From assembly GCA_965248055.1 (NCBI GenBank), contig CBDFIJ010000004.1, positions 2,752,001 to 2,816,000 on the forward strand: a stretch of 64,000 bases of DNA, in the 5' to 3' direction. The notes under the pieces are model-generated. The model was not told the DNA's origin and searched no databases. It was given only the letters and a program-made list of their open reading frames with translations. Numbering within the stretch: the first letter of the stretch is position 1; each line of letters begins with the position of its first letter. Positions 1 through 64,000 of the stretch are shown piece after piece. This DNA comes from Candidatus Multivoradales bacterium. GTDB lineage: Bacteria; Acidobacteriota; Thermoanaerobaculia; Multivoradales; JAHEKO01. The position numbers and the translations under genes were made by a program.

Positions 1-9
1 GTAGTTGCT

Positions 10-1566
10 TTGCGTCGGTTGGAGCGAGCGAACTTAGTCGGGCAGGCAGGTTTGGCGGCGATCGAGGAGGTACTCGCTAACCGCGGAGTGGTTGCGCCTG
101 AAGAGTTTCGAGAGGCGTGGAATGAACATCTACGTGAAGGTTTATTGGCGGCTGAGAAACACCAAGCTTTGGAGGACCGCCGGGACTTGATCGCTGCCGA
201 TTTCGCAGGAGAAGAACCAGAGTTGTTCCAGGTTCGGCTCGACGAAGCCTCCGAAGCGTTCGCCGTGTTTGACCTCGACGGTGCGCTTGAATACCTAGAT
301 CAGGCGCTGCAATTGGACGCGAACAATCCGCAGTTGGCGGCGCTGGCTGGTGAACTCCATTTCCTTTCGGGCCGATCGTCACGCGCTCTTGAGCGATTTG
401 ATGGCGCCTTGGTTCGAGATCCGGAGCAATATGAGGCGTTGGTCTACTCGGGCGTTTTGCTCCACGAAGCGAGCAGTTCAGCTTCCGCACGCCAACGGCT
501 GCGGCGGGCTGTGGAACTGAAACCCGAAGAATTCCTGGGATGGTTGGGTCTCGGCTCTCTTTGCTTGGACCGCGGAGACCTTCGCGAGGCTTCGGTCTAT
601 CTCGAAAGAGCCCTGGAATTGGACCGGGTGCCAACCGCACTTGGGTTGTTGGGGCAAGCGTATCGGCGGATGGGTAAGTTCGGCCGGGCAGCCACCATGC
701 TGGAAGAAGCGGTACGCATGGATCCGACCGCTGATGAGTTCTTGTATGAACTGGGGCGAAGCTATGTGGCGCGTGGGTGGGGCAAGAAAGGGCAAGAAAC
801 GCTCACCGCTGCACTGAGCCTCAACCCCGCAGGGCATCACTATGGAGTGTTGGCTGACAGCCTACCCGCACCGGATGCGGGCATTTGGCAGTCGCCGTTG
901 CAGCGGGCCACCGAATTTTCGAACGCGGGGCATTTTTCTGATGCTCGCCGGCTTGCTGAGCGGGTACTGTTGCGTTGCCATCAGGCTGGTCCACTGTCGA
1001 AAGCGGGGGCCTTGATGATTGAGTCGCTGCGCGCCGAGGGCCGGTTGCAAGAAGGTGTGGATTGGGCGGAGAAACTGCTCGAACTGGACGACCCATTGGC
1101 CCAGTTTGTCGCCAATTACGAGATCGCGCTTAATTTGGCGGAATTGGAAGAAGACCTAGACCGAGCGTTGGCTGCCGCCAGACGGGGGACGGAGATTGAG
1201 GTTCCTGAGCTTCGCGCTCAGGCGGTGGCTGCCCTGGGTTGGGTCCACTACAAGCGCAATGAGTTGGATCAGGCGCTCACGTTGTTGCACAGTGCGGTCG
1301 AGATGGGTGGGCACGTGCTGCATCTGAAATTCCTCGGAATCGTGCAGTCGGCCAGGGGCGAGACTGAATTGGCAGCGGGCTATTTGGATGAGGCGGAAGT
1401 GCAGGCTGGTGGTGTGTCGCACGGTGAGCGTCTACTCAGGGACCAGTTATTGGACCGGAAACGGTTATCAATTACCGAAAGCGAGGCAGATCGTGCCGTT
1501 GTCGGCCAACAGGCGCTAGGATTGCCAGCCGGAGAACGGACCATCGGACGCCGCGGTCACGAATAA
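10..1566 (+). CDS. Tetratricopeptide-repeat protein (start uncertain, may begin upstream of the window)
   Basis: Repeated TPR-like helices (A..Y.G..L, LG..Y...G....A...LE.A...DP) along 518 aa; ends 8 bp before proS. Confidence 0.8.
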   Translation: MRRLERANLVGQAGLAAIEEVLANRGVVAPEEFREAWNEHLREGLLAAEKHQALEDRRDLIAADFAGEEPELFQVRLDEASEAFAVFDLDGALEYLDQALQLDANNPQLAALAGELHFLSGRSSRALERFDGALVRDPEQYEALVYSGVLLHEASSSASARQRLRRAVELKPEEFLGWLGLGSLCLDRGDLREASVYLERALELDRVPTALGLLGQAYRRMGKFGRAATMLEEAVRMDPTADEFLYELGRSYVARGWGKKGQETLTAALSLNPAGHHYGVLADSLPAPDAGIWQSPLQRATEFSNAGHFSDARRLAERVLLRCHQAGPLSKAGALMIESLRAEGRLQEGVDWAEKLLELDDPLAQFVANYEIALNLAELEEDLDRALAAARRGTEIEVPELRAQAVAALGWVHYKRNELDQALTLLHSAVEMGGHVLHLKFLGIVQSARGETELAAGYLDEAEVQAGGVSHGERLLRDQLLDRKRLSITESEADRAVVGQQALGLPAGERTIGRRGHE

Positions 1567-1574
1567 GGAAGACA

Positions 1575-3287
1575 ATGCGTTGGACCAACTACTACTTGTA
1601 CACCTTGCGCGAGGCTCCAGCCGACGCAGATGTCGCAAGCCATCAGTTGATGGTGCGGGCGGGGATGATTCGTAAGGTCGCCGCTGGCATCTATAGCTAT
1701 CTGCCACTGGGCTGGCGGACTATCCGCAAAATGGAAGCGATCGTTCGCCGAGAGATGGAGCGTGCCGGGTCCGCTGAACTGCTGATGCCCGCGGTGCACC
1801 CGGCAGAGCTCTGGAAAGAGACCGATCGCTGGGACATCTACGGCGGGCTGCTTCTGCGTATGCAGGATCGTCAGGGTCGCGATTTTTGCTTCGGACCGAC
1901 CCACGAGGAAGTGGTCACCGATATCGTTCGCCGGGACATCAGCAGCTATCGACAACTACCGCGCAACCTATTTCAGATTCAGACCAAGTTTCGCGATGAG
2001 ATTCGTCCTCGGTTCGGCTTGATGCGTGGTCGGGAATTCGTCATGAAGGACGCCTATTCGTTCCACGCCACGCAAGAGTCGCTGATGGAGACCTACGCGG
2101 GGATGCGCGATGCATACTGCAGGATCGTCGAAGCGTGTGGTTTGGAGTACACCATGGTCGAAGCCGATAGCGGATCGATCGGTGGCGCCTCGTCGCACGA
2201 GTTCATGGTCCTGGCGGAGACCGGTGAAGATGCGGTGGCGCGCTGCGCGCAATGCGGATACGGAGCTAATGTGGAAAAGGCGGTGATTGGCGAGTTGGAG
2301 GTTGGGGCACAACAAGATCTGCGTGCTGCACAACTTCTGGATACTCCTGACTTGACCAGTGTTGAGGCGGTGGCGTCTTTTCTGGATCGACCGGTCACCG
2401 AGTTCGTTAAGACCTTGGTCTACAAAGCTGACGCGGAGTTCGTCGCGGTATTTGTTCGTGGTGACCGGGAAGTGAATGAAGTCAAGTTGAAGAATCTCTT
2501 GGATGCGCGCCAGTTGCGGCTTGCTTCAGAAGCAGACGTTGAACGTGAGACCGGGGCCCCGGTTGGCTTTGCCGGACCAGTTGGATTGGCGTCGGGGCTG
2601 CGTAAGATCGCCGATCGTAGCGTCGAGGCGATAGCCAATTTTGTTTGCGGCGGCAACCAGCGGGATAAGCACTGGATCGACGTCAACTGGGGTGTAGACG
2701 CTGAGTTGCCCGAGGTGGCGGATCTTCTCCTGGCTGGTGCAGGAGACCCTTGTCCGCGCTGCGAGGGCCGCTTTGAGATCCATCGCGGTATTGAGGTGGG
2801 ACATATCTTTGACTTGGGTACCAAGTACTCATCGGCAATGAAGTGCGACTTTGTCAACGCAGATAGCGAAACCAAAAACATGATCATGGGGTGCTATGGC
2901 TTCGGCGTGACGCGAACAGTTGCTGCGGCGATTGAACAGAACCACGATCAAGATGGAATCATTTGGCCCGCGGCGATTGCTCCTTTTGAGGTCCTGGTTT
3001 CTTTCCTGGGACATCAAGACGAAGCGGTCCGCGCCGCCGCCGACAACCTCTATCAAGCATTGCTCGATGCCGGTATCGACGTGCTCTACGACGATCGAAA
3101 AGAGCGACCCGGAGTCAAATTCAAGGATGCCGACCTGATCGGCATTCCTTTGCGATTGGTGGTGGGCGCCAAGTCGCTCGCCGAGGGTAATGTCGAAATG
3201 TCTAGCCGGCGCGATCGAGAACGAGAGTTGGTGCCGGTGGAGTCGGTGGTCGAAACTGTGGTTGCGCGGGTCCAAGGCGCCGCGTAA
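1575..3287 (+). CDS. proS: Proline--tRNA ligase (bacterial type with INS editing domain)
   Basis: SHQLMVRAGMIRK, GPTHEEV, QTKFRDEIRPRFGLMRGREF, GIEVGHIF.LG.KYS, MGCYG, DADLIGIP; RBS AAGGA. Confidence 0.98.
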   Translation: MRWTNYYLYTLREAPADADVASHQLMVRAGMIRKVAAGIYSYLPLGWRTIRKMEAIVRREMERAGSAELLMPAVHPAELWKETDRWDIYGGLLLRMQDRQGRDFCFGPTHEEVVTDIVRRDISSYRQLPRNLFQIQTKFRDEIRPRFGLMRGREFVMKDAYSFHATQESLMETYAGMRDAYCRIVEACGLEYTMVEADSGSIGGASSHEFMVLAETGEDAVARCAQCGYGANVEKAVIGELEVGAQQDLRAAQLLDTPDLTSVEAVASFLDRPVTEFVKTLVYKADAEFVAVFVRGDREVNEVKLKNLLDARQLRLASEADVERETGAPVGFAGPVGLASGLRKIADRSVEAIANFVCGGNQRDKHWIDVNWGVDAELPEVADLLLAGAGDPCPRCEGRFEIHRGIEVGHIFDLGTKYSSAMKCDFVNADSETKNMIMGCYGFGVTRTVAAAIEQNHDQDGIIWPAAIAPFEVLVSFLGHQDEAVRAAADNLYQALLDAGIDVLYDDRKERPGVKFKDADLIGIPLRLVVGAKSLAEGNVEMSSRRDRERELVPVESVVETVVARVQGAA

Positions 3288-3359
3288 TCATCGGATCCCA
3301 CACCAAGAACTGGTTTAGAAATCTGCTGAGTTTTTGAAGTTCAGTCGGATGTAGCGCCG

Positions 3360-4712
3360 CTACTCGGCGTGCGAATCGTCATTGGTTTCGCCGTTGACCG
3401 AGCGCCGAACCCTCAAGGTTTGAATCCGGTTGCCGTCAATCTCGACCACTTTGAAGGTAAGCGGTCCAACCACCACTTCGTCGCCAACCTTGGCTTGACG
3501 CCCTAGGTCCGATAAGACCACTCCGCCAATCGTGGCTTCGTCGCGGTGGTCGACCTCCATGTCGATCTCATCTTCCAGGTCTTCGATCAACATCGCTCCG
3601 GCAACTTCCCACAAGTTTTCGGCTCGTTGCACCATCTCCGGCGGCTCGAGGTCGAACTCATCTTGGATCGGTCCGACCAGTTCTTCGATGACGTTTTCCA
3701 TGGTCACGATGCCGGAGACGCCGCCGAATTCATCGAGCACCGCCGCCATGTGCGATTTCTCTTTGCGCATGCGCGCCAAGACTTTGTCCAAGGTCAGGCT
3801 TTCGGTGACGAACCCCATCGGCCGTTTAACCCGTTCCAGAGAATCAGGTTGCTGGCCCAAACGGAAGATGTCTTTGATGTGGATCATGCCGATGACGGTA
3901 TCCAGTCCGTTTTGACACAGCGGAAAACGGGTGTGTCCACTTTCACGCGCTCGTTGCATGGCTTCGTCAACCGAGTCTTTGGCGTCAAAGAAAACTACTT
4001 CGGGACGAGGGATCATCACTTGCCGAGCGGTTCGATGCGAGAGCTCGAAGACGTTGTCGAGAATTTCGCGTTTGTCCTCCGACAGTTCGCTGGCTTGATC
4101 GGAAGAGAGCAAGAGTCTGACCTCCTCCTCGCTGTGAGCTAGCTCTGAGTCCGAAATCGGTGGAACGCCGACCAAACGTAAAAGCAAGTTGGCTGCGTGA
4201 TTGAGCAGCCAAATTGCCGGATAGGAAGCTCGGTAGAAGGCCCACATGGGTAGCGCAATCCATAGGCTGACCGGTTCCGGTTTCCGGATCGCAATCGACT
4301 TCGGAGCGAGTTCGCCGACCACAATGTGCAGCGTGGTAATTGCCAGGAAAGCGCCCACCAGCGCCACGGTATGTAATGTGGTCTCCGTCATTCCTGGAAT
4401 CCAGCTCACTAGGGGCCGAATGATGTGGGCGAAAGCGGGCTCGCCGATCCAACCCAAGGCTAGGCTGGCAAGGGTGATCCCCACTTGTGACGCGGATAGG
4501 TATGCGTCCAGGTCACGCGTCATCTCACGAGCGATCTTGGCCCTGCGGTTGCCAGCGGCGACCAATGGGTCCAACTGGGTTCCACGTACCTTGACCAGAG
4601 CGAACTCGGCGGCGACAAAAAACCCGTTGACGGCTACCAGTAGCAGACCTAGAGCGAGGCCAACGCCAGGAGAAATGTCGAATGCGAATGGAGAAGCTTC
4701 AGCGCTGGACAT
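3360..4712 (-). CDS. Hemolysin-family CNNM/CorC protein (DUF21 + 2 CBS + CorC_HlyC)
   Basis: NGFFVAAEFALV, QVGITLASLALG..GEP, GELAPKS.A, HTRFP, VLDEFGGVSGIVTMEN..EELVG.I.DEFD. Confidence 0.93.
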   Translation of the reverse strand: MSSAEASPFAFDISPGVGLALGLLLVAVNGFFVAAEFALVKVRGTQLDPLVAAGNRRAKIAREMTRDLDAYLSASQVGITLASLALGWIGEPAFAHIIRPLVSWIPGMTETTLHTVALVGAFLAITTLHIVVGELAPKSIAIRKPEPVSLWIALPMWAFYRASYPAIWLLNHAANLLLRLVGVPPISDSELAHSEEEVRLLLSSDQASELSEDKREILDNVFELSHRTARQVMIPRPEVVFFDAKDSVDEAMQRARESGHTRFPLCQNGLDTVIGMIHIKDIFRLGQQPDSLERVKRPMGFVTESLTLDKVLARMRKEKSHMAAVLDEFGGVSGIVTMENVIEELVGPIQDEFDLEPPEMVQRAENLWEVAGAMLIEDLEDEIDMEVDHRDEATIGGVVLSDLGRQAKVGDEVVVGPLTFKVVEIDGNRIQTLRVRRSVNGETNDDSHAE

Positions 4713-4859
4713 AGATTATCGGTGGCAACGTCCAGCCTTGGGGCCTGTTGACGGGGAACAACTGAAGCTGCGGTGGAGGTATCTAGGGGCGGGGTCGTCC
4801 ATGGGGTAGCGGGAGAATAACAGAAGCGAACCGTTGTGGAAGGTGCAAGCGGAGCGGGC

Positions 4860-5894
4860 TTAGTCTTGCGCCGAGGGATAGAGCGCTCGCCAAACTCCTC
4901 CCAAGTTTTCGTCCTCGGTGGCGAACGATAGAGGAGCCAGTGGCAGATGATCGGGCCCCGCCGAGAGTGCTTCGACCTTGAACCCCTCCAGGGTCCAAGC
5001 CACGGTCGGGTCGGCGATGACGTCAATCGGAAATTGCAAACTGGGATCAATCTTGGCCACGGCATAGATCAACGAGCGAAACGGGCCGTCATCGCCCGCG
5101 TCTTCACTGGCGACCGCCCACAAAATTCCCTCTGGATCCAGATAGAGGTCGGCGATATCGCGCTTGCTCTCCGGCGATACCCAACCTCCCGGCGCCGACA
5201 CCATGACTCCAGAGAGCCCGGTGAGCGACCAGTGCAACGCGCTTCGCTCGGGTGCGAAAGTCGCCCAGCGCAAACTGCCTTCGGGGTTGTGGCGGGTGCC
5301 GCCGCGTTCCCCCAGAATTACCAGCACGCGTCCTGAAGCGTCTGCGACGCAGGCGATGCCCTCGAAGTTATCGCCGATGGTGTTGGGGTCGTTGTCGGCC
5401 AGATTGGGGATCGGCAGTGCTCGGATCACGGTCGCGGTATCGCCTTCCACGCGAACATGAAACAACCTGCCGTAGCGCCCTTCCCAGGTGCCGCTCTCGG
5501 CAACCAGGGCTTCGTTGTCTCGCCCCGGTAAGGCGCAGGCGCTCTCTAGGTCGCTGGCGCGTCCGCCCTCGTGCAGCCAGTCGGTCGCCGCCAGGGGCTG
5601 GTAGACCGGTCCGTTTTCTCCACCGACGGTGATCAACCCCAAGCGCGCATTATCGCGGTGGGCTTTGGTGTCATGCACCACCAGGTAGCGATCCTCGGCG
5701 ATTTTCGCCATGCCGCTGTAGCCGTTGGCCAAGCTGAGAGGAAGTGTGGCGCTCTGAGTGGTGTCCGAGACCTCAACGTCCAGTTCTTTGATCGGTTTCT
5801 TGACCACCGGCTGATCGGAGGGGAGAACGGTGGCGCATCCGGTGGCGGCGAGCAAGCAAATAGCGAATGCGAGAAAGGAACGACTACGACGCAT
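4860..5894 (-). CDS. Predicted lipoprotein, probable beta-propeller (esterase-like/phytase-like)
   Basis: ATG at 5894 gives the signal peptide MRRSRSFLAFAICLLAATG-C; recurring DLES/NFEG/KVEA motifs; overlaps the stop of the upstream VOC gene. Confidence 0.6.
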   Translation of the reverse strand: MRRSRSFLAFAICLLAATGCATVLPSDQPVVKKPIKELDVEVSDTTQSATLPLSLANGYSGMAKIAEDRYLVVHDTKAHRDNARLGLITVGGENGPVYQPLAATDWLHEGGRASDLESACALPGRDNEALVAESGTWEGRYGRLFHVRVEGDTATVIRALPIPNLADNDPNTIGDNFEGIACVADASGRVLVILGERGGTRHNPEGSLRWATFAPERSALHWSLTGLSGVMVSAPGGWVSPESKRDIADLYLDPEGILWAVASEDAGDDGPFRSLIYAVAKIDPSLQFPIDVIADPTVAWTLEGFKVEALSAGPDHLPLAPLSFATEDENLGGVWRALYPSAQD

Positions 5895-6261
5895 CTTTGG
5901 GCTCCCACAATTCGACTTTGTTGCCCTCCGGATCAAGGAACCAACCAAATCGGCCGTACTCGCAATCATCGATCTCGCCCACCTGTTCGGCGCCCCCCTG
6001 CTTGACTTGCGCTAGGGCTCCGTCGAGATCATCCACCACCAGGTTGATCATGAAACTCTGCTCTGACGGCTGGAAATAGTCGGTATCTGCGGCGAACGGC
6101 GTCCAAACCGCCATCGTACCCGCGGGAAGATCCTTGGGAGGGAGGCTGGCTCCGTAGGGATGCTCAACCGGCATCCCGAGCCACTGCTGGTACCACTCGC
6201 CCAAGCCTTTGGCGTCCTTGCTTTTGAAGAAAACTCCGCCGACGGTAATCACCTTAGCCAT
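5884..6261 (-). CDS. VOC/glyoxalase family protein
   Basis: GGVFFKSKD...L..WY...LG, MINLVVDDLD, YGRFGWFLDPEGNKVELWEP; RBS AAGGAG. Confidence 0.92.
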   Translation of the reverse strand: MAKVITVGGVFFKSKDAKGLGEWYQQWLGMPVEHPYGASLPPKDLPAGTMAVWTPFAADTDYFQPSEQSFMINLVVDDLDGALAQVKQGGAEQVGEIDDCEYGRFGWFLDPEGNKVELWEPKDAS

Positions 6262-6419
6262 CAGTACTTCTCCTTTGTCTGAGAATGGGGCCCAATCTTA
6301 GGTTGTGGGGTCGCGTTCCATTTCTGTGAAAAGTGTAGTGCATCCCGAGCTCGGATTTTTGCATCTGCGAACCGACGATGGTGAGGGCTGCAAACTAAGA
6401 GGATCAAGGACACAAGAAG

Positions 6420-6453
6420 AAGAGGGGACACAATGAATATTGCGTCCCCTCTT
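6420..6453. repeat. Intergenic inverted repeat/hairpin between the divergent VOC and tRNA genes
   Basis: AAGAGGGGAC-A-CAAT gaat ATTG-C-GTCCCCTCTT. Confidence 0.6.
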
Positions 6454-6468
6454 TGATGTGCCCCCGCA

Positions 6469-6498
6469 TTGACACCTGCTTGGAGCGATTGTTACGCT
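6469..6498 (+). promoter_or_regulatory. Sigma70-type promoter of tRNA-Val/tRNA-Val(-thrS)
   Basis: TTGACA (6469-6474), 18-bp spacer ending in TGT, TACGCT (6493-6498), followed by a GC-rich discriminator. Confidence 0.7.
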
Positions 6499-6526
6499 GC
6501 CCGGCCCTGGTCCATGACCGGGACGG

Positions 6527-6603
6527 AGGCCCGTAGCTCAGTTGGTTAGAGCGCTACGTTGACATCGTAGAGGTCAGCGGTTCAAATCCGCTCGGGCCTA
6601 CCA
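6527..6603 (+). tRNA. tRNA-Val (anticodon GAC)
   Basis: AGGCCCG/CGGGCCT acceptor stem, CTACG-TTGACAT-CGTAG anticodon arm, GGTTCAAATCC T-loop, encoded CCA; 77 nt. Confidence 0.97.
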
Positions 6604-6653
6604 TCTTTTCTTGAGATCCCAGGGTCGTGGCATGGAGTCGCGACGCGGCCTGC

Positions 6654-6730
6654 AGGCGCTTAGCTCAGCTGGTTAGAGCGCTACCTTCACACGGTAGAGG
6701 TCAGCGGTTCGAGTCCGCTAGCGCCTACCA
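6654..6730 (+). tRNA. tRNA-Val (anticodon CAC)
   Basis: AGGCGCT/AGCGCCT acceptor stem, CTACC-TTCACAC-GGTAG anticodon arm, GGTTCGAGTCC T-loop, encoded CCA; 77 nt. Confidence 0.97.
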
Positions 6731-6819
6731 CGCCCGTACTCCCTTTCCACTTCCCTTAAACTGAACTCTCTAAGGCGGTCCTGAGCGGCCGCTTATTGAC
6801 TAATAACACTGAGCTAACT

Positions 6820-8748
6820 ATGAGTGCTGAAATCGTATTGACCCTTCCCGACGGTTCCCAGCGAGAGGTCTCGGCGGGAACCACCCCGATGGACGTGGCG
6901 GTGAGCATCGGTCCAGGGCTGGCGCGTCAGGCGGTCGGTGCCTTTCTTGATGATCAAGAGATCGATTTGCGCCAACCGATGGGGCAAGGTGGCCCCTTTC
7001 GCCTGGTCACAACCCGAGACCCAGACGCTGGACCGTTCATTCGTCACACCGCTGAACACGTGCTGGCGGATGCGGTGCAGCAGTTGTGGCCGGGGACCGA
7101 GATCGACGCCGGACGCAAAGACCACTCCGAGAAGTATCAATACGACTTTCGATTCCCTCGGGCCTTTACTCCGGACGACTTCTCGGTCATCGAAGCGAAG
7201 ATGAAGGAGATCATCAAACAGGGCCATTCCCTGGAGCGCCGAGAAGTGACCCGGGAAGAGGCAGCAGACCTGTTTAGAGAGCGCGGGGCGACCCTCAAAC
7301 TGGAGCGGTTGCAGGACATCCCCGAGGGCGAGACGATCACCGTCTATCAGCACGGGAACTTCGTCGATTTGTGTCGAGGCCCTCACGCGCAGTCGGTCAG
7401 CCAGGTAGGTGCTTTTAAGATCCTCGATACCTCCGGCGCCTATTTTCGCGGTGATGAGTCCAATGAGATGCTGCAGCGGATCTACGGCACCGCGTTCGCC
7501 AACAAGAAGGAAATGGCGTCCTATCTGGAGGCGATCGAACAGGCAAAAGAGCGAGACCACCGACGGTTGGGAGTCGATCTCGACCTGTTCAGTTTCTCGG
7601 AGACCGCACCAGCGACGCCGTTTTTCCATCCCAAAGGGGCGACGCTCTACAACCAGTTGGTGGAATTTGTGCGTGATGTTCAGGAGCCCAACGGCTATCA
7701 GGAAGTGGTTACGCCGCAGATTCTGGACGTCGACCTGTGGCACACCTCGGGGCACTACGACAACTACCGCGACAACATGTTTTTCAGTTCGATCGACAAG
7801 CGCGAGTTCGCGGTCAAGCCGATGAATTGCCCGACGCATTGCTTGATCTATGCTACCCGGTTGCGCTCCTATCGCGATCTGCCGGTACGCTACGCGGACT
7901 TCGGTCGCCTGCATCGTTATGAGAAGAGTGGGGTGACCTCCGGTCTCACCCGGGTTAGGTCGTTTGCCCAGGACGACGCTCATGTGTTCTGTACCGAAGA
8001 ACAGATTGCCGCAGAGGTCGCGACCGCGGTCGATATGATCCACCAGATCTATCGCACCTTTGATTTTGAATCGATCCAAGTGGAGCTGTCGACGCGACCG
8101 GAAAAATCCTTGGGTAGCGCTGAGTTGTGGCAAAAAGCCGAGTCAGCATTGTCCACCGCTCTGGACGACCTAGATATTGAATACGCGGTCGATCCGGGGC
8201 AGGGTGCGTTCTACGGGCCCAAGATCGATTTTCAGGTCAGCGACGCCCTGGGCCGCAAGTGGCAACTGGGAACCATTCAGCTCGACTACCAGCTACCGGA
8301 GCGCTTTGAACTGAGCTACATCGGCGCCGATGGCGCTGAACATCGCCCGGTGATGATCCACCGTGCGATGTTGGGTTCTTTGGAACGGTTCATGGGAATC
8401 CTCATCGAACACACCGGGGGTGCGTTTCCCGTCTGGTTGGCACCAGTGCAAGCGGTGGTGCTACCGGTATCGGAGAAGTTTAGCGAATACGCGGCTAAAG
8501 CTGCTTCGCAGTTGGCGCAAGCGGGTCTCCGGGTCGAGACCGATGCCCGCAACGAAAAGCTCGGCTACCGTATTCGTGAGGCGCAACTGCAGAAAGTGCC
8601 CTATATGCTGGTGGTCGGGGAAAGAGAACAGCAAGACCAAACGGTCGCGGTGCGTACCCGAACCGGGGAAGACCGTGGGGCGCAGCGGATTGACGCCTGG
8701 TCCGCTTCGGTCATCGCGCGGATTAGTTCGAGATCTGGCGACCTCTAA
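6820..8748 (+). CDS. thrS: Threonine--tRNA ligase
   Basis: TGS N-terminus, HxxxH, DLCRGPH, RDHRRLG, KPMNCP.H, GAFYGPKIDF, HRAMLGSLERF. ATG 6820 preferred to TTG 6796. Confidence 0.98.
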   Translation: MSAEIVLTLPDGSQREVSAGTTPMDVAVSIGPGLARQAVGAFLDDQEIDLRQPMGQGGPFRLVTTRDPDAGPFIRHTAEHVLADAVQQLWPGTEIDAGRKDHSEKYQYDFRFPRAFTPDDFSVIEAKMKEIIKQGHSLERREVTREEAADLFRERGATLKLERLQDIPEGETITVYQHGNFVDLCRGPHAQSVSQVGAFKILDTSGAYFRGDESNEMLQRIYGTAFANKKEMASYLEAIEQAKERDHRRLGVDLDLFSFSETAPATPFFHPKGATLYNQLVEFVRDVQEPNGYQEVVTPQILDVDLWHTSGHYDNYRDNMFFSSIDKREFAVKPMNCPTHCLIYATRLRSYRDLPVRYADFGRLHRYEKSGVTSGLTRVRSFAQDDAHVFCTEEQIAAEVATAVDMIHQIYRTFDFESIQVELSTRPEKSLGSAELWQKAESALSTALDDLDIEYAVDPGQGAFYGPKIDFQVSDALGRKWQLGTIQLDYQLPERFELSYIGADGAEHRPVMIHRAMLGSLERFMGILIEHTGGAFPVWLAPVQAVVLPVSEKFSEYAAKAASQLAQAGLRVETDARNEKLGYRIREAQLQKVPYMLVVGEREQQDQTVAVRTRTGEDRGAQRIDAWSASVIARISSRSGDL

Positions 8749-8947
8749 GGGTGAACTCGTCTGGCCAGGAGCCCGACGGTCGGGGTCTTCTCGACTCGTT
8801 GGCGGCGGTCTCACTAGCATCACACTCTATCGCCTGATTAGCCCCTCAAGAGCTAGGGATGCTATGATCATCACAGTTTTGTAGCCCCAACTTGAACCCG
8901 AACTTGGGTAACTTTTTCGTCGATGAAGGCGAAACGGAGGTTGTGTC

Positions 8948-9118
8948 ATGTCTAAAGTTGCACCGTTCCACAGTTGTAAGAATCGAGGCGTCTACCATGT
9001 GTGCTCGGAGTGCACAGAGGGAAACAACATCGAGACAAAGTACAAGACTGCGGGCAAGGGTGGTGGGCGCTTGTGCAAAGCTTGCGCCCGCCGGATGACC
9101 AAGAAAGGCACCTGCTAA
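8948..9118 (+). CDS. Small (56 aa) Cys/His-rich hypothetical protein, not in the ORF track
   Basis: RBS GGAGG 7 nt before ATG; MSKVAPFHSCKNRGVYHVCSECTEGNNIETKYKTAGKGGGRLCKACARRMTKKGTC*; two CxxC motifs. Confidence 0.72.
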   Translation: MSKVAPFHSCKNRGVYHVCSECTEGNNIETKYKTAGKGGGRLCKACARRMTKKGTC

Positions 9119-9233
9119 GCGTACTTGACCGTTCGTTTTTATCGATGGCCGATGAGCCGGATTCTCCGGTAACCATCAAGCTGTGCTTGGTGGTGGTGAG
9201 TATGCCGGATAGTCCGGTGATTGAAGTGGGGTC

Positions 9234-10317
9234 TGCATAAGTTCAGAAACAAATGGCACTCGTTCAATGAGGAGTGTCGATGAGCATGAGGTTGATCAGA
9301 GGGCGTTTTCAAGGCCTGGTACATCTTCGTCATCTAGGGGTATCTTGGGTCATGACCCAAGATAGCGCTGAGAAACGTATCCGCGCATTGAGATTCTGGC
9401 AGGAGCATGGGATCGATGCAGCGATCGATGCATTTTCGGTGAGCCGGAGGACTCTGTACCGCTGGAAGTCTCGTCTTGGTAGGTGCAAAGGAAAGCTAAG
9501 CTCTCTAAACCCTCAATCAACAGCTCCGAAGAAAAGAAGACGGCGCAAGTGGCCAGCTGAGGTGGTCTCTGAGATCCGTCGATTGCGAGTCAAAGAGCCC
9601 AATCTTGGCAAGGACAAGATCTATCCGCTGTTGAAACCCTGGTGTGAAGTAAGGGGAATTACCTGCCCCTCGGTGAGCACCATCGGCCGCATCATTGGCG
9701 ATGCTCCCGACAAGATGCGCTTGGTGCCTCAAAGGATTGATCGCCTAGGTCGAGTGAAAGCAAAACGAAAGCGTAAGCCTCGCAAACCTAAAGGAACCAA
9801 GGCATGCTCGCCTGGCCAGTGGGTGGCAGTAGATACCATCGAGCGATTCTGTGATGGCCAACGCCGGTACTTGATCACTCTGACCGATGCCGCCAGCAGC
9901 ATGAGTCTGGCAATAGCTACCAACTCCCACACCTCGAGCACGGCAGCGCGCTTTCTGGACCTGAGCCTTGATATCTTGCCATTTGCTGTTACTACCGTGC
10001 TCTCAGACAACGGTAGTGAGTTTCAAGGAGCCTTCGACAAGAAAGCTGCTGAGGCTGGAATCAAACGCTGGTACACCTACCCCAGGTGCCCGAAGATGAA
10101 CGCCCAAGCCGAGAGATTCAATCGAACCATCCAAGAGAAATTCGTTGACTACAACGAAGACTTGCTCTTCACTGACCTCCAAGCTTTCAACCAAAAACTC
10201 TTCGACTGGATGCTCTGGTTTAACGCCGAAAGGCCCCACTGGAGCCACGGACAAAGACCACCGCTACAATACGTAGCTGAACATACCGATCAGTGCCAAA
10301 TGTCATGGACGCATACA
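9234..10317 (+). mobile_element. IS481-like insertion sequence, copy 1 (1084 bp)
   Basis: Imperfect terminal IRs TGCATAAGTTCAGAAACAAATGGCACT / rc TGTATGCGTCCATGACATTTGGCACT; 5-bp TSD GGGTC (9229-9233, 10318-10322); near-identical copy at 36136-37219. Confidence 0.93.
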
Positions 10318-10332
10318 GGGTCTTGGCATTGA
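9280..10332 (+). CDS. DDE transposase (HTH + rve integrase core), IS481-like; stop codon lies outside the IS
   Basis: HTH VSRRTLYRWK; DDE triad VAVDT / LSDNGSEF / AERFNRTIQE; WFNAERPHWS. Confidence 0.93.
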   Translation: MSMRLIRGRFQGLVHLRHLGVSWVMTQDSAEKRIRALRFWQEHGIDAAIDAFSVSRRTLYRWKSRLGRCKGKLSSLNPQSTAPKKRRRRKWPAEVVSEIRRLRVKEPNLGKDKIYPLLKPWCEVRGITCPSVSTIGRIIGDAPDKMRLVPQRIDRLGRVKAKRKRKPRKPKGTKACSPGQWVAVDTIERFCDGQRRYLITLTDAASSMSLAIATNSHTSSTAARFLDLSLDILPFAVTTVLSDNGSEFQGAFDKKAAEAGIKRWYTYPRCPKMNAQAERFNRTIQEKFVDYNEDLLFTDLQAFNQKLFDWMLWFNAERPHWSHGQRPPLQYVAEHTDQCQMSWTHTGSWH

Positions 10333-10351
10333 GGCCATTGTTCACTAAAAT
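10323..10351 (+). promoter_or_regulatory. Sigma70 promoter of the rpmI-rplT-pheST operon
   Basis: TTGGCA (10323-10328), 17 bp, TAAAAT (10346-10351); ~47 bp before the rpmI ATG. Confidence 0.75.
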
Positions 10352-10398
10352 CTACTGTTCGACCCGTTCTCGGGTTGTTGAACTTGGAGACGAAGCAA

Positions 10399-10593
10399 AT
10401 GCCGAAACAGAAGACCCATCGTGGCGCCAAGAAGCGCTTCAAGCTTACCGGTACCGGGAAGGTGCGTCGTCGCCACTCGATGAAGAGTCATATCCTGACC
10501 AAGAAGTCCACCAAGCGGAAGCGCAAGCTCCGCAAGGACACCGCAGTGTCAGGAGCCTTCGCCAAGATCATTAGAAATATAATCGGCGGCTAG
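10399..10593 (+). CDS. rpmI: 50S ribosomal protein L35
   Basis: [22 protein letters not shown]...HILTKKS.KRKRKL; RBS GGAG. Confidence 0.97.
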
Positions 10594-10668
10594 ACCCCAG
10601 ATCAGGGTTTGGCGGAGGAACCGTCCGCTTAAGCTGCAACATATCAACCAAACTAACGGGGTTCATCA

Positions 10669-11034
10669 ATGAGAGTAAAACGCGGAACTAATCGCGCCCA
10701 GCGGCGCAAGAAGATTCTCAAGCAGGCGAAAGGCTTCTATGGCCGCAAGTCCAAGGCCCATCGGGTAGCCAAGGAGGCGGTGGACCGCGCTGGTTCATTC
10801 GCCTATCGCGACCGGCGCAACAAGAAGCGTGATTTTCGACGGCTGTGGATCGTTCGCATCAACGCTGCCGCTCGTCAGAATGGCCTTTCCTACAATCGAC
10901 TGATCTTTGGCTTGAACCAAGCTGGCTGTGAAGTTGACCGCAAAGTGATGGCGGACCTTGCGGTGCGAGACCCGCAGGCATTCGCCCAATTGGCGGAAAC
11001 GGCCAAGAACGCAATCGAAGCCGCCGGTAACTGA
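10669..11034 (+). CDS. rplT: 50S ribosomal protein L20
   Basis: MRVKRG...AKGFYG...[23 protein letters not shown]...DRKVMADLA. Confidence 0.98.
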
Positions 11035-11046
11035 CCGGTCCTTCCG

Positions 11047-12081
11047 ATGTGTCCTTCGGCTACCAGCCTTGAGGCGGTTGCCGAACACCGCCAACGGTTC
11101 GACAACCAGCTTTCCGAAACCCGCGATCACGCGGCCTGGGACGCTTTGCGTCTGGAATGGTTGGGTCGCAAACGGGGCATTGTGCGCGATCTCTTGGCTG
11201 GTATTGGTGCGGTCGAGGCCCAAGAACGCAAGCAATTTGGCCAAGTGGTCAACCAGCTGCGGCAGCACGTTGAAAGCAGCCTGAAAGCTCTGAGTGTGCA
11301 ACTGGCCGACAACGTCGGCTATCCAGAGCCGAGCTTAGATGTAACGCTACCTGGACGGTTGACTTCGGTGGGCGCGATCCATCCGGTCTATCGGGTGATT
11401 GATGAAATCGTAGAAATCTTTGAGTCCCTAGGCTACAGCGTTGCTGAAGGTCCAGAGATTGAAGACGATTACCATAACTTCGCTGCGCTCAACTTTCCTG
11501 CGGACCATCCGGCGCGCGATGAGCAGGACACGCTGTTCACCCGAGACGGACGCTTATTGCGTACCCACACCTCACCCGTGCAGATACGCACCATGGCTTC
11601 GAGAAAGCCGCCGATTCGTATCGTCTGCCCGGGTCGGGTCTATCGCAACGACAACGACTTGCGGCATTCGCCGATGTTTCATCAAGTTGAGTGTCTAACC
11701 GTTGCTGAAGGGATCACCGTGGGAGATCTCAAGGGCACTTTGGAGTATTTCCTCAAACGGTTGTTTTCTGCTGACACTGGGGTTCGCTTTCGCCCCAGCT
11801 ACTTTCCGTTTACCGAGCCGTCGGCGGAAGTCGACATAACTTGTCCTTTCTGCCAAGGGAGCGGTTGTTCGACCTGCTCCAAGAGCGGTTGGATGGAGAT
11901 TCTGGGTTCGGGGATGGTCGATCCTCGAGTGCTCGCAGGACAGGGGATCGATCCGGATCGCTACTCAGGCTTCGCCTTTGGCCTCGGGGTCGATCGGGTG
12001 GCGATGATTCGCTACGGTATCCCCAACATTCGCCATCTGTTTGAAAATGATATGCGCCTGCTGCGCCAGGTGAACGCCTGA
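11047..12081 (+). CDS. pheS: Phenylalanine--tRNA ligase alpha subunit
   Basis: HPARD.QDT, LLRTHTSPVQIR, HSPMFHQVE, RPSYFPFTEPS.EVD, GFAFGLG.DR. Confidence 0.98.
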   Translation: MCPSATSLEAVAEHRQRFDNQLSETRDHAAWDALRLEWLGRKRGIVRDLLAGIGAVEAQERKQFGQVVNQLRQHVESSLKALSVQLADNVGYPEPSLDVTLPGRLTSVGAIHPVYRVIDEIVEIFESLGYSVAEGPEIEDDYHNFAALNFPADHPARDEQDTLFTRDGRLLRTHTSPVQIRTMASRKPPIRIVCPGRVYRNDNDLRHSPMFHQVECLTVAEGITVGDLKGTLEYFLKRLFSADTGVRFRPSYFPFTEPSAEVDITCPFCQGSGCSTCSKSGWMEILGSGMVDPRVLAGQGIDPDRYSGFAFGLGVDRVAMIRYGIPNIRHLFENDMRLLRQVNA

Positions 12082-14153
12082 TGCTGTTTTCTCGCAATTG
12101 GCTCGGCGAGTATGTTGAGCTTCCCGAGATTGACGACCTCGCGGCAGGGCTGACCGCCGTCGGCTTGGCGGTGGAAGGGGTGACCGATCGAGACGGCGAC
12201 GCGATCCTGGACGTCGAGGTGACCCCCAACCGGACCGATTGCATGAACCACCTAGGCTTGGCTCGTGAAGTGGCGGTCAAGTTTGGGCAAAAATTGAACA
12301 CACCGAAGATTTCGGGCGCTGATTCTGAGAACTCCGGAAAGAGTGGAACTGGGGTGACGGTGTCGATTGCCGACTTCGCCGACTGTCCGCGATACACCGC
12401 GGTGGCAGTGGACGGGGTGCAGGTTGGCCCCAGCCCGCCGTGGTTGGTGGAGCGGTTGGAGTCGATTGGGCTGCGATCGATCAACAACATTGTGGACGTC
12501 ACCAATTTTGTCCTCTGGGAATGCGGCCAGCCGCTGCACGCTTTTGACTTGGAGACCTTCACTTCGACGGAGATTGGCGTCCGTCGCGCCCGCTCTGGTG
12601 AAATCTTGACGACCCTCGATGGCGTGGAGCGGAGGCTGTCTGCAGAGATTTTGGTGATTGCCGATGGCGAGCGAGCCATCGCCCTGGCGGGAATCATGGG
12701 TGGTGCAGAGACCGAGGTCACGGATAGGACGACGGCCATACTGCTCGAGAGTGCCCACTTTGCTCCCTCCGTGGTGCGTCGGGGCGCCAACCAACTGGCG
12801 ATGCACACCGACGCCAGTCATCGATTCGAACGGGGAACCGATCCGCAAGCCTGCGCCGATGCTGCTTTGCGCGCCGCTCATCTAATCGCCGAACTCGCCG
12901 GAGGCACGGTGCGACCGGGAGTTGTTGACGCCTACGACTCGGAGCAAGCGTGGCATTCGTATGCCGATCTGGATCTAGCCAAACTGGAAAAATTTGGCGG
13001 TGTCCGTGTCAGTCCTGAGCAGGCGACGGGTATTCTGGAAGGGCTGGGATACCGCGTGCAGCAAAAGGATCCGGGGCCATGGCGAGTCACGGTTCCCAGC
13101 TGGCGTTTCTACGATCGAGAGGCGTTCAAGGTTGAGGGGCCGGAGCCCGAGGTTTGGCCGGCGGACATCTATGAAGAGGTGCTGCGGGTAGTGGGCCTGG
13201 ACCAGATCCCGGCGACCTTGCCTGCGGTCAGCCAACCGGATACCAAGGTGGATCGAGGATTCGCCATCTCGGGCCGGCTGCGCCGACAGCTGGCGGGTCG
13301 AGGATTGGTGGAAGCGGTCTCTTACTCCTTTGAGTCGGAGCAAGAGAGTGGCTCCTTTGGGTCTTTGTTTAAGTCCGAGACCGCAGTCGAGGTGCGCAAT
13401 CCGGTTTCCGAAAGCTTTCGCTGGATGCGCCGGTCGATTCTTCCGGGCTTGGTGGAGGCGGCGCGCTTCAACCAGCGTCGATCCGCTGACGCTATCGAAC
13501 TGTTCGAGTTGGGCCGGGTCTTTGTCGCCGATCAATCCGAGTGCGACACCTTGGGGGTCGTGGTCGGTGGAGCGGTGCCGACGCCCTGGGATAACGCTCA
13601 GAGTTGGGATTTTTTCGCCCTCAAAGGGGTTGTCGAATCGGTGATGGCAGCGGGACAGGGATCTGATTTGCGTTTTGAGTCAGCCTCGCTGAACGGATTT
13701 TGCGAGGGACGTTGCGCGGTGATCGTTGACCGTCAGGGAAACAAGGTCGGCCAGATCGGTGAGATTGAAGATACCGACCTCGCTTTTCCGTTGTTTGCCG
13801 TGGAGTTGGCGGTTGAGGCGATCGGTGAGCCGACGGCTGTAGCGGTACGACCTCCTTCGCGACATCCAGAGGTGACGGCGGATATCACCCTGACCCATGG
13901 CGACCTGTTGCCGTGGTCCGAGATCGAGCGGGTGGTGCAAGCCTGCCGTGCTCCAGAGTTGGTTGAGTTCGGGCTCAAGGATCGCTACCAGGGAGAAGGA
14001 GTGCCCGACGGCGCGACCAACACCACAATTTGGTTTCGCTACAATTCCGACCAACGGTCTTTGACCCAGGATGAAGTCAACAGTTTTCAACAAGTGACGA
14101 GCCACAAGCTTAGGGAGGAACTCGGATGGCCAGCAGCGAAAGCAAACAACTAG
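12081..14153 (+). CDS. pheT: Phenylalanine--tRNA ligase beta subunit (short, 690 aa)
   Basis: VTPNR.DC...G.ARE, INNIVDVTNFV..E.GQPLHAFD, TDASHRFERG.D, C-terminal RSLTQDEVN; no OB-fold B2 insert. Confidence 0.95.
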   Translation: MLFSRNWLGEYVELPEIDDLAAGLTAVGLAVEGVTDRDGDAILDVEVTPNRTDCMNHLGLAREVAVKFGQKLNTPKISGADSENSGKSGTGVTVSIADFADCPRYTAVAVDGVQVGPSPPWLVERLESIGLRSINNIVDVTNFVLWECGQPLHAFDLETFTSTEIGVRRARSGEILTTLDGVERRLSAEILVIADGERAIALAGIMGGAETEVTDRTTAILLESAHFAPSVVRRGANQLAMHTDASHRFERGTDPQACADAALRAAHLIAELAGGTVRPGVVDAYDSEQAWHSYADLDLAKLEKFGGVRVSPEQATGILEGLGYRVQQKDPGPWRVTVPSWRFYDREAFKVEGPEPEVWPADIYEEVLRVVGLDQIPATLPAVSQPDTKVDRGFAISGRLRRQLAGRGLVEAVSYSFESEQESGSFGSLFKSETAVEVRNPVSESFRWMRRSILPGLVEAARFNQRRSADAIELFELGRVFVADQSECDTLGVVVGGAVPTPWDNAQSWDFFALKGVVESVMAAGQGSDLRFESASLNGFCEGRCAVIVDRQGNKVGQIGEIEDTDLAFPLFAVELAVEAIGEPTAVAVRPPSRHPEVTADITLTHGDLLPWSEIERVVQACRAPELVEFGLKDRYQGEGVPDGATNTTIWFRYNSDQRSLTQDEVNSFQQVTSHKLREELGWPAAKANN

Positions 14154-14359
14154 CCGAACTAGAACGCTTGGTCGAACGAGCGAAAGACCGCATCACCGCG
14201 TTGACTGCGGAAAATTCCGACTTGCGTGGCCAGCTCGATCAAGCGGAAGCCAGTGGAAAAAGCTGTGAGCAGACTTGGCTCACACAGCGGCAAGAAGTCG
14301 AGAGCAAATTGGAAGATTTGGTTGCCCGATTGTCGACGGTCTTAGACCAAGCGGACTGA
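14126..14359 (+). CDS. Coiled-coil ZapB-like cell division protein
   Basis: 77-aa heptad pattern (LERLVERA..RI..L..EN..LR.QL); conserved position between pheT and zapA; RBS GGAGG. Confidence 0.7.
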   Translation: MASSESKQLAELERLVERAKDRITALTAENSDLRGQLDQAEASGKSCEQTWLTQRQEVESKLEDLVARLSTVLDQAD

Positions 14360-14475
14360 TAGCTCCCAGACCAATCGCCTTTTCTTTAGGGTCTTCAGAG
14401 GGCCTCAACCGCAATTCTGCTCTGCTATAGTGCCGAAGGAACCTGGCCTTGTGGTTAGGGGACACTGAGGTGAGA

Positions 14476-14775
14476 ATGACGACCAAAGTGACTACTTCGA
14501 CCGAGGTTGAAATCTTTGGTGGAGTGTATCCAGTGCGCGGCGAAGGTGGAGCAGACGAGCTACACAAACTGGCACGCGTGGTTGATGAGAAAATGCGCGA
14601 AATATCGCGTCACATATCAACTCGGGATACCGCAAAAGTAGCTATTTTGACAGCACTCAATTTGGCCGACGAACTCATCCGACTAAGAAACGAACTGGAA
14701 GGGGAACGGACCGAAGTGCGAGACCGGATCGCGGGCCTCTCGGAAAAACTTGAACAGGCTTTGCAGTCACCGTGA
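14476..14775 (+). CDS. zapA: Cell division protein ZapA
   Basis: VEIFG..YPVRG, LARVVDEKMREI, KVAILTALNLADEL. Confidence 0.93.
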   Translation: MTTKVTTSTEVEIFGGVYPVRGEGGADELHKLARVVDEKMREISRHISTRDTAKVAILTALNLADELIRLRNELEGERTEVRDRIAGLSEKLEQALQSP

Positions 14776-14797
14776 TCTATCTCGAGGAAACAAAAAT

Positions 14798-14983
14798 TGC
14801 ATCCCCTGCGGGGTTCGTGTTGGGACAGTCAGTTGTAGAACCAACGTCTTTTTATAGGGAGTCTTTATTCCATCGGACCTGTGCCAGCCTCGCATGACGA
14901 GGACGCTAACGGACGTGGAGCGGACACCCACCTGGTGAGAAGCAGGTTCTAACCCGACGCCCACACAGCCCCCGGGGGGTGCG
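14798..14983 (+). ncRNA. ssrS: 6S RNA
   Basis: Between zapA and rny (classic position). Complementary ends TGCATCCCCTGCGGGGTTCGTGT / ACACAGCCCCCGGGGGGTGCG; internal GAACC...GGGAG and CCCACCTG...GGTTC motifs. Confidence 0.88.
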
Positions 14984-15036
14984 CTCCTCGACTCTCAGAT
15001 TTCGCGTTGCCTCCTCTTCGATGAAGGGGTGCTCCA

Positions 15037-16599
15037 ATGACGACCAGCAGCGTGATAATCATCGCGGCTCTCGCGGTGGTTTTATTTGCAGTTATTTACT
15101 GGCTTATGGGCCGTCGCTCGGCAGCCGCCTCGCTAGCCCGGGCGGAGAAAGAAGCGGCACAGATTGTCGATGCGGCCAAGCGAGAAGGAGCGTCGAAACT
15201 GCGCGAAGCGGAGGTGAGCGCCAAAGAAAAACTCCTCCAAGCGCGCAGTGAGTTCGAGAAGGTTGCCCATCAACAACGGTCCGAATACGAAAAATGGGAA
15301 CGCCGGTTGTCGAAGCGCGAAGCCGGACTCGACCGTAGATTTGAGGAACTCAAGCACAAGCGCAACGAGGTCCAAGGTCGAGAACGGACGCTGCAACAGC
15401 GAGAAGAGAAGAGTGAACTGCGAGCCGTCGAACTGGATCAGTTGATCGCCGAAGAACGGGAACACTTGGAGAAGATTTCTGGGCTCACCGAGCAGCAAGC
15501 ACGCCACGAACTGACTCGATTGATTGAGGACAACACCCGGTTGGAGGCGGCGCACTTGGTCAAGAGGATTGAGGACGAGGCCCGGGAGAAGGCGAACCAC
15601 GAAGCACAGAGAATCATCAGCATGGCGGTCCAGCGGTCGGCCTCAGACTACGTTTCTGAGACTACGGTGTCGGTGGTGATGCTGCCTTCTGATGAGATGA
15701 AGGGCCGGATTATTGGAAGGGAAGGCCGCAATATTCGTGCATTGGAGATGGCAACCGGGGTCGACTTGATTGTTGACGACACCCCTGAAGCGGTGATCGT
15801 TTCGGGCTTTGATCCGTTTCGGCGAGAGATCGCGCGCGTCTCCTTAGAAAAACTGGTTAAGGACGGTCGCATCCATCCGGCCAGGATCGAAGAGGTAGTG
15901 GAGAAAGTCAAGGCTGACTTTGAGCGCAAGATTCAAGACGAAGGGAACGAGGCTCTGTTGGAACTCAACATCCCCAGCGTCCATCCCGAACTGGTCAAAA
16001 TCCTTGGGCGACTACGTTATCGGACTTCCTATGGACAAAACGTCCTGCAGCACAGCAAGGAAGTCGCGTTCTTGGCCGCCACCATGGCATCTGAGCTCAA
16101 GAGCAATGTTGCGGTCGCCAAGCGCGCTGGATTGTTCCACGACATTGGCAAGGCGGTCGACCGAGAAATGGAAGGCAGTCATGTTGAGATCGGTATCGAT
16201 TTGCTGCGCCGCTACGGAGAGACCGAGGAAATTATCCATGGCATGGCTTGTCACCACGGCGACTATGATCCTGAGACCGTCGAAGCGGTGTTGGTCACTG
16301 CAGCGGACGCCCTTTCTGCCGCCCGCCCCGGAGCCCGCCGAGAAGTCTTGGAGTCGTACATCAAGCGTCTGGAGAAGTTGGAGGAGTTGGCCTCGGGCTT
16401 CAAGGGCGTCCAGAAGTGCTTTGCGATTCAGGCTGGCCGGGAGATCCGCGTGATCGTCGATGCCAACCGCCTGAGCGATGAGAAATCGCTTTGGTTGTCG
16501 AAGGACTTGGCGGCCAAGATCGAGTCGGAATTGATCTACCCTGGTCAGATTAAGGTAACGGTGATCCGCGAGACCCGTTCGGTGGAGTTTGCCAAATGA
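15037..16599 (+). CDS. rny: Ribonuclease Y
   Basis: N-terminal TM + coiled coil; KH MKGRIIGREGRNIR; HD HDIGKA; ADALSAARPGARRE; YPGQIKVTVIRE. Confidence 0.98.
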   Translation: MTTSSVIIIAALAVVLFAVIYWLMGRRSAAASLARAEKEAAQIVDAAKREGASKLREAEVSAKEKLLQARSEFEKVAHQQRSEYEKWERRLSKREAGLDRRFEELKHKRNEVQGRERTLQQREEKSELRAVELDQLIAEEREHLEKISGLTEQQARHELTRLIEDNTRLEAAHLVKRIEDEAREKANHEAQRIISMAVQRSASDYVSETTVSVVMLPSDEMKGRIIGREGRNIRALEMATGVDLIVDDTPEAVIVSGFDPFRREIARVSLEKLVKDGRIHPARIEEVVEKVKADFERKIQDEGNEALLELNIPSVHPELVKILGRLRYRTSYGQNVLQHSKEVAFLAATMASELKSNVAVAKRAGLFHDIGKAVDREMEGSHVEIGIDLLRRYGETEEIIHGMACHHGDYDPETVEAVLVTAADALSAARPGARREVLESYIKRLEKLEELASGFKGVQKCFAIQAGREIRVIVDANRLSDEKSLWLSKDLAAKIESELIYPGQIKVTVIRETRSVEFAK

Positions 16600-17429
16600 A
16601 ACTGCTATTCGTTGGCGATGTAGTAGGCAAGCCGGGTCGCCGTATTTTGGCGGCTCATTTGGACCAGTTGGTGGATGTTCACCACATTGACTTTACGATC
16701 GTGAACATTGAAAACGCGGCCGGCGGATTCGGTGTCACTCGGGATGTCTTTGCCTCATTCTCGGATCTGCCGATTGACTGTTACACCACTGGGAACCACG
16801 TTTGGGACAAACGTGAGGTCGATGGATTGCTAGAGCAACACGAGAATCTGCTTCGACCGGCGAACTATCCTGCTGGAACTGGCGGCGGATCCTTCGCCGC
16901 CACCAACGAACAGCGAAGAGTGCCTGGTGCCCGGAGCTACGTTGGTGCCAGTGCCTCTGGGGTTCCGGTCGCGGTGATCAATCTGGAGGGTCGGGTATTT
17001 ATGAAGGACTTGGACTCACCGTTTCTGGTTGCCGACGAGTTAGTTGCCGAGGTGTCGCGTCAAGCCAAGGTGATTTTTGTCGATATTCACGCCGAGGCCA
17101 CCAGCGAAAAGCAGGCGCTCGGTTTCTATTTGGATGGTCGGGTCTCGGCAGTGGTCGGAACCCACACCCATGTTCCCACCGCTGATGAACGCATCCTGCC
17201 CAATGGCACCGCGTTTCAGACAGACTGTGGGATGACCGGACCCTACGAGTCGGTGATTGGCATGCGCGCAGATCGGGTGATCGAGCGATTTTTGGTCCAG
17301 CGGCCAAGGCCGTTCGAGGTCGCCAAGCGCGACGCCCGTCTCGCGGCGGTGATCATCGATGTCGATGAACAGACTGGCCGCAGCCGAGACATTCAACGCT
17401 TATTGATTCAAGCCAGTCCAACTAGTTGA
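16596..17429 (+). CDS. ymdB: TIGR00282/YmdB metallophosphoesterase
   Basis: GDVVGKPGR, ENAAGGFG, TGNHVWD, HAEATSEK, GTHTHVPTAD, GMTGP; directly follows rny. Confidence 0.95.
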   Translation: MKLLFVGDVVGKPGRRILAAHLDQLVDVHHIDFTIVNIENAAGGFGVTRDVFASFSDLPIDCYTTGNHVWDKREVDGLLEQHENLLRPANYPAGTGGGSFAATNEQRRVPGARSYVGASASGVPVAVINLEGRVFMKDLDSPFLVADELVAEVSRQAKVIFVDIHAEATSEKQALGFYLDGRVSAVVGTHTHVPTADERILPNGTAFQTDCGMTGPYESVIGMRADRVIERFLVQRPRPFEVAKRDARLAAVIIDVDEQTGRSRDIQRLLIQASPTS

Positions 17430-19761
17430 CGTCGACGGGAAGATCGCTGGGCGGGCTCTGATCGGGGCTCTCGGCTGAGGCACCCTCTTGGCCAATGTCC
17501 AGGTCAAAGGTTGGCGCTACCACCCGTACCGGGATCGGAGGGGGTACCGACTGCGGGTTTTTCTGGGAAAACCAGCCGACCATTTCACGCACAATATCGA
17601 TCGCTAGCAAGTACTCGCCAGGCTTGTCTGGGGCGACGATTGGAATGGTTATCAGTTTGGTGACATTGGGTTCGACCGGTGCGCCAAAACGCGCCCGATC
17701 ATTTTCCCAACGAAACAGAGAACCGTCGCTGTTGAGCCAGTGGTAGCTGAGGCCCAGTCGGGTGGTGTCCTGGTAGGGCCAGGTGACATGGCTGGCATTG
17801 CGTACCGCCACGCGGACCACGGATTCACTTTCGGTAGCAAGAGCAACCGGAGCATCCAAGATCCGCCAATCGGCGTAGAAGAGGTCGTCGTCGAGGCCGG
17901 CGGTGTCGCCGATATGCAGCAGGGTCGCGCCGACGCGGAAAGTGGGTGGGTGTTCACCGGTTGCCGGAGGGAATGATCCCCGCGCTGACTTGACGAACAT
18001 ACGATAGACCCACATCTGCTTGGGAGGCTCGCGCAGCGAAAAATCCAGTTCCCAACGTTTCTTGTAGGGATGCTTTGGCTTCAAGGTGATCTGGCCCCGT
18101 GCCTCCGACTCGAGGTGAACCACTTGCTTGTCACCACCCATCTTAATTTCTACTTGATTGGGCGTCGCCAAACTCTGGACGAAGAAAGAAATCTCATCAA
18201 TCGGCTCCCACGACAGAACAAATATCTCCACCGGTTCTCCGGCGTGGGTCCACATCCAATCGCCGAACTTGCGGAAAACATCTTGTCGACCGATAAAGTG
18301 GAGACCTTGCTGACTGACCCCCTGATAGCCTGGAATTCTGGTGCGAATCGAGGAGAGCTCGTAGGGAAACCATCGAAATGGGGCATAGCGAACGTGCGAC
18401 TGGAGAGTTGGCTCCCTGACTGGCACGCCGAAGGGAGTAAACAGCAATCCGCCCAACAGCAACCCACCCACGGCGTAGCCGACCACCGTCGCCCAACGGG
18501 GCCGAATCTTGGTGATCAAGAAAAAGAATGCCGGATAGACGCTGACAAAGTAACGGTTGCCGACGAAACCGCCGCCACCGTGCCAGTTAAACCAAATCCA
18601 AAGCATGGTGTACAGCGCGATGATGACGATCGACGCCAGCAGGATCCAACGCACCGGCGATCCTCGTCCGTGGATAACAAAAAGAATCAGAGCCAAGGCG
18701 GCAAATGGCATGTAGGGAAAAAGTCCGGTGTGTCGGCCCCAAAGAAAGTAGGGGATATCCTCAACCAGTTTCTTGATGTGTACCGGAGGAAGCCCGATTA
18801 GCCAGCCCCAAGAATTTTTTTTCTGAATGCCTTGCGCAGGATCGATTTCGACCGGTTTTACTGGGATCACCTCAGATTCAAGGTTGACTCCAGTGCGGGC
18901 CACGCCGAGGTAGGCGGACGGGTGTCCGGTGAGTTGGATTGCCAAGCCACAAATGGCGGTCATGGAGAGCGCCGCACCGAGCAGCCATGCGCCGGCGCCC
19001 TTGAGCCCGAACCTGCGCCACGACGCGTACAACGCTGCCAGCCCAACTGCTGCAAACATCGGCTTGTTGTAGACACCAAATGCGAGGATGGCCCCCGAGA
19101 GAAAGGGTGCCCAGCGAGCGACACGGTTCCACAAGCCCGCCTTCGGGTAGTTGGTGAACCGATGTAGGCCAAAGAACAGGCAACCGGCAATCGAAGCTAG
19201 GTTAAAGACCTCTGGATGTAGCCAAAAGACATAGACGAACGAGGAAGCAATCAAAAAAAACCCCGCGGAGAATGCGAGAGAGATCCCTGGAGCGTTAAAT
19301 CGTCCCAGATACACCGCTCCCATCCACACGGTAGTCAACAACAGCAACATGTTGAACGCGACCATGCCGTTGGGGCCGAAGGCACGCACCCAGGGAGCGG
19401 CAAATAAGGAATAGATGTAGGGCTTGCCGAAGTAGGTTGAATGCCAGCCATCATCCGACATTAGGATCACGTTCATCGCCGGTCGCACCGGGTAAGCGTC
19501 GAACAAGCGCCGAAGGTCCTGGGATTCAGCCACCAGATCGCGGTCTCTGGCCAAACTCTCCGCCATCAAGTAGTAGGCAGCCTCGTCTGCCTTGAGGGTC
19601 AAAGGCAGTCCGGGCTTCTGAATAGTGAGCGGGAAAAGGACTAAGAAACAGGCGATGGCTGCGAACACCAAGCGGGTGGTCGAGTCCGTGGCAGGGCTCT
19701 CGATCGAGTTGGCTACGGGGTTCATCGGCGACAGCCTACGCGGGGAGCGGTTTGGGTTCAA
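17422..19761 (-). CDS. Polytopic membrane protein, GT-C-fold-like, with C-terminal periplasmic Ig-like domain (start may be 19725)
   Basis: Acidic ADE motif after TM1, ~11 TMs, GG..GNRYF motif; C-terminal VRNAS..TWP...LSYHW...APDKPGEY.L.IDIV; paralog of 23212-25023. Confidence 0.6.
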   Translation of the reverse strand: MNPNRSPRRLSPMNPVANSIESPATDSTTRLVFAAIACFLVLFPLTIQKPGLPLTLKADEAAYYLMAESLARDRDLVAESQDLRRLFDAYPVRPAMNVILMSDDGWHSTYFGKPYIYSLFAAPWVRAFGPNGMVAFNMLLLLTTVWMGAVYLGRFNAPGISLAFSAGFFLIASSFVYVFWLHPEVFNLASIAGCLFFGLHRFTNYPKAGLWNRVARWAPFLSGAILAFGVYNKPMFAAVGLAALYASWRRFGLKGAGAWLLGAALSMTAICGLAIQLTGHPSAYLGVARTGVNLESEVIPVKPVEIDPAQGIQKKNSWGWLIGLPPVHIKKLVEDIPYFLWGRHTGLFPYMPFAALALILFVIHGRGSPVRWILLASIVIIALYTMLWIWFNWHGGGGFVGNRYFVSVYPAFFFLITKIRPRWATVVGYAVGGLLLGGLLFTPFGVPVREPTLQSHVRYAPFRWFPYELSSIRTRIPGYQGVSQQGLHFIGRQDVFRKFGDWMWTHAGEPVEIFVLSWEPIDEISFFVQSLATPNQVEIKMGGDKQVVHLESEARGQITLKPKHPYKKRWELDFSLREPPKQMWVYRMFVKSARGSFPPATGEHPPTFRVGATLLHIGDTAGLDDDLFYADWRILDAPVALATESESVVRVAVRNASHVTWPYQDTTRLGLSYHWLNSDGSLFRWENDRARFGAPVEPNVTKLITIPIVAPDKPGEYLLAIDIVREMVGWFSQKNPQSVPPPIPVRVVAPTFDLDIGQEGASAESPDQSPPSDLPVDVN

Positions 19762-19857
19762 GGCTGATAAGATCTCATGTCACCCGCGCGTGGGGAGAAA
19801 CCGGAAACTGGACTCGCGCGCAATCAATAACAACACGCTAGTGGATACGAGGAATTG

Positions 19858-21579
19858 ATGAGTCATCTTATTTCGCCTTATGGGGGCAAGCTTGCTAACC
19901 CGATGCTTTCGAGCGAGGAAGCGCGGGAGCTGCAGTCCCAACTGCAAGAAGACGTTTCTTGGGATTTAACCGCCCAGCAGATCTGTGACCTTGAATTGAT
20001 AATGGTCGGTGGTTTTTCACCCCTAGACCGGTTTATGAACCGGGCCGACTACGAGAGCGTTTGCCAGTCGATGCGGCTGGCGGACGGAACCCTTTGGCCG
20101 ATGCCGATCACGCTCGCCATCGACCAGCAGACTGCCGATCAGTTGGCTGACGGCAACCAACGGTTGGTGCTCCGCGACCCCGAAGGGGTTCCTTTGGCGG
20201 TGGTTGAGGTTGAAGAGACTTGGCAGCCCGACCGTGAGAAGGAAGCTCAGCAAGTATTCGGTACCCTGGATCGCAAGCATCCTGGCGTCGCCCATCTCTT
20301 GGACCGCACCCCCAAGATCGCGGTGGCGGGACGCCTGCTGGGCATTCAACGGCCGCTCCACTATGACTTCACTTCGCTGCGCCTCACCCCAGAAGATGTC
20401 CGCCGTCGCTTCGCCGCTCGTGGTTGGAGCAACGTGGTGGCGTTTCAGACCCGCAATCCGATGCACCGGGCGCACTATGAATTGACGCTGCGCGCTTGTA
20501 AGACCCGAGGCGTCAACCTGCTGATTCACCCGGTGGTGGGAATGACCAAGCCGGGAGATTTAGATCACTACACCCGGGTTCGTTGTTACCGCGCACTCCA
20601 GGACCACTACCCGCCACAGTTGGCGGAATTAGCTCTGCTGCCCCTGGCGATGCGCATGGGCGGACCCCGGGAAGCGGTGTGGCACGCCATCATTCGGCGC
20701 AACTACGGTTGTACCCATTTCATTGTTGGCCGCGATCACGCGGGTCCCGGCGTCGACTCGCAGGGCAATCCATTCTACGGACCCTACGATGCTCAGGAAC
20801 TGATGATTGAACACGCCGAAGAGATCGGCGTTGAGATGGTGCCATTTCGTAACATGGTGTTCGTCGAGGAAGACCAGAAGTACTTTCCGGATGACGAGGT
20901 GGTTGAGGGTAAGACCAAGCTCTCGCTCTCTGGAACCGAGTTGCGTAGTCGCTTGTCGCAGGGGCAAGAATTGCCGGAGTGGTTTACCTTCCCCGAGGTC
21001 ACCAAAGAACTGCGCAAGACTCATCCGACTCGCTCCAGCCAAGGGGTCACGGTGTTTTTCACCGGATTGTCTGGCTCGGGAAAATCAACCGTCGCCAAGG
21101 CCCTGATGGTGCGTTTGTTGGAAGTAGGTAATCGGCCGGTGACTTTGCTCGACGGCGACTTGGTGCGTAAGAACCTATCGTCGGAGTTGGGTTTCTCGCG
21201 AGAGCATCGCGACCTCAATGTCACCCGAATCGGCTATGTGGCCTCCGAGATCACCAAGAATCGCGGCATCGCGATTTGCGCGCCCATCGCACCCTATGAC
21301 GGGACTCGGCGCGAAATACGAAAGATGATTGAGCCGTTGGGTGGCTTCATTCTGGTGCATGTCTCGACCGCGCTTGAGGTTTGTGAGAGTCGCGATCGAA
21401 AGGGCTTGTATGCCAAGGCTCGGGCCGGGATCATCAAAGAGTTCACTGGGATTTCCGATCCCTACGAAGAGCCCGCAGACGCCGACATCGTGCTGGATAC
21501 CGGATCTTTGTCCCCGGAAGAGAGCGTGCAGAAGGTTCTGCTTCATCTTGAGACAGCGGGATACATCGGCGATCGGTAG
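19858..21579 (+). CDS. sat: Bifunctional sulfate adenylyltransferase / adenylyl-sulfate kinase (PAPS synthesis)
   Basis: FQTRNPMHRAH, HFIVGRDHAG, ISGTE-like LSGTELR; kinase domain FTGLSGSGKST, LDGD.VR, DRKGLYAKARAG..KEFTGISDPYE. Confidence 0.96.
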   Translation: MSHLISPYGGKLANPMLSSEEARELQSQLQEDVSWDLTAQQICDLELIMVGGFSPLDRFMNRADYESVCQSMRLADGTLWPMPITLAIDQQTADQLADGNQRLVLRDPEGVPLAVVEVEETWQPDREKEAQQVFGTLDRKHPGVAHLLDRTPKIAVAGRLLGIQRPLHYDFTSLRLTPEDVRRRFAARGWSNVVAFQTRNPMHRAHYELTLRACKTRGVNLLIHPVVGMTKPGDLDHYTRVRCYRALQDHYPPQLAELALLPLAMRMGGPREAVWHAIIRRNYGCTHFIVGRDHAGPGVDSQGNPFYGPYDAQELMIEHAEEIGVEMVPFRNMVFVEEDQKYFPDDEVVEGKTKLSLSGTELRSRLSQGQELPEWFTFPEVTKELRKTHPTRSSQGVTVFFTGLSGSGKSTVAKALMVRLLEVGNRPVTLLDGDLVRKNLSSELGFSREHRDLNVTRIGYVASEITKNRGIAICAPIAPYDGTRREIRKMIEPLGGFILVHVSTALEVCESRDRKGLYAKARAGIIKEFTGISDPYEEPADADIVLDTGSLSPEESVQKVLLHLETAGYIGDR

Positions 21580-23221
21580 CGCTCAGGGTCGGCCCCTATT
21601 TTCGCGGTTCTTGCTGGCGGCCCTGGTGCTGACAGTAGCCTGCTCTTCGGAGCCGTCCGAGACAATCCATGATGGGGTGCTGAGGCAAATTCCCCCGTTG
21701 GACGCGGTTCGCGGCGTGGTGTTGATTTCTCTCGATACCTTACGTGCCGATCGTCTGGGCCTGTACGGCTACCAAAGAGACACCAGTCCGTTCTTGGATC
21801 GACTGGCCGCCGAGCGCGGCATCGTCTTTGAGCGCACGATCTCTCAGTATCCGGGAACCTTGATTTCCCATATGTCGATGCTCACCGGGCTCTATCCTCG
21901 GGAGCACGGGGTATTGCCGCCGGCTTCGATTCTGCCGTCGAATGTGCCGCTGCTGGCGGAGCTGCTTGCCGAGCGTGGCTTTCGTACCGCTGGGCACACC
22001 GAAGGTGGATTTATGGATGGAGACTTTGGCTTCAAGAGAGGGTTTGAGGAATTCACCGACACTTCCTACAGTCAAGACCAAGACATCGAACGGACTTTGT
22101 CTCGAGGCGTTGATTTCTTACAGCGACTGGGCGAGCAGGATCGATTCTTCCTGTTCTTGCACAGCTACTCGGTGCACGATCCTTACTTGCCGCCGTCCGG
22201 TTTTGGCGTCAACGCCGACCTAGTACCTGAGCCCGCGCCCACCGGCGAGACCATCAAGGAGTTCAATCGGGGATTCCTGTCGGTAGCGGATTCGACGATC
22301 GCTGACTACAGTGATCGTTATGACGCTTCGATTCGCTATGCCGACCAAGTGGTGTCGAACTTCTTCTCACGCCTGGAAGAACTGGGTCTAGCGGAAGACA
22401 CTGCCGTCATCATCACCTCGGATCACGGCGAGGCGTTCGCCGAACATGGACGGCTGGGGCACGAGCAAACCTATCCAGAGGAACTCTGGGTGCCACTGAT
22501 TGTGGTTCATCCGGGGGTCGAACGAGGGGTGCGAATCGATGGTTTGGCCGAGCTGATTGACCTGCCGCCGACGATATTAGAAATGCTCGATCTTGAGGCC
22601 GATTGGGAGGTCAGTGGTCGGGATCTGATCACTACGCAGAGTGGTGGCCGTGCACATTCGGAGACTTCCGACCCAGCGCGCCAACAAGTGTTGTTTCGCC
22701 AGGACGGTGAGCAACTGTGGATGCTGGTGGACACCGAATATTTGTCCGACCCCGATGGAAGCTGGCTGCCGCTGGACAACAGCATCGATGTTGACACCCC
22801 CGCGGAGCTGGAGCTGGTTAGTTTTGCTGGACCCAAGGAAGCTGCGGTGTGGGTCGATGGCCATTTGGAGCAGCGGTCGGCGGTCGGCGGAGGTTGGAGT
22901 GCGTTGGAAATTGCTGGCGAAGGCCGCAAGAGAGTGCGACTTCGGTCCGAAAGCTGCACCAGTCCACAACGGCTAGGAGTTGGGGGTGACCCCAGGTGCC
23001 TGTCGTTGAAGATGCGCGGCCGTCCAGCGAAACGATTGGAACTGTTCGAATTGTCGGGTGACCCGACCGCATCCGAGGATCGCTCCTATCAAGACGGACA
23101 GCGACTGCGACGTCTGGTGGGGGAACTGGGATCCTGGGAATTTGAGCTGCGAGGAACCAGCAAGTCGCTGGAATTGGACCCGGAAACCCGCCGCACCTTG
23201 GAATCCCTCGGCTATCTTTGA
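21548..23221 (+). CDS. Sulfatase-like (alkaline phosphatase superfamily) exported/lipoprotein; start uncertain
   Basis: VVLISLDTLRADRLG.YGY.R.TSP.LD, TLISH.SMLTGLYP..HG, H.Y..HDPY, TSDHGEAF.EHG..GH, C-terminal LESLGYL; lipobox-like LTVAC. Confidence 0.82.
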   Translation: MRQRDTSAIGSAQGRPLFSRFLLAALVLTVACSSEPSETIHDGVLRQIPPLDAVRGVVLISLDTLRADRLGLYGYQRDTSPFLDRLAAERGIVFERTISQYPGTLISHMSMLTGLYPREHGVLPPASILPSNVPLLAELLAERGFRTAGHTEGGFMDGDFGFKRGFEEFTDTSYSQDQDIERTLSRGVDFLQRLGEQDRFFLFLHSYSVHDPYLPPSGFGVNADLVPEPAPTGETIKEFNRGFLSVADSTIADYSDRYDASIRYADQVVSNFFSRLEELGLAEDTAVIITSDHGEAFAEHGRLGHEQTYPEELWVPLIVVHPGVERGVRIDGLAELIDLPPTILEMLDLEADWEVSGRDLITTQSGGRAHSETSDPARQQVLFRQDGEQLWMLVDTEYLSDPDGSWLPLDNSIDVDTPAELELVSFAGPKEAAVWVDGHLEQRSAVGGGWSALEIAGEGRKRVRLRSESCTSPQRLGVGGDPRCLSLKMRGRPAKRLELFELSGDPTASEDRSYQDGQRLRRLVGELGSWEFELRGTSKSLELDPETRRTLESLGYL

Positions 23222-25023
23222 TCTCTTTTTTCCGGGTTAACAACTCCCAGATAGCGTAGGCGGACCGCAGATTCTGGTTGTGGCGCCTCAACTTGGATTA
23301 GGAAACGATGGACGAAATGCTTGGTTTCCAAGTCGAAGGCCATGGGGTGGCGAATCCAAGGTGTCGACGGGGGAACGATCATTTCTACCGGCTGTCCTTC
23401 GAGGAACTCACTTGCCACCACTTCTGAGCGACCCCACCAGGGGCGGATCGTGACTTTGGTTCCTGGGGAGGCCAGGGCTTGGAACCGAAAGCCGTCACCC
23501 TTCCGATGAGTCACAACCATGATCTCACTAGGCCGCAGCGTTTGGCCTAGGACCCAATCCTCTGCGCCTACCTTGGATCGAAAGTCGACAAACCGCACAT
23601 AGTCCCTGCCCCAAAACCGCGATCGTTGTCCCTCGGTTTCGCGGGCCGTCGACTCGTAGGGAAGCCAGCGAAAAATTCCGGCTGAGGCATGACTTTGACT
23701 GGTCGGGTCCAGAGCGCCGACCTCGCGGACCGAAGCCCAAGCGGAAACCCCTGCGGCTACTGCGATCAACCAGCAACTGACCACCGCAACCCGCAATGAC
23801 CACCGCCGCGCCGAGGCGAATCCGCCTTGGGGCCACGCCAGGACAGCGAACAACAAACCGTAGGACGGTAGAAAATATCGGTTGCCGACCGTAGCGGAGC
23901 CGCCAAAGTAATTGTCAGGACGGTAGAGCAGGTAGAAAACCCATAGCGCCAACACGCCCAACAGAGCAACTGTCGCGGCGTTTCGCCCGCGCAATCCCCA
24001 ATAGATCATGAACAACGCGAACGGGAAGTAGGGAAGCAGACCGGCGTGCCGACCGACGACGCCATAAAAAGCCGACCAGGGAATGCGACGATCCAACGAG
24101 GTCTGATAGACGTGCGTTGCTCGCTTCTTAGCGAGTTGCTCGCCAACCAGCGGGTCTTCGGCGTCGGTTGGGTATCCGATGAGAGCAGAGAACGAAGTTC
24201 GAGCAGCGGTATAAGGATTGAGCGTACCGACACTGGCGAACTGTAGTGTCGCCGCGAACACAATCATCGTCAGTAGAGAACCGGCGATCACCATGGCAAT
24301 CCGCGTTCGCCTCGCTACTGCAGCCATGCCAATCACCGAGAGTGCCAACAGCGCCTGAGGTGCCCGGGAGATCACCATGAGTCCGATGCAGACTCCGGCG
24401 AGCATCGCCCAACGTTCGGCGTTGCCAAACGCGCGAGCCTGGCGTTTAGTTGACCCTGTGGCCCGCATTGCGACGATGGCGGAAGAGACTCCGGCCAAGG
24501 CCAGAGAAAATTGCAAGATATCGCTCATCGACCAAGCGAGGTAGGGTAAGACGGCGGCAGTTCCCAAGTAGGTGGCCAATTTCCAGGATCGCCATCGCGA
24601 GGATTCTGATTCCTCTGGATCGAGGGTGCTGGCACCGAGAGCTTTCCAGGCGATGCTGCTTGCGGCGCACAGCAGTAGGGTGTTGACGATCCAAAAGGCA
24701 CTACGGCCAAAAAACCAGAAAAAAGGCGCTACCAAGAACGGATAGATTGGTGGTTTTGAGTAATACAGGCCACCGCTCGACTGGTGCAAGATAACGTTGG
24801 GCGACTCTCCCAGACTGGTGGCAGCAACTCGTTGATGGTCGCGGTGATCGAAACGCAGATCCCGGTCGTTCACCAGACTCTCGGTCATCGCTGAGAAAGT
24901 CCCTTCGTCTCCCCAGAAAACTCGTTGGTGACGCCGGTGAGGAGCTATGACCAATAGCCCAGCGACCGAGCCCAGCAGCAGGATCCAGGGAACAACTGCG
25001 TTGAGTATTCGGCAGCGAAACAT
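23212..25023 (-). CDS. Polytopic membrane protein, GT-C-fold-like; paralog of 17422-19761
   Basis: GDE..F.AM.ESL..DRDL, YSKPPIYP...AP, GRHAGLLPYFPFA, GG...GNRYF; all shared with the 17422 protein. Confidence 0.6.
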   Translation of the reverse strand: MFRCRILNAVVPWILLLGSVAGLLVIAPHRRHQRVFWGDEGTFSAMTESLVNDRDLRFDHRDHQRVAATSLGESPNVILHQSSGGLYYSKPPIYPFLVAPFFWFFGRSAFWIVNTLLLCAASSIAWKALGASTLDPEESESSRWRSWKLATYLGTAAVLPYLAWSMSDILQFSLALAGVSSAIVAMRATGSTKRQARAFGNAERWAMLAGVCIGLMVISRAPQALLALSVIGMAAVARRTRIAMVIAGSLLTMIVFAATLQFASVGTLNPYTAARTSFSALIGYPTDAEDPLVGEQLAKKRATHVYQTSLDRRIPWSAFYGVVGRHAGLLPYFPFALFMIYWGLRGRNAATVALLGVLALWVFYLLYRPDNYFGGSATVGNRYFLPSYGLLFAVLAWPQGGFASARRWSLRVAVVSCWLIAVAAGVSAWASVREVGALDPTSQSHASAGIFRWLPYESTARETEGQRSRFWGRDYVRFVDFRSKVGAEDWVLGQTLRPSEIMVVTHRKGDGFRFQALASPGTKVTIRPWWGRSEVVASEFLEGQPVEMIVPPSTPWIRHPMAFDLETKHFVHRFLIQVEAPQPESAVRLRYLGVVNPEKRDQR

Positions 25024-25102
25024 CCGCTGATTCTAGCTGCCGCGTAGGGCGTTGTACGCGATTCCCTGTGGTAATCTGCCCAGGTCGCGAGCGAGGTTGT
25101 CG

Positions 25103-25390
25103 ATGTCAAAAACCGATCCACAAACTGAATCGAACGGAAATCCCGTAGATCCCGAACTGCTGGAGATCTTGGTTTGTCCCAAAACCAAGGGAGAACTGAC
25201 GTTAGTCGAACTGCCCAGTGAAGTTCGTGGGCCGTTGCTGGAGAAGTATCAGGAGTACTTCACCGAGGAAGAGACCCGGGTGACGCACGGGCTCTACTGT
25301 GCCGAATCGGAGTTGGTGTATCCGATCGTCTCTGAGATTCCGATCATGCTCGTTGACGAAGCCCTTCCCGCGTCCTCGATCGGCCGCTAG
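25103..25390 (+). CDS. Trm112/YcaR family protein
   Basis: ELLEILVCP.TKG.L ... YPI...IPIMLVDEA. Confidence 0.85.
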   Translation: MSKTDPQTESNGNPVDPELLEILVCPKTKGELTLVELPSEVRGPLLEKYQEYFTEEETRVTHGLYCAESELVYPIVSEIPIMLVDEALPASSIGR

Positions 25391-25406
25391 ATCCCGCCAT
25401 AGCCTG

Positions 25407-26300
25407 ATGCCAGGACAATCTTTTCCAGCCTTCATGGCGAAGGCCCGTGTAACTGTAGATGGTCAACTGGATGAGTTGTTGGAAGCCGGCGAAGACCAGC
25501 TGCGCCAAGCGATTCGCTATGCCGCTTTGGGATCAGGAAAGCGAGTCCGACCGGCATTGATGATGGCAGTCGCCGAGGCGGTCGAATTAGACCCGCGTGT
25601 GGTCGCGGCACCGGCTGCGGCTTTGGAAATGGTCCATACATTCAGCTTGGTTCACGACGATCTTCCGGCGCTCGACGACGACCAACTGCGGCGAGGTCGA
25701 GAAACGGTCCACGTAGCGTTTGACGAACCGACCGCGATCTTGGTTGGAGATGCACTCTTGAGTCGATCGTTCGCAGTATTGGCGGAGCAACCGGCGACGG
25801 TGGCCGCTGAGCAACGCTGTCGAGCGATCGTGGCCCTGGCTAATGCGGTTGGCGAAGCGGGAATGCTGGGTGGGCAAATGTTGGACTTGCTGTCGGCGGG
25901 CAGTCTGTCTGAGCACACCACCGTGGCCGATTTGGAAAAGATTCACCGGGGAAAGACCGGGGCTTTGATGCGGGTGTGCGGCGAACTCCCGGCGATCTAC
26001 GCCGGTGTGGACCACGCCACCGCCACCTCAGTGGCAAATGTCTGCGAATTGATTGGCTTGATGTTCCAGGTCAGTGATGACTTGCTGGACGTGACCCAAA
26101 GTAGTGCTGTGCTCGGTAAGACCGCAGGTAAGGATGTGGCGCAGAAGAAACTTACCTATCCTGGAATTCTCGGTGTCGAGGGCGCTGCCGAGTTCCTAAC
26201 GAAGCTACTCCAACGGGCCCTAGAGGCTCTGGTTGATCTCCCAGGGCCCACCGAGTCGATCCGGATGATTGTCGGATTTGTCGCCGATCGCAGTCACTAA
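25407..26300 (+). CDS. ispA: Polyprenyl (farnesyl/geranylgeranyl) diphosphate synthase
   Basis: GKRVRP, EMVHTFSLVHDDLPALDDD.LRRG, GQ.LD, KTGAL, FQV.DDLLD, GKTAGKD. Confidence 0.93.
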   Translation: MPGQSFPAFMAKARVTVDGQLDELLEAGEDQLRQAIRYAALGSGKRVRPALMMAVAEAVELDPRVVAAPAAALEMVHTFSLVHDDLPALDDDQLRRGRETVHVAFDEPTAILVGDALLSRSFAVLAEQPATVAAEQRCRAIVALANAVGEAGMLGGQMLDLLSAGSLSEHTTVADLEKIHRGKTGALMRVCGELPAIYAGVDHATATSVANVCELIGLMFQVSDDLLDVTQSSAVLGKTAGKDVAQKKLTYPGILGVEGAAEFLTKLLQRALEALVDLPGPTESIRMIVGFVADRSH

Positions 26301-26313
26301 TGAGTCGGTCTTT

Positions 26314-27060
26314 GTGACCAGACTGGACGCTTGGCTGGCCCAAGAAGGACACTTTGCCAGTCGAGAAAGGGCTCGGCGAGCGGTGATGGAGGGCGTGGTT
26401 TGGGTCAATGGGCAGCGGGTTGACAAGCCCGGAACTCCGGTTCCAGTGGAATCGCAAATTGAGATTCGTGGCGATACCGAGCCGTTTGCTTCTCGCGCCG
26501 GTGGCAAACTGCGGGCGGGTCTCGATGCCTTTCAGATCGACCCCAGTGGATGGATTTGCTTGGACGTTGGGGCATCAACCGGTGGGTTCACGGATTGCCT
26601 GCTGCAGGCCGGAGCCGAGAAAGTCTACGCGGTGGATGTCGGCTACGGCCAACTCGACTATCGTCTGCGCATCGATCCACGGGTGGTAGTTCAGGAGAGG
26701 ATCAATGCCCGTCATCTGAGTAATGAGCAGGTCCCAGAGCCCTGCCGTTTGGTGGTGATGGACGTTTCCTTCATCTCGACGACCAAAGTTTTGCCGGCGG
26801 TGGTGCCGTTGATGGAACCCGACGGACTCGCCGTGATCCTGATCAAACCCCAGTTTGAGGCTGAACGCGCGCAAGTAGGCAAGGGAGGAATCATTCGATC
26901 CGAAGATCTTCGCCAAGCGATCGTCGCCAAGACCATCGCTGGGATCGAAGCCTTGGGTCTACACCCTCAGGGAGTGATCGAGTCACCGGTCCACGGCGCA
27001 CGAGGCAACATTGAATCTCTGGCGCTATTCTTGCGGTCGCAGGGAGGGGAAGGTGAGTAA
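26314..27060 (+). CDS. tlyA: TlyA family rRNA methyltransferase
   Basis: S4 domain RLD.WL...SRE.A; DVGASTGGFTDCLLQ.GA, DVGYGQL, DVSFIS, LIKPQFE, GN.E. Confidence 0.95.
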   Translation: MTRLDAWLAQEGHFASRERARRAVMEGVVWVNGQRVDKPGTPVPVESQIEIRGDTEPFASRAGGKLRAGLDAFQIDPSGWICLDVGASTGGFTDCLLQAGAEKVYAVDVGYGQLDYRLRIDPRVVVQERINARHLSNEQVPEPCRLVVMDVSFISTTKVLPAVVPLMEPDGLAVILIKPQFEAERAQVGKGGIIRSEDLRQAIVAKTIAGIEALGLHPQGVIESPVHGARGNIESLALFLRSQGGEGE

Positions 27061-27063
27061 CTG

Positions 27064-27915
27064 ATGACAAAAACGCTGCAGGTTGCGGTGGTCGCCAAGC
27101 GTTCCAATGAAGAAGCACAGCGAGCGGCAGTGGAGCTTGCCGAATGGTTTGTTGATCGAGAGTGCACGGTTGCGCTCGACGCGACAGCGCGGTCTCACAG
27201 CGCGGGGAGCATCTACCACCTATTTGACCCCGATTTTCCTTACGATTTCGTCATCGTGTTGGGGGGCGACGGTACCTTGTTGTCGCTGGCGCGTTCAGTT
27301 GGCGACAAGTCGCCAATTCTCGGAGTCAACATGGGACGCCTCGGTTTCCTGACCGACACCCCAGCATCGTCGATGATCGAGTCGATCGAACGGGTCCTGG
27401 CCGGGGACTACCAGTTGGGGCGTCGCACCATGCTTGACGTCGAGCTTCAACGCGCCGCGGTGAGCAGTAAGTTCCGAGTGCTTAACGATGTAGTGATCGC
27501 CAAGAGTGCTCTGGCCCGGGTGATTGAACTGCGTGTCGAAGTGGATGGCGATACGGTTGCCACCTATCGCGGCGATGGTTTGATCATCGCCACCCCGACG
27601 GGTTCCACCGCCTACAACCTTTCCGCCGGTGGCCCATTGATTCACCCTCGCCTGCCGGTAGTGGTCCTGACGCCAATTTGTCCTCACACGTTGACTCAGA
27701 GACCGTTGGTGCTGCCTGGCGAGGCAGATCTTTCAATCTGTCTCGATACCGATCGTGAGGAGGTCTATTTGACCTTGGACGGTCAAGAAGGTCGCAGCCT
27801 GGCTTTTCGTGACCGGATTTCGATCCGACCTTCGGACGAAACCGTCCGGTTGATTCATACCGATCGCGGCGCCTTCTACAAAAGTCTGCGTTCCAAGTTG
27901 GGTTGGGGTACTTGA
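27064..27915 (+). CDS. nadK: NAD+ kinase
   Basis: GGDGTLL, GVN.GRLGFL, LND.VI, DGLIIATPTGSTAYNLSAGGP, TPICPH. Confidence 0.96.
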   Translation: MTKTLQVAVVAKRSNEEAQRAAVELAEWFVDRECTVALDATARSHSAGSIYHLFDPDFPYDFVIVLGGDGTLLSLARSVGDKSPILGVNMGRLGFLTDTPASSMIESIERVLAGDYQLGRRTMLDVELQRAAVSSKFRVLNDVVIAKSALARVIELRVEVDGDTVATYRGDGLIIATPTGSTAYNLSAGGPLIHPRLPVVVLTPICPHTLTQRPLVLPGEADLSICLDTDREEVYLTLDGQEGRSLAFRDRISIRPSDETVRLIHTDRGAFYKSLRSKLGWGT

Positions 27916-27974
27916 TCCGGGCCGGTCTGGTGCAGCCACCAAGGAAAGATCCATCGATGGATCGAAGCGGATAG

Positions 27975-30900
27975 ATGACGCATTTCGAATCCCCACCCGA
28001 CTTACAGCCTGACTCGAAGCCGAATCGCCTCCGGCGTACGGTCCGAGCCTTGGTCTTGATCGTCGGGATCATCTTGGTGCTGCTATTTGTAGCGAGTCGA
28101 TTTGCTGAACCCTGGTTGCGCCACACCTTGGTCGGGGCAGCGCAAGACAAGGCCGGAACCGACCTTGAATTGGATCGACTGCTGATCACCTGGAAGCCCT
28201 TTGGAATTCGGGTTGATCGGCCGTCGATGACTCTGGAAGGAGAAGACGCCCCGTACGCGGCCGCCGAGCGCATCTCGGCTCTGGTGGACGTTGGTGGGTT
28301 GTTGCACGGCAAGATGCACATCGATCAGGTGATTGTCGAACAACCTCGACTGGTTCTGCGGGTGCGCGAGGACGGATCGTTGGCGCTGCCCACTTTTGAG
28401 GGAGATGGAGGAGGCGGCAACTTTGAGATCGGTTCTCTGGAACTGCGCGGCGGTGAGATTGAGTGGAATGACAACCGCGTGCCGATGACCGCCGAACTCA
28501 ATGGCCTGGCAGCCACTACAGCCTCGGAAGAAGATGGGACATCGGTTGCCAGTTTCACTGCCGATGGCCTAGCGACCGAGATTCGCGGTCAGCAGGTTCT
28601 ATTTGGGGTGGATGGAGAGATCGCTTGGAAGGGCAGCGAGGTCGAGATTCGAGATATTCGGGGTCAAGGCGAGCAGCTCGATTGGAGAGTTGCCGGGAGT
28701 TGGGCGCTGGGCTCCAGGGAGCAGGGCAGTGGAGATTTCGTGGTCGACGCTGAGGGCGATTTGGGTTTCTTGCAGCCCTGGTTGGTCGATTCGCAGTCAC
28801 GTTCCGCCGGTGATTCAGAGGCATTAGCCCTCGTCGGTCACACCCGGCTGAATGCTCGGATTCACAATACCGACCCTTCGTCTCTGGACAGCCGGGCCGA
28901 ACCAAGCTGGGTGGTCGAGGGGCAGGGTCAAATTGACGGCCTGTTGGCCGGGGGCTTCCATCTCGACTCGGTGCCTTTGGTGTTCGCCTTGCGGGATCAG
29001 CAATTGAGCGCCAGCAGTCAGCCGATTGCAGCGTACGGTGGTCAATGGTCGGCTGAGATGGAAGTCGGCGAGGGACAAGATCGAGTCAGCCTATCCGGCC
29101 AGGGTGCCGATCTACAGAAGCTAGCCGATGATCTTGGCTGGACCGCACTCGCGACCGGTGGAGTTCTCAATACAGAAATCGATTATCGCTTCGATTCAAC
29201 CGATTGGCAAAGCGGGAGTGGGGACGCCACCTTGCAACTGTTTTCCGGGGATCAATGGACCTTGGCCGGGACTATTCCGGTCAAGATCGGACCCAACTTG
29301 GGGTTGACCTTTGGTGGGAGGTTGGCCTCTGTAGGGGCACTGGCGGAGGATGGTGCGACCAAGACAGCAGTTCCGAGCCTTGCCGCGGATGGACAGAGCC
29401 ATAGCGTGGCCATCGAAGGAGATATTCAGGCTTTGGATTCTCAGGGCAACCTACGCTTGCTGGTCGAGACCGCCGATCTGGTCGCCCTCCAGGAGCAAAT
29501 TGGGCTGCGTGGCGATTGGGTGCCGACCGCTGGACGAGGCACGGTTGAGGTCGCAATTGACCTCAACCCGCAGCCGGAATCGATGGCCATGACAGTCAAC
29601 GCTGATCTGACCCGAGCTGAGCTGGCTTCGCTGTCGGCGGATACCGCGACCGTCAGTCTGACCATGGGTGAACACGGCTTGGTGTTACATCAGGCCGAGA
29701 TGCATCGCGGTGAAGCGCGACTTATGGCGAGCGGCTCCTTTCCCGTAGCGCCGGAAGTTACCTCGATCTCTGCCCACACCAGTGATTGGCCATTGCGTCA
29801 GCTATTGCCACTGGCTGGTCTGGATTTCGATCTTGATGGGGTCGCAACCGGGAACATGGAGTTACAGATCGCTGAGGCGGCTGTCGACGGTTCGATTGAG
29901 TTGGCTGTCAAGCAACCCGAGTGGAACGACACCGCGCTCGGAGGCACCATCGAAGCGTCGATCGAGATCGCCGACAGTGGCGTTGTGGTCGACCGCGGGC
30001 GCTGGACTTCGCCCGGTGGAGAAGTGGATTTCAACCTTCGCTACCAGCAGGCCGAGGGCTGGAATGCTGACCTAATGAGTGAGGCTCTAGACCTTGCAGC
30101 TGTCAACCCCGCCTTGGCCGCCGTGCCTTTCGGATACCAAGCTTCGTTCGATATCAACGTGCGCGGCGACGATTGGATTGATGCGGGAGAGATATTGCTG
30201 ACTACTGGATTCGTCGATGGGGAGTCTTCGACGCTGAATGCGCAACTGCGCGATCAAGAGCTTTCTGCCTCAGGCGCTGTTGCTGGGGTCTTGAAACAAG
30301 TATCGGCCAGCGGCTCTTTCGGGCAGCAAGGACCGCAGCTCGATTTCAGCGGAGTGATCTATCCCGGTAGTTGGGTGCAAGTACCGGAGCTGGAGGTGAC
30401 GGGTTCGGCTCGTGTCGACGTCAACGTCAGTGGGTCGTGGCAGCAGCCGTTGGCTGTGGCGCAAGCGACCGAGGTGGCGGTAGTGGTTGCTGGCGAGGTC
30501 CTTGGGGAAATCGAACCGATTCAAGCCACTTGGCGTCCGGGTGAAATCGAACTGGTTTCAGCGTTTGTCGAGAATCAAGGAACTGGCGAAGAGTTGTTCG
30601 TTGCCGGAACGGTGGACTTGGAGACCGGAGTTCTTGACGGTGTAATGCAGGCGGAAGTGGATGCTCTGTGGCTGGGCCGTATGGAGCCGAGCTTGGAGGC
30701 AGAGGGCGGAGTTAGTTTCCTCGGAGTGGTCGAAGGTTCCTTGGAAGCGCCGGTAGTGGACGGTCAGGGTGAATGGAGCGGTGGCAAGGTGTCGATCGAC
30801 GGTTTTCCCCATACCTTGACCGACGTCAGTGCTCGCTTCTTGGTCGGACCTGAGGGGGTGATCGTCGATCGGGCACAGGCGAATCTTGGCGGTGGGCAGA

Positions 30901-31913
30901 TGCATGCCAGTGGCAGCATCGACCTGGACCCCGCCACCGGGGTTTCTTATCGCGCTCAGATCGTGGCGACCGGAGTTGATGTCAACGTTCCGGATGACTG
31001 GTGGATGGGCGGGGACGCCACCTTACGGCTGCATAGCAACGGCAGCTCGCGAGTGCTCTCCGGTGAAGTGCAACTTGATCGCGCCGTGCTGTTGGAGTCG
31101 ATCGATCTTGGCGTTGAGCAGATGGTCCGGTCAGCCCTGCAACGCCAGCGCGAGTGGGTTGCTTCCGAGGACGAGTTGCTGCGTTCAACGCACCTACAAC
31201 TAACCGTCGTTGGTCAAGACGCCTTGCGCGTCTCCGGCGAAGGACTGGATATGGCCGGGGATATCGATCTGACGGTGCGCGGTGACCTAGCCTCACCGCT
31301 GATTCTAGGGCGCGTGGATCTGGCCACTGGTGGAAGCCTGACCTATCGTGGCAACGATTTTGATATCGAACGTGGAGTGCTGGTTTTCTCCAATCCGCAT
31401 GTCATCAATCCGGATATCGACATCGTGGCGGTCAGCCCGATCAAGAACTATGACGTGCGGTTGCACCTCAGGGGATCTCTAGAAACGATGGATGTGGAGT
31501 TCAGTTCCGATCCGTCGTTGCCTAGCTTGGAGGTTGTTTCTCTACTCACCACCGGTCAAATTGGTAACCGCCCGTTGCTGTTGGACCCGATCAACCCCAC
31601 CGAGAGCGCTGCCGCCGAGGGAGTGATAGCTGGACAGGCTGCCGAAGCGATCGGCGCTCGTGTCGGAAAACTATTTGGCCTGGATCGGGTGCAGATCGAT
31701 CCTCCGAGTAGCGGGCCCATTTCTTCAGCCCGGATCACGGTCGGCAAGAGACTTTCCAGGGAGGTGGTGGCCACCTACTCCTACGACTACACCGACAGCG
31801 AGCCAACCATTGTTCAACTGGAGTGGCAGATGTCGCCGATTGTGGCGGTGGTTCTGACCCAGAATGGTGACGAATCCTATTCTGTTGATTTCAAGTGGCA
31901 ACGGAGTTTCTGA
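27975..31913 (+). CDS. tamB: TamB/AsmA-like translocation and assembly module protein
   Basis: N-terminal TM anchor, long beta-rich taco repeats, C-terminal DUF490-like S.P.LP...V.SLL..G and GKRLS motifs; precedes an Omp85 gene. Confidence 0.85.
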   Translation: MTHFESPPDLQPDSKPNRLRRTVRALVLIVGIILVLLFVASRFAEPWLRHTLVGAAQDKAGTDLELDRLLITWKPFGIRVDRPSMTLEGEDAPYAAAERISALVDVGGLLHGKMHIDQVIVEQPRLVLRVREDGSLALPTFEGDGGGGNFEIGSLELRGGEIEWNDNRVPMTAELNGLAATTASEEDGTSVASFTADGLATEIRGQQVLFGVDGEIAWKGSEVEIRDIRGQGEQLDWRVAGSWALGSREQGSGDFVVDAEGDLGFLQPWLVDSQSRSAGDSEALALVGHTRLNARIHNTDPSSLDSRAEPSWVVEGQGQIDGLLAGGFHLDSVPLVFALRDQQLSASSQPIAAYGGQWSAEMEVGEGQDRVSLSGQGADLQKLADDLGWTALATGGVLNTEIDYRFDSTDWQSGSGDATLQLFSGDQWTLAGTIPVKIGPNLGLTFGGRLASVGALAEDGATKTAVPSLAADGQSHSVAIEGDIQALDSQGNLRLLVETADLVALQEQIGLRGDWVPTAGRGTVEVAIDLNPQPESMAMTVNADLTRAELASLSADTATVSLTMGEHGLVLHQAEMHRGEARLMASGSFPVAPEVTSISAHTSDWPLRQLLPLAGLDFDLDGVATGNMELQIAEAAVDGSIELAVKQPEWNDTALGGTIEASIEIADSGVVVDRGRWTSPGGEVDFNLRYQQAEGWNADLMSEALDLAAVNPALAAVPFGYQASFDINVRGDDWIDAGEILLTTGFVDGESSTLNAQLRDQELSASGAVAGVLKQVSASGSFGQQGPQLDFSGVIYPGSWVQVPELEVTGSARVDVNVSGSWQQPLAVAQATEVAVVVAGEVLGEIEPIQATWRPGEIELVSAFVENQGTGEELFVAGTVDLETGVLDGVMQAEVDALWLGRMEPSLEAEGGVSFLGVVEGSLEAPVVDGQGEWSGGKVSIDGFPHTLTDVSARFLVGPEGVIVDRAQANLGGGQMHASGSIDLDPATGVSYRAQIVATGVDVNVPDDWWMGGDATLRLHSNGSSRVLSGEVQLDRAVLLESIDLGVEQMVRSALQRQREWVASEDELLRSTHLQLTVVGQDALRVSGEGLDMAGDIDLTVRGDLASPLILGRVDLATGGSLTYRGNDFDIERGVLVFSNPHVINPDIDIVAVSPIKNYDVRLHLRGSLETMDVEFSSDPSLPSLEVVSLLTTGQIGNRPLLLDPINPTESAAAEGVIAGQAAEAIGARVGKLFGLDRVQIDPPSSGPISSARITVGKRLSREVVATYSYDYTDSEPTIVQLEWQMSPIVAVVLTQNGDESYSVDFKWQRSF

Positions 31914-31920
31914 GGTGAGA

Positions 31921-34803
31921 ATGGGAATCTTCCAGCGCTCGGCACGCTGGGGCACAGAGGTGCTGCCGGTGGTTAGGCCGGCCCCGATGTGGCTGTTGCT
32001 GGCTTGGCTTAGCCTCGGACTGAGTCAATGGATGCAGGCGCAACCCAGCGCAGAAACCATTCCCTCTGCTTGGCAGGGAACGTTGGTCGTTGCTGTAGAG
32101 GTGCGTGGCCCGGTGGGCGAGGAACTCGCTGGTGAGATTGAGGCCGCGGTGGCGGAGAGAGTCTTGGTGCTCACAAGGGAGTCGATTCGCTCGGCGTTGT
32201 CGATCGCTCACAGTCGAATTTCTGGCGGCGACATCGAGGCGTGGGTGCGGCCAGCGAATGCCCAGACGGGGGTTCATTTGGTGATCGCTATCGGTCAGGA
32301 GTCGACAATTGGCGCGGTCGAGATCACTGGCATACCGAACGAGGTTGCTGGGTGGCAGCCTCGCGTACTGGTCAAATCTGGCGACCGCTTGGTTGAGAAT
32401 CGGTTGCTGCGCACGATCTATGGCTTGGAAGAGGCGATGGAAGATGCCGGATACCTAGATGCCCAGGTGGCCCTGTCTGTGAAGCCGATGTCAAACGCCC
32501 AGCTCGCTGTTGGGTTAACTGCCAAGCCCGGCCCCAGATTCCAGGTTGTCCAGCTGGAGGTCGACCCAGCTCTTCCTGAGGATGTTGAATCACCAACCAA
32601 GATGGTCAACCGTGTTGGTGAGCCGTATCAGCGGCGCAAGATCGGAGAGGACGAGGAACGATTCCGTCGGCAGTTAGTTAACCAGGGGTATCGCAGTGCG
32701 CGGGTGGCGGCGGCGGACGTGGAGCGCGTTGAACCAGACGCAGTCACACTGCGCTTTCCGATTGTCGCCGGTCCCAAGGTAGAGATTCAAATCGAGGGGT
32801 TTGATGTCTCCAAGCTGCGCAAGAAAAACCGCTTGCCGGTACTGCGCGAGCAGGGGTTTGACCCGGCCTTGGTGCCCGCGACCGAGAGAACCCTCAGGGA
32901 CTTCATGCAGAGCAAGGGCTTCTATCAAGCTCAAATAGGCTCACAGATCGCCGAAGAAGATGACTTGACTCAGGTCGTGTTTTCGATCGTGCCCGGAGAA
33001 AAGCGAAAGCTAGCGGCGGTATCCATAGACGGGGCCTCAACCTTTGCCAGTGAGCGGCTTAGCAACCTGCTGTTGACCGAGAAGGGACGTCCGTTGGTCG
33101 ATTCTGAACTGGCAGAGGACCTCAACAACTTGCGTTCGTTCTACGTCAGGCAGGGATTCTTGCAAGCGCAGGTCGAGGCGGATGTTGCACCGACAGATGG
33201 GCAGGATCGCCCGGGTCAACTCGTCGTCACGATCACAGTCAACGAAGGGCCTCGTTCTGTGATCCGTTCGCTGCAGATCTCCGGTGCGAACAGGCTAGCA
33301 GAGGTTGATCTGGTGAAAAACCTTCCAACATCTGTGAACGGGCCGTTTCACGAGTCGATCGTGCGCGAAGGGGTGGCCGAGATCCAGCGCAGGTATCGCC
33401 AGCGGGGATTTCGTTCTTCGATCGTCACGGCCGAAGTAGAAGCCGTCGCACAATCTCCTCAACAGGTCGACGTTGAATATCGGATCTTGGAAGGCCCCGC
33501 GGTACACGTGGGGGAGGTGTTTCTGCGAGGCTTGAGTCGAACGCGACCCGGATTCGTTCGTAAAGTGCTTGGCCTCGAACCTGGCGACTTACTCTCGTCC
33601 GATCGGTTGTTGAGTGCCGAGCGAAGGCTGTTTCAGCTCGGACTGTTCTCCGAAGTCGACGTGCGAAGCTCGCCGGCAGCACCGTTTTCCGACAGTGAGG
33701 ACCTGATTGTTGAGGTCAAGGAAGCTCCGGTACATCGCCTCAGCTACGGACTTGGCTGGGACACCGAGGATGAACTGCGCGGGGTTGCGGGCTACACCCG
33801 CAACAACTGGCTGGGACGGGGGTTCTCGTGGAATCTAGATGCAGCGGTGAGTGCCAAGGAAAAGCTCTTTCGGGTCATTCTCACGCAACCATGGATCGGT
33901 GTGCATCAGACCCCATTGACTTATTCGCTATTCCGCTTGGACGAGAATCGAGAGAGCTTCCAGCTTCGACGCGCCGGTGTGCAGGTGGGTGCGCGGCAGC
34001 AGCGTGGGCGAACCCAAGCAGGGTTGCTCCTGACCTGGCGCCAGAACAAGACCTCGGACGACGCGTTCAATCTAGATCGAGAGATTGCATCCGTCGAGAT
34101 CGCATCAATGACCCCCAGTCTTTTTGTCGATCGGCGCAACGATCCGTTCAATCCCACGCGCGGCTGGAGCGGGCTGGTACAAGTTGAGAAGGCGTTCTCC
34201 TTGCTTGGCTCGCAAGAGGAATTCCTCAAGCTCTTCGGCCAGTACACCCAGTACCTCAACCTGGGAGCGGCCGGGACCCTGGGTAGCAGTGTCCGGGTTG
34301 GATGGATCAACCCAGGAGCCACCGAGGGGCTGGGCAGATTGTTTACCGATCTCGATCTACTGCCGCCGGGTCTTGAGTCAGCCGAAGTACACATTTCCGA
34401 GCGCTTCGTTTCTGGAGGACGCAGCAGCCATCGGGCCTACGGGCGGTTTGAATTGGGCCAACTGGGTGAGACCCTGTTGTTGTGCGATCAACTGCCGGCA
34501 GACGGTAGGTCTTGCAGCCCTGATGAGATTCTGCCGGTTGGCGGCAACGCCTTGGGTCTGATCAACCTGGATTGGCGTTTCCCGATCGCCGGAGCTCTCG
34601 GAGGCGTCGCCTTTGTCGACGCTGGCAATCTCTGGGCAGACTGGAGCCACGCCGACCTCGACCAACTCAAACTCGGAGCGGGAATCGGCTTCCGCTACTC
34701 CTCACCGATCGGCCCCTTGAGACTTGAAGTCGGGTGGAAACTCGACCGCGAACCGTTTGAAGATCCTTACGTGATTTTCTTCAGTCTAGGCAATCCGTTC
34801 TAG
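31921..34803 (+). CDS. Omp85 family outer-membrane protein (TamA/BamA-like) with multiple POTRA domains
   Basis: Repeated Y...G(F/Y)..A.V and V.EG POTRA motifs; D.RNDPFNPT.G; G.GFRY.SPIGPLR.E.G; C-terminal FSLGNPF. Confidence 0.9.
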   Translation: MGIFQRSARWGTEVLPVVRPAPMWLLLAWLSLGLSQWMQAQPSAETIPSAWQGTLVVAVEVRGPVGEELAGEIEAAVAERVLVLTRESIRSALSIAHSRISGGDIEAWVRPANAQTGVHLVIAIGQESTIGAVEITGIPNEVAGWQPRVLVKSGDRLVENRLLRTIYGLEEAMEDAGYLDAQVALSVKPMSNAQLAVGLTAKPGPRFQVVQLEVDPALPEDVESPTKMVNRVGEPYQRRKIGEDEERFRRQLVNQGYRSARVAAADVERVEPDAVTLRFPIVAGPKVEIQIEGFDVSKLRKKNRLPVLREQGFDPALVPATERTLRDFMQSKGFYQAQIGSQIAEEDDLTQVVFSIVPGEKRKLAAVSIDGASTFASERLSNLLLTEKGRPLVDSELAEDLNNLRSFYVRQGFLQAQVEADVAPTDGQDRPGQLVVTITVNEGPRSVIRSLQISGANRLAEVDLVKNLPTSVNGPFHESIVREGVAEIQRRYRQRGFRSSIVTAEVEAVAQSPQQVDVEYRILEGPAVHVGEVFLRGLSRTRPGFVRKVLGLEPGDLLSSDRLLSAERRLFQLGLFSEVDVRSSPAAPFSDSEDLIVEVKEAPVHRLSYGLGWDTEDELRGVAGYTRNNWLGRGFSWNLDAAVSAKEKLFRVILTQPWIGVHQTPLTYSLFRLDENRESFQLRRAGVQVGARQQRGRTQAGLLLTWRQNKTSDDAFNLDREIASVEIASMTPSLFVDRRNDPFNPTRGWSGLVQVEKAFSLLGSQEEFLKLFGQYTQYLNLGAAGTLGSSVRVGWINPGATEGLGRLFTDLDLLPPGLESAEVHISERFVSGGRSSHRAYGRFELGQLGETLLLCDQLPADGRSCSPDEILPVGGNALGLINLDWRFPIAGALGGVAFVDAGNLWADWSHADLDQLKLGAGIGFRYSSPIGPLRLEVGWKLDREPFEDPYVIFFSLGNPF

Positions 34804-34813
34804 GCGAAGAATT

Positions 34814-35043
34814 GTGAAGTTCAAGGACGTAATCATCATCTATCGGCCTGGGCGAAGTGGTACAACTCCAATCGACGGTTTCAAGAAATAGTGAACAGCT
34901 GAGAAGCCTATTCGGGATCGAGCAATACATATGAGAGGGATCTCGCCACCGATGAACTGGATCTCTTGGAGCGCTTACTTCATGGCTATTGTGTTGAGCT
35001 GGGAGACCAAGAGGCTGGGCTGGCGGTGAGTGGTTGTGGTTGA
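34814..35043 (+). pseudogene. Possible remnant of a PAPS-dependent sulfotransferase
   Basis: 34814-34891 reads VKFKDVIIIYRPGRSGTTPIDGFKK* (PSB-loop-like RSGTT). 34903-35043, in another frame, reads ..GSSNTYERDLATDELDLLERLLHGYCVELG.. (resembles sulfotransferase C-termini). Confidence 0.35.
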
Positions 35044-35178
35044 CGTCGTGTTTGGTGGTGGATCCGGCGCCGGGATGCCATTGCGTAGGTAGGAATCGCG
35101 CCGTTTCCTCTCAAAGTCTTAGCTCACACTCCCGAGCTTAAGGGAGCGTCAAAGGCGAACTGGACAGGCAACCCCAGA

Positions 35179-36021
35179 TCATGAGTTACCACTGCCCTCT
35201 CTGGACGGTGGTGGTGAGGGTGATTTGCCAAGGAAGGCCAGCTCTCGTGGACGAATCCCACATGAAAGGCCCAGTTCGAGGTGGTCGTAGTTGTGTAGAT
35301 CGACAACCTCAACTTGTCGAAAAGAAAGGCGCATGAGATCGACAAAGTCGATGCCGTAGTCTCGATAATGGCCGTTGAATGATAGGTCAGGAAAGATCAC
35401 GGTTTGCTTGCGAGACCATTCTCCAGGGACTGTTATGACAGCTATACCCCGGGGTCTTAGCACGCGGGCCAGTTCTGCTAAGGCTCTTCCATCATCCGGG
35501 ACATGCTCAAGAACATGGTTAGTGAGAACCATGTCGAACGATTGATCGGCAAATGTTAGGTTCTGGATATCTTCACCGGGAAAACCAACATCCTTCAAGA
35601 ATCGGTCGGTTGTTGCGTATTCCACACCGGGTCCGGTCAGTGCCGGTACCAAGATCGGCTCAGGGGCAAAGTGCAGTACTCGGCAGGGGCCTTTTCTTGC
35701 AATAAGGTCGGGCAAGAGGTAGCTGAGGCCTCTGTGGCGCCCCCGAGAACGACATTGTGGGCAGATAGATTGCCATGCGATTCTCAGACGGTTGCTACTG
35801 TGGACAAAAGAGTGACCCGCATAGCCACAGCAAGGACAGTGGTAGCGGGGTGTCTCGTTGTGCAATTGATTGATTAGATTGGCACTGCCGGAGAGTAGAG
35901 CGTTCCATGCACCTCGTGAGTCATGTAAGCGGAGGTGCCCAAGAATCCGAGAACCCACACGCCGCAAGGTCTCCTTTGGCCACGGGAGGTTCGATCCCGG
36001 ATTGTCAATGCGGAGAACCAT
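35179..36021 (-). CDS. Class I SAM-dependent methyltransferase with N-terminal Cys cluster
   Basis: CPCC..CPQC.S..RHR, VLHFAPE, DIQ.LTF.D.SFD....HVLEHVPDD..AL.EL.RVL.P.G. Confidence 0.88.
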   Translation of the reverse strand: MVLRIDNPGSNLPWPKETLRRVGSRILGHLRLHDSRGAWNALLSGSANLINQLHNETPRYHCPCCGYAGHSFVHSSNRLRIAWQSICPQCRSRGRHRGLSYLLPDLIARKGPCRVLHFAPEPILVPALTGPGVEYATTDRFLKDVGFPGEDIQNLTFADQSFDMVLTNHVLEHVPDDGRALAELARVLRPRGIAVITVPGEWSRKQTVIFPDLSFNGHYRDYGIDFVDLMRLSFRQVEVVDLHNYDHLELGLSCGIRPRELAFLGKSPSPPPSREGSGNS

Positions 36022-36135
36022 AAAAACATCATATGTGATTCAACTCACTACTGCTCCAAAGTAGGACAGGGCCATGCCCTGCGCGCGCCTTCTGTGCAGA
36101 GAGCGGGCTGAGCCTAGCCAATAGCCTCCCGCCTC

Positions 36136-37219
36136 TGCATAAGTTCAGAAACAAATGGCACTCGTTCAATGAGGGATGTCGATGAGCATGAGGTTGATCA
36201 GAGGGCGTTTCCAAGGCCTGGGACATCTTCGTCATCTAGGGGTATCTTGGGTCATGACCCAAGATAGCGCTGAGAAACGTATCCGAGCATTGAGATTCTG
36301 GCAGGAGCATGGGATCGATGCAGCGATCGATGCATTTTCGGTGAGCCGGAGGACTCTGTACCGCTGGAAGTCTCGTCTTGGTAGGTGCAAAGGAGAGCTA
36401 AGCTCTCTAAACCCTCAATCAACAGCTCCGAAGAAAAGAAGACGGCGCAAGTGGCCCTCTGAGGTAGTAGCCGAGATCGGTCGATTGCGGGTCAAAGAGC
36501 CCAATCTTGGCAAGGACAAGATCTATCCGCTGTTGAAACCCTGGTGTGAAGTAAGGGGAATTACCTGCCCCTCGGTGAGCACCATCGGCCGCATCATTGG
36601 CGATGCTCCCGACAAGATGCGCTTGGTGCCTCAAAGGATTGATCGCCTGGGTCGAGTGAAAGCAAAACGAAAGCGTAAGCCTCGCAAACCTAAAGGAACC
36701 AAGGCATGCTCGCCTGGCCAGTGGGTGGCAGTAGATACCATCGAGCGATTCTGTGATGGCCAACGCCGGTACTTGATCACTCTGACCGATGCCGCCAGCA
36801 GCATGAGTCTGGCAATAGCCACCAACTCCCACACCTCGAGCACGGCAGCGCGCTTTCTGGACCTGAGCCTTGATGTCTTGCCATTTGCTGTTACTACCGT
36901 GCTCTCAGACAACGGTAGTGAGTTTCAAGGAGCCTTCGACAAGAAAGCTGCTGAGGCTGGAATCAAACGCTGGTACACCTACCCCAGGTGCCCGAAGATG
37001 AACGCCCAAGCCGAGAGATTCAATCGAACCATCCAAGAGAAATTCGTTGACTACAACGAAGACTTGCTCTTCACTGACCTCCAAGCTTTCAACCAAAAAC
37101 TCTTCGACTGGATGCTCTGGTTTAACGCCGAAAGGCCCCACTGGAGCCACCGACAAAGACCACCGCTACAATACGTAGCTGAACATACCGATCAGTGCCA
37201 AATGTCATGGACGCATACA
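36136..37219 (+). mobile_element. IS481-like insertion sequence, copy 2 (1084 bp)
   Basis: Same ends as copy 1; 5-bp TSD GCCTC (36131-36135, 37220-37224); about 18 substitutions versus copy 1 by manual count. Confidence 0.93.
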
Positions 37220-37228
37220 GCCTCTTGA
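36182..37228 (+). CDS. DDE transposase, IS481-like; TGA stop lies in the groES -35 box
   Basis: Near-identical to 9280-10332; ends CAT ACA|GCC TCT TGA. Confidence 0.93.
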   Translation: MSMRLIRGRFQGLGHLRHLGVSWVMTQDSAEKRIRALRFWQEHGIDAAIDAFSVSRRTLYRWKSRLGRCKGELSSLNPQSTAPKKRRRRKWPSEVVAEIGRLRVKEPNLGKDKIYPLLKPWCEVRGITCPSVSTIGRIIGDAPDKMRLVPQRIDRLGRVKAKRKRKPRKPKGTKACSPGQWVAVDTIERFCDGQRRYLITLTDAASSMSLAIATNSHTSSTAARFLDLSLDVLPFAVTTVLSDNGSEFQGAFDKKAAEAGIKRWYTYPRCPKMNAQAERFNRTIQEKFVDYNEDLLFTDLQAFNQKLFDWMLWFNAERPHWSHRQRPPLQYVAEHTDQCQMSWTHTAS

Positions 37229-37253
37229 CTTGATCCTTTAGGGTTCGTAGAAT
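37225..37253 (+). promoter_or_regulatory. Sigma70 promoter of groES-groEL
   Basis: TTGACT (37225-37230), 17 bp, TAGAAT (37248-37253), immediately followed by CIRCE. Confidence 0.88.
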
Positions 37254-37279
37254 TAGCACTCGTCAAGAGAGAGTGCTAG
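37253..37279 (+). promoter_or_regulatory. CIRCE element (HrcA operator)
   Basis: TTAGCACTC-gtcaagaga-GAGTGCTAG; matches TTAGCACTC-N9-GAGTGCTAA with one mismatch. Confidence 0.95.
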
Positions 37280-37351
37280 CAGATATGTTGGCTAACTTGA
37301 CAAGCTCTTAATAATCAACGTTTTGGATAAACCAAAAGGAGATATAGAGAA

Positions 37352-37642
37352 GTGAAAATTCGTCCGCTTCATGACCGCGTAGTGGTCAAGCGCCTTGAGT
37401 ATGATGAAGAAGAAGTTCGAGGTGGCATTATTATCCCCGACACTGCCAAAGAGAAGCCTCAGCAGGCAGAAGTGGTAGCCGTCGGCCCCGGAAAGCTGAA
37501 GGAAGATGACAGCCGCTCGACCATGGATGTCAAGGTCGGTGACCGCGTCTTAGTCGGCAAGTACTCCGGTAGCGAGATCAAGTTTGACGGCGACGAACTC
37601 GTCATCATGCGCGAGGACGAGATCCTTGCGGTACTCAACTAA
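37352..37642 (+). CDS. groES: Co-chaperonin GroES
   Basis: [38 protein letters not shown]; GTG start with RBS AAGGAG. Confidence 0.98.
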
Positions 37643-37677
37643 GCAACACTACAGAAACTAGTCGCTAGGAATACTAA

Positions 37678-39336
<1,659 letters not shown>

Positions 39337-39359
39337 AAAGCCAATCAACCTGTTTTGTC

Positions 39360-39395
39360 AAGGCCGGTGCCCTAGGGCACCGGCCTTTTTTCTTT
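39360..39395 (+). terminator. Rho-independent terminator after groEL
   Basis: AAGGCCGGTGCCC-TA-GGGCACCGGCCTT followed by TTTTCTTT. Confidence 0.9.
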
Positions 39396-39437
39396 CCGCG
39401 AATTTCTCGATACGACGCGCTGTCGAGGCGACTACAA

Positions 39438-40589
39438 TTGGCTCTTGAGAGCAAACTGATGAGCCGAGTTACCACCCCTCCCGTCGAAGTTCTCTATACC
39501 GTCCCCAATTTTGTCACTGCCGGGTCGGGGCTGTTGCTCTTCAACATCGCCACCAGTCTTGACCGAGAGCGTTTTCGCCCGTCTGTGTGTGTGCGCAAGC
39601 TGGCTAACGCTCCTCTGGAAATTAGGCTGCGGGAGAAGGGTATTGAGGTCTTTGAAGGGCCGATCGTCGAACCAGGAAAGCCGCGCTGGAATTTACTGCA
39701 ACGGTGCCGCAGCGCTGCACGACAGGTGATGGAGAACCGGGAGTCCCAGAAGCCGATTCAGATTTGGCACTCCTTCCACTACATAGACGACTACTCCGAA
39801 CCTTTGATCGCGCGGGCCGCAGGCGCTCAATTCGTATTTACCAAGAAAAACATGAGCTGGAACCGGCGTTCCTGGTGGTTGCGATCGCGCCTCGCGCACG
39901 GTATTGCGGCGCAAAATCGAGACATGATCGCGCAGTTCTTCACGGGTGGATTTCGTCGTAAGGTTCGCTATGTCCCGTCAGGGGTTGACGTCGACACCTA
40001 TCGCCCGCCGACGAAAGAACGATCAAAAAACGATCGGTTCACAGTCGCCTGTGTAGCCCACTTGCTCCCCGTGAAAGACCAGGTCTCCTTGGTCGAAGCT
40101 GCAGCCCACCTGCCGGAGCTTCGGGTGATCCTTGCCGGGCGCACCGACGATGTTGCCTATGCAACCAAGGTTCGGCAAAGGATCGAACAGTTGGCACTTG
40201 GCGAGCGGGTTGAAATTGCCGGCCAAATTGACGAGATCCCTTCATTTCTTCACACCATCGACGCCTTCGCTCTGCCAAGCCTTGGGCGGGGCCGCATGGA
40301 GGGTTGTCCGGTCGCCCTGCTTGAGGCGATGTCGAGTGGACTGCCGGTCATAGCCAGTGACATTCCGGGCAGTCGAGATGTTGTGCAGCACAATCAGAAT
40401 GGCCTTCTGGTATCGCCGGAGCAACCCGAAATGTTGGCCGACGCGATCAAAACCCTAATTGAGTCTCCGGAGTTGTGCCGGAATTTCGGAAGTCGCGCCC
40501 GGGAGCGCTGCGTAGAACAGTTTTCGACGGCCCTAGAAGCGCAGCGCTACATGAGCCTCTACGACCGAGTTCTATCCAGCCGGAACTAA
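39438..40589 (+). CDS. Glycosyltransferase family 4 (start may be 39459)
   Basis: VAHL..VKD, FALPS....EG.PVALLEAM.SGLPVIASDIPG..DVV. Confidence 0.9.
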   Translation: MALESKLMSRVTTPPVEVLYTVPNFVTAGSGLLLFNIATSLDRERFRPSVCVRKLANAPLEIRLREKGIEVFEGPIVEPGKPRWNLLQRCRSAARQVMENRESQKPIQIWHSFHYIDDYSEPLIARAAGAQFVFTKKNMSWNRRSWWLRSRLAHGIAAQNRDMIAQFFTGGFRRKVRYVPSGVDVDTYRPPTKERSKNDRFTVACVAHLLPVKDQVSLVEAAAHLPELRVILAGRTDDVAYATKVRQRIEQLALGERVEIAGQIDEIPSFLHTIDAFALPSLGRGRMEGCPVALLEAMSSGLPVIASDIPGSRDVVQHNQNGLLVSPEQPEMLADAIKTLIESPELCRNFGSRARERCVEQFSTALEAQRYMSLYDRVLSSRN

Positions 40590-40590
40590 T

Positions 40591-42192
40591 TCAGGGCGAA
40601 TCGAGGTCCTCTGAATCGACATTCATTGGGTCGACGGCCAGCGAACCAAGGTTAAATCTTGCAATCAGCCAGGAGATGGGTGGGCCGCCTTCTCGGTTGG
40701 CAATCGAGATCAACTGCGAGCCTGTGGAGTGGGCGAAGACTTGATACTCACTGGATAGCTGGCTCGATTGTGAGTCGGTGATTAAGACGATACTTTCGGG
40801 CACGGGGCGACCGTAGTAGAAATCCATGTATGCGGCTCCGCTCCCTTGGCGGAGTTGGTTCAGAAGTTTTTGGCCATTGGTGACTGTAACCGGGGCCAAT
40901 CGACGCCTCCGCTCGGGTGACAAACTAGACAGCATTCCGACCGCGACATCGCGGTTTCGAAAGGCCAAGGTCACACCGTCGAGACTGGGCAGCGAACGAA
41001 GCACTTGGGCTCCGGTCTCCAAGTAGTGACCGTGCTGGGTCAGCCGCCACCCTTCAGGACTCAAGGTTTGGAAAGCGGCGGCTGGGGTAAGCAAAGCAAA
41101 ACAGGTTACGGCTGTTAGCGATACCGTCACCAACAGTTTGGCTCGCCTGCCTTTTGTCAATGCTAGAAACCAGGCAACAGGAACCCAAAGGAACAAGTCA
41201 ATTCTCACCAGTCTCGGGTCATTGAGAAACGCGATCACCAGCAAGAGTGCGATACCGAATCCAGCCATAACTAGGTCGGGCTTGGAGGCTTTTCTTATCG
41301 CAACTGCGGCAACGCAAATCAGGCCAGCGGTCGACACAACGGTGCGCGCCAGTGCGCTAAAGCTTGCGGGAAGACTGAGGGTCGTCCAGATATCCAGCCA
41401 GTGCATGGTTGAGGTCGGATGAGTGACCACCCAGAAAATCGCAGGACTGTACAAAGCTAGCAGGCTTAGCCAGAAGGAAGTGCTCTTTCTTGTCGACGAC
41501 GAGTTGTTCCAAGACTCCTTGACGTCGATCACCATCCACAGCCCAATCAGTAGCAGTGGAATGAGGTACATCGAATAGAGAAGAACCAACAGTGCCAGCC
41601 AGGAGAGCGCCCGTGTCGTTGAGGACCACACCGCCGTATGCCAGCCATGGCGAGAAATCAAAACAGACAGGGCGGCCAGGAGCAGCAGGGTGATCGAGTG
41701 CCAGCTTGGTCCGGCCAAGTACATCCAAGTACCCGGATGAACAATCAACATCAAAGGCACGGCGAGTGAAGTCAGCAGTGATGCGCGGCGTGCTCTGGAA
41801 GACAGGAAAAGTAACAGTGCTGCACAGACAACGACTGCCGTGGCGAAGAACTCAGCGGCCGCCGGGTGCCCTGAAAAAGGCGCGATCGCGGTAGCCAGTA
41901 ACAGGGCTGAAGCGACATTCGAAAGGCGTAGCGGCTCAACGTAGGCGGGCGCCAAGAGTTCGAAGGCAACGGTGTGGTGCGCGGTGCGCAATGAGTCCGG
42001 GCCACGCAATGCCGCACCCATCCCCAGGTTATCGGCATCCAAGATGCTCTGACTCCAATAAAGCAACGCCCGGGCATCACCGGGTGGGGAGAGCAGTGGC
42101 TGTATCCGGATGACGACTAGCGACAGCAATGTCGCAACGGATATCAACAGCCAGATCCGGGAGCGGGCCCCCTGGCCGAAGAAGTGTTGCAT
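40591..42192 (-). CDS. Hypothetical polytopic membrane protein (possibly GT-C-like)
   Basis: About 11-12 hydrophobic segments plus a soluble C-terminal tail; last gene of the glycan cluster. Confidence 0.55.
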   Translation of the reverse strand: MQHFFGQGARSRIWLLISVATLLSLVVIRIQPLLSPPGDARALLYWSQSILDADNLGMGAALRGPDSLRTAHHTVAFELLAPAYVEPLRLSNVASALLLATAIAPFSGHPAAAEFFATAVVVCAALLLFLSSRARRASLLTSLAVPLMLIVHPGTWMYLAGPSWHSITLLLLAALSVLISRHGWHTAVWSSTTRALSWLALLVLLYSMYLIPLLLIGLWMVIDVKESWNNSSSTRKSTSFWLSLLALYSPAIFWVVTHPTSTMHWLDIWTTLSLPASFSALARTVVSTAGLICVAAVAIRKASKPDLVMAGFGIALLLVIAFLNDPRLVRIDLFLWVPVAWFLALTKGRRAKLLVTVSLTAVTCFALLTPAAAFQTLSPEGWRLTQHGHYLETGAQVLRSLPSLDGVTLAFRNRDVAVGMLSSLSPERRRRLAPVTVTNGQKLLNQLRQGSGAAYMDFYYGRPVPESIVLITDSQSSQLSSEYQVFAHSTGSQLISIANREGGPPISWLIARFNLGSLAVDPMNVDSEDLDSP

Positions 42193-42251
42193 TGTGAGTT
42201 CCGGATCTAGTTGTCACCAAGCCGAGGTCGAGTCGTGGCTTGGCGATTGGC

Positions 42252-43079
42252 TTATTCTACGAGCGCCTTCTCATAGGGATCGCCTTGAGAGAGGGAGCGC
42301 AGCCAACTTGGATACGGCACCGCGCTGGGTAGCAATAAAAGATGACAGCGCCCTCGATGGCCGATGTCGTCGGAGTCGTGCGTTGGAGAATGAGTCTTGA
42401 GGTAGTAAGCCGAATAGTCCAACTCGTCGCACCAGCTTAGGACCGCGTCGGCATTTTGTACCATGGTCAGCTCTGGATTGGAGTGCATTTCCACCATGAA
42501 TGCGGTCTTGGCTTGGCTGGCGATTTCCCTACTTCCCTCGAGCACGCTAGCTTCGGCTCCTTCGACATCAATTTTGACGAAGTCGGGAGCGCAATCTTGG
42601 GAGCGTGCCAGTTCATCCAAGGTCCAGTTCTGCACCGCTTGCACAGATCCCCTTTGGCTCGCGGTAATCGCATGACCTTGGTACATGCTACTTGCGGCAC
42701 CCCCTCCGATCGCGAACAAGGGGGTCTCCCCTTGGTTCAAAGCACCGGCGAATCCACGGATTACTTTGAATCGGGTGGTGTCAAAATTCATCGCCAGGTT
42801 GGAGCTGCTGATCTTGCAGGCGGTTTCCTCAGCGTCGACCGCGACCACCCGTTGAACACCCAGGACCAGTGCCAAGAGTGAAAACTCGCCAAAGTTGGAG
42901 CCGATATCAAAGAAGGTCTCACTCCGTTTTAGGTATCCGGCAACCCACGCCGAGTCGTAGTCGGGTTTGATGCGGATCGTGCCCCGCCGTACCTTCACTG
43001 AGGTACCAACCAGTGCTATCTGCTGCTTCGAGAGCCCTGGGACCAACAGACACAATCGATTGAAAATGCGTGCGATCAA
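42252..43079 (-). CDS. FkbM family methyltransferase
   Basis: FFDIGSNFG.FSL, TLD, PDFVKIDVEGAE..VLEG, VEMH. Confidence 0.9.
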   Translation of the reverse strand: MIARIFNRLCLLVPGLSKQQIALVGTSVKVRRGTIRIKPDYDSAWVAGYLKRSETFFDIGSNFGEFSLLALVLGVQRVVAVDAEETACKISSSNLAMNFDTTRFKVIRGFAGALNQGETPLFAIGGGAASSMYQGHAITASQRGSVQAVQNWTLDELARSQDCAPDFVKIDVEGAEASVLEGSREIASQAKTAFMVEMHSNPELTMVQNADAVLSWCDELDYSAYYLKTHSPTHDSDDIGHRGRCHLLLLPSAVPYPSWLRSLSQGDPYEKALVE

Positions 43080-43080
43080 T

Positions 43081-44313
43081 TTACTCCTCCGTTGTTGGGG
43101 TTGTAATGTGCCTTGCTAGCTGCTTGGAGTCAACCAGCCAGAGTAGTGGAAGCACCAAGAGAGACACCGCCGGCGTGGTGTAGCGAGCGATACTCAGGCC
43201 AGTCATGGTCATGATCCAGAAATACCCCGCGACTCCAATAGCCAACACAACCATGGATCTTCCGATGGTTCCAGATCGCAGCGCATTGCGCATTCCGAAA
43301 GCGACAAAAGCTAGGTAAAGGCACTGCACCAAGATGAGAACTCGCTCCCCTCGTCCACTGTCGGTGCCGTACCAGCTACGGGTCGCTTTCCAGCCGATCA
43401 AACCAAACAACCCCACTGGGTTGACCAGTGCCTGATTGGCTAGGGCGTTGGCCATCGAACCAGTACTAGGATCTTGCTGATGGGCGGCTTCAACAGCTCC
43501 CATCGTTCGAGCGATCGCGCCACTGGCTGGGCGGTGGCTACGATAACCCTTGTCGCGAATACTCCAAGTGAGACCATCGTGAATGGCGGCGGAGCCAGCG
43601 GTACTGAGTGGTATCAGTTGGCCGGTTTTGCCCAGGGCGAACAGTTCCCAGGGTGCCACGGTGGCCAGCGCGGCGAGCGACAATCCCAAGGCACCGGTCC
43701 TTACCTTGATACCGATAGGTTGCATTCTGCTGATCCACCAGCCGCACAAGACTAGAACTAGAGGTAAACCGATAGCGATCGGTCGGAACAACGTGCAGGT
43801 CCCGGCGACAACCCCCGAAGTGATCCACCAGCCGACTTTCCCTCCGGTGGCGCCGCGCCACAGTGCGTAGACCGAGATCAGTAGCAATGGAACGAAAGCG
43901 TTCTCACTCAGATTCAGCGAATTGAGCCACAGTGCTGGCGGGTAGACCGACCATAGTGCGGCTGGGATCCAACAAGCGGGAGCGGGGCCTAGATGGCCGG
44001 CGAACAATCCGATCATCCCGGCCGCTAGGGTGGCACATAGGGTACGAAACCAAAACAGGGCCAGAGATCTAGGGATCGAAACAAAGTCGGCGATGCGATA
44101 GAGGCCGGCCAGCGTCATTGGATATCCCGGAGGGTAGCGCACCGCCGGTTGCCCAGCGTCTGTCTCCAGGCCATTTCCGGACAGAACATTCTGCGCAACC
44201 GGGGAATAGAAAGACCGGAAATCCGCGGTATCGGGATCCGGAGTCGGCGCCATCCAGGAAAACGCCAGGAAGGACACCAAGCCCATCGCCGCTCCAACCG
44301 CTGCACTCCTCAT
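43081..44313 (-). CDS. ArnT/PMT-like (GT39/GT83, GT-C) membrane glycosyltransferase
   Basis: D.....Y..VA.N.L.G.G, RYPPGYP..LAG.Y, LSE..F, L.RP, ARY..P. Confidence 0.78.
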   Translation of the reverse strand: MRSAAVGAAMGLVSFLAFSWMAPTPDPDTADFRSFYSPVAQNVLSGNGLETDAGQPAVRYPPGYPMTLAGLYRIADFVSIPRSLALFWFRTLCATLAAGMIGLFAGHLGPAPACWIPAALWSVYPPALWLNSLNLSENAFVPLLLISVYALWRGATGGKVGWWITSGVVAGTCTLFRPIAIGLPLVLVLCGWWISRMQPIGIKVRTGALGLSLAALATVAPWELFALGKTGQLIPLSTAGSAAIHDGLTWSIRDKGYRSHRPASGAIARTMGAVEAAHQQDPSTGSMANALANQALVNPVGLFGLIGWKATRSWYGTDSGRGERVLILVQCLYLAFVAFGMRNALRSGTIGRSMVVLAIGVAGYFWIMTMTGLSIARYTTPAVSLLVLPLLWLVDSKQLARHITTPTTEE

Positions 44314-45723
44314 TTAGTCTTCCGAGCGTGAGGCGACGGCAACCAAAGACAGCCCTGGCCACGGGATCCAGCGATCTATACGGCGCCAGATCCAAACCGT
44401 CGCGTTTAAGATTTTGAGCGGCCAGCCGCCCAGTCGGGTGCGACCCAATATCTTTGCGCTAACCAGCCATCCTGGGACCGAGATCGAATTAAAAGATCGC
44501 AGGGTCTGCAACTGAAGCCCGGCGTCTTGGATTGCGGATTTTAACGTGGTCGGAGTGTAACGACGGAAGTGCCCTAGTTCGGTGTCCAGCTTGCTGAACA
44601 GCCACGGCCCGCGGGGAACCAACACGATCGCTCGGCCCCCTGGTAACAGGCTCGCCCGAATGTTCTTGAGAGCCCCGACGTGGTCGTCAATATGCTCCAA
44701 GACATTAAGCATGATGGTGGTGTCAAACCGCTCTCCCAGAGCTTCTGTGGTGGGTTCTTTCTCGATATTCAAGGCTGCCACCGCAATCCGTTTGTCGCCT
44801 TCAAACATTCGCCCTAAACGTTCGAGATGGGAAGAATCAATGTCAGTGGCGTAGTAGAGATCTCGAGGCACGAAATAGCGCGTCAAGTTGCCGGCCCCAG
44901 CGCCGATTTCCAACACCCGGTCACCCACCCAGGGACGGATGAAGTCCGCCATCCAGTAATTGAACTTCGGGGCTCCGGCGAGCTCACCAAGGACTGTATG
45001 CCCGGTGTCGTCGGAAGTGGTGTCGTTGAACAACCCGTAGCGCAGGATCGCACCGATTGCCTTGAACCCGTCGCTGGCAGAAATCTTCTTACCTTCAGAA
45101 TAGGTGCGCCCGTGATAGGAGATCGAGACTTCGTAGATGCGACATCCCAACTGAGAGAACCTGGCAGTCAATTCTGGCTCGATAGTAAAGCCTCGACTGC
45201 GCAGTGGCACGTTGTAAAGGATACCCAGACGAAAGGCTTTATAGCAGGTCTCCATGTCGGTCAGATTGAGGTTGGTCACCATATTGGAAAGCATGGTCAG
45301 GAATCGATTGCCGACGGTGTGCCAGAAAAATAACACCCTGCGCTGACGGCCAGAAAGGAACCTCGATCCGTAGACTACGTCGGCTTGGCCATCCAAGATC
45401 GGTTGGATCAACTTGGGGTATTCCGACGGGGAGTACTCCAAATCGGCGTCCTGGATCACGGCGATGTCACCGGTGGCTTTCTTGATCGCGGTGCGCACCG
45501 CTGCTCCCTTGCCGGCATTTTCTGCATGCAGGATGAGCCCAAAGTCGCCTTTGGCGGCCAGCGATTGCAGCAGTTCGCGAGTGCCGTCGGTAGACCCATC
45601 GTCTACCACCAGTATTTCTTTAGTGACGCCTTCCGGTAGCGAAGCGGCGAGCACTTCCTCGAGAAGCGGTGCCACCGTGTAGCGCTCGTTATAGACCGGG
45701 ATCAGGATAGAGAGTGTCGTCAT
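44314..45723 (-). CDS. Fused GT2 (polyprenyl-phosphate glycosyltransferase-like) + class I SAM methyltransferase
   Basis: IPVYNE, VDDGSTDGT, GKGAA, QDADLEY.P, DVVYGSRF, TDMETCYK; C-terminal VLEIGAGAGN, NVLEHI.D, GHFRRY. Confidence 0.9.
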   Translation of the reverse strand: MTTLSILIPVYNERYTVAPLLEEVLAASLPEGVTKEILVVDDGSTDGTRELLQSLAAKGDFGLILHAENAGKGAAVRTAIKKATGDIAVIQDADLEYSPSEYPKLIQPILDGQADVVYGSRFLSGRQRRVLFFWHTVGNRFLTMLSNMVTNLNLTDMETCYKAFRLGILYNVPLRSRGFTIEPELTARFSQLGCRIYEVSISYHGRTYSEGKKISASDGFKAIGAILRYGLFNDTTSDDTGHTVLGELAGAPKFNYWMADFIRPWVGDRVLEIGAGAGNLTRYFVPRDLYYATDIDSSHLERLGRMFEGDKRIAVAALNIEKEPTTEALGERFDTTIMLNVLEHIDDHVGALKNIRASLLPGGRAIVLVPRGPWLFSKLDTELGHFRRYTPTTLKSAIQDAGLQLQTLRSFNSISVPGWLVSAKILGRTRLGGWPLKILNATVWIWRRIDRWIPWPGLSLVAVASRSED

Positions 45724-46649
45724 GCTTGTTTCGATGGTGTCTTGAAGAAATCAGCTGTTCGTTCCAAGCCGTCTGACAGAGCCAGAGACTGGGGGAGCCC
45801 TAGGGCACTTCGCCCGCGCCCGGGGTCGACCACTGAGCGTCGTTGTTCTCCAGGTTTTGCCGCGGCGAATTGCGCTTCTTGCTCAACTCCACAAGCCCGG
45901 CTGACATGCTGATGCAGTTCAACCACTGAAGTTTCGACTCCGGTGCCCACGTTGTAGATGTGAAATCCATCAACTCCAACTGCAGCGAGGTTGGCGCGTA
46001 CAACGTCGGAAACATGAACGTAATCTCTGGTTTGCCCGCCGTCGCCAAAGATGGTGGTTAACTCGCCGGACAACAATCGCTGCATAAAGATCGCGACCAC
46101 GCCGGCTTCTCCGTGTGGGTTCTGGCGCTCTCCGTAGACGTTGGCGTAACGCAAACAAGTCACGTTGAGCCCGTGTTGCACATGAAAGTAGTACAAGTAC
46201 CGCTCCCCTGCGAGTTTGCTCACGCCGTAGGGGGATACCGGGCGAGTGGGATGATCTTCATCGGCAGGAAAGACATCCTGCTCGCCGTAAATCGCCCCTC
46301 CGGTTGAGGCGAAGATCACCTGCTTAACGCCGCCTTTGACTGCAGCTTCAAGTAGGTTCAGTGTGCCGCTAATGTTGACATCTGCGTCAAAGCGAGGGTC
46401 TTGCGTTGAACGCCGTACGTCCATCTGAGCAGCATGATGGACGAGTAGATCGAAGTTACCGTGCTCAATCAGATCGTGAGCCTCACCAGAACGAATATCA
46501 GCTTCCAACAAGTCCGCTCCGGGAGAGAGGTTTTCGATTCTTCCGCTTGAGAGGTTGTCGATGCCGGTAGTGGCGTGACCGCGGTTGATAAATGCTTGCG
46601 AGACATGCGACCCGATGAAGCCAACCCCTCCTGTAATAACGATCCTCAT
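45720..46649 (-). CDS. NAD-dependent epimerase/dehydratase (UDP-glucose 4-epimerase-like)
   Basis: TGGVGFIGSH, HHAAQMDVRRS, ASTGGAIYG, YGVSK, RYANVYG.RQNPHGEAGVV. Confidence 0.92.
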   Translation of the reverse strand: MRIVITGGVGFIGSHVSQAFINRGHATTGIDNLSSGRIENLSPGADLLEADIRSGEAHDLIEHGNFDLLVHHAAQMDVRRSTQDPRFDADVNISGTLNLLEAAVKGGVKQVIFASTGGAIYGEQDVFPADEDHPTRPVSPYGVSKLAGERYLYYFHVQHGLNVTCLRYANVYGERQNPHGEAGVVAIFMQRLLSGELTTIFGDGGQTRDYVHVSDVVRANLAAVGVDGFHIYNVGTGVETSVVELHQHVSRACGVEQEAQFAAAKPGEQRRSVVDPGRGRSALGLPQSLALSDGLERTADFFKTPSKQA

Positions 46650-46743
46650 AACCCTCCCACAACGCCCGACAATAACATTGACCATGGCGATCTTCGGTCG
46701 GTTGCAGTGCCCCAGATTCGCCTAGCGGAGGACTGTTTCACGT

Positions 46744-48267
46744 TCATGAGTAGTCTTTTTGATAACACACGAACCGACCAAGCTCCCCGGCTTTTGTCCA
46801 ACCTTGGTCACTCGGGTTACTTCCTAAGTAGCGCTGCAGGTAGCTAGGCCAATCACAAACCCAGCGGATTTTCGAGTCCGCAAGATAGGCAGAAATTTCA
46901 CTCTGTCGATACACTACTTCGTAGTTGACTTTGCCGTCGAGATTCACAGTTCTATTGCGAAAAAACCCCAAAGTTCCCGATTGACCGGCGGCGACAACCT
47001 CCCCGTCTGGCACGAGATGAGCTACCAGTGGCACCTGCTGTCGGTACATTGAGCTACCAGAAAACAGTTCTGATGAATGAAATGTCAACGTGTAAGCAGT
47101 GCTGATCACGGTTAGGGCAGCAAGACCTGACATCCCCCAAGTTGGGCATTTTTGTAGTAGGCGAACTGCGAGCCGGCTCCAGGCAACGACTGCAGGGAGC
47201 ATCAGCAAAGCGAGGTAGCGTGGGTAAAAGTGAACGGCCCAGGAGGAAAAAAAATACCAGACGGCCAGGCCGATTCCTCCGACGATCACACTGAGTTCAA
47301 ACGAGCGATCTCGCCGAAAGATTGCTTTCGTATTGCTTGAGGCGACGAAGCGGACGATTAGCGTCGCGACAAGGGCGCTCCCCGCCACCGGAATCGGCCA
47401 GTATGAAGCGAATCGATCGCCGAGATACGCCCAAGGCACGACCGCCTGGGCAATAGATTCGATCAGGTCATCGATTCGGCTGGAATGAAATCCCCAATAT
47501 TGTTGTGCGGTGGCGCTGGTGGGCATGATCGAGCCAAATTCGATCAAATTGAATCGCCACCAGGGACTAGAAACCGCAAATGCAGTGATGGTCATGACCA
47601 GAATTCTTCTCGCCGCACTGCTAAGTCTTGTTCGTTCGGCGATTAGATAGAGGATTGCGAAAGCGGCGAGTACGAAGCCAGAGTCGATGCGCGTGAGGAC
47701 CAGCATTCCGGCGCCAGCGCCGAAAGCCAGCGCTTGCGGGTAAGTAGCAAGGCCACGCGTTTGGCTCCATCTCCACATCAGCGCGTATCCCAAAAGTAAT
47801 GCGCCGGTCTCCAGCCCGTTCAAATGGGTGCGCATCGCGAAACTGGCGCTGAGGTAAAGCACCATCGTGACGCGAACCCACGGGGTAGCAGTGTTGCTGC
47901 CCGCGCGGTCCCTGCTGATCAATCCAAGAATGTACGCGGTGAGCACGAAAAGAACGACCTGTAGGATCAGGACAAGCCGCAATGAGGTTAGATCGGATAC
48001 CGCAAAAAGGGGTGCGAGCGCTATGGTAAATAAGGGCTGAAAGCCGTTGGTCTTGTGACTCCCATCGACCGTAAATCCTCGTCCTTCTACCAGATTGGCG
48101 GCAACGCTGAAGGAGTAGTACGCGTCTTCCGTCAGGGGTAGATCAGGGACTAGCTCGTTGGTGCGAAAGCCTAGACTCAACAAGGCCGCAACCAGAACGA
48201 CAGTCGAAAATGCCAGGATCGAACTCTGTCCTAGTGGAATGAGTGAACCGGAGACTGGCTCACTCAC
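46744..48267 (-). CDS. GT-C-like membrane protein
   Basis: EDAYY...A.N...G.G.T.DG...TNGFQPL, NGLET, L.R.D, RY; periplasmic GTLGFF...VNLDG.VN. Confidence 0.7.
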   Translation of the reverse strand: MSEPVSGSLIPLGQSSILAFSTVVLVAALLSLGFRTNELVPDLPLTEDAYYSFSVAANLVEGRGFTVDGSHKTNGFQPLFTIALAPLFAVSDLTSLRLVLILQVVLFVLTAYILGLISRDRAGSNTATPWVRVTMVLYLSASFAMRTHLNGLETGALLLGYALMWRWSQTRGLATYPQALAFGAGAGMLVLTRIDSGFVLAAFAILYLIAERTRLSSAARRILVMTITAFAVSSPWWRFNLIEFGSIMPTSATAQQYWGFHSSRIDDLIESIAQAVVPWAYLGDRFASYWPIPVAGSALVATLIVRFVASSNTKAIFRRDRSFELSVIVGGIGLAVWYFFSSWAVHFYPRYLALLMLPAVVAWSRLAVRLLQKCPTWGMSGLAALTVISTAYTLTFHSSELFSGSSMYRQQVPLVAHLVPDGEVVAAGQSGTLGFFRNRTVNLDGKVNYEVVYRQSEISAYLADSKIRWVCDWPSYLQRYLGSNPSDQGWTKAGELGRFVCYQKDYS

Positions 48268-49211
48268 TCAGCCCTACCTGGACGGTAGTCGGAAATAATT
48301 GTCTTGAGCCCTTGGCGGAGGGAAAAGGAGGGTTTGTATCCCAGCGTATTCGTAGCGCGTTCTAGCGAAGCGATGGATTGCTTTACGTCGCCAACCCTCT
48401 CACTCTCGGTTTGGATGTTCGGGGCTACGCCCAGCAGCTGTGAAATCGTCGTAGCCAGTTCGAGTACACTCGTTTCTTGCCCTCCAGCGATATTAACGAC
48501 GTGACCGGAAGGGGCCGTGGCGGCAAGTATGTTTGCCGCTACCGCGTCCTCGACAAACGTAAAGTCTCTGGTCTGAGTGCCGTCGCCGAAAACGACCATC
48601 GGTTGCTCTGATAGGGCTGCAGCCACGAATCTAGGAACGACTGCTGCGTATGGACCCTCGGGATTTTGCCGAGGGCCGAAGACATTGAAATAACGCAATC
48701 CGAAAAATCCGGTCTGATAACACTGATCAAAGCCATGGGCAATGCACTCAACGGCGGCCTTGGAAGCGGCATAGGGGGATAGCGGCCTTCCTTCATTGCC
48801 CTCACGCTTAGGAGTCTGCTTTGAACTCCCATAGACGCTCGACGAAGAGGCGTACACGACTTGACGTACCGAATTAGCCACTGCGGCGGCGAAGATTTGC
48901 GCCGATCCTTGGACGTTAACGTCGGTGGTCATTGCTGGGTGCGCCACCGATCGTGGCACCGAGCCCAGCGCCGCCTGGTGAAAGACAACCTCGCACCCGG
49001 TGGTCGCTTGTACGCAAGTGTCGGAATAGCGAATGTCTCCCTCCAAGAACTCAATCTGATCGTTGAACAAAGCTAGGTTGGACTCAAGTCCCGTGGAAAG
49101 GTCGTCGAGGACCCGAACCCGAGCTCCCAGGGACAGTAAGTGTTGAACCAAGTGAGAACCGATAAACCCTGCGCCTCCGGTGACCAGAACTTGTTGGTTC
49201 TGCCAGTTCAT
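48264..49211 (-). CDS. UDP-sugar 4-epimerase, WbpP-like SDR
   Basis: VTGGAGFIGSH, HQAALGSVPRSV, YASSSSVYG, SPYAASK, RYFNVFGPRQ.P.GPYAAV.P. Confidence 0.92.
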   Translation of the reverse strand: MNWQNQQVLVTGGAGFIGSHLVQHLLSLGARVRVLDDLSTGLESNLALFNDQIEFLEGDIRYSDTCVQATTGCEVVFHQAALGSVPRSVAHPAMTTDVNVQGSAQIFAAAVANSVRQVVYASSSSVYGSSKQTPKREGNEGRPLSPYAASKAAVECIAHGFDQCYQTGFFGLRYFNVFGPRQNPEGPYAAVVPRFVAAALSEQPMVVFGDGTQTRDFTFVEDAVAANILAATAPSGHVVNIAGGQETSVLELATTISQLLGVAPNIQTESERVGDVKQSIASLERATNTLGYKPSFSLRQGLKTIISDYRPGRAE

Positions 49212-51106
49212 TGGGCCAACGCAGCCGGTTCAAGGTCGGTATCCAAGAGCGATGATTCCGGGACTACCTCGGCCAAAGCCGCCCGCAGGACCTCCGATGA
49301 GGCGGTCTCAGAAAGATCTTTGAGTTGTTCAAAACGTTCGAAAAACCAATCTGCGTCCACTGGCTCAATACGTCCGTTGGAGATTTTTGGATGGAGGGTC
49401 CTTTCCATCTGTTCCCCGGCAAGGGAGAGCTCCTCTTCCAGTTTTTCGCCCGCCCGTAGCCCGGTGAACTCGATCGCAATGTCGTGATGTGGTTTCAATC
49501 CGGACAAGCGGATCATGTCTTCAGCGAGATCGACAATGCGCACCGGATTTCCCATGTCGAGAATCAAGATCTGCCCTGACTCACCGATGGCCCCGGCCTG
49601 CAGCACCAGTTGCGCGGCTTCGCTTGGGGTCATGAAGTACCGCTCAACCTCTGGGTGCGTAACCGTGACTGGGCCGCCCTGGTCGATTTGCTGGCGAAAA
49701 ATGGGAACCACCGATCCCGTCGATCCGAGCACATTGCCGAAACGAACCGCGACGAATCGAGTCGCTACGGTTTGAGCGTATGCCTGGATGGTCAATTCCG
49801 CCACCCGCTTGGTAGCTCCCATGATCGACGTCGGGCGTACCGCCTTGTCGGTGGAGATCAAGACGAAGGCAGCGACCTCGGCTTCGGCGCAACACTGGGC
49901 CAAGGACGCGGTGCCCAAGACATTGTTGCGGACCGCCTCGCGTACGTTCTCTTCCATCAGCGAAACATGCTTATACGCTGCAGCGTGAAAGACCACCTGA
50001 GGCCGGTGTTCGGCGAGAACCGAGCTAATCCGCGCCCGATCCCCAGAGTCGGCGATCACCGAGACCACCATCGGGCTATCCCTGAGTTCCCGATCGATCT
50101 CAAACAGAGCGGCTTCTGATCGCTCAACCAGGATCAGTTTTTCTGGCGAGTAGCCGAGCACTTGGCGCGCCAATTCGCTGCCAATCGAACCGCCACCACC
50201 GGTAACCAATACCACTTTGCCCTGTAAGAAATCCTGCAAAGACTTACTGTCGAGAGCGACTTGTTGGCGTCCTAGCAAGTCTTCAATGGCGATGTCTCGC
50301 ATCCGCCGGATTTCAACTTTGCCGCCAATGACTTCATGGAGACCTGGAATCACCAAAGCGCGAATCGGAATCGCCTCGCAAATACCGGCGATCCGGCGCA
50401 TATCTGCCGGTTCGGCGTCGCCAAGGGTGACGATCACCTGTTCAATGCCGAGTTGCGGCACCAATTCGGCCAAGTCTTGGGTGGTGCCGATGACCGGGAT
50501 CCCGTGTATCCGGCTCCCTTGCTTGACCGAGTCATCGTCGACGAACCCCTCGATCACGATCCCCATCTCGGGATGGCGGTGGATCTCCCGCGCAGTCGCA
50601 ACGCCGGCCGAGCCGGCTCCGATCAGCAGAGCGCTGCCTGGGGCTTGCTCTGGAGAGCGTCGTCTACGTTGGATGCGTTCGAAATCGAGTCGTCGCGAAA
50701 CCCGCAGGGCCAACACCCCACCGTAGGCCAGGGCAGTGTCAAAAAGAATCACCGAAAAAGGTGTCTTCCATGTCGCCAACGAATCCGGGAGACCAAAGCG
50801 AACGGCGACCAAAACCACCATCGAAATCAACGCGGCTTTGGCGAAGGCCGTGATTTCGGCCAGACCGATATACCGCCAAACAAAGGAATTCACTCCCAAA
50901 AAATGCAGCGTCGTTAGTTGCAGTGCGACCACAAGCGGCAGTTGCACGAGCAGCGCAGTGCGTTCGGCTTCGGGCAGCAAGAACTCGAAGCGCAATAGGT
51001 AGGCGACGACCAGAGCCAAAGTCAAACAACCGAGATCCAGAAGGAACTGGATACTTCGCGAGTATCGGTCGACGAGGCGCCGCCATGAAAAAGAGTGATC
51101 GGACAT
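49208..51106 (-). CDS. UDP-GlcNAc 4,6-dehydratase (CapD/PglF/WbpM family)
   Basis: 4 N-terminal TMs; IEDLLGR, VTGGGGSIGSEL, HAAAYKHV.LME, ISTDKAV.PT.IMGATKR, VRFGNVLGS.GSV.P. Confidence 0.95.
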   Translation of the reverse strand: MSDHSFSWRRLVDRYSRSIQFLLDLGCLTLALVVAYLLRFEFLLPEAERTALLVQLPLVVALQLTTLHFLGVNSFVWRYIGLAEITAFAKAALISMVVLVAVRFGLPDSLATWKTPFSVILFDTALAYGGVLALRVSRRLDFERIQRRRRSPEQAPGSALLIGAGSAGVATAREIHRHPEMGIVIEGFVDDDSVKQGSRIHGIPVIGTTQDLAELVPQLGIEQVIVTLGDAEPADMRRIAGICEAIPIRALVIPGLHEVIGGKVEIRRMRDIAIEDLLGRQQVALDSKSLQDFLQGKVVLVTGGGGSIGSELARQVLGYSPEKLILVERSEAALFEIDRELRDSPMVVSVIADSGDRARISSVLAEHRPQVVFHAAAYKHVSLMEENVREAVRNNVLGTASLAQCCAEAEVAAFVLISTDKAVRPTSIMGATKRVAELTIQAYAQTVATRFVAVRFGNVLGSTGSVVPIFRQQIDQGGPVTVTHPEVERYFMTPSEAAQLVLQAGAIGESGQILILDMGNPVRIVDLAEDMIRLSGLKPHHDIAIEFTGLRAGEKLEEELSLAGEQMERTLHPKISNGRIEPVDADWFFERFEQLKDLSETASSEVLRAALAEVVPESSLLDTDLEPAALAQ

Positions 51107-51108
51107 GG

Positions 51109-51717
51109 TCAGTTTTTCTTAACCCCAAAGATTCGCCACAGCGTAGCGACCAGGACTTTGCAATCGGTCCACCAACTACGTTGCCGCAGATAGCGGACAT
51201 AGCCATTAAGTTTATCCGGCAGAACGACTTGGCGGTAGTACCGTTCTCGGTCTCCAGCATGATTGGCGAGGATTTCTTCCTCGTGGCGATAGACGAGCGT
51301 GGTCGGGTCGGTGATTCCAGGGGCAACGCGCAGAGTCTCCTGCCACTTCGGGCTGTCAAGATCCACATATTCCCGCACCTCTGGACGCGGCCCGACCAGC
51401 GACATAGTGCCGTTGACCACATTCCACAGTTCGGGCAGTTCGTCCAATTTGGTTTTTCTCAACCATCTGCCGATCGTGGTGATCCTGGGATCTCCCGCGG
51501 CGGTCACCGCTGAGCCAGTCGCGTCCGGTTTCATGGAGCGAAACTTGAGCAGAACAAACTCCTCACCTTGGCGCCCGACTCGGAGTTGTCGAAACAGCGC
51601 GGGTCCTCGAGAGCCGATACGGATCGCTAACGCGATACCAGCCAACAACGGACTGAGTACGATAAGCCCGACTGCCGCCAGCGAAACCTCTACCCATCGC
51701 GGCAGACCTTCTGGCAT
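51109..51717 (-). CDS. Initiating phosphoglycosyl transferase (PglC-like sugar transferase)
   Basis: FRQ.RVG..G..F..LKFRSM, DPRIT.IG.WLR.TKLDELP.L.NV..G.MSLVGPRPE. Confidence 0.93.
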   Translation of the reverse strand: MPEGLPRWVEVSLAAVGLIVLSPLLAGIALAIRIGSRGPALFRQLRVGRQGEEFVLLKFRSMKPDATGSAVTAAGDPRITTIGRWLRKTKLDELPELWNVVNGTMSLVGPRPEVREYVDLDSPKWQETLRVAPGITDPTTLVYRHEEEILANHAGDRERYYRQVVLPDKLNGYVRYLRQRSWWTDCKVLVATLWRIFGVKKN

Positions 51718-51731
51718 TTTCTTCACTTGAG

Positions 51732-52931
51732 TCAACGACGGTGGTCCTTGCAAGTACGCCGAAGGGTAGCTATCACGTACTCTTGCTCAGAGCCGGTCAT
51801 TGAGGGAAACAGTGGCAGGGTGATAATTTTCCGCCATACCGCATCCGCAGTGGGGCAGGAATTCAATTGGTCAGGGAAAGTCTCGCGGTAGTAGGGATGC
51901 AGGTGGAGAGGTCTCCAGTGGACGCTGGTGCCTATTCCGGCCTCGCCGAGCTGCTCAATCAATTGATCGCGGTTGATCGTCAGTTGATCGAGTTGGATGC
52001 GAATCGGAAAGATGTGCCAGGAGTGGAGGTTCTGGTCGTTGCAAGGAGGGAGCGACACGGCAGCGAGATCCGCCAGTTCTTGCCGATACTGCATCGCCAG
52101 CCGTTCACGGTCCGCGCGCAATGCTTCCGCGCGCTGAAGTTGCCTGACTCCCAAAGCGGCGGCGATATCGGTCAGGTTGTACTTAAATCCGGGGGCTAAG
52201 ATCTTGTAGTTCCAGCTACCGCCTTCGTGAAACCTCTTCCACGCGTCGTTACTCAGCCCGTGCAGCGACATCAAACGTATGCGTTCGGCGATCTTCGGGT
52301 CGTTGGTGACCGCCATCCCTCCCTCGCCGGTGGTGATGGTCTTGTTGGCGTAGAAGGAATAGCAGGTGACCTCGGAAGGCCCAGAACCACAAGTCTGCCA
52401 GGGCTGCTCTGCAGAAGGGCGCCAAGCGGCCGGAAAGGCGTGGGCCGCATCTTCCACACTCCAAATATGGTGCTGTTGGCGAAACTGGGCAAGCCGCTCC
52501 AAGTCAACAACCAACCCGGCGACGTGCACCGGAATGATGCCGACCACTTTGGCCCCAGATGCGTTGGTCGCTGCGAGCTTGCGCTCAGCGTCGTCCCAGT
52601 CCAGATTCAGCGTCCTTGGATCGCAGTCGACAAAGATGGGAACTCCACCCATATAGCGCACCACTTCTGCGGTGGCGGCAAAGGTCATGGTGGGTACCAA
52701 GACCGCGCCGCCCCGCTGGAGGCCGAGCGCCTCTACTGCCAAGTGGAGCGCAGCAGTGCAGGAGTTCAAGGCGATGGCGTGGTCAGCACCCACCGCCGCA
52801 GCAAACTGGGTTTCAAACCGGTGACAGACTTCTCCGGTGGTTAACCAACCAGAACGCAGAACTTCCGCGACTGCCTCAATTTCTTCGGGCTCCAAGCCCA
52901 CACGATAGAAAGGAACCTTCATCACTCTCAT
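51732..52931 (-). CDS. DegT/DnrJ/EryC1/StrS sugar aminotransferase (PglE-like)
   Basis: SGWLTTG, NSCTAALHL, EDAAHA, SFYANKTITTGEGG, GFKYN.TD..AA.G. Confidence 0.95.
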   Translation of the reverse strand: MRVMKVPFYRVGLEPEEIEAVAEVLRSGWLTTGEVCHRFETQFAAAVGADHAIALNSCTAALHLAVEALGLQRGGAVLVPTMTFAATAEVVRYMGGVPIFVDCDPRTLNLDWDDAERKLAATNASGAKVVGIIPVHVAGLVVDLERLAQFRQQHHIWSVEDAAHAFPAAWRPSAEQPWQTCGSGPSEVTCYSFYANKTITTGEGGMAVTNDPKIAERIRLMSLHGLSNDAWKRFHEGGSWNYKILAPGFKYNLTDIAAALGVRQLQRAEALRADRERLAMQYRQELADLAAVSLPPCNDQNLHSWHIFPIRIQLDQLTINRDQLIEQLGEAGIGTSVHWRPLHLHPYYRETFPDQLNSCPTADAVWRKIITLPLFPSMTGSEQEYVIATLRRTCKDHRR

Positions 52932-52942
52932 CTGACCGCAGG

Positions 52943-53638
52943 CTACTGAGGTTTCTTGGCGACTGCAACGAAGTGTGAGCGCAACGGCGGTAGCCTCACC
53001 AGCAGCTCTGCCAACCGGGACATTCTTGGGACCAACCTGCGAGCGATCGGTGGAAGAAGGGTGGTCGTTTGGCTGGTCAGTGTGAACTCAGAGAATAAGC
53101 CTTGAAGCTCTCCTACGGTCACCGGGCGTACCGTGGCATTGCCCGGGCTTGGGTAGCGAAAGTCGTAGCAAATAACCACGCCACCCGGTTTCATGACCCG
53201 AACGATTTCACGACCTATTTCAGCTCGATCGTTTTCCGGCAAAACTGAACTCAAAACAGTGGACACAACTACCAAGTCGAACTCCTCATCAGAGCACGGT
53301 AGGCTGGTGGCGTCTGCGCTACCGAGGCTCACGCTTGCAAAGCGTTTCCTGGCCTGGACTAGAGAATTGGCATCTAGGTCGATTCCGCAAATCGATTGCG
53401 GGCTAACCCCCCAGTTGAGGAGCTGTTGAATCCAAGTTCCTGACCCGCAGCCGACATCCAAAGCCGCCGTTTTGGCATCAGGCACGAACTTGATGGTTTG
53501 AAACAAAGCCTCTGCGACGGACACCCGCTGCTCGCGAAACCACAGTTCGCACGGGTCCTGCTCCGAGTACAGCGTATTGAGCTGTATTCGGCGTCGGTGG
53601 TTTTCCTGGCGGATGCGTTGGTGATCAGCTCGCGGCAT
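52943..53638 (-). CDS. Class I SAM-dependent methyltransferase
   Basis: LDVGCGSG, GIDL, FDLV...TVLSSV, RVMKPGG....YDFR..SP.N. Confidence 0.88.
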   Translation of the reverse strand: MPRADHQRIRQENHRRRIQLNTLYSEQDPCELWFREQRVSVAEALFQTIKFVPDAKTAALDVGCGSGTWIQQLLNWGVSPQSICGIDLDANSLVQARKRFASVSLGSADATSLPCSDEEFDLVVVSTVLSSVLPENDRAEIGREIVRVMKPGGVVICYDFRYPSPGNATVRPVTVGELQGLFSEFTLTSQTTTLLPPIARRLVPRMSRLAELLVRLPPLRSHFVAVAKKPQ

Positions 53639-54641
53639 GGGAGAAAGGGATCTTGACCAAGAACTTCCAGATTCCAGCCCAGGTTCCCAGGCCATACGAA
53701 GTGTGCAATGTCCAATAGGCAAGAGGCAGTAATAGGCGAGCCTTTGGATCGAGAGAGGGGTGAGACACGGTGGCGGCGAGCGTGGTGATCGCGTAAGCGC
53801 CCACTAGGATCGCCAAGGGTATCCACGACCAAGAAGTGACGCCCAAGGTGGCTACCAAAGCAGCGAGCCAAACCGCGGGAATGAAGTGTCGCAGTCGGGC
53901 TTGTTGAAGATGCTTCTGCATCACCTTCACCTTCCAGTATCCGTACTGGAAGTACTGGCTCCAGGCACCCTGTAAGGTCGGTCGGCTGTGGTAAACGGTG
54001 GCCATTTCGGGAAGTAGAAGGATGCGCATACCCGCCTTACGCATTCGCGAATTGTGCTCATCGTCCTGATTGCGCACTAGAGACTCGTCAAACAACCCCA
54101 CCTTATGCAGTGTTTCTCGCGTCCAAGCGGGGAAGGGAACGGTGTCGACGTATGCCCATTGATCAGAGGTCCGAAAGGACGAACCTCCAACTCCGAAACG
54201 GGAGCTCATTGCGGCTGCGATGGCACGTCCAATGACTCCCTTGCCGACGGTGGTGATCGGCCCACCAACGCAGTCAGCATTCCCCGACTGCAGAGCATCG
54301 ACCGCCGCCGCTAGGTGTTGAGGGCCGACTTCGCAGTGGCCGTCGACCCGAGCCAAGATTGAGCCCTTGGCTTCAGCGATCCCTAGGTTGAGAGCTGCCG
54401 CAGCGGTCTGCTTTGGGTTGCTGTGAATGGATAGGGCGATATCCGGATGCCGACTCTGCCATTCCTCGGCAATGGCCACAGTTCGGTCATCGGACAAGCC
54501 ATCCAAAAGAAGAATTTCAAAGTGGGGGGCAGGGTAGATCTGAGTACCCAAGCCGTCGAGCGTCGTTTCGATGAACACCTGTTCGTTGCGGCAGGGAATA
54601 AGCACCGAAACCAGCGGATACTCTATGTTCGGAGCGTTCAT
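53625..54641 (-). CDS. Glycosyltransferase family 2 (ExoA-like)
   Basis: IPCRNE, DG.SDD.T, RVDGH, VDTVPF, FDE.L.RNQD.E.N.R, QYF.YG.WK. Confidence 0.92.
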   Translation of the reverse strand: MNAPNIEYPLVSVLIPCRNEQVFIETTLDGLGTQIYPAPHFEILLLDGLSDDRTVAIAEEWQSRHPDIALSIHSNPKQTAAAALNLGIAEAKGSILARVDGHCEVGPQHLAAAVDALQSGNADCVGGPITTVGKGVIGRAIAAAMSSRFGVGGSSFRTSDQWAYVDTVPFPAWTRETLHKVGLFDESLVRNQDDEHNSRMRKAGMRILLLPEMATVYHSRPTLQGAWSQYFQYGYWKVKVMQKHLQQARLRHFIPAVWLAALVATLGVTSWSWIPLAILVGAYAITTLAATVSHPSLDPKARLLLPLAYWTLHTSYGLGTWAGIWKFLVKIPFSHAAS

Positions 54642-56098
54642 GATGAGGCCTCGGTCTGGTTTCGATCGAGCCTTGAAATGACCCCGCGAACTTTACCTCC
54701 GGCTCCCGTTAGCAGTGCGTCTACCGCCTCCACCGTGACTTCCATCGGCCCCACCCGGTCGGCGATGTTTTGCCGTAGTTGCGGTTCCACCTCTTCGATC
54801 TTAATTCCGTCGGCCAAGACCACTCGAACCGCAAGTTGTTCGGTGTTGCGTTGAATGACCTGACCGGCGACCACCGGCAGACCATAGTAAATGGCGTGGA
54901 ATCGCGTCACCGAACGCCCGTCTGGGGTGATCACTGCATCTTCAATCCGGCCAGTAATCTCGCGGACAACGCGCAGGGACCGGCCACAAGAACAGCTTTC
55001 ACTGGGATCGTCCAGAACGCCTAGATCCCCTACCTCGTAGCGAATCAAGGGCATTACAGGGTTGAGCAGTCCGGTGACCACCAAGCGCCCAACCTCAGAT
55101 CGATCGGCGGGTCGATCTTGATCCAAACTGAGGTGCTCGAGATGACCAGCATCGTGCCACCAATGCAGGCGTCCGTGGTTACATTCACTAGCCGCTGCCA
55201 CCATTTCTGCCATGCCGTAGGTTTCTTTGACCGGACATCCCAGTCCCTCTTCGATCAGCTTTCGCTGCTCGGCTGTGATGGGTTCCGCGTTGGTGATGGC
55301 GCATGCCAACGGCGGTATGTCACAACCCAGCCGGCGCGTGCGAACGGCCAGGTCCACTAGCGCAGAGGTATATCCATAGAGGTAATGAATCCTGTGGTCT
55401 TGGAGTGCTTTGAGGTAGCTGGCCGTGGTGTCGTCGGTCAGGTGGTAGACCGACATATAGAGTTGGTGGAGTCCGGAATTCCATACCCAAAACGGTGGCT
55501 TGGATCTTTTGGGATCGGTGACTTGCTGCCCACCGAAGATCGCCCAACTCTGATTTCGGTCGAGGCCATACCAATGGCGCCACCGCGCCTCAGCCAGTCC
55601 ATACCAAGCTCGGACAGTGTCGCGGCTGGCGAACATCGTCAGTGGGGTTCCGGAAGACCCACTGGTGGTCCAGGAGAGCAGCTTTGAGCGCGCGATCGAT
55701 GGATCGAGAAACTGGGATGGATTTGCGCGTACTGTCGTTCGTTGTAAGACCGGCCATTGATCCAGGTTCAGAACCCGAGGATTGTTGCTGGTACCGCCGT
55801 GTTGATCCCAGTAATTAGAGTAGTAGGGGATCTTGATTGCGGCATTTTGCAACACGGTTTCCAGAGTCTGCTGTTGCCATTCTTGCCAACGGCTGCGGCC
55901 CCAGGTCTCTCGCTCGATAGCCTGGCTGACCATTTTGGGTGTGTCGGCGCTGTAGCGCCGAGCGGACAGCCGACGACCATGCAGCGATGCGGCTACCACC
56001 TTCAGCGGATAGGGCGCGCGCAGGTATAGTCGTTGGGTGGTCGCAGGCACGGTTGAGATCAGGTTCTCTTGGTATGGCGTGCGATCAACTCGACCCAT
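54638..56098 (-). CDS. Phenylacetate-CoA ligase-like adenylate-forming protein (CapK-like); start uncertain
   Basis: TTSGSSGTP, ETYGMAE, LVVTGL.N..MPLIRYEVGD, GR.ED, GK.R.V.S. Confidence 0.88.
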   Translation of the reverse strand: MGRVDRTPYQENLISTVPATTQRLYLRAPYPLKVVAASLHGRRLSARRYSADTPKMVSQAIERETWGRSRWQEWQQQTLETVLQNAAIKIPYYSNYWDQHGGTSNNPRVLNLDQWPVLQRTTVRANPSQFLDPSIARSKLLSWTTSGSSGTPLTMFASRDTVRAWYGLAEARWRHWYGLDRNQSWAIFGGQQVTDPKRSKPPFWVWNSGLHQLYMSVYHLTDDTTASYLKALQDHRIHYLYGYTSALVDLAVRTRRLGCDIPPLACAITNAEPITAEQRKLIEEGLGCPVKETYGMAEMVAAASECNHGRLHWWHDAGHLEHLSLDQDRPADRSEVGRLVVTGLLNPVMPLIRYEVGDLGVLDDPSESCSCGRSLRVVREITGRIEDAVITPDGRSVTRFHAIYYGLPVVAGQVIQRNTEQLAVRVVLADGIKIEEVEPQLRQNIADRVGPMEVTVEAVDALLTGAGGKVRGVISRLDRNQTEASS

Positions 56099-57102
56099 CT
56101 CTGGGCCACTACGTTGCAGTCGGATTGCTCGGCGAGGCTACGGGCTCGATGGACTATTTTGCGGGATAAACCGGGGTCGTCCAAGAGTCGGGCCAGCGCT
56201 TTTGCCGAAGCTTCGGCATCTCGAACCGGAACTAGCAGGGCAGTCTCTTCATCGGAGACCAGATCCGGAACCCCACCGGCGTTGGTGGCGACGATCGGCA
56301 TGCCGCAAGCTGCGGCCTCAAGGACTGTGATCGGCGCGTTGTCCACCGAATTGGTGTGCAGGTAGATATCGTGTTGTTCAAAGACTGCGGTTTTCAGTTC
56401 GCCGGTCAGAAAGCCAGGAAATTCCACGGCATCGGCGATACCCAGAGACCGGGCGAGAGTTATTATCGAATCGAGCATGCCGCGATCCTGTCCGGCCATA
56501 GTCAGGCGAGCATCGGGATGACTCTTGCGCAGAATGGCGAAAGCTTCCAGCGCAACTTGGGGTTCATAGATGGGGTGAAAGGTGCGCATCCAAAGAATCC
56601 GTGGGCGCAACGGAACGCGGTTTCGAAACCGGTATTTGCTCAGGTCGAGTGGATTGGCGATGACTGTCGGCTTGAATCCAGCGCTGGCCAACGAGCTGGC
56701 CAAGAATGAAGTAGGAACTACGTGGGCGATTGCCCGATCCATGACTGCTCGAAAACGCTTTGGGTGATTGGCCAGGGTCGCCGGAAGATCGCCCCCGTGC
56801 AGCCAGTAAATTACTGGGATACCTAAAGATCTTGCCCAGCTACTGGTCAAGTTAGCCAACCGAAATGCTTGGCCGCTGTAAACCAAGATCACCGCGGCAT
56901 CGAGCGAGCGCCGGCCAGACCAAAGAGCTAGGCACATCTCCAATGCACGCCGCAGTCCGCCGATTGCCGAGCACGAGAGTCGCACCTCGACTGGAAGGTG
57001 CTTCAATTTCGCGGCTAGGACTTCGGCTGGGTTGGGTACCCAGCCCGAATGGCGACCCAACATCGGACCCAAGAACAGCACCTGAGATTTCTGGGGCGAC
57101 AT
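56059..57102 (-). CDS. Glycosyltransferase family 4
   Basis: LHGG, WMR.FHPIY.P, DN.P..VLEA.ACG.PIVATN.GG.PDL. Confidence 0.9.
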   Translation of the reverse strand: MSPQKSQVLFLGPMLGRHSGWVPNPAEVLAAKLKHLPVEVRLSCSAIGGLRRALEMCLALWSGRRSLDAAVILVYSGQAFRLANLTSSWARSLGIPVIYWLHGGDLPATLANHPKRFRAVMDRAIAHVVPTSFLASSLASAGFKPTVIANPLDLSKYRFRNRVPLRPRILWMRTFHPIYEPQVALEAFAILRKSHPDARLTMAGQDRGMLDSIITLARSLGIADAVEFPGFLTGELKTAVFEQHDIYLHTNSVDNAPITVLEAAACGMPIVATNAGGVPDLVSDEETALLVPVRDAEASAKALARLLDDPGLSRKIVHRARSLAEQSDCNVVAQRWVELIARHTKRT

Positions 57103-58469
57103 TACTCAGGTGGTGAGGAGGTGGTTGAACTCGACCAGGAAAATGCAGCGATTGCAAAGGCCATCGGAATGAGCGCGATACGGGTCGCGGCATGGCTCAT
57201 CGCCAAGATCGACCAAGCCATCCAACAGGCAGTGAATCCCTTGGCTTGGGCAGAGGGTGCACTGCGATACAGAGATATCATCAGCGAACCGAGTGCCAAC
57301 AACGCGATCACGCCAAACACTCCGTGCTCCGCCAAAAGCCTGGTGTACTCGGTATGGGCCGCCACACCACGCATCACCGGTCGGTGTCGGGGTGATAGTC
57401 CTGGGCCGACCCCGGCGAGGAAATTGTCGGCAAAAACTTCCATATCAGCACGGATGATTCCCACCCTCCCGGTCGATTCCATTGAAGCGTAACGTTGTGC
57501 CAAACTGCTATCGGTCCAGGTGTTGAGTCGCGGCAGGACGACCGCCATCCCAATTCCAACCACGCAAGTAAGAGCCAACAGCGTTCCACGAATCCGGCGA
57601 TCTCGAATTAGGTGAATACCTAGGATCGCCAATGCTAAGAATGCGGTCAGCGGTCCGCCACGGGAAAAGGTGAAGATCGATTGAGCAAACAGCACAAGGG
57701 CGACTCCACCGCTCAACAGCATCAGTGTTCGATTCTGCGAGGTGAAGGTAAGGATGGCTCCCGCGATCGCTCCGGCTCCCAAAATTAGCGAGACCTGGTT
57801 GGGTCCGTATCCGCCGCTCAACAGGTGACTGGAATGGACTGAAAAAGTGATCGTGTCGGCCGATGCGATTCCTTGGACTACGGTTGCCCAAATCGCAACT
57901 GCAGGAAGCAAGATGGCGAGCATCAGCGACCTGGGTTCAATCTCCCGTCGCTGGATGCCATTTGCTGCAATCACCCCCAGGCCCAGTGCAACTGGGCCGG
58001 AGAGACTGAACGACAAAGTTTCGCGTGCCAATTGCGTCACTCCGAGAGCGGATACCGTGAGTGGAATCGACACCGCGAGTGCGAGCAGATAGAGCATCGC
58101 CATCCCGGACGTAGCCCAGCTCTTGCGCTGGTGGGTACGGAGGATGATCAGTAGGGATATAAGAATGAGTACGTACTTGGAGTATTCCCATAAGGGGCTT
58201 GAGCCGGTCATTCGCCAAAGCACATCACTCGCAGATGCATAGGCCGCCACCGATAGTAGACGGCCGTTGTGACGGGACTGCAACGCCCACGGAATCGCTA
58301 GCACCAGGGTGCTCAGCGCATGAATTCTCCCCAAGATCGCGAACGAGCTGATCAACAGGCCCAGCACCACATGCAGGGATGCCCAAGTGATCAGATGAAC
58401 GGCGGGTGATTGGATGCCTAGTCCGATTTTGGCGGGGCGTGGAACGGATGGAGCTACAGGTTGCGTCAT
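57102..58469 (-). CDS. O-antigen ligase / Wzy-type polymerase family protein
   Basis: About 11 TMs; GPNQ.S, TFSRGG, TGR, GVG.G, AHTEYTRLLAEHG.FG. Confidence 0.85.
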   Translation of the reverse strand: MTQPVAPSVPRPAKIGLGIQSPAVHLITWASLHVVLGLLISSFAILGRIHALSTLVLAIPWALQSRHNGRLLSVAAYASASDVLWRMTGSSPLWEYSKYVLILISLLIILRTHQRKSWATSGMAMLYLLALAVSIPLTVSALGVTQLARETLSFSLSGPVALGLGVIAANGIQRREIEPRSLMLAILLPAVAIWATVVQGIASADTITFSVHSSHLLSGGYGPNQVSLILGAGAIAGAILTFTSQNRTLMLLSGGVALVLFAQSIFTFSRGGPLTAFLALAILGIHLIRDRRIRGTLLALTCVVGIGMAVVLPRLNTWTDSSLAQRYASMESTGRVGIIRADMEVFADNFLAGVGPGLSPRHRPVMRGVAAHTEYTRLLAEHGVFGVIALLALGSLMISLYRSAPSAQAKGFTACWMAWSILAMSHAATRIALIPMAFAIAAFSWSSSTTSSPPE

Positions 58470-59632
58470 TGAGTGGAGCCCAGCCAGTGTACGGAAAAGG
58501 CCCGGGCGACCGCAGCTAGGTAGTGATCGTAGCTGAACTTGGGGGAGAGGCCCAGAGACGCATCCCTCGCTGCTGTCCAAGTTTCTGGGCGGTCCAAAAA
58601 TCCACGGATGCAATCTGCGATCAACTCTGCTGTCGGATCTTCAATCGCGACGCCCGCCCCAGATTCGCTCAGAACCGCTGGGATCGACGACACCGCGGAG
58701 CTGATTGGAACTACTCCGTGGGCCATCGCCTCGCTTAGAACCTTGGGCCAACCCTCGGACTCGGAGGGAAGTATCAGAAAGTGGCCCGAGTCGAGATGTT
58801 GGGCCAAAGAGCTTCGAGGAATCCAGCCCAGAAAGCGAACCCAAGGACGTAATGCAGACTCCAAGGTTGTTGTCGCGTGCTGTCGAAGCGAGCCGTCTCC
58901 GATAACGTCTAGGCTGGCCTCGACACCGCCTGACACCAGAATTCGCAGGGAGTCGATTACCAGATGAAGTCCTTTCCCTGGTTCCAGACGAGAAACAAAG
59001 AGCAAGCGGACCGGAGGTTCGAGAGATTTCCCCTGTGCGGTCTTGTCGCCCGAATGGATTTCGTCGGCGGTCAAGGTCGGATTCTCAAAGGCGAGAATAT
59101 GCGGTGGTTGGTCGGGCCATTGGCCATTCACGGTGACCAAGGTGCCGGGCGGTTGGCGCTGTAACAACCACCTTTGCAGACGGTAGGCGAGGGGCTGATT
59201 CCTTGCTGCTCCCCAGTTGCCAGCGTACTTGAACCAGCGAAACTTCGGGTTCTTCCTAAACTTGAGCTGCAAGATCGCCAGCAAAGCGATATTGGCGGGA
59301 CAGCGCACATGAACCGCGTCACAGCGACGAAGTTCACGGGAAATAGCTCTCCCATAGTGGAACCAGTGAACCAGAATGCCGAGTTTGGCGGCCATCCCCG
59401 AGCCGCCCGATGGGGCGACTGGGACCAGAGAAATTGAATCGTTGGTGTACGGCGTGGCAGCGGCGTGCGCCGCCTCACTGTAGAGCGGTGCGATATGGGT
59501 CAACGAGGAAAACAAGGTGGCCAAGTGATCCAATTCACGTACCGTTGGCCCCCAACCAACAACTCCTTCAGGCGACTGATAGTGCGGCGTGTGAGACACC
59601 ACCAACAGGCGCATCTGTTGGGTTTTCGTCAC
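58466..59632 (-). CDS. Glycosyltransferase family 4
   Basis: FVSRL..GKG, LPSESEGWPKV.SEAMA.G; GTG start overlaps the upstream stop. Confidence 0.9.
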   Translation of the reverse strand: MTKTQQMRLLVVSHTPHYQSPEGVVGWGPTVRELDHLATLFSSLTHIAPLYSEAAHAAATPYTNDSISLVPVAPSGGSGMAAKLGILVHWFHYGRAISRELRRCDAVHVRCPANIALLAILQLKFRKNPKFRWFKYAGNWGAARNQPLAYRLQRWLLQRQPPGTLVTVNGQWPDQPPHILAFENPTLTADEIHSGDKTAQGKSLEPPVRLLFVSRLEPGKGLHLVIDSLRILVSGGVEASLDVIGDGSLRQHATTTLESALRPWVRFLGWIPRSSLAQHLDSGHFLILPSESEGWPKVLSEAMAHGVVPISSAVSSIPAVLSESGAGVAIEDPTAELIADCIRGFLDRPETWTAARDASLGLSPKFSYDHYLAAVARAFSVHWLGSTQ

Positions 59633-60774
59633 GCTGCGATCAAGTCCGTCAACCATCGGTTGTAGAGTGCAATCTGGTGTTTCCAAGTCGTCGACTCCGC
59701 ACGTTGGCGAGCTGCCTCGCCCATGGCCCGCAACTGATCCGGGTCGTCCAGCAGTTGAGTAACCGCTGCCGCGATCGCACCGTGGTCGTTTTCCTCGACC
59801 ACCAGTCCGGTGTCCGAATCGGCTACCGCCTCCGGGAGTCCGCCGGAATTGCTAACCACTGCCGGTAGGCCGCAAAGAGCGGCTTCCAAAACGACGATTC
59901 CAAAGCCCTCGAAGTCCCCGTGGAAATTCCTTGAAGTGAGAACAAATAAATCGGCACAGCGGTACAGATCTGCCAGATCCTGGTCGGCAACCTTGCCCAA
60001 AGGGCGAACCTGGGGTGCGACGTTGAGAGCGGTTGACAGGTCCACCAGTTCATCCGCATTGGAGAGTAGGCCTGCGACGGCGTAAGTAACTTCAGGATGA
60101 TGTTCAAGTATTTGCGGCAAGGCGCGAACCACCAAGTCTTGGCCTTTGCGTGGCGTGACATTGCCCACCGTAAGCAGCAGCGGTCCGTCGGGGAGGTTGA
60201 AACGTTTGCGAGTCTGATTGCGGTTGTCTTTCTCGACGGGGCCGAATTTGGAGCCATCGGCTCCGTTGTGAATCACAGTGGTGGATGGGGACGCCATGCC
60301 CTCTGTACTCATAACTCGATGCGTGTGCTGGCTGACGCAGATGGTCCCAGTGACCCCGGTGAACGCCTGCCGCGTAAGGAGTCGGGTAAACGACTCGCCT
60401 TGGGAGAACTCGGTGCCATGTCCGATGGCAACCACTGGGCACAATCTGGGGGACAGATTGGACGCCAACAATACGGCACTCCTGCCGGTGGCGACGATCA
60501 GATCCGGTTGGAAGTCTTGCTTCATTTGGCGGAGCCGTCTGGAGTCTCCGACGACGCGGTGGATCGGAGAACTGCGTGATTCCAAGCGTTCTACCGGAAA
60601 GGGCAGGTCTCGCACCCACGCTTCAATCTCTTGCTCCGTGGCGTAGTCCTGCCTCGACAATACTCGAACTTCCCAGCCCAACTTGGCTAACCCTGAGGCC
60701 AGTTGATAAGCGTGCTGGCCAATCCCGCCCGGTCCAGGGGGAAACTCAGAAGACACCACTAAGATCTTCGGCAC
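59629..60774 (-). CDS. Glycosyltransferase family 4 (PimB-like)
   Basis: SEFPP..GGI, TVGN...RKGQD, EGFGIV.LEA...G.P.V....GG..EAV. Confidence 0.92.
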   Translation of the reverse strand: MPKILVVSSEFPPGPGGIGQHAYQLASGLAKLGWEVRVLSRQDYATEQEIEAWVRDLPFPVERLESRSSPIHRVVGDSRRLRQMKQDFQPDLIVATGRSAVLLASNLSPRLCPVVAIGHGTEFSQGESFTRLLTRQAFTGVTGTICVSQHTHRVMSTEGMASPSTTVIHNGADGSKFGPVEKDNRNQTRKRFNLPDGPLLLTVGNVTPRKGQDLVVRALPQILEHHPEVTYAVAGLLSNADELVDLSTALNVAPQVRPLGKVADQDLADLYRCADLFVLTSRNFHGDFEGFGIVVLEAALCGLPAVVSNSGGLPEAVADSDTGLVVEENDHGAIAAAVTQLLDDPDQLRAMGEAARQRAESTTWKHQIALYNRWLTDLIAA

Positions 60775-60795
60775 GTCTCGTTCTCCCCAGAGTAC

Positions 60796-62394
60796 CTAAT
60801 TGAAGCGTGCGATTTGTGGATAGTGCTGCAGCATTGTTTTAGCTTGGCGATTTCGCACAGCCATCCGTAGGAATGTCACTGGCAGCGCCAATCCCGCGAG
60901 TATCACCCGTACGGCTTTCCGACTCAGCGAGCCGCGAATGCTCATTGTGCCGAGAACGGCGATCCACTTCAACCAGCGGCGTTTTCGCCGGCTGAGATAG
61001 CGGTGGCTCAAATAGAGTTCTGTAATCGAGGGCAGATGGAATTCAAACAAATGCTCGCGGCTTCCTTTGTAGGTTTTTTTTCGCGCTCCCCAAGTGCGCA
61101 GACCACCTTGCGGGGCGCGATCGTGAACCAGCGAGAGCTCCGGGTTCAAGACCATGAGAGCGCCGGACAAATAGGCACGAAACCCTAGGTCATGGTCGGC
61201 TCTGGCCCCTTGTTCATAAGCGAGATCGAAAAGGCCAGATTCGATCAACGTTTTCCGCGTCGCCAAGGTGTTGTTGGTGGGGAATACGTCGCTCACCCGG
61301 GTGCGGTCAAAATCAGCCCCAGGTTTCCTCTCTCCAGGTTCCAAAGCCACGCCACTGGAGACCCCGGCCTGGAATCGGCTGAGTGTTTTGAGGTGCCCTG
61401 CCAGAAGTTCGCGCGGGACTGCGTCGTCGTCATCGTCGATGAACAAGAAAGCCTCGGCGTTGGACTCGCGAAGTGCCAAATTTCTGGAAGAGCATTGCCC
61501 TCTTTTCGAGGGATTGTGGACGATCAAGGGCAAATCACCCGCTGAGCTCAGCCACTGCTGGTCGCGGTCCTCCTCCGGAGTTTGGTCGACTACGTGGACT
61601 TCTGTTGGCCGAATTGTTTGGGCGTCAAGTTGTGGCAGCAAACGTTCTAATTGGCGTGGTCGATTGAGTGTCGGGATGATGACTGCCACTTCGGGACGAT
61701 AGTCGGGCGTTACTTGATGGGTGTGAGGCTGGTAGGTGACCGAGGAGCGGGGCACAGACTTGAGTCGACCCCACAAGCGTAGCGCCTTGCTCGGCGAGAT
61801 TTGTCCGATCGCAGCTGCCAAAGCCCAGCCCAGCCATTTCACTCCCTGATCTTTGCTGACAATACGAAATGCGTCCTCCAAGGGGAGCTCGAATCGTTCG
61901 TGGGCAGAGTGGCCCCCGACCAAATGCGGAATGTGGCGGCAAAGTGCGCCGGCGCGAATCGCCCGTAGGCCGAAATCGAGCATCGCACCTTCGGCTGACA
62001 GGAATTCACTGTCGAAGCCATCCAGCGCCCGAATCAACGCGGTGCGAATTAAGGAACAGTGTGGATGGGCGCGCCAACTGGTGCATTCGATGTCAGAGGG
62101 AGGGTCAACTCCGAGCATCCAAGCCGGTCGGGTTGTGTCGAGGGTGTAGGGCGCCCCAGACGTTCCGAGACTCAACCCTGCGTGCCACAAGTCGCCAGAC
62201 TTCTTCAGTAATTGAACACACAGTTGTTCACTGGGTGGTCCTAGCTGTGAATTCCAGAGCAGCACAGCTTCTGGGTTGCCAGATAGCGTGGTGAGTAGGC
62301 TGCAGAGATCTGGTATTGAGATCGTGGGTCCGAGAGACCATGGTTGCGGTGGACCTTGCAGCGAAGCCAAAACGATTCCTGGTTTCTGGCTCAT
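60796..62394 (-). CDS. Glycosyltransferase family 2 with N-terminal degenerate GT-A-like domain
   Basis: C-terminal half VIIPT.NR, VVDQ, SRN, FIDDD, G.FD; N-terminal half GFD..F.....DFGLR. Confidence 0.82.
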   Translation of the reverse strand: MSQKPGIVLASLQGPPQPWSLGPTISIPDLCSLLTTLSGNPEAVLLWNSQLGPPSEQLCVQLLKKSGDLWHAGLSLGTSGAPYTLDTTRPAWMLGVDPPSDIECTSWRAHPHCSLIRTALIRALDGFDSEFLSAEGAMLDFGLRAIRAGALCRHIPHLVGGHSAHERFELPLEDAFRIVSKDQGVKWLGWALAAAIGQISPSKALRLWGRLKSVPRSSVTYQPHTHQVTPDYRPEVAVIIPTLNRPRQLERLLPQLDAQTIRPTEVHVVDQTPEEDRDQQWLSSAGDLPLIVHNPSKRGQCSSRNLALRESNAEAFLFIDDDDDAVPRELLAGHLKTLSRFQAGVSSGVALEPGERKPGADFDRTRVSDVFPTNNTLATRKTLIESGLFDLAYEQGARADHDLGFRAYLSGALMVLNPELSLVHDRAPQGGLRTWGARKKTYKGSREHLFEFHLPSITELYLSHRYLSRRKRRWLKWIAVLGTMSIRGSLSRKAVRVILAGLALPVTFLRMAVRNRQAKTMLQHYPQIARFN

Positions 62395-63605
62395 GAGGCA
62401 AGGACTCGCTGGTAGAGAGCTGCGAACTGTTCCGCCTGCTTTTCGATCGTGAACTCTCTGAGTGCGCGTTCGCGACCGGTTCGTCCCATCTTGTGGCGCC
62501 GTTCAGGGTCCCCGATGAGGGTGTCTAGAGCATTGGCCAGCGCACTGGGTTCACGGCGTGCAACGACCAGTCCAGTCACACCATGAACCACGTTTTCTGC
62601 TAGACCTTCAGCGTCACTGGTGACTACCGGTAGGCCGGACGCCTGGGCTTCCAAGACCGCATTGGAAAACCCCTCGGAAACTGCCGAGTGAAGAAAGATA
62701 TCCGCCTGATTCAGTTCCTCTAGTACGCCTGGGGCGGGCATCGATCCAAGCAACTGCACGTGGTCCTGGATCTGCAGCTGGTGCACCGCGAATCGGACTG
62801 CGGCTTCAAAGGGTCCTTCGCCCACAATCCGATATTGCAAATTCACTCCTCGGTTAATCAACAAAGCGATTGCCTGGAGAGCGTGCTCGTATCCTTTTTT
62901 CCAATGTAGACGTCCGACCGACAGGACGCGAATGGGTGTACACTGTGGTCGCCGCCGCTGTGCAGAGTTTTGAAATGGGGCTGAATAGATCGCGGGCGCA
63001 ATCAGCTTGAAAAATCGGTCCTCTGTCCAGCCTCTGTCCAAGGCGCGACCTTTCAAATCTTCGCCCAGAAAATGAAACGCGTCGATCTCTCGCCAAATTA
63101 GTTTGTAAGTGTTGGGGTTGTCCAGTCCATGGAAAGCGATGTCATAGCCGCGGAAGCTGCAGACAGTCTTGACGTTGAGTAAGTGGCCCAGATGCGGCCT
63201 CTCCAAGGCGAGTGTTCCGAACTCAAAATGGACGATGTCGGGGCGAGCGGCAATCAGGGGGGCATCGACGTAGAACCGCTGTAGGCACCGCACAGTTCCC
63301 AGAAGCTTCAACCCGCGAACCAGGTAGCGGGCCGTGCGGATGGGTGCTATCAGCACACACCTCAACAACACCAAAGGTAGGAGAAGTAACACCAATCCGC
63401 GAGGCGCGAGCGGCCATGGTGTAGAGACACGATCTCGTAGTTCTTGGGATCCGGGCACGTCGGGCATCCGGTTCCATAGGTCACGGTTTGTTGCTTGCGT
63501 GACTATTGCCACGTCGATACCGTTGGCGACCAGTGCAGCGGCTTTGTGCCAGAGGAATACCTCGGAGAGGACCGGAAACTGCGCCATGACCAGTGCTATC
63601 TTCAT
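62391..63605 (-). CDS. Glycosyltransferase family 4 (WcaL-like)
   Basis: FP.LSE.F, SFRGYD, SVGRL.WKKG, SEGF.NAVLEAQA.GLPVV. Confidence 0.9.
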   Translation of the reverse strand: MKIALVMAQFPVLSEVFLWHKAAALVANGIDVAIVTQATNRDLWNRMPDVPGSQELRDRVSTPWPLAPRGLVLLLLPLVLLRCVLIAPIRTARYLVRGLKLLGTVRCLQRFYVDAPLIAARPDIVHFEFGTLALERPHLGHLLNVKTVCSFRGYDIAFHGLDNPNTYKLIWREIDAFHFLGEDLKGRALDRGWTEDRFFKLIAPAIYSAPFQNSAQRRRPQCTPIRVLSVGRLHWKKGYEHALQAIALLINRGVNLQYRIVGEGPFEAAVRFAVHQLQIQDHVQLLGSMPAPGVLEELNQADIFLHSAVSEGFSNAVLEAQASGLPVVTSDAEGLAENVVHGVTGLVVARREPSALANALDTLIGDPERRHKMGRTGRERALREFTIEKQAEQFAALYQRVLAS

Positions 63606-63762
63606 GGTCGGTCGTCAGAGTGTAAGGACTTCAGGTGATTGCGACTCGGCGCGCGGTTGGGGTGGGAGTCTTCGGGGTCTTTAGAACTTGGAATGGGAAT
63701 TTCTCCGAGTGGATGGTTGCTAGGTATAGCTACCAAGATCGGTCGGGTAAACCGATATGCCC

Positions 63763-64000
63763 TCACGACAGCGCTCCAGAAAACAGGCGGTCCATTGCGG
63801 CGATCTGTTGATCTAGGTCAAAGTCTCGCACCACCCGGGCTCGAGCGCTGCCACCGATTTCCGTGGCTAATCCGCGATCACTCAGAAGGCGAGCCACGGC
63901 GGTGGCAGTATCTTCCGGGTTCCTGGGGTCGACCAAGATTCCGTCGGTTCCTGACCGAATCGCCTCGGACATGCCACCGACCGTGCTACAAACCACGGGT
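63763..64000 (-). CDS. C-terminus of a GT4 glycosyltransferase (truncated by the window end)
   Basis: PVVCSTVGG..EAI..G.DGILV.P.....A.A..RLL.D...GGSARARV...FD. Confidence 0.85.
   Translation of the reverse strand, partial: PVVCSTVGGMSEAIRSGTDGILVDPRNPEDTATAVARLLSDRGLATEIGGSARARVVRDFDLDQQIAAMDRLFSGALS

Follow-up and report, generated by a model that had tools for sequence, protein, structure and literature searches.

An IS481-like insertion sequence of a Multivoradales bacterium and its probable choice of sigma70-type promoters as integration sites

Two copies of an insertion sequence (IS), here called IS-A, lie in the 64,000-nucleotide stretch of a Candidatus Multivoradales genome that we analysed (the window), and each ends 5 bp upstream of the -35 hexamer of a predicted promoter. 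This raises the question of whether the element chooses promoters as integration sites or came to lie beside them in some other way.

IS-A in the window

The two copies are about 98% identical in a two-copy alignment, and each of the IS-A ends occurs exactly twice in the window, with 0.00 expected by chance; the borders in Table 1 rest on this alignment and on the ends found across the element's own genome (14 right, 9 left). With slashes marking the IS borders, the junctions of copy 1 read ...GGGTC/TGCATAAG...GCATACA/GGGTC TTGGCA-N17-TAAAAT, and those of copy 2 read ...GCCTC/IS/GCCTC TTGACT-N17-TAGAAT. The inverted repeat downstream of copy 2 is TTAGCACTC-N9-GAGTGCTAG, which we take to be CIRCE-like on the CIRCE consensus. 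An earlier sequence-only reading had given the target site duplications (TSDs), orientation, spacing and coordinates of both copies as we found them on re-reading the sequence, and the two-copy alignment agrees with it that the flanks are otherwise unrelated. In a sister-genus genome (G002), the thrS-rpmI spacer contains TTGGAT-N17-TAAAAT and no IS; because this IS-free genome has a homologous promoter, the predicted rpmI promoter is native and not IS-borne.

Table 1. Coordinates in the window of the IS-A copies, their parts and the neighbouring features
Feature	Coordinates	Strand	Remarks
IS-A copy 1	9234..10317	+	1084 bp, TGCATAAG...GCATACA; borders from two-copy alignment and genome ends
Left TSD, copy 1	9229..9233	.	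GGGTC, 5-mer repeated at 10318-10322
Right TSD, copy 1	10318..10322	.	GGGTC, abuts -35 directly
IRL, copy 1	9234..9259	+	Read from sequence; inner box TGGCAC
IRR, copy 1	10293..10317	+	Also codes transposase C-terminus ..WTHT
Transposase ORF, copy 1	9280..10332	+	HTH + rve DDE core; open from 9274; ATG 9280 after GAGGAG
Predicted promoter of rpmI-rplT	10323..10351	+	-35 TTGGCA 10323-10328, 17-bp spacer, -10 TAAAAT 10346-10351; by sequence motif
rpmI and rplT	10399..11034	+	rpmI 10399-10593, rplT 10669-11034; co-directional, downstream of copy 1; names from reading of ORF translations
IS-A copy 2	36136..37219	+	1084-bp repeat, ~98% identical to copy 1
Left TSD, copy 2	36131..36135	.	GCCTC
Right TSD, copy 2	37220..37224	.	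GCCTC
Transposase ORF, copy 2	36176..37228	+	Stop TGA 37226-37228
Predicted promoter of groES-groEL	37225..37279	+	-35 TTGACT 37225-37230, N17, -10 TAGAAT 37248-37253, CIRCE-like inverted repeat 37253-37279
groES and groEL	37352..39336	+	groES 37352-37642, groEL 37693-39336; names from the sequence-only reading and ORF sizes

Members of the IS481 family have one long ORF encoding an N-terminal HTH and an rve DDE core, with no programmed frameshift. IS-A is built in this way, with a single HTH + rve ORF (9274/9280..10332), and its size of 1084 bp, its right tip (..ACA, or TGT on the other strand) and its short TSD are likewise of IS481 type; the left tip is TGC in IS-A and TGT in ISKpn28. Only rve and HTH families matched the transposase in Pfam (rve, rve_3, HTH_32 and HTH_23), and the D/D/E columns are invariant in our transposase alignment (A2), from which three sequences with stops or frameshifts (L032, L035 and L036) were left out. 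The best NCBIfam family was IS481 (NF033577), at 176.9 bits for IS-A and 186.6 bits for IS-B, a second IS481-like IS of the same genome, both scores being under the 224-bit cut-off; IS3 scored lower, at 107.5 and 91.2 bits, respectively. The inverted repeats are about 25 bp long and pair imperfectly when the IRL is set against the reverse complement of 10293-10317. Read from the tip inward, the IRR consensus of the clade is TGTAT..CCACCC..TTTGCACTC; at 20-25 bp it includes a TTGCAC box that hardly varies.

The transposase gene runs out of the element. In copy 1 there is no stop codon inside the IS, and translation would end at a TGA (10330-10332) in the target promoter; in copy 2 the stop is the TGA within the -35 TTGACT, in the frame ACA GCC TCT TGA. 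The final 20 codons within the IS are free of in-frame stops in all 65 metagenomic relatives, 29 of which terminate at a TGA at +7..+9. With a TTGA.. hexamer at +6 and the frame ACA NNN NNT TGA, the -35 of the target therefore ends the protein, and this target-supplied stop explains why annotation pipelines label such transposases as pseudogenes. ISKpn28 without a canonical stop codon is also noted in the available text of PMC13733257.

DNA contigs over 8900-10700, from four runs of one sample, break at the IS ends, and no empty-site joint was found among them. Loose contig ends past 10317 again carry N5 followed by TTGAC, and these are other IS-A copies of the same genome.

Right-end flanks in the genome and in relatives

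We found 14 IS-A right ends in the own genome, 13 of them independent after one of two duplicated IS-A/IS-B junctions was dropped. TTG stands at +6..+8 in 10/13 independent ends, against a background of 0.020, and TTG-N17-TAnnnT follows 8 of the 14, an arrangement which, with its offset fixed, is present at 449 of 6,691,864 chromosomal positions (6.7e-5; binomial P about 1e-30). The flanks also share C at +5 (10/13) and A at +30 (12/13). Where both ends of a copy are present, the 5-bp TSD is perfect in 6/9 copies (GGGTC, GCCTC, GGAAT, CTTTC, ATCGC and TTTCC). The motif is absent at three of the 13 ends: the first is within or beside a PKD/Ig ORF, the second abuts IS-B and the third has GTGACA. 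The two copies abutting IS-B were considered as independent insertions at the IS-B left end and this was ruled out: over about 140 nt their junctions differ at only two positions, and so go back to a single insertion that was subsequently duplicated. At this junction the TSDs of IS-B are mismatched.

A co-directional gene that could be assigned to a family lies downstream of 10/14 right ends. The features found downstream include genes for Fic, an M48 fragment, a subtilase, a B12/radical-SAM protein, tRNA-Arg and an acid phosphatase, as well as rpmI, groES and, twice, another IS. The sequence-only reading had proposed insertion at strong housekeeping promoters; the promoter part of that proposal stands, and the restriction to strong housekeeping genes falls with targets such as Fic, subtilase, radical-SAM, acid phosphatase, tRNA-Arg and another IS.

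Relatives were collected from metagenomes by transposase similarity alone (40-49% identity), which gave 80 loci, 15 of which were dropped because the match ends before residue 325/326 and the IS end was not located. Five further loci with less than 36 nt of flank were excluded from the -10 counts only, leaving n=60 for these. TTG stands at +6 in 53/65 of the relatives, and TTG with TAnnnT at N16-18 in 47/60, with spacers of 17 (31), 16 (14) and 18 (2); in control windows, TTG occurred in 15/832 and the full motif in 0/832. An offset scan placed TTG at +6 in 48/59 relatives and in at most 5 at any other offset, and placed TAnnnT at +29 in 36 and at +28 in 14, with T26 and G27 enriched as in extended -10 elements. 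Relatives in species genomes, chosen by protein only, carry the motif at 6/10 loci; of those with a name, many come from Patescibacteria MAGs. The pattern first noted in two copies is borne out far more strongly by 13 independent right ends and the metagenomic relatives: TTG at +6..+8 and TAnnnT at +28/+29 recur in the own genome, in a gammaproteobacterial MAG and in the 65 metagenomic homologs, and the orientation is constant.

The pattern extends to IS-B, whose transposase is 29% identical to that of IS-A. TTG is at +6 of 11/13 IS-B right ends, TAnnnT follows at N16-18 in seven (strict full motif 7/13), and there are seven clear 5-bp TSDs; one relative reads ..CTAGGACA/ATTCC TTGACT N18 TAGACT. 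Relatives of IS-B were matched in 4/301 genomes of the phylum, the own genome included, a number too small for statistical treatment. The IS-C family of another genome (G001) is looser, with TTG in 8/15 and the full motif in 5/15. IS481 proper, of the Bordetella type, inserts at NCTAGN with a 6-bp duplication. Canonical IS481 elements of the same phylum (>300 bits) lie in NCTAGN sites in 7/7 (G185) and 6/6 (G302) copies, and no promoter was found beside any of these 7 and 6 copies. Two control elements of the own genome, one of the IS256 family (4 copies) and one of the IS5 family (6 full copies and fragments), show no promoter motif up to 50 nt from either of their ends. In a preliminary tree, in which some rows hold the wrong ORF (long branches L028, L029, L158, L187 and L195), the IS-A/ISKpn28, IS-B and canonical groups separate. 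The trait is not peculiar to IS-A, being found also in a large cross-phylum clade and in an IS481-like lineage with 29% identity, though not in canonical IS481.

How the target may be chosen

The data show the position, orientation and motif register of the pattern, its breadth across phyla, and that the control IS families lack it. We think it probable that IS-A is an active IS481-like IS that chooses sigma70-type promoters, called here by motif, as its integration site. Strand transfer would then be placed so that the duplication covers the five bases directly preceding the -35 hexamer. The right end of the IS would always face the promoter, with the transposase gene co-directional with it, and the core promoter (-35, spacer and -10) would be kept intact while the IS replaces everything upstream. 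The chemistry may be copy-out/paste-in, as assumed from the family; inspection by eye for a circle-junction promoter, in which the IRR would supply the -35 and the IRL the -10 at a workable spacing, gave none that was convincing.

As to what selects the site, we lean towards the promoter in its polymerase-bound state, with the holoenzyme on the DNA. The transposase might contact the holoenzyme via sigma region 4 or alpha-CTD, or respond to distorted DNA at the upstream edge of the -35, and would in either case take the place of a class II activator. Co-folding of the transposase (A2) with region 4 of the host sigma70 (L161, residues 478-565) gave a score of 0.02, which we count neither for nor against this contact.

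The selector could instead be the transposase alone, its HTH reading a -35-like (c)TTGnnn in duplex DNA with no RNA polymerase, and the -10 coming in through a second subunit or a property of promoter DNA. In keeping with this, no other part of the target is nearly as informative as TTG (T, T and G in 54, 54 and 50 of 60 metagenomic relatives), and TTGC.. hexamers are common, with C at the fourth position in 16/60. The -35 is also the anchor of the insertion point, and the -10 is not, because the -35 is fixed at +6 while the -10 shifts with spacers of 16-18. The near-invariant TTGCAC at IRR positions 20-25 means that the transposase already binds a TTG-type hexamer, and therefore favours direct reading of the -35; however, this box is 20-25 bp from the cleavage site in the inverted repeat versus 6-11 bp in the target. 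A protein reading TTG or TTGAC also predicts an in-register -10 at only about 4-6% of sites, whereas the metagenomic relatives with TTG have one at 47/49, versus 4.3% in controls. The own genome has a -10 at 75/1295 TTGAC sites outside long ORFs, as defined by a crude map. Even where TTG is missing, TAnnnT is in register at 7/11 flanks (background 31/832, 3.7%; P=3e-8), which suggests that the whole sigma70-type promoter is recognised. Likewise, spacers of 16, 17 and 18 in the proportions of natural promoters, together with the TG of the extended -10, are a signature of the sigma70 holoenzyme and not of a rigid protein ruler. We consider direct readout unlikely, if by no means negligible. The plainer preference for a short GnnTCTTG motif, which the sequence-only reading had set against promoter targeting, does not describe the target, because the -10 is enriched in the relatives and in the own genome.

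Far less probable still is that there is no targeting at all, and that random or weakly biased insertion was followed by the survival of only those copies that were harmless just upstream of promoters. Such sites are plausibly harmless, the copies examined are all fixed survivors, and selection after insertion cannot be formally removed from the data. Selection, however, cannot give a single-base register, such as TTG at exactly +6 in 48/59 relatives, or a constant orientation. In the available part of PMC13733257 (Table 3), moreover, comparison of parent and derivative gives a de novo ISKpn28 event with a 5-bp direct repeat (DR) followed by TTGCTT. The promoter-free ends of the IS5- and IS256-family controls, and the NCTAGN sites of canonical IS481 in kin genomes, also speak against survival alone.

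Outward -35 boxes are present in many ISs, which is what could make an IS about 35 bp longer, with the promoter as part of the element, seem conceivable. We give almost no credence to this, even with Pout and hybrid promoters known for Bordetella IS481 (PMC6161684, in the part available), since the IS end is separated from the -35 by 5-bp direct repeats, the copies have unrelated spacers and flanks, and the rpmI promoter of G002 exists without any IS; the TSD positions and this IS-free ortholog refute it.

Returning to selection by the promoter-bound holoenzyme, a still wider reading stands for us at about even chances. Two deep IS481-like lineages with a retroviral-integrase fold, spanning Patescibacteria to Gammaproteobacteria, would select targets via promoter-bound sigma70 holoenzyme, docking at the place of a class II activator and integrating with single-base precision next to the -35, on its upstream side, and one of them would have co-evolved to use the TTGA of the -35 as its stop. 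RNA-polymerase-guided transposition would then have been invented a second time, independently, with sister lineages tuned to CTAG or to the 3' ends of tRNA genes.

Relation to known elements

Each copy of such an element may naturally mark a sigma70-type promoter to the exact base, which would be useful in uncultured lineages without maps of transcription start sites, and tools for integration close to promoters and in a defined orientation might be built on the system. It would also be a second experimental model, including E. coli-compatible relatives, in which to learn how a transposase reads a promoter. For ISKpn28-like elements in Enterobacteriaceae it predicts landing at promoters, whose core would stay intact but be separated from the activator or UP sites upstream.

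ISKpn28, from plasmids and chromosomes of Klebsiella and other Enterobacteriaceae, is the closest named relative, with a transposase about 43-46% identical over >90% of the length; 2256 plasmid records match, and NCBI labels the 45%-identical ISKpn28 'IS481-like'. Both its tips (..GGTGGACCCATACA on the right, TGTGTAAGTTCA.. on the left) have homologous counterparts in IS-A, its TSD is 5 bp, and its ORF, like that of IS-A, is open through the IRR and leaves the IS without a stop. Compared with IS-A it looks less strict, and many of its plasmid contexts are rearranged, with no TSD. Among seven ISKpn28-like loci, one has the strict motif (L071, TCTCC/TTGCCT-N17-TACTCT, the slash here following the 5-mer, next to hok), one is a near miss in its -10 (L174, GCATT/TTGATT-N17-AAAAAT, upstream of an integrase gene), one is ambiguous (L173), and in four the motif is absent (L069, L070, L072 and L175). 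Table 3 of PMC13733257, in the part available, has TTG at the start of 5/9 DR-flanked ISKpn28 loci; the word 'promoter' occurs once in the available text, within a gene name, and promoter targeting is not mentioned there. We found no description of promoter targeting by IS481-like elements in the open-access main texts of PMC and bioRxiv.

Canonical IS481 shares with IS-A the single HTH + rve ORF, a length of about 1-1.1 kb, TGT...ACA tips and a short TSD. It differs in duplicating NCTAGN without an adjacent promoter (G185 and G302), whereas the TSDs of IS-A are not NCTAGN. For Bordetella IS481, the available part of PMC6161684 gives the orientation of outgoing transcripts relative to genes as 46 same, 38 opposite and 17 intergenic.

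Promoter-directed transposition is known so far only for the Mutator-like transposases of TnGBS, ISLre2 and ISKra4, and the sequence-only reading was correct in naming TnGBS/ISLre2 as the known parallel (PMC3942029, as far as available). These elements resemble IS-A in their oriented insertion upstream of sigmaA/sigma70 promoters, called by motif in IS-A, in their imperfect inverted repeats and in their constant orientation. Their transposases are unrelated to the retroviral-integrase-like rve transposase of IS-A, the two belonging to different superfamilies, so that an unrelated DDE family with the same target and a different geometry suggests convergent evolution. The distance from inverted repeat to -35 is 13-17 bp in TnGBS/ISLre2/ISKra4 (PMC3942029, in the part available); in IS-A it is 5 bp, outside that range, with the TSD abutting the -35. 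A further difference from TnGBS/ISLre2 is that in the IS-A clade the -35 of the target can supply the stop codon of the transposase.

Insertion sites of IS-A in its own genome

IS-A, the IS481-like element under study, occurs in the window as two copies that are ~98% identical and lie in unrelated flanks. At its ends are inverted repeats that match imperfectly (TGCATAAGTTCA...TGGCAC; opposite strand, TGTATGCGTCCA...TGGCAC), and copy 1 has one ORF, starting with an ATG at 9280 preceded by GAGGAG, whose product is an HTH plus rve DDE transposase. The NCBIfam IS481 model is its top match (176.9 bits) but the score falls under the curated cut-off of 224, so "IS481-like" is the right label.

IS-A copies and their target-site duplications (TSDs) in the window
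Feature	Position	Strand	Basis
IS-A copy 1, 1084 bp	9234-10317	+	two-copy alignment
IS-A copy 2, 1084 bp	36136-37219	+	two-copy alignment
Copy 1 TSD, perfect 5-bp direct repeat GGGTC	9229-9233 and 10318-10322		
Copy 2 TSD, perfect 5-bp direct repeat GCCTC	36131-36135 and 37220-37224		

As the sequence-only reading had claimed, the right TSD of both copies is followed at once by a predicted sigma70-type promoter: TTGGCA-N17-TAAAAT ahead of rpmI-rplT for copy 1, and TTGACT-N17-TAGAAT, then a CIRCE-like repeat, ahead of groES-groEL for copy 2. The rpmI promoter is the host's own, since the IS-free thrS-rpmI spacer of a sister-genus genome carries TTGGAT-N17-TAAAAT. Between thrS and copy 1 lies a Cys-rich 56-codon ORF (8948-9118; CxxxxxxxxCxxC...CxxC); the ~480-nt stretch holding it has no counterpart in the sister genus, where the rpmI promoter is within ~60 nt after thrS.

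Across the 3.4-Mb assembly, in which the window is C4:2752001-2816000, IS-A has 14 right ends, two of them derived from a single event duplicated later, leaving 13 independent ends. Counting outward from the right end, with the TSD at +1 to +5, TTG stands at +6 to +8 in 10 of the 13 (one further end reads GTG) and TTG-N17-TAnnnT is complete in eight, over per-position chromosomal backgrounds of 0.020 and 6.7e-5, respectively; the motif noticed at two copies recurs genome-wide. C is found at +5 in 10/13 and A at +30 in 12/13, and a perfect 5-bp TSD is retained in six of the nine copies having both ends. The three exceptions are a truncated copy within or beside a PKD/Ig ORF, a junction adjoining IS-B (the genome's second IS481-like family), and a promoter reading GTGACA-N17-TATACT. 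No promoter motif was found within 50 nt of either end of the genome's IS256-family element (1431 bp, 8-bp TSD, four copies) or IS5-family element (1316 bp, CTAG TSD, six full copies plus fragments). The former splits a copy of IS-A at positions 91-98 of the element (C4:944234-945664), and the latter interrupts one IS-B copy at a CTAG inside it (C4:2838460-2839775, L172).

Downstream of 10 of the 14 right ends is a co-directional gene or RNA with a family assignment: Fic, an M48 fragment, a subtilase, B12/radical-SAM, tRNA-Arg (starting 61 nt past the IS-A end), an acid phosphatase, rpmI, groES and, twice, another IS; three further ends have only downstream ORFs without family assignment. Given this variety, the targets are promoters of many kinds, and the earlier idea of strong housekeeping promoters is too narrow. 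The small contigs C1-C3 of this assembly (14.8, 16.7 and 28.4 kb; G+C 39-43% vs 57% for the chromosome) could be plasmid, phage or contaminant.

Relatives of IS-A and their target habits

IS-B is 1252 bp long (TGACCTAGATCA...TGATCTAGGACA; for example C4 2999120-3000371, L015), with an IS481-like transposase (186.6 bits) 29% identical to that of IS-A and an ORF terminating at a TAG within the right inverted repeat (IRR). TTG occupies +6 to +8 in 11 of its 13 right ends in this genome and TAnnnT follows at N16-18 in seven, and sequences such as TATAAA and TAAAAA narrowly miss it; clean 5-bp TSDs are present in seven copies, and a relative in another genome has the right end ..CTAGGACA followed by ATTCC TTGACT-N18-TAGACT. 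One IS-B copy lies straight behind an IS-A right end, before the promoter CAATC TTGACA-N16-TATAAA; because IS-B shares the promoter habit, this junction represents two promoter-seeking elements stacked before one promoter.

Relatives in species genomes, picked by protein alone, comprised 12 loci (42-50% identity) from Gammaproteobacteria MAGs, several Patescibacteria and an Oxydemutatoraceae MAG. The 10 loci reaching the C-terminus have the IS end ..TGGACnnATACA, followed in six by N5-TTGACA/T plus a -10 at N16-17. In one of these genomes, G001, the 17 right ends of the family (IS-C) have 15 unique flanks between them, eight showing +6 TTG and eight an in-register TAnnnT, one of the latter joining a perfect TATAAT to a poor -35. 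Many solo IS-C right-end remnants of 39-60 nt (L050, L051, L054, L056-L059, L065) also have a promoter-like sequence 5 bp beyond their end, and three of these remnants sit in a tandemly repeated unit, which suggests that decayed copies leave an IRR "scar" ahead of promoters.

Scanning metagenomes with an alignment of six sequences returned 375 relatives; the analysis used the best 80, and 65 of these reach the last residues. Among these best 80 of 375, the expected right flank was again present: +6 TTG in 53/65, and TTG plus TAnnnT at N16-18 in 47 of the 60 with enough flank (spacers of 17 bp, n=31; 16 bp, n=14; 18 bp, n=2). Over offsets 1-45, TTG fell exactly at +6 in 48/59 and in at most five at every other offset, TAnnnT peaked at +29 (36) and +28 (14), and an excess of T26/G27 resembled an extended -10. 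Windows taken as controls from the same contigs gave TTG in 15/832 and the full motif in 0/832. A co-directional ORF starts within 250 nt in 23 of the 29 loci in this set having at least 400 nt downstream.

ISKpn28, the closest named relative of IS-A (43-46% identity, matches in 2256 plasmid records), resembles it in its homologous tips and 5-bp TSD. Among seven ISKpn28-like contexts examined, L071 has the strict motif by hok (TCTCC, then TTGCCT-N17-TACTCT), L174 is a near miss before an integrase gene (GCATT, then TTGATT-N17-AAAAAT), L173 is ambiguous, and L069, L070, L072 and L175 are without the motif, several of the motif-lacking contexts being rearranged and without TSD. A relative 75% identical to ISKpn28 on E. 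coli chromosomes (such as L173, NZ_CP075472.1, upstream of yegH) occupies 696 chromosomal places among 1089 matching genomes of 5426, with 38 places in one genome, and most of the matches listed label it a partial "integrase core domain" pseudogene. Since the main E. coli rpoS promoter is located inside nlpD, an ISKpn28 insertion in nlpD may be an insertion at the rpoS promoter. Such an insertion is among 11 published loci, nine of which have a 5-bp direct repeat, followed by TTG in five of the nine; these five include the nlpD insertion, which appeared in the course of that study's experiment, ~0.7 kb upstream of rpoS (Klebsiella pneumoniae site C, repeat GGTGG, then TTGCTT), and the accessible part of that paper draws no connection to promoters (PMC13733257, Table 3).

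Canonical IS481 elements of the same phylum (NF033577 >300 bits; TGTGTTTTCTAAG...CTCACA) occupy NCTAGN sites in 7/7 copies in G185 (L206-L212) and 6/6 in G302 (L213-L218), with NCTAGN duplications flanking 13/13, and no promoter was found beside any of these copies. Outward transcripts of Bordetella IS481 are reported to enter genes of both orientations (46 same, 38 opposite, 17 intergenic; PMC6161684). The promoter habit thus belongs to particular IS481-like lineages, not the whole family. An IS481-family element of G133 (L219-L224; NF033577 227 bits) has the right end ..GGAATGCACC in 6/6 copies, with the 3' end of an opposite-strand tRNA gene 9-11 nt beyond it (TGG plus acceptor/T-arm GGATTCGAACC); ARAGORN called tRNA-Pro(ggg), Pro(tgg), Ala(cgc) and Ile(gat) at four of the six, so that the family includes a third target habit, tRNA-gene 3' ends.

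Recognition of the target

Three results argue that the whole promoter is the target rather than the TTG word. Among the best 80 of 375 metagenomic relatives, an in-register -10 accompanies TTG in 47/49 flanks vs 4.3% of control positions, and TAnnnT is in the right register at 7 of 11 flanks without +6 TTG (background 31/832, P=3e-8), which argues against a short-motif preference alone. The right-flank logo is the one that sigma70 promoters naturally show: cTTGaca, then spacers of 16-18 distributed as in native promoters, TGn, and a TAnnnT in which the A and the final T stand out most. TTGAC sites of the IS-A genome have an in-register -10 in 129/8390 cases overall and, on a crude gene map, in 75/1295 outside long ORFs.

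A composite signal of this kind, with a flexible spacer, would be read most economically by the RNA polymerase holoenzyme itself, and we infer, leaning somewhat that way, that the transposase integrates beside holoenzyme-occupied promoters. The main rival is that the transposase HTH reads the -35 directly, favored by a near-invariant TTGCAC box at IRR positions 20-25 of the clade; the -10 signal at flanks without TTG points to the whole promoter instead. Selection after insertion cannot create the pattern: every copy examined is a survivor, but insertion at an intergenic non-promoter TTG should be no less harmless, and selection is unable to yield a single-base register or constant orientation. 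The anchor is the -35, which keeps its place at +6 as the -10 shifts; for integration guided by holoenzyme, this points to sigma region 4, alpha-CTD or a bend just upstream of the -35 as the contact. Class II activators are positioned just upstream of the -35.

Stop codons from the target and known promoter-targeting elements

The IS-A ORF has no stop codon within the element. Copy 1 stops at a TGA at 10330-10332 and copy 2 at 37226-37228, the TGA within its -35 hexamer TTGACT. Among the best 80 of 375 relatives, none of the 65 clade members carries an in-frame stop anywhere in the final 20 codons that lie within the IS, and in 29/65 the first stop is the TGA at +7 to +9, that of a TTGA.. -35. 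Judging from these frames, reading frame and target have evidently co-evolved. For ISKpn28, automatic annotation is described as calling copies "lacking a canonical stop codon" pseudogenes (PMC13733257).

In the open-access full-text literature (PMC and bioRxiv), we found no description of promoter targeting by IS481-like elements. The known promoter-targeting elements TnGBS, ISLre2 and ISKra4 use Mutator-like transposases and leave 13-17 bp between their insertion point and the -35 downstream of it, a behavior termed unusual for prokaryotic transposases in 2014 (PMC3942029). IS-A appears to share their strategy, but its enzyme is unrelated to theirs, its geometry differs, and the coupling to the stop codon is an addition.
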